Virus record (IMG/VR): IMGVR_UViG_2698536408_000010 | Length of the DNA: 5,852 nucleotides | Source: a virus | Taxonomy: Duplodnaviria; Heunggongvirae; Uroviricota; Caudoviricetes | Reading direction: 5' to 3' (one strand) | Shown here: positions 1-5,852 of the stretch, one piece after another | Layout: the number at the start of each line of letters is the position of its first letter | How positions within the stretch are numbered: position 1 is the stretch's first letter | Made by a program: the position numbers and the translations under genes | Notes under the pieces: generated by a model | The model's database searches: none | Told to the model about the DNA's origin: nothing | The model's input: the letters and a program-made list of their open reading frames with translations, nothing else

Positions 1-2
1 TC

Positions 3-417
3 CAGTATCCGGATGGTAAGCCGCCGGTATGGGCAAAGTGTACGAAAGGTGTGTATCCGTCTTACTGGGAAGAATGGAAAAAAGTCAGGGAGGTGGTAAA
101 AGTTGCCTGTCCGGAGTGTGGCGGAAAGGGTGAGGTTTCCACCGCCTGTAAGGATTGCCGTGGGCGTGGTGTCGCCATTCATCGTGAAGAGTCGGTAAAA
201 CGTGGTATGCCTGTTATCAGAGACTGCCAGCGTTGTGGTGGTCGTGGCTATGAAAGACTACCATCAACGGAGGCATTTAATGCTATATGCGAGGTGACAA
301 ACCAGATAACACGCGCGTCATGGGAAAAAACAGTTAAGAAATTCTATGATGCGCTGGTGACTCGGTTTGATATTGAAGAAGCATGGGCTGAGCGGCAGTT
401 AAAAAAGGTAACTAGGT
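3..417 (+). CDS. Cys-rich zinc-finger protein with three CxxCxGxG (DnaJ-type) motifs; partial (open at window start, 3' end lost in N run); positional candidate for lambdoid late antiterminator Q
   Basis: The frame is open from nt 3 with no upstream stop, so the ORF is 5'-truncated. Translation contains ACPECGGKG, CKDCRGRG and CQRCGGRG. It is followed by an intrinsic terminator, then a methyltransferase and a tRNA-Ile/tRNA-Arg cluster, as downstream of Q in Stx-type phages. The tail after the N run (GRFMPDVRR...) reads through the terminator and is not counted. Confidence 0.5.
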
Positions 418-459
418 NNNNNNNNNNNNNNNNNNNNNNNNNNNNNNNNNNNNNNNNNN
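418..459. other. Assembly gap or masked bases (42 N)
   Basis: Run of n characters; hides the 3' end of the first ORF and any promoter immediately downstream. Confidence 0.95.
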
Positions 460-497
460 ATGGGCGTTTTATGCCTGACGTTAGAAGAGTTTCTACA

Positions 498-520
498 ACC
501 CGCCGCCGAGCGGGTTTTTT
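498..520 (+). terminator. Rho-independent terminator (stem acccgc/gcgggt, 6-nt loop, T6 tract)
   Basis: Perfect 6-bp GC-rich stem 498-503/510-515 followed by tttttt (515-520). Confidence 0.7.
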
Positions 521-640
521 ATGACTGAAATCGCGTCAGTACAGTAAACGCGCTGGTGGCGGTGAATACCTGTCTTTCAGCTTGCTGGCTTTTTCGACAA
601 GAGTTATTGGTGTGTCACGTTAACCGGAAAAGGAAAAGAC

Positions 641-838
641 ATGCTAAAACAGCAGGATATGACAGAAACCGCCAGAGTGGTGTTTAATGAATTAAGCGTT
701 ACCGAACCGGCGACAGTCGGGGAGATAGCGCAGAATACTTACCTTTCACGCGAACGCTGCCAGTTAATACTGACCCAGCTGGTTATGGCGGGTCTGGCAG
801 ACTATCAGTTCGGTTGTTACAGACGCCTTCCGCAGTGA
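641..838 (+). CDS. Small (65 aa) hypothetical protein with predicted helix-turn-helix-like segment
   Basis: ATG at 641 preceded by aaggaaaag (SD-like) 6 nt upstream; segment ATVGEIAQNTYLSRERCQLILTQLVMAGL resembles an HTH/winged-helix; stop codon lies inside a terminator hairpin. Confidence 0.6.
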   Translation: MLKQQDMTETARVVFNELSVTEPATVGEIAQNTYLSRERCQLILTQLVMAGLADYQFGCYRRLPQ

Positions 839-848
839 AGGCTTTTTT
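825..848 (+). terminator. Rho-independent terminator overlapping the stop codon of the 65-aa ORF
   Basis: Stem gccttc (825-830) / gaaggc (837-842), loop cgcagt, followed by tttttt (843-848). Confidence 0.65.
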
Positions 849-865
849 ATTTGTGGTAAATGGGC

Positions 866-896
866 GGCTGGTGGGTGTTAGGGGCACCCACCAGCC
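866..896 (+). other. Perfect 12-bp GC-rich stem-loop without U tract
   Basis: ggctggtgggtg (866-877) pairs with cacccaccagcc (885-896), 7-nt loop ttagggg; no T run on either strand. Confidence 0.5.
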
Positions 897-988
897 ATCT
901 GCTCATGCGTTGGGTTCACAAGCAAACCTCAGGCCCACTGCTTTGCGCAAAAGCAGAATGAGCCTATCAGAGACAGGCTTAATGATCC

Positions 989-2047
989 ATGCTTAATACT
1001 GTAAAAATATCCAGTTGTGAGTTAATCAACGCCGACTGCCTGGAATTTATCCGGTCGTTACCCGAAAATTCTGTTGACCTGATAGTCACGGACCCGCCGT
1101 ACTTTAAAGTGAAGCCTGAGGGCTGGGATAACCAGTGGAAGGGCGACGATGATTACCTGAAGTGGCTGGACCAGTGTCTGGCGCAGTTCTGGCGGGTGCT
1201 GAAACCTGCCGGAAGTCTTTACCTGTTCTGTGGTCATCGCCTGGCATCTGATATCGAAATCATGATGCGTGAACGCTTCAGTGTGCTGAACCATATTATC
1301 TGGGCGAAGCCGTCCGGACGCTGGAACGGATGCAACAAGGAAAGCCTGCGGGCGTATTTCCCCGCCACAGAGCGCATTCTGTTCGCGGAACATTATCAGG
1401 GGCCGTATCGTCCGAAAGATGCCGGGTATGCGGCGAAGGGCAGTGCACTGAAACAGCATGTGATGGCCCCGCTGATTTCTTACTTTCGTGATGCGCGAGC
1501 TGCCCTGGGGATAACGGCAAAACAGATTGCAGATGCCACAGGAAAGAAAAACATGGTGTCGCACTGGTTCAGTGCCGGTCAGTGGCAGTTGCCGAATGAA
1601 AGCGATTATCTGAAATTACAGGCGCTGTTTGCCCGGGTGGCAGAAGAGAAGCATCGGCGTGGTGAACTGGAAAAGCTCCACCACCAGCTGGTGGATACGT
1701 ATACCTCACTGAACCGGCAGTATGCGGAGCTGCTGAGTGAATATAAACATCTGCGGCGGTATTTTGGCGTGACGGTGCAGGTGCCGTATACCGATGTGTG
1801 GACGCATAAACCGGTGCAGTTCTATCCCGGGAAACATCCGTGCGAAAAACCGGCAGAAATGCTGCAGCAGATAATCAGCGCTAGCAGTCGTCCGGGTGAC
1901 CTGATTGCAGATTTTTTCATGGGGTTGGGTTCGACAGTGAAAGCGGCACTGGCGCTCGGGCGTCGTGCAATTGGCGTTGAGCTGGAGACTGAACGTTTTG
2001 AGCAGACGGTTCGGGAAGTACAGGATTTAGTCAGCCAGAACGGATGA
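989..2047 (+). CDS. Beta-class (motif IV before motif I) N6-adenine DNA methyltransferase, CcrM/HinfI-like, apparently orphan
   Basis: DPPY motif at aa 35-38 (nt 1091-1102) after NADCLEF...LPENSVDLIVTDPPY; C-terminal HPCEKPAEMLQQIISASSRPGDLIADFFMGLGST (HPxxKP plus FxGxG AdoMet motif I). 352-aa ORF. Start codon uncertain (weak SD before ATG 989). No restriction endonuclease gene nearby. Confidence 0.85.
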   Translation: MLNTVKISSCELINADCLEFIRSLPENSVDLIVTDPPYFKVKPEGWDNQWKGDDDYLKWLDQCLAQFWRVLKPAGSLYLFCGHRLASDIEIMMRERFSVLNHIIWAKPSGRWNGCNKESLRAYFPATERILFAEHYQGPYRPKDAGYAAKGSALKQHVMAPLISYFRDARAALGITAKQIADATGKKNMVSHWFSAGQWQLPNESDYLKLQALFARVAEEKHRRGELEKLHHQLVDTYTSLNRQYAELLSEYKHLRRYFGVTVQVPYTDVWTHKPVQFYPGKHPCEKPAEMLQQIISASSRPGDLIADFFMGLGSTVKAALALGRRAIGVELETERFEQTVREVQDLVSQNG

Positions 2048-2087
2048 TATTGAAGAATTAATTACGCGTCGTTATTATGCGGCTCCC

Positions 2088-2163
2088 GGCCCTTTAGCTC
2101 AGTGGTGAGAGCGAGCGACTCATAATCGCCAGGTCGCTGGTTCAAATCCAGCAAGGGCCACCA
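2088..2163 (+). tRNA. ileZ: tRNA-Ile2 (anticodon CAU, lysidine type; ileX/ileZ-like), 76 nt with encoded CCA
   Basis: Cloverleaf: acceptor GGCCCTT/AAGGGCC, D-arm GCTC..GAGC, anticodon loop CTCATAA, T-loop TTCAAAT, 3' ACCA. Close to E. coli ileX as recalled from memory. Met versus Ile2 cannot be distinguished from the anticodon alone. Confidence 0.85.
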
Positions 2164-2263
2164 TCACAAACCGCCATTAGCTTATCAGGAAGAGCAGACG
2201 ACACGATAACAGGGTTGTTGGTGCGGGGGCGGGTCCCCGATGGCGGTCCATTATCGGTATTCA

Positions 2264-2340
2264 GCGTTGTTAGCTCAGCCGGACAGAGCAATTGCCTTCT
2301 AAGCAATCGGTCACTGGTTCGAATCCAGTACAACGCGCCA
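2264..2340 (+). tRNA. tRNA-Arg (anticodon UCU, reads AGA/AGG), 77 nt with encoded CCA
   Basis: Acceptor GCGTTGT/ACAACGC, D-arm GCTC..GAGC, anticodon stem ATTGC/GCAAT with loop CTTCTAA, T-loop TTCGAAT, discriminator G then CCA. Confidence 0.88.
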
Positions 2341-2354
2341 CACTTATTTTCCCT

Positions 2355-2380
2355 GGCTCGCTTTTGCGGGCCTTTTTTTT
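2355..2380 (+). terminator. Rho-independent terminator after the tRNA pair
   Basis: Stem ggctcgc/gcgggcc (one G-U), tttt loop, followed by T8 (2373-2380). Confidence 0.7.
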
Positions 2381-2598
2381 AAATGTCTCACAATTCAGAC
2401 GGTTGACAGTTGTCTGTTTTGCGGGGAGTTTGTTAAAAGAAACTGGCATGGTGAATCCCCCTGTGCGGAGGGGCAATCAGCGAGTAGGTATATGGGATAA
2501 TCGCGGATTCAGGTGCTGGTACTGAATTCACCGGGAGGCACCCGGCATCATGCAATGGCACATAGCGCCACTCTCCAGCCCTCTCCGGAGGGGCTTTT
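2376..2598 (+). repeat. R1: ~220-bp structured noncoding module, copy 1 (near-identical to 4836-5060)
   Basis: Shares about 215 bp with copy 2, with about 5 differences. Contains TTGACA (2403-2408), several short GC stems (cccct..agggg, ccggg..cccgg) and a terminal hairpin ccctc/gaggg followed by tttt (2579-2598). Small ORFs inside do not keep frame between copies. Confidence 0.75.
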
Positions 2599-2827
2599 CT
2601 GTGCCGGATACATCACAGTTTCTGGAACCTTAGGTACTACAGTATCAGTCAGGGTGCTATATTTTCAGATGTGATGAAAGCCTGTCAGCAGGCAGGGCGT
2701 ATCGGAAATGACCCAGTAGAGAAAACGTTGACTCAGATACCGGTGCTGAGTTACCGGGAAACCGGCATCACATGACCGCTATCCTGAGGTGTACTGGCAA
2801 TAGCGGACACTACCATTTGTTCTTTTT

Positions 2828-3646
2828 TTAAGCAGCCATCTGATGATATTTTTCCCTGAAGGCTGCCGGGGAGATATTCCCCAGACGAGAGTGACGACGC
2901 TGACGATTGTAGAAAATCTCAATGTATTCCCGTATTACTGAGATGGCTTCATCCCGGTTATTAAAACGATAGTGGCTCAGGCTCTCATTTTTCAGCGTTC
3001 CCCAGAAGCTTTCCATCGGAGCGTTGTCGTAACAGTTACCTTTACGCGACATTGATGTTTTCAGACCAGACTGCTCCTGTATGACCCGGTAATCGTATGC
3101 GCAGTACTGTGAACCTCGATCAGAGTGGTGGATTAGCCCGGCAGGTGGGCGCTGGCTCCTGAGCGCCATAAACAGGGCTTTACCTGTCAGCTCTTTTGTC
3201 ATGCGCTCTCCCATGGCGTAGCCGACAATTTCGCACGTATAAACATCTTTGATGCCAGCGAGGTACAACCATCCCTCCTGTGTGGCAACATACGTCAGGT
3301 CCGCCACCCAGACCTGATTTGGTGCTGTAGGAGCGAACGTCTGGTTCAGCAGATTTGGCGCAACTGGCAGATTGTGGTTCGAGTTCGTAGTCGCTCTGAA
3401 CTTGCGTTTCTGCTTACAGCGTAGCCTTAGCTCCTTACGAAGACGTGCCAGTCGGTCACGACCAACGATGATGCCATTCTCTGCCAGCTCCGTCTGGAGC
3501 CGCCGGGTTCCATATGTTTCGCGAGTGCGGATATGTGCCACCTTAATCTCCAGTTTTAGCCGCTCATCACTTTGTTTTCTGTCTGAGGGTTCATGCTGTA
3601 CCCAGTTGTAATAACCGCTCCTGGATACACCAAATACCTGACACAT
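2828..3646 (-). CDS. IS3-family transposase OrfB (DDE integrase catalytic domain); in vivo made as OrfAB by -1 frameshift
   Basis: 272-aa ORF with HHSDRGSQY, MSRKGNCYDNAPMESFW and YNRQRRHSRLGNISP motifs typical of IS3-family OrfB. The frame stays open upstream to the slippery site near 3727-3733. Confidence 0.9.
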   Translation of the reverse strand: MCQVFGVSRSGYYNWVQHEPSDRKQSDERLKLEIKVAHIRTRETYGTRRLQTELAENGIIVGRDRLARLRKELRLRCKQKRKFRATTNSNHNLPVAPNLLNQTFAPTAPNQVWVADLTYVATQEGWLYLAGIKDVYTCEIVGYAMGERMTKELTGKALFMALRSQRPPAGLIHHSDRGSQYCAYDYRVIQEQSGLKTSMSRKGNCYDNAPMESFWGTLKNESLSHYRFNNRDEAISVIREYIEIFYNRQRRHSRLGNISPAAFREKYHQMAA

Positions 3647-3681
3647 CGCTTCAATGGGAAATTGTTGTCGCCATTGTTCGA

Positions 3682-3912
3682 TTAACGCGTATTTTTCAGC
3701 GACTCCTGTGCAAAATACGCTGTTGCTTTTTTTAATATATCTCGCTCAAGGCGAGCTTCATTTAACGCCTTACGCAGTTGCAGAATTTCAGATTCCAGTT
3801 CAGCCACCGTGCGGGAACCAGGAGTACCGAGCCCTTTTCTGGCGGCGGTAACCCATTGTCCTAAAGTGCCTTCAGGAAGAGATAATCGGGAAGCGCCTTC
3901 ACTGATCGAAAG
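3682..3912 (-). CDS. IS3-family transposase OrfA (HTH/leucine-zipper part), N-terminus lost in N run
   Basis: Translation ...TVAELESEILQLRKALNEARLERDILKKATAYFAQESLKNTR resembles IS911-type OrfA C-terminus. The tracked ORF extends through the Ns into antisense tRNA sequence, which is artefactual. Confidence 0.75.
   Translation of the reverse strand, partial: LSISEGASRLSLPEGTLGQWVTAARKGLGTPGSRTVAELESEILQLRKALNEARLERDILKKATAYFAQESLKNTR
3727..3733 (-). other. Programmed -1 ribosomal frameshift heptamer A_AAA_AAA linking OrfA and OrfB
   Basis: Seven T on + strand (seven A on coding strand) in the OrfA frame within ...DILKKATAYF; shifting -1 here joins onto ...LIEQWRQQFPIEAMCQVFGVSRSGYYNW. Confidence 0.6.
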
Positions 3913-3923
3913 NNNNNNNNNNN
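3913..3923. other. Assembly gap or masked bases (11 N)
   Basis: Run of n; IS sequence on one side, tRNA-flanking sequence on the other, so true adjacency is unknown. Confidence 0.95.
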
Positions 3924-3929
3924 GCTCCC

Positions 3930-4005
3930 GGCCCTTTAGCTCAGTGGTGAGAGCGAGCGACTCATAATCGCCAGGTCGCTGGTTCAAATCCAGCAAGGGC
4001 CACCA
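3930..4005 (+). tRNA. ileZ: tRNA-Ile2 (CAU), second copy, identical to 2088-2163
   Basis: Same 76-nt sequence as copy 1, including 6 nt of upstream flank (gctccc). Confidence 0.85.
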
Positions 4006-4105
4006 TCACAAACCGCCATTAGCTTATCAGGAAGAGCAGACGACACGATAACAGGGTTGTTGGTGCGGGGGCGGGTCCCCGATGGCGGTCCATTATCGGT
4101 ATTCA

Positions 4106-4182
4106 GCGTTGTTAGCTCAGCCGGACAGAGCAATTGCCTTCTAAGCAATCGGTCACTGGTTCGAATCCAGTACAGCGCGCCA
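4106..4182 (+). tRNA. tRNA-Arg (UCU), second copy, one substitution in acceptor stem
   Basis: Identical to 2264-2340 except A to G at 4175 (versus 2333), making a U4-G69 wobble; downstream flank differs and has no terminator. Confidence 0.85.
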
Positions 4183-4292
4183 TATTCATTCTTCCAGATT
4201 CCTTCCGGCAGAGCCTTATACTGAAATATACCTGGCTCAGGATATTGTTGAAAATATTTTATGTTTGTCAAAAATAAAAGTTCTGTTAAGTA

Positions 4293-4646
4293 TTGATTGA
4301 GTGTTTGTTATACGGTCTAATGGTTTTTTCAGCATTAAATATTTATCATTCATATGGTGTGGGTAGAGTGAATATTGATGAGGCGTCGGGGTGTTTCATC
4401 CTTAGGCAGCGTATTGATATAGTCAATGCAGCACGAGCAAAGGCCTTCAGCCGTTTGACAGTTTTGTTCTGTACTCCTGATCGTCTTTCGGGAAGAGACG
4501 TTATTATTCTGAATAGTGATGCTATACAGAGGGTTTGCGATGAGTTCATGGTTGCTAATTCAGAATTATTTGCTCTTGTTCAGGAGTACAACAGAATAGC
4601 CAGGACCTGTGGTATGGATGAACTTCGGATTACTCATCTGGGGTAG
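4293..4646 (+). CDS. Hypothetical protein (up to 117 aa), AT-rich cargo gene rich in AGA/AGG/ATA codons
   Basis: A 354-nt open frame in AT-rich DNA is unlikely by chance. 6 of 11 Arg codons are AGA/AGG and 3 Ile codons are ATA. Start is uncertain (TTG 4293, ATG 4320 or GTG 4367) and no clear SD is present. No family recognised. Confidence 0.45.
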   Translation: MIECLLYGLMVFSALNIYHSYGVGRVNIDEASGCFILRQRIDIVNAARAKAFSRLTVLFCTPDRLSGRDVIILNSDAIQRVCDEFMVANSELFALVQEYNRIARTCGMDELRITHLG

Positions 4647-4726
4647 ATACATATCTGGATTATCACCTGTTACGGTAAAAAGTGATTGCTTACTGTTTTT
4701 GTGAATGGCATTGCAGCAGCCGGATA

Positions 4727-4813
4727 ATGTCAGTGCTGGCTGACGGTGTGCTGGTGGCGGGTGTGGTGGTTGTTGCTTTCCCGTTGCTGAAAAAGAAAAC
4801 GCCAGACTGTTAG
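4727..4813 (+). CDS. Possible small hydrophobic peptide (28 aa, MSVLADGVLVAGVVVVAFPLLKKKTPDC)
   Basis: ATG-initiated ORF with a single predicted TM-like segment and KKK tail; GC-rich island within AT-rich DNA; weak SD (gga 3-5 nt upstream). Could also be a gene remnant. Confidence 0.25.
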   Translation: MSVLADGVLVAGVVVVAFPLLKKKTPDC

Positions 4814-4835
4814 CCGGGTATCAGTTAGCGGGAGA

Positions 4836-5060
4836 AATTTTTAAATACTTCACAATTCAGGCGGTTGACTGTTGTCTGGTTTGCGGGGAGTTTGTTAAAA
4901 GAAACTGGCATGGTGAATCCCCCTGTGCGGAGGGGCAATCAGCGAGTAGGTATATGGGATAATCGCGGATTCAGGTGCTGGTACTGAATTCACCGGGAGG
5001 CACCCGGCACCATGCAATGGCACATAGCGCCACTCTCCAGCCCCTCTCCGGAGGGGCTGT
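4836..5060 (+). repeat. R2: ~220-bp structured noncoding module, copy 2 (near-identical to 2376-2598)
   Basis: Same module as R1 with TTGACT in place of TTGACA and one extra C in the terminal hairpin (7-bp stem gcccctc/gaggggc, 5040-5057). Confidence 0.75.
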
Positions 5061-5076
5061 TTATATTGATTTTGTC
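5040..5076 (+). terminator. Terminator-like hairpin at the end of R2
   Basis: 7-bp GC stem with tccg loop followed by tgtttatattgattttg (T-rich but interrupted). Confidence 0.5.
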
Positions 5077-5090
5077 AGATGTGAGTAAAC

Positions 5091-5124
5091 TCCTTATGGA
5101 CTTTGTTGTTTTAGTCCATAAGGA
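5091..5124. other. Perfect 12-bp inverted repeat spanning the stop codon of the minus-strand 111-aa ORF
   Basis: tccttatggact (5091-5102) pairs with agtccataagga (5113-5124), 10-nt loop. It lies between the convergent R2 module and the minus-strand ORF. Confidence 0.5.
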
Positions 5125-5429
5125 CATATTTGCAGAGTGCAACGGTTATTAAAGCATTCATTCAATACGTTATCTGTATTTGTAGGGCATTCCTGGCTAT
5201 TTTTGATTGAATTCCAGAATGTTTTATTGAATGGTACTACGTTGTAAATGGTTACAGGTAGCACTTTGTTATTGAGCATGATGCCTGTGTGAGTCAGTGT
5301 AAATATACTTTCAGGAGGTAAGAAAGCATCCGATTGATACCAGATTATTAATTTTATTTTACTCCATATGACTGAAAAAGATATTCCGCATGATGGCTGG
5401 ATAACTGTATCAATCACAATCCACTTCAT
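5094..5429 (-). CDS. Hypothetical Cys-containing protein (111 aa), AT-rich cargo gene
   Basis: ATG at 5429 (minus) preceded by aaggaaa 5 nt upstream (strong SD). At least six ATA Ile codons. C-terminal region has 5 Cys ([26 protein letters not shown]). No family recognised. Confidence 0.6.
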
Positions 5430-5689
5430 TTAGTTTCCTTGTTTATGCCTTGCTGGTGATGTTCTGAAAAGTATAAATGATATTTTTGAATGTAAACCAT
5501 AGAGCAGAATTATTTTTCTGATGTTGTTTATTGTTTATTTAAATGCAGGGTGGTTTATATCTCGTCTTGTAGTTTATCCATGCATATCTGCTTGATAATC
5601 AGGTTTTTATTTAAGGTATGGTTTTGTGTTTTTTCTGTATTACATGTCAGGTATTTTAAAGAATTATTTTTCAGATGGTGGAAAGAACC

Positions 5690-5816
5690 ATGGCATTTAA
5701 ACACTATGATGTTGTCAGGGCGGCGCCGCCGTCAGATCTTGCGGAAAAGCTGACACATAAACTGAAAGAGGGCTGGCAGCCGTTTGGTAGTCCGGTGGCC
5801 ATAACCCCTTATACCC
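5690..5816 (+). CDS. N-terminal 42 codons of a small lambdoid-prophage protein (MAFKHYDVVRAAPPSDLAEKL..., possibly DUF1737-like), interrupted by IS end
   Basis: ATG 5690 with ggtggaaag SD-like sequence 6 nt upstream. The frame runs without a stop into the IS terminal sequence starting at 5817. The family assignment is from memory and tentative. Confidence 0.55.
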
Positions 5817-5852
5817 TGAGGTGTACTGGCAATAGCGGACACTACCATTTGT
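5817..5852 (-). mobile_element. IS3-family terminal end (second copy of the end seen at 2785-2820), continues beyond window
   Basis: 36 nt identical to 2785-2820 (tgaggtgtactggcaatagcggacactaccatttgt), same orientation. Confidence 0.8.

Follow-up and report, generated by a model that had tools for sequence, protein, structure and literature searches.

The 3' half of a probable Q-lambda-family late-gene regulator with additional cysteine motifs in its predicted zinc-binding arm

The 5,852-nt stretch of DNA analysed here (the window; Caudoviricetes virus record IMGVR_UViG_2698536408_000010) opens inside a reading frame that encodes three CxxCxGxG motifs, and beyond a run of N it continues into a terminator, a methyltransferase gene and tRNAs. 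A sequence-only reading took this frame to be a candidate antiterminator Q, noted the resemblance of its motifs to the DnaJ cysteine-rich domain, and left open whether it was a distinct type of Q or some other zinc-binding regulator. What kind of protein, then, carries these motifs, and what part do they play in it? We answer the first question, with a probability of roughly 0.93, as follows: window positions 3-417 are the 3' half of a gene for a Q-lambda-family protein Q, which regulates prophage late genes. The gene is an ordinary and common one, already annotated as 'antitermination protein', and its identity is already known.

3-417, plus strand: Q-lambda-family antitermination protein, C-terminal 138 codons (residues 136-273 of 273 aa), identified by PF03589, PDB lambda Q and DNA identity.
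418-459, plus strand: N run of 42 nt with masked bases, its content predicted from the matching 45 nt of relatives.

Reading frame +3 contains no stop between the window edge (nt 3) and nt 417. In every relative the protein ends in ...LKKVTR followed by TAA, which maps to window positions 418-420, inside the N run, and the coding region, earlier drawn to 520, is shortened to that stop. An ORF called at 51-524 is an artefact in which the N run was translated through. The window begins at about codon 136 of the 273-codon gene, the 5' half of which lies outside it.

Family membership is supported at several levels. Profile comparison with Q families and the DnaJ cysteine-rich domain had been proposed as a check on the candidate, and it places the fragment far above the cut-off for the Pfam family PF03589 'Antitermination protein Q' (E=9.5e-32, 109.4 bits; curated cut-off 26.7 bits) and below that for the DnaJ model. 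A full-length relative scores higher still against PF03589 (E=6e-55, 183.7 bits), and the PHROG family phrog_127 'anti-termination protein Q-like' covers the full length at E=3.7e-111. The lambda Q entries 7UBJ, 4MO1 and 7UBM are by far the top PDB sequence matches (E~1e-16), aligning with the last 100 residues of the fragment end to end, and the full-length protein is 40% identical to lambda Q. The protein has the Q-lambda fold, a four-helix-bundle body with a helix-turn-helix plus a zinc-ribbon arm. Full-length relatives and lambda Q also keep an N-terminal MxLE..K..SPKSP...TDVMAA segment, outside the window, and the C-terminal L..VTR (window nt 403-417) is kept as in lambda Q; in lambda Q the conserved N- and C-terminal segments are the nozzle-forming parts (PMC9388147). 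Two findings had been named as grounds for abandoning the Q assignment, homology to a non-Q family and a separate intact Q gene upstream. The homology found is to Q-lambda itself, and the genes upstream in relatives are DUF968 and rusA, with no second Q among them. The DUF968/ydfU gene is also named 'antitermination protein Q' in phage mEp460_ev081 (LR597641 1165-2214), a misnomer.

At the DNA level, the fragment is 99.8% identical to the gene for WP_000762889.1, 'antitermination protein'. Its 138 codons run without a stop or frameshift, and the apparent sole change relative to the common allele is synonymous (ACT vs ACC). Among 5,426 complete E. coli genomes, 2,475 carry DNA at least 80% identical to window positions 1-417, and in 1,168 complete E. 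coli genome records the identity is at least 99%, with the annotation 'antitermination protein' (WP_000762889.1). The Q gene of phage mEp460_ev081 shows 99% DNA identity, and quuQ, which lies upstream of stx2AB in the Stx2a phage Stx2_EH1910, shows 91%. With tblastn, homologues were found in 249 phage genome records, among them phi80, ES18, mEp237, Stx2c phages, lambda and P22, where all are annotated as Q or a late regulator. For homologues, the precomputed Pfam annotation also lists PF27659.1. In the searched literature we found no experiments on this Q allele and nothing relevant on quuQ/ydfT. A word-indexed homologue search with the window fragment returned mostly partial proteins; an exhaustive search of representatives was more useful and is the basis of the family counts below.

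The motifs that prompted the DnaJ comparison lie in the first part of the fragment.

108-131, plus strand: CPECGGKG, cysteine motif 2 (C172/C175), with no counterpart in lambda Q; predicted half of an extra zinc site.
147-170, plus strand: CKDCRGRG, cysteine motif 3 (C184/C187), aligning with CRDCHGTG (C118/C121) of lambda Q, the first knuckle of the arm.
225-248, plus strand: CQRCGGRG, cysteine motif 4 (C210/C213), aligning with CGRCKGVG (C144/C147) of lambda Q, the second knuckle of the arm.

A further motif, motif 1 (CPCCYGEK), occupies residues 117-124 of full-length relatives, upstream of the window. The earlier claim of three genuine repeats holds: frame +3 contains exactly three, no CxxCxGxG occurs in the other frames of the 5,852-nt window, and homologues show no variation at the Cys and Gly residues of the last two. 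When the 138-aa fragment was shuffled 200,000 times with its composition preserved, only 508 of the products contained even one CxxCxGxG; since shuffling so rarely yields the motif, the repeats are real and not a chance pattern.

Alignment with lambda Q assigns two of these motifs a probable role. The four Cys ligands of lambda Q (C118, C121, C144 and C147) align with C184, C187, C210 and C213, with an identical 26-residue spacing, and the codons for these lambda-type ligands fall at window nt 147-158 and 225-236. Residues 114-152 of lambda Q form a zinc-ribbon 'arm' that spans both cysteine motifs (PMC9388147). Motifs 3 and 4 correspond, by this alignment, to the single zinc site of lambda. 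What remains is a 66-residue insertion relative to lambda Q, which follows the body helix ending ...DY.RSAAS, precedes the first lambda-type knuckle and bears motifs 1 and 2. An AlphaFold2 (AF2) model made from a 51-sequence alignment places a long beta-hairpin between these two motifs (P0001 residues 76-87 and 110-121); a first run on a 16-sequence alignment was discarded (pLDDT 64.5, arm <55). Motifs 1 and 2 probably form a second zinc site flanking this hairpin.

The insertion, the three CxxCxGxG in the window and the four cysteine motifs of the full protein, along with a Pfam DnaJ_CXXCXGXG score of 32.2 bits on the fragment, just under the 32.7-bit cut-off, are what could be cited for a distinct type of Q, not recognised before and marked by zinc-finger repeats of the DnaJ kind. 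We consider such a type very improbable. The protein scores far above the Q-lambda family threshold and has the Q-lambda fold, and two of its motifs are already present, aligned, in lambda Q itself; a distinct Q or a different zinc-binding regulator is not supported. The extended form is also that of the family majority, and it is annotated as Q in phi80, ES18, mEp237 and Stx2c phages.

The CxxCxGxG zinc knuckle, in several repeats, is nonetheless common to the present Q, the DnaJ domain PF00684 and anti-TRAP, and one could suppose that this zinc protein is of their kind and works as a chaperone or protein-binding regulator rather than as a transcription factor. Weak matches in this direction do exist, namely TIGR02349 DnaJ_bact (27.9 bits) and anti-TRAP NF058604 (21.4 bits) among profiles, anti-TRAP (E=0.011) and DnaJA3 (E=0.19) in the PDB, and DnaJA2 by Foldseek (E=0.28), and one Q homologue, P0023, was named 'DnaJ-class molecular chaperone' by JGI. 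The respective cut-offs of 377.2 bits (TIGR02349) and 65 bits (NF058604) lie far above these scores, and the PF00684 scores of 32.2 bits (fragment) and 28.4 bits (full protein) both fall below 32.7. The anti-TRAP match is 25 residues long and covers motifs 2-3 only, as against an anti-TRAP protein of roughly 53 aa. No J-domain family was reported in the Pfam or NCBIfam results. Similarity spans the cysteine motifs alone, and the remainder of the protein is the Q-lambda helical body; the DnaJ resemblance is thus one of motifs and does not amount to membership in that family, the JGI name is taken to be a misnomer caused by the cysteine motifs, and a protein of the DnaJ or anti-TRAP kind is in our view scarcely credible.

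Returning to the Q-lambda reading, we can ask how common the extended arm is among its relatives. The Q-lambda family is small: when 1.84 billion representatives were searched exhaustively, 150 clusters matched at E<=0.001. Among the 57 full-length-like family representatives, 37 carry the motif 2-3-4 block, and motif 1 is also present in 32 of these 37; the lambda-type block with its single pair of motifs occurs in only 4. The extended form is therefore the majority form and that of lambda a reduced one, and the structural point to be drawn is a modest one: textbook lambda Q is a minority, shortened form, and most members of its family carry four Cys pairs. In 23 extended-form representatives motif 3 reads CxC, not CxxC.

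Spacing between the motifs offers some indication of how they pair. Across family representatives the distance from the first Cys of motif 1 to that of motif 2 varies from 14 to 60 residues, and the corresponding distance from motif 3 to motif 4 is nearly fixed at 23-26 residues. In DnaJ, zinc pairing is interleaved, 1+4 and 2+3. The variable 1-2 spacing, the fixed 3-4 spacing and the modelled hairpin lead us to infer two sequential zinc sites in the extended Q proteins, probably paired 1+2 and 3+4, unlike those of DnaJ. A comparison of the two halves of the arm with each other gave weak support for a tandem duplication (E=0.002, from a single comparison). We tentatively propose, at clearly less than even odds, that the extended arm is a second zinc ribbon at the junction of body and arm, made of motifs 1 and 2 with the long, variable beta-hairpin between them, that it represents the ancestral or majority state from which lambda and P22 Q are reduced, and that it makes extra contacts with DNA or RNA polymerase. 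If the second ribbon is as proposed, the loading complex of extended Q proteins would differ from the lambda paradigm. PDB searches returned no solved structure of the extended form, all strong matches being lambda Q, and in the searched literature we found no study of it.

The gene's 3' flank bears on its function as directly as the protein does, and it contains the following features.

460-496, plus strand: start of the pR' leader, where 'AT' would complete the sigma-dependent pause element AACGAT and precedes GGG, the order seen in lambda; the leader beyond is unstructured or only weakly structured; assigned from the lambda pR' alignment and folding.
497-522, plus strand: tR' intrinsic terminator with a 7-bp G+C-rich stem, a 6-nt loop and a T6 run; assigned from folding and conserved in relatives.

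In lambda pR' the spacer contains the Q-binding element, and AACGAT, at +1 to +6, acts as the sigma-dependent pause element. The proposal that a promoter is hidden in the N run is borne out in relatives, whose corresponding 45 nt contain the stop codon of Q (TAA), a pR' -35 element TTGATT, a 16-nt spacer and an extended -10 element TGgTAAATT, and end with the first 4 nt of AACGAT. Of the predicted pause element the window itself shows only the final two bases, together with the GGG (460-464). The N run measures 42 nt as against 45 nt between the same flanks in all relatives, which reflects either a true 3-nt difference or a mask that does not preserve length. Written out, the relatives' cassette is TTGATT-16-TAAATT-6 nt-AACGATGGG with a terminator after it, and lambda pR' is TTGACT-17-TAAATT-6 nt-AACGATGGG, likewise followed by a terminator. 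The relatives' spacer differs in sequence from that of lambda and is 16 nt long rather than 17, and by analogy it would occupy the position of lambda's Q-binding element.

The terminator tR' lies about 60-65 nt from the predicted start site, giving a terminated leader of ~65 nt here compared with the 194-nt 6S RNA of lambda. The pR' leader does not fold significantly better than shuffled sequences (z=-1.45), and only its terminator hairpin is meaningful. No Rfam family matched within window positions 1-2000, and the pR' leader is therefore not a curated RNA family. Mosaic joints are found on either side of tR', just past the T run in some relatives and just before the terminator stem in a qO111-type phage. 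Because the joints flank tR', Q together with pR' behaves as one exchangeable module.

The earlier proposal of a Q gene followed by pR' and tR' is thus upheld by the Q-lambda homology and by the cassette and gene order of relatives. With family membership, fold, gene order and the relatives' promoter and terminator anatomy all established by comparison, the window Q would, by analogy with lambda Q, act as an antiterminator in the following way. It would bind a Q-binding element (QBE) between the -35 and -10 elements of pR', just downstream of its own gene, using both its zinc-ribbon 'arm', in which the CxxCxGxG motifs would serve as zinc ligands, and the helix-turn-helix in its four-helix 'body'. 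[quoted passage not shown] Polymerase so modified would pass tR' (497-522) and go on to transcribe the 65-aa ORF, the methyltransferase gene and the tRNAs, and in relatives stx2 or lysis genes. Binding to the QBE, engagement of paused polymerase and the NusA nozzle have been described for lambda Q (PMC9388147), and the framework of Q-binding element and pause loading is likewise drawn from that work (PMC9388147).

Comparison with known Q systems places the present gene among a set of close and more distant counterparts. From lambda Q (PDB 4MO1, 7UBJ-7UBN), a member of the same family, it differs by two more Cys pairs and the long beta-hairpin. The Q genes of phi80 (gp17), ES18, mEp237, mEp460 and Stx2c phages share its four Cys pairs and an FTNK..YP.GKPP.W insertion, with motif 3 of phi80 Q being the CxC variant; as proteins they are 39-54% identical to it and their promoter spacers differ, as is expected for phage-specific Q/QBE pairs. 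The annotation of phi80 also shows the same compact layout, with pR', a Q-binding site and a terminator close by. Nearest of all are quuQ of Stx2_EH1910 and the WP_000762889.1 genes of E. coli prophages and mEp460_ev081, which are essentially the same gene (91-99.8% DNA identity) within the same Q-pR'-tR' cassette. Since an allele 91% identical to the present one precedes stx2 in at least one Stx2a phage, the Q/pR' pair is one possible switch for Shiga toxin and can control its expression.

The Q21-family (PF06530) and Q82-family (PF06323) antiterminators share the regulatory role and gene position of the present Q, and they belong to protein families unrelated to Q-lambda (PMC9388147); the window protein matched neither model in the Pfam search. 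We also considered the 'qO111' Stx q type and set it aside: the Q of phage LC567841 is 126 aa long and presumably of another family, and DNA is shared only from the tR' stem onward, with LC567841 positions 1501-2007 being 93% identical to the window from 497 on. In such qO111-type Stx2a phages the same terminator and downstream module is combined with different Q/pR' modules.

Beyond the terminator, the window continues with the genes that would be transcribed under Q control.

641-838, plus strand: 65-aa ORF of PHROG family phrog_331, the first gene past tR', 'hypothetical protein' in relatives.
989-2047, plus strand: DNA methyltransferase (N6_N4_Mtase; PF01555, E=7.9e-42; PHROG DNA methyltransferase) in the predicted Q-dependent late transcription unit.
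2088-2340, plus strand: tRNA(CAT) at 2088-2163 and tRNA-Arg(TCT) at 2264-2340, which precede stx or lysis genes in related prophages.

In relatives the genes run DUF968-rusA-Q-[pR'-tR']-65-aa ORF-methyltransferase-tRNAs, followed by stx2AB or by nanS-holin-lysozyme-Rz. In Stx2_EH1910 the block of hypothetical gene, methylase and tRNAs leads into stx2AB, whereas in the window the tRNAs are followed by the small RNA STnc100 and an IS element, with no stx. Further features of these genes may be recorded. The 65-aa ORF (641-838) shows weak winged-helix similarity (TrmB/MarR, E 0.003-0.04), and a terminator-like hairpin at 825-842 belongs to it. The methyltransferase (989-2047) has an insert of roughly 100 residues between its halves, with a weak HTH_3 match at residues 167-195. 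The tRNA(CAT) of relatives is given as tRNA-Ile in the RefSeq annotation.

The state of the downstream DNA raises the question of whether this Q-lambda gene still has anything to regulate. It could be an intact-looking but functionless remnant in a decayed or cryptic prophage, unexpressed or without lysis or structural genes to switch, and past the tRNAs there are an IS3-family transposase, an ORF cut by IS ends, second copies of the tRNA and STnc100 blocks, and N-run joins. Among the E. coli relatives, several prophages are plainly degraded, their holin and tail genes being truncated. We regard a functionless remnant as unlikely, if a good deal less so than either of the zinc-protein alternatives above, given 138 uninterrupted codons with an apparent single synonymous change from the common allele and an intact pR'-tR' flank, 65-aa ORF, methyltransferase gene and tRNAs. 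It is, moreover, a statement about the state of the gene in one genome and not about its identity as a Q-lambda-family regulator. The prophage may be rearranged and possibly defective, or the sequence may be a scaffold.

The distal part of the window shows further repeats. A 272-nt block with tRNA(CAT) and tRNA-Arg(TCT) is duplicated at 98% identity (2082-2353 and 3924-4195), the second copy starting right past an 11-nt N run (3913-3923) that suggests a scaffold join or a second prophage. The sRNA STnc100 (RF02076) is likewise present in two plus-strand copies (2417-2606 and 4879-5068; 124 and 132 bits), which sit in a 94%-identical direct repeat (2363-2581 and 4825-5043), each downstream of a tRNA block. 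A plus-strand ORF of 117 aa (4293-4646; phrog_2873, E=4e-70), with no function assigned, lies downstream of the second tRNA block. The IS3-family insertion sequence occupies 2780-3912 on the minus strand, with transposase orfB at 2828-3646 (NF033516, E=1e-99) and an orfA part interrupted by an N run, and a 41-nt IS end is repeated at 5812-5852, where it truncates a small phage ORF that begins at 5690 (phrog_2036).

Follow-up and report, generated by a model that had tools for sequence, protein, structure and literature searches.

The locus described here raises the question of which sequences an orphan N6-adenine methyltransferase carried by a prophage modifies, what the small gene directly upstream contributes, and how production of the enzyme is controlled. 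The window analyzed (i.e., the whole 5,852-nt stretch of IMG/VR record IMGVR_UViG_2698536408_000010) had initially been annotated as encoding an orphan beta-class N6-adenine methyltransferase on a prophage, and this description was borne out, as the motifs are present and a nuclease partner is absent. The protein matches PF01555 (N6_N4_Mtase; E=7.9e-42, aa 29-340) and carries DPPY (motif IV; aa 35-38, nt 1091-1102), HPCEKP (aa 283-288), and, as FMGLG, the FxGxG pattern of motif I (aa 310-314; FFMGLGST at nt 1913-1936). The order of these motifs, with IV (DPPY) preceding I, places the enzyme in the beta class, and its relatives in the PDB are the beta-class enzymes RsrI, CcrM, and MboIIA. PADLOC returned only generic type II methyltransferase matches for the enzyme, and neither among the ORFs of the window nor in the related phages inspected was a restriction endonuclease gene found.

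The initial annotation had left target specificity open, which no longer holds, as the enzyme is identical to M.EcoGII at 324 of 349 positions (~93%, 2 gaps) over its full length, including the target-recognition domain (TRD), with the M.EcoGII reference machine-read from Table S1 of PMC11551740 with a few reading errors. M.EcoGII is a non-specific adenine methyltransferase of E. coli prophages that modifies adenine in any context, and Murray et al. (2018) named the methyltransferase of phage 1720a-02 as very similar (PMC5778455); the window enzyme and that of phage 1720a-02 share 94.6% amino acid identity. Given this closeness to M.EcoGII, the likely specificity of the enzyme is known and is none; judged from its sequence, the enzyme should methylate adenines irrespective of their surroundings, as expected for its family on DNA, ssDNA, and RNA. 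Both M.EcoGI and the reconstructed ancestors, which are far more diverged than the window copy, are likewise non-specific. The enzyme itself is thus ordinary, being a near copy of M.EcoGII, and neither it nor its likely specificity is new. Like M.EcoGII and M.EcoGI (described from an E. coli O104:H4 C227-11 prophage; PMC5778455), the window enzyme shows the beta-class motif order and a length of ~350 aa, and it shares with M.EcoGII a prophage location without a nuclease and membership in the 1720a-02 family; it differs from M.EcoGII by ~25 substitutions, including several within the TRD and linker, and by a change from Ser to Leu in motif I. Anti-restriction, which had been suggested for the locus, is the role proposed for the near-identical M.EcoGII, and both M.EcoGI and M.EcoGII are unexpressed in the lysogen and slow growth when expressed constitutively (PMC5778455). 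Taking the lack of a methylated motif as grounds to reject a function, as had been proposed, would hence mislead, since the homologue is silent in lysogens and motif-less even when active.

The cassette that comprises the small gene, the leader described below, and the methyltransferase gene is the first of a lambdoid (Stx-type) prophage late operon and lies on the late-gene strand directly behind Q, PR', and tR' (Table 1), with PR' read from a related O121 prophage locus (L001) as it is masked in the window. The Q gene, which is truncated 5' by the edge of the window and extends 3' into the N mask, has a counterpart labelled "antitermination protein" in this 97.7%-identical O121 prophage. At the masked place, the O121 locus reads TTGATT-N17-TAAATT, then AACGATGGGCG, which we take to resemble lambda PR'; a sigma-70 consensus scan did not flag this position (8/12 matches). 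The tR' stem is conserved, with a varying loop, in phiP27, 1720a-02, and Stx2c phages. PR' is constitutive and its transcript ends at tR' unless Q acts (PMC7547250). The gene order in the window (Q, terminator 497-516, small ORF, terminator 825-842, methyltransferase, tRNAs) is also annotated in phiP27, 1720a-02, and an O121 prophage, and tRNA-Ile and tRNA-Arg are annotated at the corresponding place in related records; the tRNA genes and their terminator delimit the cassette on the downstream side. Further neighbors in the window are STnc100 sRNAs and an IS3-family transposase. This arrangement has the order of lambda-type late operons (Q, PR', tR', 6S RNA/StxS, then late genes with further terminators; PMC7547250), and tRNA and moron genes follow in the late operon as they do in Stx phages. 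In contrast to the lambda type, however, the PR'-tR' transcript is short, and a methyltransferase module instead of stx follows tR'. Phage phiP27 also has a GIY-YIG nuclease gene upstream, which has no counterpart in the window.

Table 1. Features of the methyltransferase cassette and its surroundings (positions are those of the window).
Feature	Position	Strand	Basis
3' part of Q antiterminator gene	1..416	+	PF03589 Antiterm, E=6.5e-32
Masked stretch (N), place of late promoter PR' in close relatives	418..459	+	O121 locus L001
Short PR' transcript body and tR' intrinsic terminator	460..524	+	terminator scan, stem 497-516 and T run
Conserved block CTTGCTG-N14-AGAGTTAY-N2-TGTRTGTCA, 5' of small ORF	581..618	+	
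Small winged-helix gene, 65 aa	641..838	+	ORF
H1 terminator-like hairpin and T run	825..852	+	terminator scan
Conserved structured leader RNA	857..988	+	covariance model R1, pair counts
Beta-class N6-adenine methyltransferase, M.EcoGII family, 352 aa	989..2047	+	ORF, PF01555
Late-operon tRNA genes (CAT anticodon, ileZ-type; Arg-TCT) and terminator 2355-2372	2088..2372	+	

The small gene, which had been described as HTH-like with its own ribosome binding site, is real, of the winged-helix type, and tightly linked to the methyltransferase gene across genera; an AGGA (631-634) stands 6 nt before its ATG. Comparison with phiP27 gave pS=0.20 and pN=0, and comparisons with other genera gave pS=0.6-0.88 and pN=0.08-0.18; the ORF is truly coding and under purifying selection. 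An AlphaFold2 model of the 65-aa protein (pLDDT 90.6) has a winged helix with H-H-H-E-E topology, and Foldseek matched it to winged helices of the MarR/IclR/TtgV type (TM 0.7-0.83, weak E-values), with the SelB WH also among the fold matches. With regard to a possible m6A reader, the DpnI domain, which has that function (PMC11037411), was absent among the 50 Foldseek matches listed. The protein matches phrog_331 (function unknown; E=1.4e-37), has homologues in 334 clusters, all from Enterobacterales, and gave only sub-threshold Pfam matches to winged-helix families (TrmB, E=0.0026; MarR_2; HTH_24); NCBIfam holds no model for it, and it contains no Cys4 motif.

Across genomes, the cassette is widespread, being present in 3137 of 5426 complete E. 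coli genomes, and the small ORF is followed by the methyltransferase gene at 27 of 28 genuine genome loci from >10 enterobacterial genera, with a spacer of 147-154 nt in almost all of these loci. The linkage persists while flanking genes and Q types change, and at L115, L118, L123, and L129 a diverged methyltransferase is paired with a diverged homologue of the small protein. A single locus with the small gene and without the methyltransferase was found (L025), and this locus looks like a deletion. The winged-helix gene is thus an ancient partner of the cassette. These observations bear on the alternative that the small ORF represents a separate moron that has a promoter and a terminator to itself, is expressed in the lysogen, has a role unrelated to the methyltransferase, and merely hitch-hikes with it. 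While the region downstream of PR' is a moron insertion site (PMC4104026) and the small ORF comes with a promoter-like conserved block, an AGGA, and a terminator-like hairpin of its own, the near-constant spacing, the pairing of diverged small proteins with diverged methyltransferases, and the deletion-like nature of the one exception leave this alternative with little probability. The conserved block itself has a core that is invariant in 21 loci from >10 genera and yielded no consensus RNA structure (RNAalifold). It is a candidate promoter-like element or protein-binding site; a sigma-70 consensus scan identified no promoter in 517-988 and did not flag the block.

The initial annotation had instead read the small protein as a controller in the style of restriction-modification systems (i.e., a C protein), which would bind operators and set methyltransferase transcription in an anti-restriction or epigenetic role. 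As in type II systems with C proteins, a gene for a small protein with a DNA-binding-type fold adjoins the methyltransferase gene, here nearly always directly upstream of it, and a conserved non-coding block lies 5' of the small gene. However, C proteins are HTH dimers of the XRE type, which act through C-boxes and govern when a nuclease is expressed, whereas the protein in the window has a winged helix and gave no match to the XRE-type HTH_3 family at E<=1, and no nuclease gene accompanies it. No inverted repeat was found within 520-640, and the conserved upstream block is not palindromic, so that no C-box-like site was identified. In addition, a terminator-like hairpin and a 135-nt RNA structure stand between the two genes, and leader and methyltransferase persist without the winged-helix gene at four loci (L139, L168, L172, L186). 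Control of this type is thus improbable.

The terminator predicted after the 65-aa gene is present as a hairpin (H1) and T run, with a stem at 825-842 (6 bp, 4 G-C, loop of 6) that overlaps the stop codon of the small ORF and is followed by TTTTTTATTT. As a class, terminator-like matches in 1-2500 do not exceed the chance level (4 vs 2.7±1.7). Nevertheless, a hairpin with a T-rich tail stands directly 5' of the leader in almost all of 36 diverse homologous loci; the stem sequences vary among lineages, and the T tract is weak in many of them.

A perfect 12-bp hairpin had been noted behind this terminator; while it is present (866-877/885-896, 7-nt loop), it is not a separate feature and represents helix H2 of a conserved leader of ~135 nt. 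In this leader, P1 (861-865/933-937) closes a three-way junction formed with H2 and helix Y (898-907/917-926), and the 3' part consists of hairpins D (938-944/950-956) and E (960-965/975-980) and ends at the methyltransferase AUG (989). Covariance model R1 matches the window at 857-991 with 123.5 bits, and in 64 of 68 sources it gave a single match, which lies on the + strand and extends to the start codon; the leader is absent at three diverged methyltransferase loci (L117, L119, L167). In a MAFFT alignment (A7), 79.8% of cells were paired, compared with at most 42% when the partner was slid, and 19 of 37 pairs showed compensatory change, a number reached by none of 500 shuffles; the model-fitted alignment A9 (56 distinct sequences) was 86.8% paired, with compensatory change in 25 of 37 pairs. 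The fold has a z of -4.5, many G-U pairs fit the + strand only, all full model matches are on that strand, and nucleotide identity in the leader is 0.74-0.82 at loci where synonymous sites of the neighboring gene are saturated. Two candidate ORFs in the spacer were rejected. For a conserved peptide (ORF 860-961), inspection by eye revealed one-base loop indels that break the frame between homologues, and the AUG at 958, a candidate start of a conserved upstream ORF, is replaced by GUG, UGG, AGG, or ACG in other lineages.

At permissive thresholds, Rfam 15 scans covering the entire window and 520-1010 assigned the leader to no family, and the sole match at the leader (P26, 24.2 bits vs a threshold of 36) lay on the - strand and owed its score to the GC hairpin. 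A full-text literature search with the hairpin sequence and accession WP_000917767 retrieved only unrelated papers; the leader seems to be undescribed. With regard to its function, a match of at least 4 nt to the AGGAGG core at normal spacing before the methyltransferase start occurred in none of 33 diverse homologues, two of which have AGGT ~15 nt upstream of the start; in the same homologues, the start region (-15..+4) has a median P(unpaired) of 0.38, and occlusion of the start is predicted from the fold. The leader probably keeps the toxic methyltransferase in check; other possible roles are RNA processing, sensing of a ligand or protein, and action in trans.

One specific alternative is that the leader is a ligand-sensing riboswitch (e.g., for SAM or SAH) or a two-fold switch in which AUGGGC pairs with either a proximal GCUCAU or a distal GCCCA. 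The three-way junction with its highly conserved unpaired stretches and the position of the leader before a SAM-dependent enzyme would fit such a switch, as would the two mutually exclusive pairings, both of which are about 96% compatible or more in 31 sequences. However, the leader matched no Rfam riboswitch class, the terminator-like hairpin stands 5' and not 3' of the fold, and the proximal pairing shows one-sided changes only; we thus regard a riboswitch as very improbable. The proximal AUGGGC/GCUCAU pairing (96% compatible), which RNAalifold returned as consensus and which excludes helix Y, was set aside for helix Y and P1, whose changes are two-sided, and was retained only as a possible alternative fold; because of this pairing, the fold of the leader may not be unique.

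The reading that we favor, and consider rather probable, is that the locus represents a late-operon anti-restriction cassette kept under two locks, terminators and a translational leader, and that the window copy is possibly inactive. Context-free adenine methylation would shield newly replicated phage DNA from many restriction systems; as the methyltransferase would harm the cell, and heavy methylation would also harm DNA function, control would be needed. In the transcription lock, the methyltransferase gene lies behind at least two intrinsic terminators (tR', 497-522, and H1), which only Q-modified RNA polymerase should read through, so that the enzyme would be silent in the lysogen. We infer this Q-dependent silence from gene position and because the homologue has been reported to be silent. 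Polymerase may to some extent reach the leader without Q, since the conserved block upstream might be a promoter of the small ORF and the H1 T tract is weak in many lineages. The translation lock would consist of an AUG without a Shine-Dalgarno sequence at the 3' end of the folded leader, which would limit or gate initiation on the methyltransferase mRNA.

[quoted passage not shown] Like com-mom, the cassette combines a late, harmful, and broad anti-restriction DNA-modifying enzyme with a gene for a small, putatively nucleic-acid-binding protein just upstream and a structured mRNA leader that is predicted to cover the start. By this analogy, our favored guess is that the winged-helix protein acts as a regulator on the leader or the leader DNA, as Com does on mom. 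The narrower proposal that the protein serves as a translational activator or lock, binding leader RNA to open or close the structure at the methyltransferase AUG, is consistent with the three-part order of small gene, structured leader, and methyltransferase gene without a Shine-Dalgarno sequence, which is conserved from E. coli to Plesiomonas and diverged metagenome clades, with RNA binding by some winged helices (e.g., the SelB WH, which is among the fold matches), and with the Com homologues that precede other non-specific adenine methyltransferases. At one diverged locus (L129), a 38-aa ORF encoding a four-Cys zinc ribbon also sits between leader and methyltransferase, although its match to Pfam Com (PF10122) is below the cut-off (E=0.28). 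By contrast, the winged helix is not related to Com, which is a zinc finger, and the small gene lies 5' of a terminator-like hairpin that parts it from the methyltransferase gene, unlike in the overlapping com-mom operon. The leader fold is unrelated to that of mom and much larger, and the methyltransferase is of the beta class, whereas Com systems govern alpha-class enzymes or Mom; binding of leader RNA by the winged-helix protein, and activation by it, are conjectured from the analogy. Direct action of the protein at the AUG is thus possible but rather doubtful. The broader proposal, that the leader represents an undescribed class of cis-regulatory RNA for M.EcoGII-family enzymes with the winged-helix protein as part of a Com/mom-like translational gate, is tentative, and we consider it plausible though somewhat short of likely.

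M.EcoGII is a much-used reagent (e.g., for chromatin footprinting, MadID, and RNA methylation tools), and its natural control has so far been described only as "silent in the lysogen". What the present analysis adds is the upstream arrangement, in which the gene almost invariably follows a small winged-helix gene, a terminator-like hairpin, and a conserved folded leader. The results suggest how a phage affords a promiscuous methyltransferase, with a three-part cassette that over half of the complete E. coli genomes carry. Should translation be gated by the leader or the small protein, the cassette would represent a second, independent case of the Mu com-mom strategy, temperate phages could carry an enzyme otherwise poisonous to the host, and the gating element could serve in expression systems to restrain toxic methyltransferases. 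The leader is a concrete RNA element open to test.

With regard to the copy in the window, position 313 in motif I, which the initial annotation had passed over, is Leu (codon 1925-1927), whereas Ser is found in 189 of 190 homologous loci; the family consensus is FFMGSGST, and the F-x-G-x-G pattern is retained. The window copy may, based on the Ser313Leu change in the AdoMet-binding motif and its location in a duplicated region disrupted by an IS element, be partly or wholly inactive. Taken further, the copy would be a decaying, non-functional remnant, which is consistent with Leu313, with the IS3-family transposase, the duplicated tRNA and STnc100 blocks, and the N gaps in the window, and with the finding that the exact 61-nt segment occurs in no complete E. 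coli genome. We consider this a serious possibility but lean against it, as the methyltransferase ORF is intact over its full length, the leader and the small ORF are also intact, and the Leu313 allele is shared with a related IMG/VR contig (L034).

The methyltransferase is an ordinary member of a known, characterised family and is already explained. It matched PF01555 (E=7.9e-42), and the placement of its DPPY (aa 35-38), HPCEKP (aa 283-288) and FMGLG (aa 310-314) motifs assigns it to the beta class, to which its solved relatives M.RsrI, CcrM and M.MboIIA belong. M.EcoGII, as given in the SUPREM paper (PMC11551740, Table S1), is identical to the window enzyme at 324 of 349 positions; since that text was machine-read, with a few evident misreadings, we put the true identity at about 93-94%. 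The enzyme of phage 1720a-02, named by Murray et al. as closely similar to M.EcoGII (PMC5778455), shows 94.6% identity to the window methyltransferase. Neither M.EcoGII nor its sister M.EcoGI is expressed in the lysogen; both methylate adenine whatever its sequence context, and constitutive production of either slows growth. The authors proposed that the role of these enzymes is to overcome host restriction (PMC5778455); M.EcoGII and reconstructed ancestral variants, when tested, were still largely non-sequence-specific. While the initial annotation had listed target specificity as unknown, this literature and the near-identity to M.EcoGII answer the question: judged by sequence similarity, the window enzyme most likely has no sequence specificity. 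The absence of an attributable methylated motif, which had been put forward as a refutation, would misjudge even an active enzyme. The small ORF, hairpin, terminator and methyltransferase motifs that had been described are all present, and the reported absence of a restriction partner holds, as no nuclease ORF is found among the window ORFs. It is the control elements around the methyltransferase, rather than the enzyme itself, that deserve follow-up.

The window corresponds to the beginning of the late region in a lambdoid Stx-type prophage, and phage phiP27, phage 1720a-02 and an E. coli O121 prophage are annotated with identical gene order. In the O121 prophage locus (97.7% identical), the equivalent of the masked stretch reads TTGATT-N17-TAAATT followed by AACGATGGGCG, which, by likeness to lambda, we take to be a PR'-type late promoter with a pause element; a promoter consensus scan did not flag this site. 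The segment 460-522 would represent a short PR'-tR' transcript of the 6S/StxS type, and its sequence is unlike the StxS region of Stx phages. The segment 460-2090 was matched in 3137 of 5426 complete E. coli genomes, with at least 80% of it covered in 2007, as well as in 254 phage records, mainly of Stx-converting phages.

Features of the window and helices of the leader RNA
Feature	Position	Remarks
Q antiterminator, C-terminal part	1-416	PF03589, E=6.5e-32
Masked stretch (N)	418-459	PR' position in relatives
Strong intrinsic terminator	497-516 + T run	tR' position; terminator scan
Small ORF	641-838	after tR'
Second terminator-like hairpin	825-842 + T run	after/overlapping end of small ORF
Spacer		150 nt, between second hairpin and methyltransferase
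P1	861-865/933-937	closes three-way junction
H2	866-877/885-896	junction arm; 12-bp hairpin, perfect inverted repeat
Helix Y	898-907/917-926	junction arm; 2x2 internal loop
Hairpin D	938-944/950-956	3' of junction
Hairpin E	960-965/975-980	3' of D
Methyltransferase ORF	989-2047	352 aa
tRNA genes	2088-2163, 2264-2340	3' of methyltransferase
Terminator	2355-2372	past tRNA genes
STnc100 sRNA copies (Rfam)	2417-2606, 4879-5068	124 and 132 bits
IS3-family transposase	2828-3646 (-)	upstream orfA fragment; between repeat copies

A conserved, structured RNA occupies the spacer. What was previously treated as a separate feature, the 12-bp hairpin, is one helix of a leader element of about 135 nt (857-988) whose 3' end lies at the methyltransferase AUG. 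A MAFFT alignment covering 31 diverse sequences had 79.8% of its cells paired, as compared to at most 42% with partners slid by 1-3 columns; two-sided changes occurred at 19 of 37 pairs, which was equalled by 0 of 500 shuffles, and further pair types numbered 44 versus 36.4 expected (1/500). A second alignment, fitted to the model and comprising 56 distinct sequences, gave 86.8% paired cells and compensatory changes at 25 of the 37 pairs; as this alignment is biased to the model, the case rests on both. Columns 48 and 72 of the MAFFT alignment, in helix Y, carry CG 12, AU 4, UA 4 and UG 3 times, and H2 has been exchanged wholesale in several lineages with pairing kept. Frequent G-U pairs are compatible with the plus strand only, and in 64 of the 68 sources searched a covariance model built from the alignment yielded one plus-strand match per locus, whose end coincided with the start codon; the misses comprised a spurious locus and three methyltransferase loci that are diverged. 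Nucleotide identity of the leader to the window is 0.74-0.82 where neighbouring synonymous sites are saturated, and folding of the window sequence gives z=-4.5. An alternative conformation may be represented by the pairing of AUGGGC to the proximal GCUCAU; this pairing excludes helix Y, is 96% compatible and shows changes on one side only. Directly 5' of the leader, nearly all loci carry a GC-rich hairpin with a T-rich tail, the T tract being strong in some lineages (including the window) and weak in others. The leader matched none of the families in Rfam 15, a limited full-text search found nothing relevant to its sequence, and the EHEC sRNA literature examined does not mention it. The conserved regulatory architecture, and above all the leader RNA, appears to be new; the leader is only provisionally called undescribed, given the reliance on Rfam 15 and the limited scope of the full-text search.

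The small ORF represents a genuine gene and is a genuine partner of the methyltransferase. As initially annotated, it has its own RBS (AGGA, 6 nt 5' of the ATG); it differs from the phiP27 copy at 20% of synonymous and 0% of non-synonymous sites, and from those of other genera with pS of 0.6-0.88 (saturated) and pN of 0.08-0.18. Among one-genome-per-species contigs, the methyltransferase follows the small ORF in 27 of 28 genuine loci, in genera including Escherichia, Salmonella, Kluyvera, Klebsiella, Citrobacter, Buttiauxella, Enterobacter, Mixta, Erwinia and Plesiomonas, with a spacer of 147-154 nt in nearly all; the sole exception (L025) retains the small ORF and spacer, with the methyltransferase replaced. 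Recognisably related small proteins are still encoded upstream in diverged metagenome clades (L115, L118, L123 and L129), and four loci (L139, L168, L172 and L186) have spacer and methyltransferase without the small gene. Homologues of the small protein form 334 clusters, all in Enterobacterales prophages. AlphaFold2 predicted a confident winged helix (pLDDT 90.6; H-H-H-E-E), which Foldseek matched to winged helices of MarR/IclR/TtgV-type regulators, to N-terminal domains of O-methyltransferases and to SelB, with TM scores of 0.6-0.83 and weak E-values throughout. Pfam gave only sub-threshold TrmB/MarR/HTH_24 matches, NCBIfam holds no model for it, and PHROGs places it in phrog_331, a family of unknown function; it is an already known hypothetical protein. 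The proposed controller-plus-methylase module is borne out in that a small HTH-like (winged-helix) gene is linked to the methyltransferase; its reading as a C protein fails on three defining features, namely fold, C-box and nuclease partner. The observation is confirmed and its interpretation partly supported.

Upstream of the small ORF, a block at 581-618 (CTTGCTG-N14-AGAGTTAY-N2-TGTRTGTCA) is near-invariant over more than 10 genera; it has neither a consensus RNA structure nor a good sigma-70 -10 element, and may be an unusual promoter or protein-binding site. In phiP27, a GIY-YIG nuclease family gene (2702-3931 of the phiP27 locus), absent from the window, lies between Q and the small gene; since fusions of a winged helix to GIY-YIG are known to be m6A-dependent nucleases, this neighbourhood may merit attention.

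With regard to translation, an AGGAGG-core match of at least 4 nt at normal spacing from the methyltransferase AUG is absent from all 33 diverse homologues; two have AGGT about 15 nt 5' of it, and the predicted median P(unpaired) over -15 to +4 is 0.38. A GATC (Dam site) at 984-987 directly precedes the ATG, and the TGATC containing it is kept in most enterobacterial homologues, which may reflect mere pairing with GGUCA further upstream. Beyond what is established, i.e., the enzyme family, its location downstream of Q and a pair of terminators, and the conservation of both the linkage and the RNA fold, we propose that the cassette would be transcribed in lytic growth only, by Q-modified polymerase, a reading that agrees with PR'/tR' logic and with published work in which lysogens did not express M.EcoGII; the leader would then limit or gate translation of an enzyme harmful in excess. 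This design resembles the Mu com-mom operon, where binding of a small protein to the mRNA leader activates translation of a harmful anti-restriction modification enzyme; in Mu-like prophages, Com homologues also precede non-specific adenine methyltransferases (PMC6483171, PMC3299994). The winged-helix protein may, by analogy, have the role of Com, or it could act on DNA or serve some other purpose. At L129, a 38-aa four-Cys zinc-ribbon ORF (1062-1178) lies between leader and methyltransferase, with the leader RNA ending at its start codon; this arrangement recalls Mu Com, and the Pfam Com match is not significant (E=0.28).

Motif I of the window enzyme reads FFMG-L-GST, with Leu at codon 313 (1925-1927), where Ser is present in 189 of 190 homologous loci, which were drawn from genomes, viral contigs and metagenomes. 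Leu313 is common to only one IMG/VR contig, which encodes a 100% identical methyltransferase, and the exact 61-nt segment around the codon occurs in no complete E. coli genome (best match 98.4%). From sequence comparison, Leu313 may be an inactivating private mutation that leaves this copy impaired. The same window also contains N gaps, the IS3-family transposase and two copies each of the tRNA and STnc100 blocks. The tRNA block occurs twice (2080-2340 and 3922-4182), as does an IS-end-like sequence of 47-49 nt (2779-2827 and 5806-5852), and an N run is found at 3913-3925; the window has the appearance of a mosaic, rearranged or scaffolded, in which late regions of two prophages are combined. 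ARAGORN called 2088-2163 and 3930-4005 as tRNA-Met (CAT), and related records give tRNA-Ile (ileZ) with a lysidine-type CAT anticodon. Both STnc100 copies fall within the moron region, from which convergent anti-sRNA genes have been reported in EHEC prophages. Finally, a 111-aa ORF (5094-5429, minus strand; MKWIVIDTV...) resembles a 116-aa ORF (MKWTVIDTI...) at 4640-4990 (minus strand) of the Enterobacteriaceae locus L025, and is probably a conserved hypothetical phage ORF flanking the moron/sRNA site.

Follow-up and report, generated by a model that had tools for sequence, protein, structure and literature searches.

Introduction

Phage-borne ileZ, argN and argO are an established part of the Q-dependent late operon, where stx sits in Stx phages. 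In the CAU tRNA of this cluster, C34 is expected to be converted to lysidine, so that AUA is read, with the tRNAs being expressed upon induction; the rare codons served would be AUA, AGA and, where argN is present, CGA/CGG. The cluster, being located in the Q-dependent late transcript, may supply decoders of rare codons for the late and cargo genes. Phage 933W is presumably another carrier of ileZ-argN-argO. Because an open-access literature search for ileZ/argN/argO returned nothing, the gene names used here rest on the GenBank annotation of the Stx2a phage Stx2a_1447 (AP012536.1). The gene order rusA-Q-methylase-tRNA-stx-yjhS-lysis has been described (PMC3491183).

Here, we analysed a 5,852-nt stretch of viral DNA (the window), in which two N runs separate segments A (1-417), B (460-3912) and C (3924-5852). 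A preliminary description, made from the sequence alone, had noted two near-identical tRNA modules and had proposed that the window probably joins fragments of related prophages, which might belong either to two lambdoid prophages in a single genome or to one locus with an IS-bounded duplication. Our results indicate that the window is very probably a draft-assembly scaffold from Shigella sonnei, or from something indistinguishable from it, that walks sequence common to two lambdoid (Stx-phage-like) prophage remnants. The modules themselves represent a familiar tRNA cluster, ileZ-(argN)-argO, carried by two distinct remnants of this kind, and their biology is already known.

Results

The modules and their surroundings in the light of Stx phages

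The tRNA-Ile2 of the window is identical to the annotated ileZ of Stx2a_1447 (76/76) and also matches the tRNA-Ile that PGAP annotates in a relative (L001), while argO, the last gene of the cluster in AP012536.1, agrees at 77/77 positions with the tRNA-Arg(UCU) of copy 1 and at 76/77 with that of copy 2. The names tRNA-Ile2 and tRNA-Arg, initially given without database searches, are thus the ones found in PGAP and GenBank annotation, and Rfam scores the module tRNAs at 68-72.5 bits. In addition, the acceptor stem of the CAU tRNA has C4-G69 and C5-G68, which we take to be TilS determinants. The phage cluster has an intact argN, whereas in both window copies its place is taken by a decayed tRNA-like remnant: neither ARAGORN nor Rfam (at E <= 0.1) finds a tRNA in 2164-2263 or 4006-4105, and the fold of the remnant keeps the acceptor, D and T stems, with the anticodon loop absent.

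The cluster likewise occupies the position known from Stx phages: Q, PR', tR' and the DNA methylase precede it, and the cargo site, STnc100, nanS-p and the holin follow. Indeed, the gene orders in L001, L003-L022 and L033, together with the terminator stem at the start of the late transcript, place the modules in the late operon. The terminator after argO is common to the window and the Stx2a phages, and the methyltransferase, found as the exact protein in complete S. sonnei genomes, is encoded by the same gene that precedes ileZ in Stx2a phages. Unlike Stx phages, however, the window has no stxAB between argO and STnc100, and locus 2 (defined below) lacks the methylase, with the tRNAs following tR' after 31 nt.

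The preliminary description also had copy 1 follow a methyltransferase and precede a terminator, a repeat (R1) and an IS, and copy 2 precede cargo, a second repeat (R2) and further cargo; this arrangement is borne out by the annotated features (Table 1), the cargo comprising ORF117 and the DUF3927 gene ahead of R2 and the IraM-like gene behind it. R1 and R2 are real repeats as well, namely two STnc100 copies, both above the Rfam gathering score of 47 and covering model positions 1-206.

Table 1. Features of the 5,852-nt window, in order of position
Feature	Position	Strand	Evidence and remarks
Antiterminator Q, 3' part	1-417	+	Pfam Antiterm PF03589, E = 9.5e-32
N run, 42 N	418-459	.	Scaffold gap; hides late promoter PR'
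Late-transcript start with tR'-like terminator	460-527	+	Stem 497-516, then T run; common to both loci, which diverge beyond
65-aa phage ORF (phrog_331)	641-838	+	Locus 1 only
N6/N4 DNA methyltransferase	989-2047	+	Pfam PF01555, E = 7.9e-42; locus 1 only
tRNA module copy 1	2082-2340	+	Locus-1 flanks, locus-2 spacer 2169-2263
tRNA-Ile2 (CAU, ileZ), copy 1	2088-2163	+	ARAGORN anticodon CAT; Rfam tRNA
Decayed argN, copy 1	2171-2250	+	
tRNA-Arg (UCU, argO), copy 1	2264-2340	+	ARAGORN, Rfam tRNA
Intrinsic terminator	2355-2380	+	Directly after argO of copy 1; same element between argO and stx2A in Stx2a phages
STnc100-family prophage sRNA, R1	2417-2606	+	Rfam RF02076, 123.6 bits
IS600 (IS3 family), partial	2785-3912	-	99.9% identity to annotated IS600; 1128 of 1264 bp
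IS600 OrfB	2828-3646	-	Pfam rve
N run, 11 N	3913-3923	.	Scaffold gap; IS600 interior joined to first base of inter-locus repeat
tRNA module copy 2, genuine locus-2 module	3924-4182	+	100% identical to L014/L019
tRNA-Ile2, copy 2	3930-4005	+	ARAGORN anticodon CAT; Rfam tRNA
Decayed argN, copy 2	4013-4092	+	
tRNA-Arg (UCU) with G69, copy 2	4106-4182	+	ARAGORN, Rfam tRNA
117-aa phage ORF (phrog_2873), function unassigned	4293-4646	+	Locus-2 cargo
DUF3927 small membrane protein	4682-4813	+	Pfam PF13064, E = 1.7e-27; locus-2 cargo
STnc100-family prophage sRNA, R2	4879-5068	+	Rfam RF02076, 132.4 bits
IraM-like anti-adapter (PmrD fold family)	5094-5429	-	PGAP name in relative L001; PF11183 match; phrog_4407; locus-2 cargo
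N-terminal DUF1737 fragment, start of nanS-p-type esterase gene	5690-5816	+	Pfam PF08410, E = 1.6e-15; cut by IS600
Second IS600, first 36 nt	5817-5852	-	Orientation as copy at 2785; window end

Two chromosomal loci of Shigella sonnei

Exact-protein look-ups showed complete S. sonnei chromosomes to carry both the methylase and the IraM-like gene, each at its own site. In CP104423.1, these sites span 1857199-1874257 and 2527987-2544322, with segment B at ~1.866 Mb (locus 1) and segments A and C at ~2.536 Mb (locus 2); the pattern in S. sonnei 53G (HE616528.1) is alike, and all complete S. sonnei genomes examined have the pieces at two prophage loci, ~0.67-0.78 Mb apart. Outside the spacer between ileZ and argO, the segments are 99.9-100% identical to these resident lambdoid prophage remnants. 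Segment A agrees fully with locus 2 (L013-L020; 100% identity) and slightly less with locus 1 (99.5%), its alleles at 344 and 362 being of the locus-2 type; C is 100% identical to the complete-genome locus-2 copies L014 and L019, where 131 bp separate it from A. Segment B matches locus 1 at 99.2%, and its differences from the locus-1 copy L004 all fall within 2169-2263, apart from a single IS600 SNP at 3498, where the locus-1 copy differs from the window, whose allele is that found in other IS600 copies.

The order at locus 1 is Q, PR', tR', ORF65, DNA methylase, ileZ, argN, argO, terminator, STnc100, IS600, nanS-p and holin; that at locus 2 is Q, PR', tR', 31 nt, ileZ, decayed argN, argO, ORF117, DUF3927, STnc100, iraM, the truncated DUF1737 gene and IS600. 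Complete S. sonnei genomes therefore contain the two lambdoid prophages of one genome that had been suspected, but differ from the window in having the loci far apart, three tRNAs at locus 1 and the nanS-p upstream region after IS600. In a collection of complete E. coli genomes, no record covers at least 80% of the window, because Shigella is absent from that collection; the closest E. coli relatives show a locus-2-like order with the methylase ahead, at ~97% identity.

The segment boundaries at 1, 417, 460 and 3924 coincide with points where identity between the loci stops or starts, which is the signature of a repeat-graph walk. Base 1 directly follows an inter-locus mismatch, base 417 directly precedes an 8-nt inter-locus indel, base 460 comes directly after a G/T SNP between the loci, and base 3924 opens an exact match of 87 nt between them. 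The block lengths and the 36-nt IS600 stub were also compared in search of a single assembler k-mer size, but they disagree with one k.

Both N runs were found, with module copy 2 beginning directly after the shorter one, as had been described. The longer run falls over PR', which reads TTGATT-17-TAAATT in relatives, and the stretch beneath it truly measures 45 nt in the case of locus 1 and 37 nt in that of locus 2. Since 42 fits neither length, the gap sizes are estimates. It is hardly conceivable that the runs are instead same-length masks over truly contiguous sequence: although one sequence collection has some stretches masked as Ns and 42 is near the real length, it equals neither value, and an 11-nt mask would require IS600 to go on with GAACCG at 3924, where the window has GCTCCC.

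IS600 and the order of the segments

The insertion sequence is IS600, as evidenced by its near-identity, the Pfam domains of OrfA and OrfB, and an element of 1264 bp with TCC at the same site in L004. The target duplication TCC lies at 2782-2784 in the window; this locus-1 insertion site with TCC is the same in 7/10 complete genomes, and locus L007 has an empty site where IS600 sits in L004. At locus 1, the 1264-bp element runs into the region upstream of nanS-p, while in the window OrfA (HTH_Tnp_1) is interrupted by the 11-N run and the element stops 136 bp before its end, 10 nt ahead of a G/A polymorphism among IS600 copies. The earlier estimate that at least about 100-400 bp of the IS are missing, with OrfA cut by the N run, can accordingly be narrowed to 136 bp.

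The order in the window could alternatively be real, representing a single locus that underwent a duplication or rearrangement bounded or mediated by IS600, in which the two late regions stand in tandem and a truncated IS600 abuts the second tRNA module. In its favour, the IS600 copies that end B and C point the same way, the element is abundant in Shigella and rearranges its genomes, complete genomes show no matching target duplication for the copy terminating C, and the 42-N run comes close to the true 37 and 45 nt. Nevertheless, we regard this as very improbable. The window order, with IS600 adjoining a tRNA module, occurs in 0/20 complete-genome loci, contrary to the idea of one locus with an IS-bounded duplication, and a scan of IMG/VR found no IS600 with the tRNA module 0-30 nt behind it. 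The junction that a genuine tandem or segmental duplication would need is an N run; moreover, it would be non-homologous, yet would coincide with the very base at which identity between the loci begins. Finally, locus-2 alleles in A are joined to locus-1 sequence, and three independent rare events would be needed.

The near-identity of the two modules

As first noted, 2082-2340 and 3924-4182 (259 nt) differ solely by A at 2333 versus G at 4175, and this 99.6% identity is far beyond chance. The ungapped repeat reaches 272 nt at 98% (2082-2353 and 3924-4195), diverging from 2341, 2343 and 2345 on. The difference concerns position 69 in the acceptor stem of the tRNA-Arg, which has U4-A69 in one copy and U4-G69 in the other, so that the base pair is preserved.

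Complete S. sonnei genomes carry tRNAs with the anticodons CAT, TCG and TCT at locus 1 and CAT and TCT at locus 2. An intact argN (UCG) is present in 10/10 complete locus-1 copies and the decayed spacer in 0/10, and the genuine locus-1 module is only 88.7% identical to copy 2. The flanks of copy 1 in the window are 100% S. sonnei locus 1. Its spacer is a chimera, combining locus-1 flanks with the decayed argN of locus 2, and the near-identity of the two modules is probably artificial.

We infer an assembler mechanism that combines bubble collapse with scaffolding across repeats. Stretches identical in both loci, i.e. the Q 3' end, tR' leader, tRNA genes, STnc100 and IS600, would collapse in a short-read assembly graph, and the scaffold would visit A (locus 2), a gap, B (locus 1), a gap and C (locus 2), thereby traversing the tRNA node twice. 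The ileZ-argO spacer, 92 nt long at locus 1 and 95 nt at locus 2, is set between exact inter-locus anchors of 87 nt and 69 nt, and would form a bubble, most likely collapsed to the locus-2 branch, which would make copy 1 look 99.6% identical to copy 2. A candidate rule is the bulge removal of SPAdes-type assemblers, which merges equal-length branches regardless of sequence. The window shares with repeat-induced mis-scaffolding the segment ends at inter-copy variants, the double use of shared nodes and alleles non-native to their flank. In three S. sonnei-like scaffolds (L028, L029 and L032), the same pieces appear in differing orders across single Ns, and difficulties in assembling similar lambdoid prophages have been described for O157:H7 (PMC4587872).

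A different view accepts the scaffold order as artefactual but holds copy 1 to be real, the locus-1 module having been converted by recombination with locus 2 or an incoming phage and argN having truly been lost. Over 2082-2370, the window is matched exactly by two independent, non-sonnei contigs free of Ns (L023 and L026), which have a decayed argN, argO with A69 and then a downstream terminator of the locus-1 type; the source strain may thus truly carry a recombinant or gene-converted module. The exact anchors around the spacer could support homologous exchange, and lambdoid prophages are known mosaics. Furthermore, five additional IMG/VR drafts that have this IS600 junction lack the chimera, which is thus no systematic artefact. 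The chimeric haplotype has no match in species-representative genomes, and an ORF over the chimeric junction (2215-2382) has no exact-protein record, which is uninformative, as ORFs that run across tRNA genes are seldom called. Against a conversion speak the retention of argN at every complete S. sonnei locus 1, the perfect S. sonnei locus-1 flanks in the window, two more non-native allele choices in the scaffold (A 344/362 and IS600 3498) and joins exactly at graph branch points, all of which are accounted for together by one assembly process. We therefore consider conversion of copy 1 unlikely. Slightly greater, though still small, is the chance that the source strain underwent either such a locus-2-to-locus-1 gene conversion, removing functional argN (UCG), or, less likely, a true IS600-mediated tandem fusion of late regions.

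Discussion

The scaffolding of two S. sonnei prophage remnants, which we favour, calls for caution. Drafts with several lambdoid prophages can, via repeat collapse and scaffolding, yield apparent duplications, tRNA loss (here of argN) and IS-flanked cargo cassettes, and counts of phage tRNAs, sRNAs and cargo genes taken from such scaffolds would consequently be wrong. Were the gene conversion true, it would be a minor case of resident prophages exchanging sequence, and either conversion or an IS600-mediated fusion would represent a recent rearrangement among the resident prophage remnants of a clonal pathogen.

Origin of the tRNA modules in two prophages

The near-identical tRNA modules of the preliminary description are present as claimed: copy 1 and copy 2 differ only at 2333 A versus 4175 G, and divergence starts at 2341/4183. 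Both contain a tRNA with the anticodon CAT and a tRNA-Arg(TCT), with the difference located in the acceptor stem of the latter, where U4-A69 is replaced by U4-G69 and pairing is kept.

None of the complete E. coli genomes spans the window; the best relatives reach 76% and carry one 3.98-kb locus with a single tRNA module. The methylase and the IraM-like gene have exact-protein matches on complete Shigella sonnei chromosomes, in separate places (~1.866 Mb and ~2.536 Mb in CP104423.1, and likewise apart in strain 53G). We compared segments A, B and C by BLAST with 20 S. sonnei loci, representing two lambdoid prophage remnants (locus 1 and locus 2). Segments A and C both match locus 2 at 100% identity (C in L014 and L019); the identity to locus 1 is 99.5% for A and 99.2% for B. 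At locus 2, only 131 bp separate A from C. These contain the PR' promoter, the tR' leader with which segment B also begins, and 31 nt of unique sequence. Since A and C map to locus 2 and B to locus 1, the earlier proposal that the fragments derive from two lambdoid prophages within a single genome agrees with the arrangement in finished S. sonnei genomes, while the alternative of an IS-bounded duplication is without support. The main interpretation is supported, and the feature is a combination of known biology and assembly artefact.

Coordinates of features in the window
Feature	Position	Strand	Remark
Segment A	1-417
N run	418-459		42 N
Segment B	460-3912
tR'-like terminator	497-516
Methylase	989-2047
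tRNA module, copy 1	2082-2340
Decayed argN	2171-2250		copy 1
STnc100	2417-2606
Target duplication of locus-1 IS600	2782-2784		TCC
N run	3913-3923		11 N
Segment C	3924-5852
tRNA module, copy 2	3924-4182
Decayed argN	4013-4092		copy 2
STnc100	4879-5068
IraM-like gene	5094-5429	minus
Locus-2 IS600	5817-5852

Probable scaffolding across shared sequence

The scaffold shows features of a repeat-graph walk: its internal boundaries fall at positions where identity between the two loci begins or ends. Base 1 comes immediately after a mismatch between the loci, an 8-nt indel begins right after base 417, a G/T SNP immediately precedes base 460, and base 3924 opens an 87-nt exact inter-locus match. The first N run covers 45 nt at locus 1 and 37 nt at locus 2, so the N lengths are estimates; that the runs are masks was ruled out, because 42 fits neither length.

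Three independent S. sonnei-like IMG/VR drafts (L028, L029, L032) chain locus 1 and locus 2 pieces in differing wrong orders, with joins across single Ns and switch points at the STnc100, tRNA, Q and IS600 repeats. In draft assemblies this region is systematically unreliable, and assembly trouble of this kind between similar lambdoid prophages has been described (PMC4587872). One of the drafts, L029 (IMGVR_UViG_2690316200_000011; reverse-complement 1869-3208), has a ~1.34-kb insert within the argN T arm of locus 1, followed by a single N and then locus 2 sequence. The terminal repeats of the insert (ATAAGCGCTAACTTAAGGGTT...) resemble IS186.

A chimeric inter-tRNA spacer

Compared with finished locus 1, the differences in segment B are confined to the inter-tRNA spacer (2169-2263) and an IS600 SNP at 3498. 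Genuine locus 1 encodes three tRNAs (CAU, UCG (argN) and UCU), with argN intact in 10/10 complete copies; at genuine locus 2 argN is decayed, which leaves two tRNAs. Copy 1 of the window therefore combines the flanks of locus 1 with the spacer of locus 2. In its two versions the spacer measures 92 and 95 nt and is bounded by exact anchors of 87 and 69 nt, a layout typical of assembly bubbles, and bulge removal of the SPAdes type would merge branches of near-equal length whatever their sequence. Segment A carries locus-2 alleles at 344 and 362, and the IS600 allele of the window is that of other IS600 copies, not of the locus-1 copy. The near-identity of copy 1 and copy 2 was probably manufactured artificially, with shared nodes collapsed and later reused in the scaffold. 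Two non-sonnei contigs (L023, L026) possess the same haplotype, with decayed argN, argO with A69 and a locus-1-type terminator, so that a true conversion, with the two-tRNA form of copy 1 real in the source strain, keeps a low probability.

The decayed argN, placed between the two tRNAs, keeps its acceptor, D and T stems, but a 7-bp hairpin closed by a loop of 3 nt stands in place of the anticodon arm, and the T loop is altered. An 80-nt stretch of it occurs unchanged in relatives from E. coli and metagenomes (L001, L023-L026), hence it is a widespread variant.

IS600 at both loci

Downstream of copy 1 lies a minus-strand IS600 (99.9% identity), of which 1128/1264 bp are present. At locus 1 it is a simple insertion flanked by a target duplication (around 9793 in L003-L012) and is polymorphic, being found in 7 of the 10 complete S. 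sonnei genomes examined; 53G and two others lack it and have an intact empty site. Beyond it lies the upstream region of a nanS-p-type esterase gene, not tRNAs. The IS600 copies of S. sonnei (L003-L022) have a G/A polymorphism 11 nt past window position 3912, at 3923, which is the last N of the second run; the contig ends 10 nt short of this site.

The locus-2 IS600 (around 7570-7615 in L013) cuts short a DUF1737 (nanS-p-type) gene. In complete genomes, its far side is without a matching 3-bp duplication, which suggests that the rest of the locus-2 prophage underwent an IS-mediated deletion or rearrangement.

Late-region architecture

The repeats R1 and R2 noted earlier are real, being two full-length copies of STnc100 (Rfam RF02076), a known prophage sRNA family (bioRxiv 10.64898/2026.05.13.724894), one per prophage late region. 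Their cores are about 97% identical, and the same core lies just 3' of stx2B in the Stx2a phage AP012536.1 (L033 position 4775).

The CAU tRNA of the window is identical to ileZ (tRNA-Ile) of that phage (76/76), and the copy 1 tRNA-Arg to its argO (77/77). The phage order is ORF65, methylase, ileZ, argN, argO, terminator, stx2AB, STnc100 core and the next ORF, and a published map shows the general arrangement as rusA, Q, methylase, tRNA genes, stxAB, yjhS and lysis genes (PMC3491183). Given this shared gene order, S. sonnei locus 1 is such a late region without the stxAB cassette, whereas locus 2 represents a methylase-less variant whose cargo differs (ORF117, DUF3927 and the IraM-like gene). 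In a comparison of window 2341-2416 with L033 3336-3430, locus 1 resembles the late region of an Stx2a phage whose stx site is empty: it keeps the argO-proximal terminator, and STnc100 follows directly in the stx2AB position.

At the end of Q (window 410-417 versus L004 7419-7434), an 8-nt direct duplication (AACTAGGT/AACAAGGT) is present at locus 1 and absent from locus 2. This duplication causes the locus-1 Q to stop at 273 aa, whereas the locus-2 Q is 11 codons longer (284 aa) and reads across the PR' promoter.

The tRNAs lie a short way downstream of PR' and the tR'-like terminator, and would be transcribed with the late operon once Q permits read-through. These tRNAs are usually regarded as decoders for rare codons, namely AUA and AGA, together with CGA/CGG where argN is present.

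Follow-up and report, generated by a model that had tools for sequence, protein, structure and literature searches.

Two copies of the prophage small RNA gene STnc100, with a covarying pseudoknotted core, in a decayed lambdoid late region

The late region and its repeated module

The window, that is, the whole stretch of 5,852 nucleotides analysed here, is the decayed late region of a lambdoid prophage in which a Q antiterminator gene, a DNA methylase gene, a tRNA pair, STnc100, and nanS-p and lysis genes follow one another with IS3-family insertions between them. Pfam searches of its open reading frames identified Antiterm Q (PF03589), N6_N4_Mtase, and a DUF1737 fragment, and ARAGORN and Rfam placed the tRNA pair on the plus strand at 2088–2340, as a tRNA with a CAT anticodon (tRNA-Ile in the annotation of the E. 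coli homologue) and a tRNA-Arg(TCT). This pair, which ends in a plus-strand terminator detected by scanning at 2355–2372, lies directly upstream of the first copy of the repeat (R1), and a second copy of the tRNA pair, on the same strand at 3930–4182, lies upstream of the second (R2). The tRNA pair and the STnc100 module are duplicated around a truncated IS; in fact, two decayed prophage late regions stand side by side, which explains the duplication of the module in the window. Two IS3-family insertions, from 2785 onward and from 5812 onward, cut a third, divergent module (M2) and the DUF1737/nanS-p gene. The intact prophage of E. coli ATCC 11775 runs from Q through the methylase, the tRNAs, and three tandem modules to a DUF1737 (nanS-p) remnant, a holin, and a lysozyme, and the late-region order around STnc100 in the window is found both there and in the Sakai phage.

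R1 (2376–2598) and R2 (4836–5060) are separated by 8 substitutions and one indel, more than the about 5 differing positions counted in the original prediction; the duplicated module of ~220 bp described there was borne out by an ungapped repeat search (2363–2581 and 4825–5043, 94% identity) and by gapped alignments, in which the homology begins at ~2376/4838 and reaches as far as 2595/5059, where the terminator stem ends. A 220-bp repeat at ~96% identity is far beyond chance, and the offset of +2462 between the copies holds in the same register for the promoter elements. Of the eight substitutions, six precede the predicted start of the transcript. The predicted RNA bodies differ at two places in total, namely U2548 in R1 versus C5010 in R2, by which a G-U pair replaces a G-C pair in helix P1 of R1, and the 1-nt indel (CCC at 2579–2581 versus CCCC at 5041–5044), which bulges the R1 terminator stem; the eighth substitution, T2596 versus G, is located in the U-tract. 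The indel had been taken to shift every internal small ORF, and it is indeed present, but it shifts only the ORFs that span the terminator and is therefore a weak non-coding argument by itself.

The two private mutations of R1 weaken the structure of P1 and of the terminator, and its best match in other genomes reaches 98.3% identity; R2 is 100% identical, among the matches listed, to copies in other E. coli genomes, SK1144 being one of them, and for this copy 1360 records have a best match of at least 99% identity. The state of R1, together with the insertions that cut M2 and DUF1737/nanS-p and the duplication around a truncated IS, would suit a view of both copies as inert relics of degraded prophages acting at most as terminators; this is very improbable, since R2 keeps its predicted promoter, the core, and a perfect terminator stem in addition to its identity with copies elsewhere, and PasD and EcOnc RNAs are expressed from cryptic prophages, so that the sRNAs of defective prophages can stay active.

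In tandem after R1, on the plus strand at 2668–2784, lies the divergent STnc100-like module M2, which gives a weak Rfam match (2645–2833, 21.8 bits, E 0.14). It has a P1 formed by AUGUGAUG (2668–2675) and CAUCACAU (2766–2773), a P2 (GCCUG-UCAG-CAGGC), a P6 (CCGG-GAAA-CCGG), and a possible pseudoknot (UAUCGG/CCGGUG); compensatory changes relative to R1 can be read directly in P1 and P2. The linker and the terminator of M2 were lost to the IS insertion at 2785, whereas the intact M2 of E. coli ATCC 11775 (L001 4806–4979) scores 30.1 bits (E 3e-4) and runs into the terminator GGCCCATCCGCTCCGGTGGGCCTTTTT.

Membership in the STnc100 family

Positions 2417–2606 of R1 and 4879–5068 of R2 match the covariance model RF02076 (STnc100) over its full length (model positions 1–206 of 206) with 123.6 and 132.4 bits, respectively, both above the curated gathering score of 47 bits that is the cut-off for membership. 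R1 and R2 are two copies of a catalogued prophage sRNA gene, and the element, which the original prediction had not matched to a known sRNA, was already present in Rfam. The family was originally predicted in Salmonella. Near-identical copies occur in 2719–2860 of 5426 complete E. coli genomes, about half, with up to 13 copies per genome; the finding is real but ordinary.

Few sRNA families are annotated as abundantly as STnc100, and its function entry in an Rfam-based review is "-" (PMC9029176). The copies of EDL933 are expressed, STnc100_4 is northern-positive, and some copies show ribosome footprints (PMC5331693), while EcOnc27/sRNA103, supported by Hfq-CRAC and northern analysis, overlaps STnc100 downstream of stx2B in EHEC (PMC12711010, PMC7873438). 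PasD1 and PasD2 of EPEC E2348/69, homologous to EHEC EcOnc13 (PMC8550237 table S6), are northern-positive RNAs of 172–173 nt with Hfq-dependent stability and RIL-seq targets (PMC8550237), and PasD and STnc100 have been called structurally homologous (bioRxiv 10.64898/2026.05.13.724894). The reading of the repeat as a structured small RNA is therefore supported, both copies being STnc100 and family members or relatives being discrete Hfq-associated transcripts by northern, Hfq-CRAC, and RIL-seq analyses (PMC5331693, PMC8550237, PMC7873438, PMC12711010). In pathogenic E. coli, STnc100 adjoins stx2 and nanS-p, and SNPs just upstream of it have been picked out as predictors of HUS (PMC12711010).

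The window copies share with STnc100/EcOnc27 the full-length model match, the position between Q/tRNA or stx and nanS-p/lysis genes, the promoter layout, and the terminator. The STnc100 of the Sakai Stx2 phage (207.7 bits) has the upstream sequence TTGACAGTTGCCT...TGTTAAAAA in common with the window, but the 3' linker and the terminator of this Stx2-phage allele differ in sequence from those of the window alleles. The Sakai phage also carries a convergent AsxR/AgvB partner, in place of which the window has the same-strand divergent module after R1; AsxR and AgvB (RF02703 and RF02702) gave no match in the window on either strand at E<=1, against 88.1 bits for the Sakai phage as positive control of the AsxR search, and an opposite-strand partner of this kind was discarded.

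PasD has in common with R1 and R2 the promoter spacing, the 5' end at the first base of P1, the P1 sequence GCAUGGUG, P2, P5, a covarying pseudoknot (AAUGAUC/GAUCAUU), the position before nanS-p/holin, and a Rho-independent terminator. In contrast to the window copies, it scores 37.7 bits against the STnc100 model, below the threshold of 47, and is without the full P6 hairpin, with a longer linker that contains a UGUGAG seed and a length of 172–173 nt. The PasD1 sequence has the core helices in common with R1 but departs from it in the P6 region, the linker, and the terminator. No UGUGAG was found upstream of the R1 and R2 terminators, and the window linker CACUCUCC differs from that of PasD, so that the PasD target set is not transferable to R1 and R2.

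A conserved core with a covarying pseudoknot

The structured core of R1, delimited by the STnc100 covariance match, the minimum free energy (MFE) fold, and covariation, extends on the plus strand from 2446 to 2553. It comprises P1 (2446–2453/2546–2553) and P5 (2505–2512/2522–2529), both given by the MFE fold and by covariation, P2 (2457–2461/2467–2472, with A2469 bulged) and P6 (2531–2535/2541–2545), given by the MFE fold, P3 (2473–2474/2503–2504), given by covariation, and a pseudoknot between AUCAGC at 2476–2481 and GCUGGU at 2515–2520 in the P5 loop, given by duplex tests. The core of R2 occupies 4908–5015 on the same strand, with an all Watson-Crick P1 (4908–4915/5008–5015), P5 at 4967–4974/4984–4991, P6 at 4993–4997/5003–5007, and the pseudoknot at 4938–4943/4977–4982, and in R1 as in R2 the MFE fold contains P1, P2, P5, P6, and the terminator. 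The core is thus a compact five-helix junction with a pseudoknot, a fold more elaborate than the published one; in particular, the pairing 2476–2481/2515–2520 was found neither in the Rfam consensus line nor in the published descriptions consulted.

Over 91 diverse Enterobacterales homologues, 94.6% of the helix cells pair, versus ~43% when the partners are slid, and the covariation amounts to 0.359, a value reached by none of 500 shuffles, versus ~0.06; of the six helices, covariation is seen in four, namely P1, P3, P5, and the pseudoknot. The pseudoknot was scored by duplex tests within versus across sequences; column-wise counting was abandoned because the MAFFT alignment sets the P5 loop out of register, the partner of column 44 shifting by 3 columns between the window and homologue L003. 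A helix GCGA/UCGC of the MFE fold (2480–2483/2501–2504) was rejected as a family helix, as it conflicts with the pseudoknot and with the covarying register of P3 (columns 37–39/101–103). The short GC stems from which structure had originally been argued carry little weight, the fold of R1 being as stable as that of shuffled sequences (z = -0.25); R2 folds at -69.5 kcal/mol with z = -3.1. The thermodynamic score being uninformative for R1, the structure rests on covariation, the check across homologues that had been proposed at the outset and that turned out positive.

These family data also bear on coding capacity. The spacing between the two invariant blocks is distributed over 31, 35, and 47 distinct cores by length modulo 3, with no 3-nt periodicity; 53 of the 91 homologues are without a stop-free frame across the core on the plus strand and 47 on the minus strand, and the open frames that exist keep no consistent register, so that the module is non-coding. 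Short ORFs do overlap it (2513–2674 and 5012–5152 on the plus strand, 2433–2561 on the minus strand), the opposite strand carries a partial "hypothetical protein" in the RefSeq annotation of some genomes, and ribosome footprints lie on some EDL933 copies. Nevertheless, that the module encodes a small protein, or is a DNA-level recombination or attachment site, is exceedingly improbable, the compensatory changes in P1, P3, P5, and the pseudoknot being what is expected from selection on RNA pairing.

Conservation is densest in P1, J1/2, P2, and P6. The mean pairwise identity is 0.79 for the unforced part of P2 and 0.73 for the 3' strand of P1, while promoter region, middle part, and linker each stand at ~0.56; the search for homologues demanded exact matches to parts of P1/P2 and of P6, and the invariance of these parts is therefore partly imposed. 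The concentration of conserved positions in the core, two Shine-Dalgarno-like purine tracts discernible in P2 (GGAGGGG) and P6 (GGGAGG), and the origin of the sponge RNAs AgvB and AsxR in the same prophage region (PMC7873438) could suggest that the RNA sequesters a protein or another RNA through its invariant core, as a decoy or sponge, instead of pairing through the linker. This is quite improbable, given the partly imposed invariance and the fact that PasD and M2 vary these sequences yet retain most of the fold, and RIL-seq puts the interactions of PasD in its 3' part and not in the core.

Transcript, terminator, and proposed function

The predicted sigma-70 promoter of R1 lies at 2410–2439 on the plus strand (-35 TTGTCT 2410–2415, extended -10 TG 2431–2432, -10 TAAAAG 2434–2439), and that of R2 at 4872–4901 on the same strand (TTGTCT 4872–4877, TG 4893–4894, TAAAAG 4896–4901); transcription would start at G2446 and G4908, the first base of P1. 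The assignment of TTGTCT-N18-TAAAAG derives from the alignment of homologues, in which TTGnnn-N17/18-T(T)AAAA recurs ~7–9 nt before the first P1 base, and from PasD1, which has an equivalent layout (TTGACT-N17-TTAAAA) and an RNA-seq-estimated 5' end at the G of GCAUGG (PMC8550237 table S6). The promoter is weak by consensus, and consensus sigma-70 scans of both regions called no plus-strand promoter, the predicted ones included. The hexamers originally flagged, TTGACA at 2403–2408 in R1 and TTGACT at 4865–4870 in R2, are present, but they have no usable -10 at 16–18 nt and no plus-strand match in the scans, and the homologues favour the hexamer 7 nt downstream, which is the likely -35 element. 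From G2446 the predicted RNA would measure ~150–155 nt (R1 ~2446–2600, R2 ~4908–5065) instead of the 170–190 nt first estimated.

The variable 3' linker of R1 (2554–2576, plus strand) contains, in the MFE fold, a hairpin (2556–2559/2567–2570) followed by single-stranded CUCUCC (2571–2576). It leads into an intrinsic terminator, recognized by scan and fold on the plus strand at 2577–2602, with a stem (2577–2595) bulged by the missing C and then UUUUCUGU; the corresponding plus-strand terminator of R2 (5038–5067) has a perfect 9-bp stem, CAGCCCCUC/GAGGGGCUG, a UCCG loop, and the tail UUUAUAUU. The terminal GC hairpin with T-rich sequence is therefore confirmed in both copies (2577–2595 and 5038–5059), against 0.4 such hairpins expected per region from shuffles. 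The U-tails are short or interrupted (UUUUCUGU in R1, UGUUUAUAUU in R2), and the bulged terminator and short U-tract of R1 and the tail UGUUUAUAUU of R2 may make termination and Hfq binding inefficient. The terminator sequences are unrelated between genera, and the internal repeat by which P2 resembles the terminator in the window is confined to Escherichia alleles.

In the 40 nt that follow P1, family members resemble one another no more than shuffled sequences do (identity 0.56 versus 0.55), and no conserved single-stranded seed is present there. A seed is defined within the PasD subgroup only, where the linker/terminator segment of PasD1 holds both the UGUGAG motif and the RIL-seq chimeras (PMC8550237), and to regard CACUCUCC in R1 and R2 as a seed is a guess from that position. 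The seed part is unconserved and the part to which no role is assigned is near-invariant, so that the pattern, an invariant pseudoknotted core and a freely varying "seed" region, is reversed with respect to normal base-pairing sRNAs. Hfq sRNAs, moreover, seldom have a five-helix junction with a pseudoknot.

As STnc100 genes, R1 and R2 probably form their own units and give Hfq-associated RNAs pairing through the linker; the present analysis provides the assignment to the family, the covarying fold, the terminators, and the setting in the late region, and the other steps are drawn from homologues. Each copy would be an independent transcription unit, started by the weak TTGTCT-N18-TAAAAG promoter at the first base of P1, and the RNA would fold into the five-helix junction locked by the pseudoknot, followed by the non-conserved 3' linker and the Rho-independent terminator. 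A stable transcript of ~155 nt would be made in the lysogen and, by analogy with PasD, would associate with Hfq and use the single-stranded linker next to the terminator (...CACUCUCC...) to pair with target mRNAs, the conserved 5' domain being a putative scaffold for stability or partner binding. When the phage grows lytically, RNA polymerase modified by Q would arrive from upstream and pass through the STnc100 terminator, which in the lysogen would also insulate the lysis genes. The region as it stands here is a decaying prophage remnant, with R1 mutated and M2 truncated by the IS.

The lambda 6S RNA is a short terminated pR'-tR' transcript of the late region that also serves as an sRNA. STnc100 would resemble it as a short constitutive transcript that stops at an intrinsic terminator between Q and the lysis genes and through which Q-modified polymerase would read. 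StxS of Stx phages, of the same kind, is likewise Hfq-binding (PMC7873438). The identification of STnc100 as the pR'-tR' transcript of Q was rejected, as in the window a separate terminator (~507–530), the methylase gene, and the tRNAs come after Q and before R1, and in Stx phages the element sits downstream of stx.

The architecture also recalls riboswitch aptamers, which likewise have a multi-helix junction, a covarying pseudoknot, near-invariant junction nucleotides, and a downstream terminator, but in contrast to riboswitches there is no conserved expression platform, the units are tandem and self-contained, and the terminator distance is variable; no Rfam riboswitch or ribozyme model matched in the window. 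Of 89 arrays from other Enterobacterales, 20 are followed by a holin gene, 8 by Phage_lysozyme (PF00959), 1 by GH108, and 1 by GH19, 13 are preceded by the gene of a Q protein, and in 18 (~20%) the core precedes a kdgM porin gene. When a hairpin plus T-tract is strictly required, 50 of 118 family members are without a terminator within 160 nt; many of them are located upstream of kdgM, an arrangement more like a leader than like an sRNA gene.

A cis-acting leader, with the core as an aptamer or protein site controlling downstream nanS-p, holin, or kdgM and the "sRNA" as its terminated form, would account for the aptamer-like features, including near-zero-length linkers and near-invariant junction and loop nucleotides, and for the position, always on the same strand and directly upstream of few gene classes: 87 nt separate the end of PasD2 from the nanS-p gene E2348C_0688, nanS-p of the Sakai phage begins ~200 nt after STnc100, and transcripts of the kdgM-linked members, mostly without an intrinsic terminator, should enter kdgM. 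The leader is nonetheless clearly unlikely: anything between 18 and 123 nt can separate P6 from the terminator, linker length and sequence vary across the family, and no conserved antiterminator pairing of P1 or P6 with the terminator was seen; tandem arrays of 2–4 complete promoter-core-terminator units suit sRNA genes better; the downstream genes are heterogeneous, and in the Sakai phage nanS-p is separated from STnc100 by a convergent sRNA, AsxR; near kdgM, a putative KdgR box and perhaps a promoter distinct from that of the core follow 3' of the core.

A broader proposal, though an unlikely one, is that STnc100 is not primarily a base-pairing sRNA and that its core is a domain dedicated to binding, be it a metabolite, a protein, or the transcription/translation machinery. 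If so, this domain would be reused as a unit before prophage lysis and nanS-p genes and in the 5' leader of chromosomal kdgM-type porins, the variable 3' tails being secondary add-ons. The covarying pseudoknot, P3, and the kdgM-leader context are concrete handles on the role of the core. A link to a sialic-acid ligand, suggested by nanS-p and the KdgM porin, was dropped, as the gene next after the KdgM-family porin encodes a periplasmic pectate lyase, which points to a context of pectin use and not of nan genes.

Identity and spread of the repeated module

The two copies of the repeated module, R1 and R2, belong to a known family of small RNAs: when the full window is searched with Rfam, R1 matches RF02076 (Gammaproteobacterial sRNA STnc100) with 123.6 bits at 2417-2606 and R2 with 132.4 bits at 4879-5068, both spanning the complete model and well above its gathering score of 47 bits. 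The original prediction of a small RNA is thus correct and the finding real, the element itself being already known; the additions are a corrected promoter and length, a pseudoknot, the helix P3, a truncated third module (M2) and a kdgM-leader context. An ungapped repeat search pairs 2363-2581 with 4825-5043 in direct orientation (94% identity) and in gapped alignments the homology starts at about 2376/4838 and stops where a GC-rich hairpin ends, at 2595/5059, confirming a duplication of about 220 bp; within 2376-2598 the copies differ by 8 substitutions, 6 of them upstream of the predicted transcript, and one 1-nt indel, more than the "about 5" differences first counted.

Of 5426 complete E. 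coli genomes, 2719 contain matches to R1 and 2860 to R2, with up to 13 matching places per genome. R2 has 100% identical copies among the other E. coli genomes listed, and the best match reaches at least 99% identity in 1360 records, while the best match of R1 elsewhere is 98.3%. Two changes are private to R1, U2548, which forms a G-U pair in the closing helix P1, and a missing C, which leaves the terminator stem bulged; both lower the predicted stability (-56.8 kcal/mol for R1 vs -69.5 kcal/mol for R2).

In EHEC EDL933 eleven STnc100 copies are transcribed, one being confirmed by northern blot (PMC5331693). Where STnc100 follows stx2B, it overlaps EcOnc27/sRNA103, an Hfq-binding sRNA, and SNPs at this site were among the highest-ranking predictors of HUS (PMC12711010). 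Reviews report that Hfq-binding sRNAs form "dyads" in the interval from the late promoter to the lysis genes, in at least eight Sakai prophages (PMC7873438). The EPEC sRNAs PasD1 and PasD2, reported as structurally homologous to STnc100 (2026 preprint, bioRxiv 10.64898/2026.05.13.724894), are northern-positive, 172-173 nt long and dependent on Hfq for stability, with many RIL-seq partners (PMC8550237). STnc100 is among the most often annotated sRNAs in a survey in which its function field is empty (PMC9029176).

The non-coding reading of the original prediction holds across the family. Two invariant blocks are spaced at every distance between 90 and 116 nt, and the distinct cores are distributed 31/35/47 over the three values of length modulo 3, with no 3-nt periodicity; a stop-free frame is absent from 53 of 91 cores on the plus strand and from 47 of 91 on the minus strand, and the open frames present in some cores have no constant register.

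Fold of the conserved core

Homologues were retrieved by the exact pattern GGTGAATCCCC-N60-90-CCGGGAGGCACCCGG in one genome per species, giving 108 loci in Escherichia, Salmonella, Citrobacter, Klebsiella, Raoultella, Enterobacter, Kosakonia, Leclercia, Pantoea, Erwinia, Rahnella and other genera, several of which are tandem arrays of 2-4 copies. The structure set consists of 91 cores with less than 90% identity, analyzed by RNAalifold and explicit pair counting. The outer pairs of P1 covary (for instance one pair with GC 67 and AU 12 and the next with UA 63 and CG 21), P5 covaries at 7/7 pairs, and a short helix, P3, in which the bases directly 3' of P2 pair with those directly 5' of P5, has a pair that is GC in 38 cores, AU in 18, UA in 15 and CG in 12. 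Paired cells amount to 94.6% vs 41-45% when the partners are slid by 1-3 columns, and the covariation score is 0.359 vs 0.055-0.073, a value reached by 0/500 shuffles. P2 (CCCCC/GGGGG, bulged) and P6 (CCGGG-AGGCA-CCCGG) are invariant in this set, which is uninformative either way because the search pattern forced part of both; independent support comes from M2, which has GCCUG/CAGGC and CCGG/CCGG respectively, and, for P2, from PasD, which has CCUC/GAGG. Since the linkers between helices are 0-3 nt, the core (2446-2553 in R1, 4908-5015 in R2) is a compact five-helix junction.

The 6-10 nt after P2/P3 are complementary to the P5 loop in almost all homologues, with sequences that differ by lineage: AUCAGC (2476-2481) with GCUGGU (2515-2520) in the window, AAUGAUC/GAUCAUU in PasD1, and UCAGUCA/UGACUGG, ACUGGAU/AUCCAGU, UUUGAUC/GAUCAAA or GCCAGUC/GACUGGC in other lineages. 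The mean duplex energy is -9.6 kcal/mol for segments of the same RNA vs -6.4 kcal/mol for segments combined across sequences (z = -13; 0/5000 permutations reach it), and the longest uninterrupted helix has a mean of 6.6 bp vs 4.8 bp, the highest mean of 5000 permutations being 5.24 bp; helices of at least 6 bp are formed by 73/91 own-segment pairs vs 23% of cross pairs, and the set has 75 distinct 5'-strand sequences. The pairing is absent from the Rfam consensus line in the cmscan display, a kind of line that cannot display pseudoknots, and the words pseudoknot, kissing and tertiary do not occur in the PasD/STnc100 preprint; judged from these two sources, this pseudoknot is probably undescribed.

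The weak STnc100 match at 2645-2833 (21.8 bits, E 0.14 in the Rfam scan) is a real though divergent member of the family, M2, located right after R1 at 2668-2784 on the plus strand. Its P1 is formed by AUGUGAUG (2668-2675) and CAUCACAU (2766-2773), P2 is GCCUG-UCAG-CAGGC, P5 GACUCAG/CUGAGUU and P6 CCGG-GAAA-CCGG; the changes in its P1 and P2 are compensatory, and UAUCGG/CCGGUG is a candidate pseudoknot. The intact form in E. coli ATCC 11775 (L001, 4806-4979) runs into the terminator GGCCCATCCGCTCCGGTGGGCCTTTTT; in the window an IS end (TGAGGTGTACTGG...) replaces all sequence from 2785, with loss of linker and terminator. The variant is present in 673 E. coli genomes, where it has no annotation.

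The P2 and terminator hairpins are 75% identical (CCCUGUGCGGAGGGGC vs CCCUCUCCGGAGGGGC; 2459-2478 vs 2579-2598 and 4921-4940 vs 5042-5061), which makes strand exchange between them conceivable; this likeness is limited to Escherichia alleles, and other genera do not share it.

Predicted transcript ends and 3' tail

The hexamers TTGACA and TTGACT are present at 2403-2408 and 4865-4870, and terminator scans find the terminal hairpins with T-rich tails at 2577-2595 and 5038-5059, as originally described. The proposed promoter role of TTGACA is not borne out, as it lacks a -10 hexamer at 16-18 nt, and consensus promoter scans call no plus-strand promoter in R1 or R2. When the flanks of 114 family members are aligned, many homologues outside Escherichia have the element TTGACx-N17-TtAaat, which ends about 7-10 nt short of the start of P1; PasD1 has TTGACT-N17-TTAAAA, and its RNA-seq-estimated 5' end, NC_011601 position 1060260 (PMC8550237), falls on the G of GCAUGGUG, where P1 begins. 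The same register in R1 gives a -35 TTGTCT (2410-2415), a TG (2431-2432) and a -10 TAAAAG (2434-2439), so that alignment, PasD1 end and register point to a promoter other than TTGACA. The predicted start is near G2446 in R1 and G4908 in R2, and, with the terminators as 3' ends, the RNAs would be about 155 nt long, which is below both the span of the Rfam model and the 170-190 nt first estimated.

Two changes that predict HUS, located +90 and +103 after stx2B (PMC12711010), would lie, in phage VT2-Sakai (L111, 1545-1565), in the predicted extended -10 and the -10-to-+1 stretch of the STnc100/EcOnc27 promoter, outside the RNA body, a placement that is approximate because the published numbering derives from a multiple alignment.

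Mean pairwise identity in the family is 0.79 in the unforced part of P2 and 0.73 in the 3' strand of P1; it is 0.57 in the promoter region, 0.58 in the middle of the core and 0.56 in the 40 nt after P1, the shuffled baseline being 0.55. In the core's middle, structure is conserved but sequence is not. The predicted PasD1 seed UGUGAG and the RIL-seq chimeric reads (1060384-1060434) lie within the unconserved linker/terminator part, so that the family combines a conserved 5' scaffold with interchangeable 3' tails. The tail of R1 and R2, AAUGGCACAUAGCGCCACUCUCCAG, forms a small hairpin and then a C/U-rich single strand, which might, as a guess, pair with purine-rich stretches, for example ribosome-binding sites.

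Genomic neighbours and the prophage setting

R1 and R2 are best explained as self-contained sRNA genes of the STnc100 family. Their membership, fold, terminators, non-coding status and place in the genome are shown by the analysis; by analogy with the homologues, they would have their own promoter and start site, associate with Hfq and pair in trans via the 3' linker. The main rival, a cis-acting leader or aptamer, is favored by the architecture of the core and by the kdgM context; against it stand the lack of a conserved link between core and terminator, the self-contained tandem units and the heterogeneous downstream genes. For 89 arrays, a Pfam scan of the next ORF downstream on the same strand gives KdgM porins (18), holins of three Pfam families (20), Phage_lysozyme (PF00959; 8), GH108 (1), GH19 (1) and a DUF1737 + SASA (sialate esterase) protein (1), and upstream of 90 arrays 13 Q antiterminators. 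The kdgM-linked members, in Kosakonia, Klebsiella, Enterobacter and Raoultella, are chromosomal and not prophage-borne. Their core is about 200 nt upstream of kdgM, as in Enterobacter sp. Bisph1 (L052, 3695-4050), where kdgM is directly followed by a periplasmic pectate lyase gene, and likewise in L007, L012, L014, L016, L018, L022, L025, L031, L045, L061, L067, L068, L070, L076, L094 and L105; the two cores scanned score 78-84 bits as STnc100. Since phage genes are absent near these loci and an intrinsic terminator between core and kdgM is mostly lacking, the core may there be part of the kdgM leader, a context that appears not to have been noted before, as the papers cited here treat STnc100 as a phage-origin marker.

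Three to five STnc100 units in tandem, each with its own upstream region, are observed in a Pantoea plasmid (L021, 894-2010), Superficieibacter (L020, 6323-7018), L079 and a Leclercia array (L090, 5406-6576), in which an IsrI-like sRNA lies between units.

The window corresponds to the broken late region of a lambdoid prophage, with a Q antiterminator (51-416, PF03589), a 65-aa ORF (641-838), a DNA methylase (989-2047, Pfam) and tRNA(CAT) plus tRNA-Arg(TCT) (2088-2340), followed by R1 and M2. An IS3-family element with rve integrase domains, resembling IS600 of Shigella, occupies 2785-3912 on the minus strand; its end sequence TGAGGTGTACTGGCAATAGCGGACACTACC is present from 2785 onward and again at 5812-5852, and the first copy seems about 125 bp short at its other end, where a masked N run (3913-3923) joins it to the second tRNA pair (3930-4182). 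Both pairs lie in a 272-bp duplication (2082-2353 and 3924-4195, 98% identity), which points to an IS-mediated rearrangement that joined two prophage late regions. A 117-aa ORF (4293-4646) with no Pfam match at E<=0.01 precedes R2, and an AT-rich stretch follows it, then the first 41 codons of a nanS-p-like DUF1737 protein (5690-5812), cut by the second IS end; DUF1737 is also the N-terminal domain of the DUF1737 + SASA protein among the family neighbours and of the YjhS-like ORF 3' of STnc100 in phage VT2-Sakai, where the order is stx2AB, STnc100 (207.7 bits), convergent AsxR and the YjhS-like gene. Like VT2-Sakai, E. coli ATCC 11775 is an intact relative in which this arrangement recurs, with RusA, Q, small ORF, methylase and three tRNAs, then three tandem modules (STnc100 136 bits, divergent 30 bits, STnc100 161 bits), a DUF1737 remnant, holin, lysozyme and spanin. 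On established lambdoid biology, the module terminators would, as a by-product, insulate the lysis genes of a lysogen from transcription arising at the tRNA genes, and Q-modified polymerase would ignore them.

Among minor features, a masked N run (418-459) covers the end of the Q gene and following sequence and, with the terminator hairpin CCCGCCGCCGAGCGGGTTTTTT (about 507-530, region 500-530), marks the expected place of a StxS-like pR'-tR' short transcript. A terminator-like hairpin with a T-run follows the 65-aa ORF (about 826-850), and the long perfect hairpin GGCTGGTGGGTG...CACCCACCAGCC (about 868-900, region 826-930) has a weak minus-strand match to the Pseudomonas sRNA P26 (24 bits, E 0.09), probably by chance. 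The best partial match to the 272-bp duplication region among the compared loci is E. coli strain ECMA0423 (L093).

Follow-up and report, generated by a model that had tools for sequence, protein, structure and literature searches.

Overall Structure of the Window

It is very likely that the window (the whole stretch of 5,852 nucleotides analyzed here) carries two separate, real IS600 insertions belonging to two related defective lambda-like prophages, and that its "IS–cargo–IS" order is a scaffolding artefact. The source is most likely a short-read draft scaffold of a Shigella/EIEC-type Escherichia strain. The window consists of three assembly pieces set apart by N runs at 418–459 and 3913–3923, neither of which had been mentioned in the preliminary description of this DNA. 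Related stretches in IMG/VR are referred to as siblings, and the content of piece 3 as cargo:

1–417 (+), assembly piece 1, lambdoid antiterminator gene Q (3' part)
418–459 (no strand), run of 42 N, scaffold gap; 37 nt here in N-free siblings
460–2784 (+), left part of assembly piece 2, late region of prophage type A
2785–3912 (−), IS600 positions 1–1128 from the IRR end, within piece 2; 99.9% identity to annotated IS600
3913–3923 (no strand), run of 11 N, the sole connection of the cargo to the first IS copy
3924–5816 (+), assembly piece 3, late region of prophage type B; 99.6% identity to E. coli 042
5817–5852 (−), first 36 nt of IS600 (IRR end), junction 2; same junction in siblings

The scaffold itself probably ends where the window does, at 5852. 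Since the N-free siblings have 37 nt in place of the 42 N (45–46 nt in E. coli 042), the first run is a scaffold gap, and N runs that act as length-preserving masks were ruled out. The 11-N run begins 10 nt ahead of the IS position at which the sibling pieces stop. Piece 3, which begins with GCTCCCGGCCCTTTAGC, has its first base (3924) precisely where a 251-nt exact repeat of 2082–2332 sets in, and no IS600 IRL sequence is present at this start. The bases just upstream differ in all phage contexts; thus, the start of piece 3 is a graph branch point. Repeat search revealed that the tRNA pair is duplicated within the window (2082–2353 and 3924–4195), as is an sRNA-like element (2363–2581 and, approximately, 4825–5043). 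These duplications were also absent from the preliminary description.

Prophage Genes and RNAs

Bioinformatics analysis revealed that the window represents the late (Q-to-lysis) region of lambdoid prophages: it has Pfam matches to Antiterm and DUF1737, an NCBIfam match to IraM and tRNA genes, and is collinear with annotated prophages of E. coli 042. The Q fragment in piece 1 matches Antiterm (PF03589; E-value, 6.5e-32). The holin and lysozyme genes fall outside the window. The features of pieces 2 and 3 are as follows:

460–522, tR'-like terminator, common to both prophage types
641–838 (+), 65-aa ORF, piece 2
989–2047 (+), DNA methyltransferase, piece 2
2088–2163, tRNA(CAT), piece 2
2264–2340, tRNA-Arg(TCT), piece 2
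2417–2606, STnc100-like RNA, piece 2
2782–2784, TCC at the end of the junction 1 flank
3930–4005, tRNA(CAT), piece 3
4106–4182, tRNA-Arg, piece 3
4293–4646, 117-aa ORF, piece 3
4682–4813, DUF3927, piece 3
4879–5068, STnc100-like RNA, piece 3
5094–5429 (−), IraM-like gene (NCBIfam IraM), piece 3
5690–5815 (+), DUF1737 codons 1–42 (Pfam; E-value, 1.6e-15)
5814–5816, predicted target site CCC of junction 2

The prophage located at 2.255 Mb in E. coli 042 contains piece 3 as one contiguous stretch between Q and holin (99.6% identity), and the prophage at 1.418 Mb in this strain matches the left part of piece 2 (460–2784) with 94% identity. Both module types occur in E. coli 042, in prophages ~840 kb apart. 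The cargo is a normal Q-to-lysis module of a lambdoid prophage, found contiguous and IS-free in 863 complete E. coli genomes (≥80% coverage), and every examined record of it shows the native Q-to-holin context without IS600. An exact-protein look-up of the 117-aa ORF returned ordinary E. coli prophage contexts only.

The Q allele of piece 1 (C344, T362) is linked by the siblings to the methylase-less prophage type B. It is 100% identical in L005, L006 and L013a, where Q runs directly into the tRNA pair, and shows 2 mismatches with the Q of L009, L010, L011 and L013b, which is joined to the methylase. In the window, this type-B allele is scaffolded to the methylase, unlike in the N-free siblings, in which it is always methylase-less.

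IS600 and Its Two Junctions

The 36-mer TGAGGTGTACTGGCAATAGCGGACACTACCATTTGT occurs exactly twice, at 2785–2820 and 5817–5852, both times on the + strand, as the preliminary description had stated; shuffled controls gave 0/200 matches, even with 3 mismatches allowed. Together with the 5 flanking bases, which are alike at the two sites (TATCC vs. TACCC), the repeat finder gives a repeat of 41 nt and one mismatch. The 36-mer corresponds to the IRR end of IS600 (IS3 family, 1264 bp), in agreement with the IS3-family end proposed earlier. The IS body extends rightward from 2785 for 1128 nt, to 3912, sharing 99.9% identity with regions of thousands of E. coli records that are annotated as IS600 ("IS3-like element IS600 family transposase"). 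The rightward extension suggested for both ends is seen over 1128 nt at 2785 and over 36 nt at 5817. The transposase is encoded on the minus strand, with an NCBIfam transpos_IS3 score of 334 bits (cut-off 160) for orfB and a match for the partial orfA as well:

2828–3646 (−), IS600 orfB
3682–3912 (−), partial IS600 orfA
3726–3733 (−), A7G slippery frameshift site

RefSeq annotates a programmed frameshift in identical IS600 copies. The first copy lacks its last 136 nt, including the IRL, and ends at IS position 1128 at the N run. The IRR is present at 2785 and 5817, and the IRL is absent from the window, in which the two copies break off at the N run and at the window end, respectively. Both IS600 ends are seen in the full copies of L003 and L004 and in the sibling copy at junction 1, and the 3-bp target duplication was found as TCC at the identical junction 1 of a sibling and as AAC/AAC in L003. 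Five IS types, among them IS600, have expanded across all Shigella species, and the Shigella reference chromosomes carry 229–348 IS insertions altogether (PMC7373316).

The IRR is joined to two different left flanks, and one IS has one IRR; thus, there should be no fewer than two IS copies. Independent sibling assemblies contain both junctions as well. A pattern covering both junctions retrieved nine sibling stretches in IMG/VR, several of which show one of the two junctions only, and the exact degenerate pattern of both junctions had no match in genome_contigs or metagenome_contigs.

Junction 1 lies ~530 nt upstream of the esterase/DUF1737 start, and it appears to be an intergenic insertion with a TCC duplication. 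In an N-free 21.5-kb sibling contig (L014+L010), it is followed by a complete 1264-bp IS600, then TCC, then TTCCAGGCCC..., and the sequence past the IS is 99.4% identical to the type-A esterase/holin/lysozyme region of E. coli 042. The target duplication that the preliminary description had proposed to look for is found on both sides of this sibling copy, which, having its own TCC duplication, was inserted alone.

Junction 2 lies inside DUF1737, with 36 nt of IS before the window end at 5852, and is also present in L006, L007, L011 and L012. The gene starting at 5690, which has 62 codons when intact, is cut after codon 42, just as described from the sequence earlier: intact 62-aa homologues read ...ITPYTLMQAIAAEG..., and the window reads ...ITPYT L and then runs into the IS (RCTGNS). 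As the IS begins with TG, codon 43 (CTG, Leu) happens to be preserved. The far side of this junction (IS600 IRL + NNN + TGATGCAGGCG) had no match in IMG/VR, and the CCC duplication therefore stays a prediction. Junction 2 may also be something other than a simple insertion, as the expected IRL + CCC + TGATGCAGG... was unmatched in IMG/VR.

Sibling Contigs and Assembly Paths

In the N-free sibling L006, window positions 1–417 (100% identity), 37 nt, positions 460–522 (100%), 31 nt and positions 3924–5852 (1 mismatch) follow one another. Thus, the cargo piece has Q, 100% identical to window 1–417, directly upstream, and the order is Q, tRNA pair, cargo, junction 2. In L014+L010, the order is junction 1, complete IS600 with the TCC duplication, then esterase/holin/lysozyme. 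Compared with the latter contig, all mismatches of window 460–3912, except for position 472, fall in the tRNA spacer (2169–2264), and piece 2 of the window has the type-B spacer, which could reflect real gene conversion rather than a path error.

The sibling assemblies differ only by the path chosen at the tRNA and STnc100 repeats. L011 is of type A up to the spacer and then identical to window 4107–5852, while L005 and L008 are of type B up to STnc100 and then of type A with junction 1. In L008, the equivalent of piece 3 starts 28 nt further upstream, in the type-B Q–tRNA linker, not in IS600. The sibling pieces stop at IS position 1138, just ahead of a site variable among IS600 copies, which suggests a collapsed consensus of all copies. 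At the IS position where the window has its 11 N, two sibling scaffolds show an unstored gap of 11 or 12 nt, presumably Ns given the split of the loci there, and past it they continue at window-equivalent positions 5046 and 5042, not 3924; each of these is a repeat boundary. Past IS600, the contig of L005 goes on with sequence that matches ospC4 of the virulence plasmid pINV at 100% identity, and therefore these assemblies cross IS600 into unrelated DNA and the lineage is Shigella/EIEC. A third IS600, without target duplication, was found in an N-free sibling contig, in which the junction 1 IS600, esterase/holin/lysozyme and the third IS600 follow each other, the two IS copies being directly oriented. 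Single-"n" joins in the style of SSPACE were seen in L005, L008 and L013. A specific scaffolder is not claimed as the cause of the IS–cargo join, as the exact join is not derivable from its rules.

Origin of the Apparent IS–Cargo–IS Order

According to the preferred explanation, types A and B would be paralogous defective prophages, each with its own independent IS600 insertion. Type A would run Q, methylase, tRNA pair, STnc100, IS600 at junction 1 and esterase/holin/lysozyme; type B would run Q, tRNA pair, 117-aa ORF, DUF3927, STnc100, IraM and DUF1737, with IS600 at junction 2. IS600 transposes by a copy-out/paste-in route, with the OrfAB transposase made via −1 frameshifting and a 3-bp target duplication left behind. 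At junction 2, such an insertion would truncate DUF1737 after codon 42 with the predicted CCC duplication, and both copies would separate the Q-dependent late promoter from the lysis genes. Exact repeats are common to both prophages, namely, the Q end with tR', 251 nt of the tRNA pair, ~130 nt of STnc100 and IS600 itself, and because of these repeats the assembly paths were probably left unresolved and alternative branches strung one after another. Pieces 1 (Q, B allele) and 3 would then belong together, and piece 2 would come from prophage A. With pieces of two prophages strung across Ns, the order "IS–tRNA pair–cargo–IS" would thus be an artefact and not a composite transposon.

The sequences show directly that the IS is IS600, what its two junctions are, that DUF1737 is truncated, where the gaps lie and how the sibling contigs are built; that the genome of the window is arranged in the same way is inferred from siblings that are 99–100% identical to it but are not the same genome. 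The reason for the scaffolder's join at 3913–3923 is likewise inferred. Three independent scaffolds (the window and two siblings) place a junction 2 piece right after the interior of the junction 1 IS600, a regularity that speaks against the preferred explanation and of which scaffolder behavior is a plausible cause.

There is a slim chance that the scaffold order is real and that a directly repeated IS600 pair brackets the tRNA pair, 117-aa ORF, DUF3927, STnc100, IraM and truncated DUF1737, as a composite-transposon-like or amplifiable unit derived from IS600 transposition or from IS600–IS600 recombination between prophages. Both junctions do occur on one scaffold in the same orientation, two sibling scaffolds also have the junction 2 piece after the junction 1 IS600, direct IS600 copies bracket esterase/holin/lysozyme in the N-free sibling contig, and IS600–IS600 recombination has reportedly led to amplification or deletion of the IS600-flanked stx in S. 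dysenteriae 1. Nevertheless, the join that would place the tRNA pair and cargo between two direct IS copies, as supposed in the preliminary description, is an N run, and the sequence after the gap differs in the sibling scaffolds. Two complete and contiguous IS copies are not found, since the first stops at 1128 and the second has 36 nt, and the cargo, which starts without an IRL at the boundary of an internal exact repeat, nevertheless keeps 36 nt of IS at its other end. No IMG/VR contig has the IS600 IRL within 0–30 nt of the tRNA-pair start. The duplication is not confined to the outer ends, the sibling junction 1 IS having its own TCC, and in every examined record the cargo lies in its native context, not as a block in different ones. 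The N-free siblings, in which Q precedes the cargo and esterase follows the junction 1 IS, contradict a composite-transposon-like unit, and the Q piece with the type-B allele would need to be misplaced regardless.

That the junctions are alternative states of a single late region, in a mixed population or as one IS600 with its flanks assembled twice, is very improbable. The left boundary (inverted IS600 and nin region) is 99.7% identical between type-A and type-B sibling contigs, the differences being near Q only, and the siblings with one junction only would fit as well; however, IMG/VR holds predicted viral regions only, which makes absence there weak evidence. Both are IRR junctions with unrelated flanks, which rules out one IS with two sides, three scaffolds carry both junctions, and the flanks diverge (spacer, STnc100, downstream genes) as in paralogous prophages, both of which E. 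coli 042 has. It is extremely unlikely that the N runs mask real sequence and that a deletion has joined a truncated IS600 directly to the tRNA pair. Some collections do hold masked stretches, and the 11-N run begins close to the end point of the sibling pieces, but the 42 N correspond to 37 nt in siblings whose sequence on either side is 100% identical, an exact internal repeat starts right after the 11-N run, and at this IS position the sibling loci are also split and go on with other sequence.

If the scaffold order were true, a ~2-kb IS600-bounded module (tRNA-Ile/tRNA-Arg, STnc100-like sRNA, IraM-type anti-adaptor gene) could amplify, delete or move by IS–IS recombination, like the stx region of S. 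dysenteriae 1. The earlier suggestion that the IS copies may drive deletions is reasonable as a general point, and the third sibling IS600 without target duplication is consistent with it; the bracketing of the cargo is the part that did not hold. The case mainly calls for caution, as adjacency across N runs and collapsed IS and tRNA repeats in IS-rich Shigella/EIEC drafts is not equal to genome structure, and long reads are required before such an apparent unit is called a transposon.

Comparison with Known Systems

The element agrees with IS600 of E. coli/Shigella in its 99.9% identity over 1128 nt, its IRR (TGAGGTGTACTGG...), orfA/orfB, the A7G site and the 3-bp duplication in the sibling copy; nothing notable sets it apart, the window having positions 1–1128 and 1–36 of two copies. 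The prophage pieces resemble the lambdoid Q-to-lysis "moron" region (e.g., both E. coli 042 prophages) in gene order (Q, tR', with or without methylase, tRNA-Ile/Arg, STnc100, IraM, DUF1737 or DUF1737-esterase, holin) and identity (94–99.6%). They differ by the two IS600 junctions, neither of which is present in 5,426 complete E. coli genomes, a collection that does not include Shigella. The features of short-read scaffolding errors in IS-rich genomes are likewise found here, namely, pieces ending at repeat boundaries, a polymorphic IS site, N gaps, siblings choosing different paths, and one contig bridging a chromosomal prophage to pINV via IS600; such an error is the probable cause of the join in the window.

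In the defective Stx prophage of S. dysenteriae type 1, stx is reportedly flanked by IS600 (McDonough & Butterton 1999, cited in PMC7819885). The window differs in having no stx, and bracketing by two IS600 copies is contradicted by the sibling contigs. The two systems are alike in that IS600 resides in the Q-to-lysis part of a decayed lambdoid prophage of a Shigella-type host, upstream of cargo genes (PMC7819885). Both IS600 insertions are ordinary cases of IS-driven prophage decay, and they would help to lock the prophage remnants in place and give homology for later deletions.

IS600 Ends and Features of the Window

The 36-mer TGAGGTGTACTGGCAATAGCGGACACTACCATTTGT occurs exactly at 2785–2820 (junction 1, J1) and at 5817–5852 (junction 2, J2), both times on the plus strand; none is expected by chance. 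The preliminary description was right in reporting the same IS3-family end twice in one orientation. Rightward from 2785, a stretch of 1128 nt is 99.9% identical to regions that thousands of E. coli records annotate as "IS3-like element IS600 family transposase", which names the element as IS600. Full copies from two genomes define IS600 as a 1264 bp element with IRR TGAGGTGTAC... and IRL ...GGCTACCTCA, and therefore both junctions in the window are IRR ends, with the IS body extending rightward. IS3-family elements insert by a copy-out/paste-in mechanism that leaves a 3-bp duplication, and the full IS600 copy in the stretch L003 is flanked by AAC/AAC.

Since the five positions preceding both ends are also alike (TATCC at 2780–2784, TACCC at 5812–5816), the repeat finder extended the match to 41 nt, including a single mismatch. 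At the other IS600 copies examined, the same positions read CTACC, CAAAC, ATGGA and CTAAC. The likeness may reflect a weak target preference or chance (~1–2% for four of five bases).

Predicted features of the window
2082–2353 and 3924–4195: tRNA pair (ARAGORN: CAT + Arg-TCT)
2417–2606 and 4879–5068, plus strand: two copies of an STnc100-like element (Rfam RF02076; 123.6 and 132.4 bits, gathering score 47)
2828–3646, minus strand: orfB (NCBIfam transpos_IS3, 334 bits)
IS600 copy of J1, minus strand: partial orfA (profile match)
3726–3733: A7G slippery run in the J1 IS600
4293–4646, plus strand: 117-aa ORF, unmatched in Pfam and NCBIfam
5094–5429, minus strand: IraM-type anti-adaptor gene, RssB/RpoS pathway (NCBIfam PRK09919, 162 bits)

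The gene at 5690 belongs to DUF1737 (Pfam). Intact homologues of 62 aa continue with ...TPYTLMQAIAAEG... where the window enters the IS after codon 42, in agreement with the earlier view that a small prophage gene is cut at this codon. The partner of J2, the IRL side of IS600, was not found by a pattern search of IMG/VR. The IraM-type gene, a common moron of the methylase-less late region (type B), lies between STnc100 and DUF1737. The 117-aa ORF is widespread at this position in E. coli prophages, and most contigs bearing it are only 2–5 kb long, so this locus fragments assemblies generally.

Runs of N at 418–459 and 3913–3923 mean that the window is not continuous and consists of three pieces (1–417, 460–3912 and 3924–5852). 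The two tRNA pairs are exactly identical over their first 251 nt. The CAT-anticodon tRNA (2088–2163 and 3930–4005) is called Met by ARAGORN and tRNA-Ile by RefSeq; presumably, it is read as Ile after lysidine modification. Each STnc100-like copy is found 3' of a prophage tRNA-Arg, and the copies are ~94% alike.

The J1 copy of IS600 ends at position 1128, its remaining 136 nt, including IRL, are absent, and 11 Ns follow. The third piece then opens with GCTCCCGGCCC..., precisely where the 251-nt exact repeat of 2082–2332 starts. Alignment with two prophages of E. coli 042 revealed that, in the ~30 nt before this point, the prophage types are similar yet carry mismatches; therefore, 3924 marks the start of exact paralogue identity and is the kind of site where an assembly graph branches. 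This piece carries 36 nt of IS sequence at its right end and none at its left.

Sibling Assemblies

Nine stretches from seven isolate-derived IMG/VR records, found by exact matching to one or other of the junctions, were mapped to the window. One 6.2-kb stretch without Ns (L006) reads inverted IS600, nin region, Q (100% to window 1–417), 37 nt, window 460–522 (100%), 31 nt, window 3924–5852 (one mismatch) and IS600. According to this stretch, the true upstream neighbour of the supposed cargo (the IS-free 3924–5816) is Q. A length-preserving mask was ruled out for the 42-N run, as siblings with 100% identity on either side of it carry 37 nt at this place.

Stretches L014 and L010 are adjacent halves of a single N-free 21.5-kb contig, in which inverted IS600, nin, Q, methylase, tRNAs, STnc100 and J1 are followed by a complete IS600, TCC and TTCCAGGCCC.... 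Past TCC lies the 042 esterase/holin/lysozyme region of type A, the late region with a methylase (99.4%), and then a third IS600. In 042, where the site is uninterrupted, the sequence is ...GCTATCC|TTCCAGG, and the target duplication looked for at J1 is thus found in this contig as TCC on both sides. Since a complete IS600 leads through TCC into the type-A region, J1 is a simple insertion followed by its own prophage. The third IS600 (L014 5685–6948) is complete, has the orientation of the J1 copy and lies beyond the lysozyme region, 3.5 kb downstream of that copy. It shows no duplication (flanks AAC vs ATT), and the mismatched flanks suggest an IS-mediated deletion or rearrangement of late genes.

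In N-free siblings, Q carries T344/C362 in every Q-methylase join and C344/T362 in every direct Q-tRNA join. Q of the window (1–417) has the methylase-less allele, C344/T362, yet adjoins a methylase module (460–2050) across the 42-N gap. The first piece therefore belongs with the third, and this gap also joins different prophages and looks chimeric. Window 460–3912 differs from the type-A sibling contig only at 472 and in the tRNA spacer 2169–2264. The latter is identical to the type-B spacer (4011–4106), and N-free type-A siblings show 26 differences there, so that the cause would be either gene conversion among the prophages or an error in the assembly path.

Comparable switches are seen elsewhere. 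L011 follows type A as far as the spacer and from there equals window 4107–5852, J2 included; L005 and L008 are of type B up to STnc100 and of type A with J1 thereafter. The exact block of ~130 nt common to both STnc100-like copies is the point where assemblies swap paths. The assemblies differ solely in the path chosen at exact repeats. Sibling pieces end at IS600 position 1138, directly before an A/G site that varies among IS600 copies, as would be expected of a collapsed multi-copy consensus. L005 crosses a complete IS600 and enters sequence with 100% identity to ospC4 of pINV-type virulence plasmids (L005 4351–4796); this sequence abuts the IRL side of the J1 IS600. This stretch is a prophage–plasmid chimera through IS600; the match places the lineage in Shigella/EIEC and demonstrates that the assemblies bridge unrelated replicons through IS600.

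At single-N joins in sibling scaffolds (L005 4797, L008 2490, L013 2769 and 6012), paralogous late-region pieces stand in succession. The order in L013 is Q-tRNA..., Q-methylase..., methylase...J1, and the first bases of the piece after the N at 2769 match those at window position 1. In L008, an IS4-like IS421 (2491–3868, 99.8% identity) lies within the type-A tRNA spacer, beside the single-N join.

Two Insertions or a Composite Transposon

The preliminary description proposed that two direct IS copies, if real and in this order, enclose the tRNA pair and cargo as a possible composite-transposon-like unit. The J1-then-J2 order is indeed common to three scaffolds. In two sibling scaffolds, the J1 piece is followed by a gap of 11 or 12 nt (inferred from contig coordinates) and the J2 piece, but the latter begins where the STnc100 repeat ends (window-equivalent 5046 or 5042), and not at 3924. 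The L008 piece with the type-B tRNA pair begins 28 nt ahead of the equivalent of 3924, in the type-B Q-tRNA linker and not in IS600. The proposal failed three defining tests (contiguity, duplication at the outer ends and mobility as a block), and it is very improbable that an IS600-bounded unit is real in the strain of the window. Most likely, the unit is a scaffolding artefact.

According to the best-supported reading, IS600 inserted twice and independently, into the late regions of two paralogous defective prophages. One copy would have inserted between genes (J1) and the other inside DUF1737 (J2); scaffolding would then have set both regions in series, and the J1-then-J2 order would come from serialisation of branches. 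The late operon is interrupted or burdened when an IS separates pR'/Q from the lysis cassette, and several IS copies together provide homology for deletions. The third IS600, lacking a duplication, is consistent with a deletion or rearrangement of this kind.

Comparison with Known Elements and Prophages

IS600 is already known, and both insertions are ordinary. It belongs to the five IS types that have expanded in every Shigella species (PMC7373316), and in a defective prophage of S. dysenteriae 1 it is found upstream of stx (PMC7819885). Neither IS600 junction is present in any of the 5,426 complete E. coli genomes searched.

At 2.255 Mb, E. coli 042 contains the IS-free part of the third piece (3924–5816) as one contiguous stretch (99.6% identity), and at least 80% of the length of this piece is covered in 863 complete genomes. 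It matches the 042 order Q, tRNA-Ile, tRNA-Arg, DUF3927, IraM, DUF1737, holin and lysozyme. The 117-aa ORF was also looked up by exact protein match, and all contigs long enough to show its neighbours have Q, IraM and DUF1737/holin in this order. Given this prophage order in both 042 and the contigs, the supposed cargo is the native Q-to-lysis accessory region of a type-B lambdoid prophage. Window 1–2784, in contrast, matches another 042 prophage at 1.418 Mb, with the order Q, small ORF, DNA methyltransferase, tRNAs, ..., DUF1737-esterase and holin; the left half of the window is thus the paralogous type-A prophage with the methylase module.

Follow-up and report, generated by a model that had tools for sequence, protein, structure and literature searches.

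An AT-rich accessory segment of a lambdoid prophage late region corresponds to the described iraL locus and carries a gene for an uncharacterised 92-residue protein

Overview of the locus

The AT-rich stretch between positions 4183 and 5690 of the window (the whole viral DNA analysed here, 5,852 nucleotides long) is the already described iraL locus of lambdoid prophages of Escherichia coli and Shigella. Its contents are iraL, whose small product protects RpoS, the stress sigma factor, against degradation, a known phage small RNA (sRNA) gene, a known tiny membrane peptide, and a real, uncharacterised phage protein of 92 residues. Novelty is limited to the gene for the latter, the remainder of the locus being known already. 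The locus as a whole offers little that is new, and serves as an example of prophages retuning the general stress response of their host. An earlier note, made from the letters alone, had proposed a candidate novel moron at this place. Its description of the DNA, including the ORF coordinates, the AT-richness, the rare-codon counts, the strong Shine-Dalgarno sequence and the R2 repeat, agreed with our analysis throughout, and accessory cargo in a lambdoid late region is indeed present; however, the novelty did not hold, as iraL, STnc100 and DUF3927 are known.

There is little doubt that positions 4183-5690 represent an accessory-gene slot among the late genes of a lambdoid prophage and are essentially the iraL locus of the phi-potB prophage of the uropathogenic E. 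coli (UPEC) strain CFT073. Positions 3924-5819 were 98.1% identical to that prophage, and the stretch 4183-5690 was found at full length with at least 99% identity in many E. coli chromosomes; at least 80% of it was contained in 863 genomes. At the matching E. coli loci, PGAP calls DUF3927, IraM and DUF1737. The GC content of the stretch is 39.4% versus 51.3% for positions 1-2087, with a minimum of 29.5-32.5% around and upstream of the minus-strand ORF 5094-5429. AT-richness together with rare codons is the usual mark of horizontally acquired DNA. Features of the slot and its flanks are listed in Table 1.

Table 1. Features assigned in and around the accessory segment, in order of position
Feature	Position	Strand	Evidence
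IS3-family insertion sequence between the two tRNA/STnc100 modules	2783..3923	-	orfB vs NCBIfam transpos_IS3, 332 bits
tRNA-Ile2 type gene (anticodon CAT), second copy in window	3930..4005	+	ARAGORN; Rfam tRNA, 72.5 bits
tRNA-Arg gene (anticodon TCT), second copy in window	4106..4182	+	ARAGORN; Rfam
Gene for 92-aa protein, PHROG 2873, GTG start	4368..4646	+	dN/dS; homologues; start sites; AlphaFold; phrog_2873
DUF3927 small hydrophobic protein, 43 aa (GTG) or 28 aa (ATG 4727)	4682..4813	+	Pfam PF13064; phrog_1470; PGAP
STnc100 prophage sRNA gene ("R2 module")	4879..5068	+	Rfam RF02076; terminator
iraL, RssB anti-adaptor, IraM paralogue	5094..5429	-	NCBIfam NF007393; CFT073 identity; PDB 8TWD
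iraL promoter and 33-nt 5' UTR	5430..5496	-	CFT073 5' RACE; hexamers
nanS-p type esterase gene, N-terminal DUF1737 part (prophage backbone)	5690..5814	+	Pfam PF08410, E = 1e-15

A cargo position shared with Shiga toxin phages

The slot is flanked by the phage tRNA genes on one side and by the nanS-p and lysis genes on the other, and its cargo occupies the position of stx, as the earlier note had stated with respect to Stx phages. In the Stx2c phage 1717 the order is tRNAs, stx2A/B, STnc100, a convergent iraM-family gene, nanS-p and holin, and in the Shigella phage 75/02 it is stx1AB, STnc100 and nanS-p. The order in the window is the same as in these two phages, with the cargo placed between the tRNAs downstream of Q and a block of STnc100, nanS-p (DUF1737) and holin. 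The locus also illustrates that the frame of this slot in lambdoid phages is fixed (tRNAs, cargo, STnc100, an optional convergent iraM-family gene, and nanS-p), with different cargos swapped into it. The iraM-family gene of Stx2c and Stx2a phages (e.g., phage 1717 gp43) has the same position and orientation as iraL in the window, convergent and between STnc100 and nanS-p; however, its product shares 73% amino acid identity, which makes it a third subtype, and the cargo upstream of it is stx2AB rather than the 92-aa gene and DUF3927.

The closest known relative is the CFT073 locus itself, which shares the lambdoid prophage setting, the neighbours (tRNAs, DUF3927, STnc100 and DUF1737), the promoter hexamers and the mapped 5' end. 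Differences were also observed: two tRNA-Arg genes precede the cassette in CFT073 and only one does so here, and the cassette of the window is bracketed by IS3-family elements, with a second tRNA/STnc100 module upstream.

iraL and its expected effect on RpoS

Neither of the two larger ORFs had been assigned to a known family from the sequence alone, which does not apply to the minus-strand ORF, a clear homologue of genes of known function. The 111-aa product, preceded by an AAGGA Shine-Dalgarno sequence 6 nt 5' of the ATG, scored 162 bits with the NCBIfam model NF007393 (IraM; cut-off 121) with residues 1-110 covered, and matched the IraM structure PDB 8TWD with E = 3.3e-30. Compared with CFT073 iraL, 334 of 336 nucleotides and 110 of 111 amino acids are identical, whereas K-12 iraM shares 228 of 336 nucleotides (68%) and 60% amino acid identity over 106 residues. 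The operational definition of the iraL subtype asks for a full-CDS nucleotide identity of at least 95% to CFT073 iraL and for no overlap with iraM, and published identities between iraL and iraM are 67% for nucleotides and 58.9% for amino acids (PMC4045071); by this definition, the counts given above place the gene in the iraL subtype.

Experiments have shown that CFT073 IraL stabilises RpoS by acting as an anti-adaptor of RssB (Hryckowian et al. 2014, mBio, PMC4045071), and both RssB binding and a longer half-life of sigma-S were reported for the genes of CFT073 and Shigella sonnei (PMC4045071). From the 99% identical CFT073 gene, we infer that the product encoded in the window also stabilises RpoS via RssB. 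By match to CFT073, transcription of iraL would start at 5462, with a -10 hexamer TATACT at 5475-5470 and a -35-like hexamer TTTACA at 5496-5491, both the same as in CFT073, and the published 5' RACE sequence of CFT073 iraL agrees with the window at 31 of 32 positions. CFT073 iraL and its upstream DNA differ from those of the window in residue 74 (L instead of S) and in two single bases, of which one immediately precedes the transcription start and the other belongs to the 5' UTR. In a lysogen, iraL would be read from this sigma-70 type promoter of its own, and the product would bind the adaptor RssB; because IraL-bound RssB cannot pass RpoS to the ClpXP protease, RpoS would build up even during exponential growth. 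The importance of the gene would lie in this increase of RpoS in growing cells and in its link to uropathogenic and Shigella isolates.

K-12 IraM (YcgW), the anti-adaptor of Mg2+ starvation, whose N-terminal domain is the structure in PDB 8TWD, belongs to the same family (NF007393) as IraL of the window; all of its C-terminal cysteines are conserved and the general mechanism, inhibition of RssB, is shared. On the other hand, it is a different subtype with different regulation, a different mode of RssB interaction has been reported (PMC4045071), and its gene is sited beside the e14 prophage, where the annotated neighbours include no such phage tRNA genes.

STnc100 and DUF3927

The other parts of the slot, which had also gone unrecognised at first, belong to established families. 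The R2 repeat (positions 4825-5043, 94% identical to 2363-2581) reflects two copies of the prophage sRNA STnc100 in the window, which reached 132.4 bits (4879-5068) and 123.6 bits (2417-2606) against an Rfam RF02076 threshold of 47. The copy in the slot matches the full model (1-206) and ends in an intrinsic terminator at 5038-5068, consisting of a hairpin with a T tract. In EDL933, transcription of other family members has been observed, in one case with confirmation by Northern blot, and a transcript of about 190 nt is predicted for the present copy, which marks the downstream border of the cargo slot. The family is reported to be related to PasD. A site in the prophage late region fits the preprint of Zhu, Shabalina and Storz, and agrees with a paper on outer membrane vesicles (OMV) of STEC, in which STnc100 lies 75 nt downstream of stx2B. 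A further paper, on the prophage sRNA HnrS, was examined and had no relevance to the locus.

The 28-aa hydrophobic ORF at 4727-4813 is nested in a 43-aa ORF with a GTG start, whose product scored 95.6 bits with the Pfam model of DUF3927 (cut-off 25); PGAP annotates WP_000562553.1 at this position in matching loci. The peptide also matched phrog_1470, labelled "TciB-like", with E = 7.8e-13. A literature search for TciA, TciB and DUF3927 returned unrelated papers only, and no experiment was found to which the "TciB" label goes back.

A conserved phage gene missed by annotation

The plus-strand ORF at 4293-4646 encodes 117 aa from a TTG start. An open frame of this length is present, as the earlier note had given it, but the coding sequence that is supported is shorter: the product most likely comprises 92 aa from the GTG at 4368, and the first 25 codons (4293-4367) are probably an untranslated 5' leader that happens to be in frame. 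In relatives of 91-99 aa, the start codon is found at the equivalent position and is preceded by GGAG, AGGGA or AAGGA as Shine-Dalgarno sequence, and one homologue (L021, from E. coli) has no alternative start upstream.

The frame could in principle have arisen by chance in an AT-rich leader that connects the tRNAs with DUF3927, and the missing PGAP call would then be accounted for. It is unannotated in the RefSeq records of E. coli 042 and CFT073 and in the phage record mEp460_ev081, Pfam and NCBIfam give no family for it, its in-frame starts are only TTG, GTG or a non-conserved ATG with weak Shine-Dalgarno sequences, and a weak terminator-like hairpin lies within it at 4482-4500. Such an origin is nevertheless very unlikely, given that comparison of the 4368-4646 frame with four homologues yielded a dN/dS of 0.22-0.33, as opposed to about 1 for the two shifted frames, that the 92-aa product matched phrog_2873 over 92 of 92 residues with E = 5.6e-58, and that its AlphaFold model reached a pLDDT of 88.5. 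Homologues were detected in six enterobacterial genera, and those in Citrobacter, Salmonella, Morganella, Serratia and Xenorhabdus are full-length (20-40% identity at the lowest) with proper starts and Shine-Dalgarno sequences. A narrower alignment among species representatives yielded only three loci with the gene. The dN/dS values and the homologues indicate a real gene under purifying selection, and the lack of its annotation in the E. coli records examined represents a concrete annotation gap.

The ORF thus has a family, PHROG 2873, contrary to what had first been assumed. Like PHROG 4827, this is an uncharacterised and nameless group of phage proteins with neither a Pfam nor an NCBIfam model, and it is matched end to end by the 92-aa product. 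Searches of Pfam, NCBIfam and PADLOC with the protein gave no match, and a profile search of PDB sequences gave insignificant matches only, the best being GapR/UPF0335 (E = 0.11). The model predicts a soluble protein folded as an antiparallel hairpin of two helices (H3-34 and H50-81), which may act by binding another protein. The gene lies between Q and holin on the late strand in seven of the nine contexts examined, a position conserved in prophages of several Enterobacterales genera, and would be read together with the tRNAs and the late transcript. It is possible, and we put this forward tentatively, that the product is an expressed accessory protein overlooked by annotation, which takes the place of stx as first cargo gene behind the tRNAs in the present lineage and has a novel host-directed function (e.g., binding and modulating a host regulator, in parallel to IraL). 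Two narrower proposals were rejected. A role as a second, IraP-related anti-adaptor found no support from hhalign (probability 0.5%, 9 aligned columns), and an obligatory partnership with the YdeO-like AraC regulator seen upstream in two E. coli variants was dismissed because neither the window nor the contexts from Citrobacter, Salmonella, Morganella and Serratia contain this regulator.

A different view is that the 92-aa gene and DUF3927 are the decaying, non-functional remnant of a larger module made up of the 92-aa gene, a TerB-like gene and DUF3927. At L021 (E. coli) and L008 (Citrobacter), the two are separated by a TerB-like gene (141-165 aa), and DUF3927 has 50 aa there and overlaps the stop codon of the TerB-like gene; in the window, only 35 nt separate the 92-aa ORF from DUF3927, whose N-terminal part differs. 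Decay nevertheless seems doubtful, as CFT073 and E. coli 042 contain intact, near-identical versions of both ORFs, intact gene calls of 108-118 aa corresponding to the plus-strand ORF are on record with nearly a thousand member sequences, the phage record mEp460_ev081 has the same arrangement, and the 43-aa form of DUF3927 still scores well above the cut-off of its model.

Toxin, effector or defence functions

Hardly any weight can be given to the idea of a new toxin, effector or anti-phage defence module built from the two convergent ORFs, either alone or together with the peptide. It would draw on the presence of stx in this moron slot of related phages, the AT-rich and foreign composition, the full label of the PHROG that includes DUF3927 ([quoted passage not shown]), and the TerB-like gene and DUF3927 that often follow relatives of the 92-aa gene. 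However, one of the two ORFs is iraL, whose product regulates RpoS proteolysis and is not a toxin, and no signature of a toxin or a defence system was detected: no PADLOC model matched any of the three proteins, in a search that covered the 92-aa protein and three relatives as well as IraL and DUF3927 and gave no match at E <= 0.1. In most contexts the 92-aa gene is not accompanied by iraL, and iraM-family genes in turn are found without the 92-aa gene, as in phage 1717; since each occurs alone, they are independent cassettes and not a pair.

Rare codons and the neighbouring tRNA genes

The cargo had further been described as rich in the rare codons decoded by the adjacent tRNAs. The tRNA gene with the CAT anticodon is identical to genes annotated as tRNA-Ile in E. 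coli 042 and CFT073, and tRNA-Ile2 and tRNA-Arg(UCU) are able to decode the rare codons of the cargo. In the plus-strand ORF (4293-4646), AGA and AGG make up 6 of 11 Arg codons and ATA occurs three times, whereas ATA accounts for 6 of 13 Ile codons in iraL. Against assumed E. coli background frequencies of 0.10 (ATA) and 0.07 (AGR), on which the p-values rest, these codons are enriched relative to the E. coli average (binomial p of ~1e-3 and ~4e-5, respectively). Compared with local base composition, expected frequencies are 0.43 for ATA (6/13 observed) and 0.45 for AGR (6/11 observed), with p of ~0.42 in both cases; the rare codons are no commoner than the AT content predicts.

It might be supposed that the tRNA-Ile2 and tRNA-Arg(UCU) genes are retained for efficient translation of iraL and the 92-aa gene, in view of these ATA counts in iraL, the 5-6 AGA or AGG codons among 10-11 Arg codons of the plus-strand ORF (depending on the start), and a tRNA-then-cargo order that recurs in CFT073, E. 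coli 042, mEp460 and the Stx phage 1717. Such a dependence is unlikely. Besides the agreement with base composition, the only Arg codon of iraL is not AGR, and similar usage occurs in genes with no linked tRNAs: K-12 iraM, whose function is established, has ATA in 8 of 18 Ile codons with none of these phage tRNA genes among the features annotated within several kb, and at L021 and L014, two loci without a detected tRNA gene, the homologues of the 92-aa gene have ATA in 3/8 and 4/8 and AGR in 2/8 and 3/6 cases, respectively. The evidence does not show a dedicated coupling between the tRNAs and the cargo.

Insertion sequences at the borders

Similarity to uninterrupted E. coli loci ends at about 2785, close to the IS3-family element that separates the two tRNA/STnc100 modules. 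Another IS3-family copy, oriented like the first, starts at about 5815, where it cuts the nanS-p type gene, and the IS terminus at 2780-2820 recurs at 5812-5852 (repeat D3). As IS3-family copies flank the cassette and the DUF1737 gene is cut, the prophage has been rearranged, and late-operon read-through may have been lost in it.

A known prophage locus with one unannotated gene

The window is drawn from a lambdoid prophage and represents its late-regulatory region, the features of which are collected in the table below. All the features listed in an earlier note for the AT-rich interval at 4183-5690 were confirmed to be present, including its base composition (39.4% GC vs 51.3% in the first 2 kb), the ORF coordinates, the rare-codon counts and the R2 repeat, and that note is a correct description of an already known locus. 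Many E. coli chromosomes contain the whole interval at no less than 99% identity, and 863 genomes include 80% or more of it; the RefSeq labels there read 'DUF3927 family protein', 'hypothetical (pseudo)', 'anti-adapter protein IraM' and 'DUF1737'. Over 3924-5819, the feature order is identical to that in phi-potB, a prophage carried by uropathogenic E. coli strain CFT073 (98.1% identity in the alignment). Of the novel moron with two unrecognised proteins that had been proposed (toxin, effector or defence), the plus ORF stands as a real ORF and is the sole part of the interval without a described function, whereas the minus ORF corresponds to the published anti-adaptor IraL; the repeat and the peptide are a catalogued sRNA and a catalogued DUF. 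What interest the locus retains lies in the unannotated 92-aa gene.

Features of the late-regulatory region in the window
Feature	Position	Strand	Remarks
Q antiterminator	51-524		Pfam Antiterm, E = 7e-32; 3' end of the gene region interrupted by masked N runs (418-459)
Small ORF, 65 aa	641-838	+	Between Q and methylase; weak winged-helix matches (TrmB, E = 0.003); hairpin and T run after it at ~838-850
DNA methyltransferase	989-2047		
tRNA(CAT) and tRNA-Arg(TCT), first pair	2088-2340		
STnc100, first copy	2417-2606		
IS3-family element	~2783-3923		orfB, 332 bits on transpos_IS3; junction with second tRNA pair covered by a masked N run (3913-3923)
Second tRNA pair	3930-4182		
Plus ORF, 117 aa	4293-4646	+	TTG start
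Supported 92-aa product of plus ORF	4368-4646	+	GTG start
Hydrophobic ORF, 28 aa (DUF3927)	4727-4813		
ORF, 42 aa	4895-5023	-	Inside STnc100
Intrinsic terminator	5038-5068		In STnc100
Minus ORF, 111 aa (iraL)	5094-5429	-	AAGGA Shine-Dalgarno
DUF1737 (nanS-p type) gene, start only	from 5690		Cut at ~5815 by second IS end

The anti-adapter gene iraL

Judged by its sequence, the minus ORF is iraL: its product passes the NCBIfam IraM model (162 bits, cut-off 121), matches the solved N-terminal domain of IraM (PDB 8TWD, E = 3e-30), and has diverged from K-12 IraM (60% protein and 68% DNA identity) in agreement with the figures published for IraL vs IraM (58.9% and 67%, respectively; PMC4045071). 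Compared with the CFT073 gene, 334/336 nt and 110/111 aa are identical, and the RACE-mapped 5' end of CFT073 iraL (ACATCACCAGCAAGGCATAAACAAGGAAAC...) was found in the window, which places the transcription start at 5462; TATACT lies 7 nt upstream of this position, and a TTTACA -35-like hexamer is also present, both hexamers as in CFT073. Deletion of iraL in CFT073 lowered sigma-S and halved its log-phase half-life, stability was regained with iraL under its own promoter, and RssB was bound by IraL, whose gene is located in the potB island and is frequent in UPEC and Shigella (Hryckowian et al. 2014, PMC4045071). Because of these published results, a CFT073-type mechanism is predicted with high confidence for IraL in the window: RssB would be sequestered, delivery of RpoS to ClpXP would fail, and the RpoS level would go up in growing cells.

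The rare codons of the two ORFs (AGA/AGG for 6 of 11 Arg codons and three ATA codons in the plus ORF; ATA for 6 of 13 Ile codons in the minus ORF) are unusual vs general E. coli, for which backgrounds of 0.10 (ATA) and 0.07 (AGR) were assumed, and are not in excess for the local base composition (ATA 0.46 observed vs 0.43 expected; AGR 0.55 vs 0.45; p ~0.42 each). A specific dependence on the linked tRNAs, as had been suggested, is unsupported, since K-12 iraM, which lacks these phage tRNA genes among its neighbouring annotated features, has 8/18 ATA, and codon usage is comparable in 92-aa homologues from loci with no detected tRNA gene.

STnc100 and the organization of the cargo slot

The R2 module, a true repeat with 94% identity to 2363-2581, can be assigned to the prophage sRNA STnc100 (Rfam RF02076), the two copies matching the full model with 132 and 124 bits (gathering score 47). 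Other copies of this family have been reported to be transcribed in EDL933, one with a Northern blot, and STnc100 has been located 75 nt beyond stx2B in Stx2 phages; a link to PasD is described in a recent preprint. For the 42-aa ORF, the homologous stretch in both E. coli 042 and CFT073 is entered by PGAP as a pseudogene (partial 'hypothetical protein'); most likely, the sRNA gene has here been miscalled as coding. The hydrophobic peptide matches Pfam DUF3927 (95.6 bits, cut-off 25), for whose 'TciB-like' PHROG label no underlying experiment was found in a literature search. In an STEC prophage of E. coli 07-4299 (NZ_CP027462.1), five STnc100 copies were detected at 3575-3787 and 5547-6526 of the locus, four of them in tandem with ~260 nt spacing, downstream of a YdeO-like regulator and a 92-aa homologue.

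The stx-like position of the cargo was borne out by gene order. In Stx2c phage 1717, the tRNAs are followed by stx2A, stx2B, STnc100, a convergent iraM-family gene (product 73% identical to IraL), nanS-p and the holin, and Shigella phage 75/02 has the order stx1AB, STnc100, nanS-p, whereas the stx place is taken in the window by the 92-aa gene and DUF3927. The phage 1717 locus (4495-4818) and 41 other phage records contain a third subtype of the IraM family, with 71-73% identity to IraL; it occurs in many Stx2a/Stx2c phages, convergent to stx2B and just past STnc100, and is without annotation in most of its phage records.

Both the tRNA pair (98% identical) and STnc100 (94%) occur twice, in 2082-2606 and 3924-5068. 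In effect, the first module is an 'empty' form of the cargo slot, with STnc100 beginning ~76 nt after the tRNAs and no cargo between them. Two same-orientation IS3-family copies (2783-3923; 5815-5852) bracket 3924-5814, which contains a tRNA pair, the 92-aa gene, DUF3927, STnc100, iraL and the truncated DUF1737 gene, and the terminal 41 nt of 2780-2820 are repeated at 5812-5852. The arrangement looks like two prophage late regions joined through an IS, or else like a unit resembling a composite transposon.

The 92-aa gene family

RefSeq does not call the plus ORF in E. coli 042 and CFT073, nor is it called in phage record mEp460_ev081, although carried there at 97.8% identity. Despite this absent annotation, its pattern of substitution marks it as a gene: dN/dS against a 56-59% identical STEC prophage homologue was 0.32 overall and 0.26 for codons 27-117, vs 1.2 and 0.8 in the shifted frames, and three more homologue pairs gave 0.22-0.33. 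Exhaustive and profile searches revealed related proteins, full-length at 91-110 aa, in Citrobacter, Salmonella, Morganella, Serratia and Xenorhabdus, every one labelled 'hypothetical' and none with a Pfam domain. These relatives start at the site homologous to GTG 4368, with a GGAG, AGGGA or AAGGA Shine-Dalgarno; a 63% identical E. coli variant lacks any further in-frame start upstream. As residues 1-23 of the 117-aa form are also disordered in the model and have a dN/dS of 0.64, the supported product is the 92-aa protein. The ORF itself is genuine and conserved, and its sole catalogue entry is a PHROG without an assigned function.

In seven of the nine contexts examined, the window included, the family gene lies on the late strand between the Q antiterminator, whether or not joined by a methylase and tRNAs, and the holin. 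It is followed by a TerB-like gene and DUF3927 in Citrobacter and an E. coli prophage variant (L021); one further copy was found in Xenorhabdus, within a Mu-like tail module, and one on a probable E. coli plasmid, adjoining a fimbrial operon. Since no universal partner gene exists among these contexts, the 92-aa gene is read as an independent accessory cassette. Our best guess is that it encodes a soluble protein-binding modulator, which would be read out together with the tRNAs and the late operon.

Two E. coli prophage variants carry a YdeO/GadX-like AraC-family regulator of 241-242 aa directly before the 92-aa homologue (L005, 164-889; L021, 4142-4870), with YdeO as its top NCBIfam match (E = 4e-35, under the cut-off); it may be akin to the prophage acid-resistance/T3SS regulators PsrA, PsrB and PatE. 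In E. coli contigs (L011-L013) that look plasmid-borne (Rep3 replication gene, integrase), a 91-aa member with 34% identity is located at 5001-5276, beside a PapB-regulated K88-like fimbrial operon and outside any phage late region.
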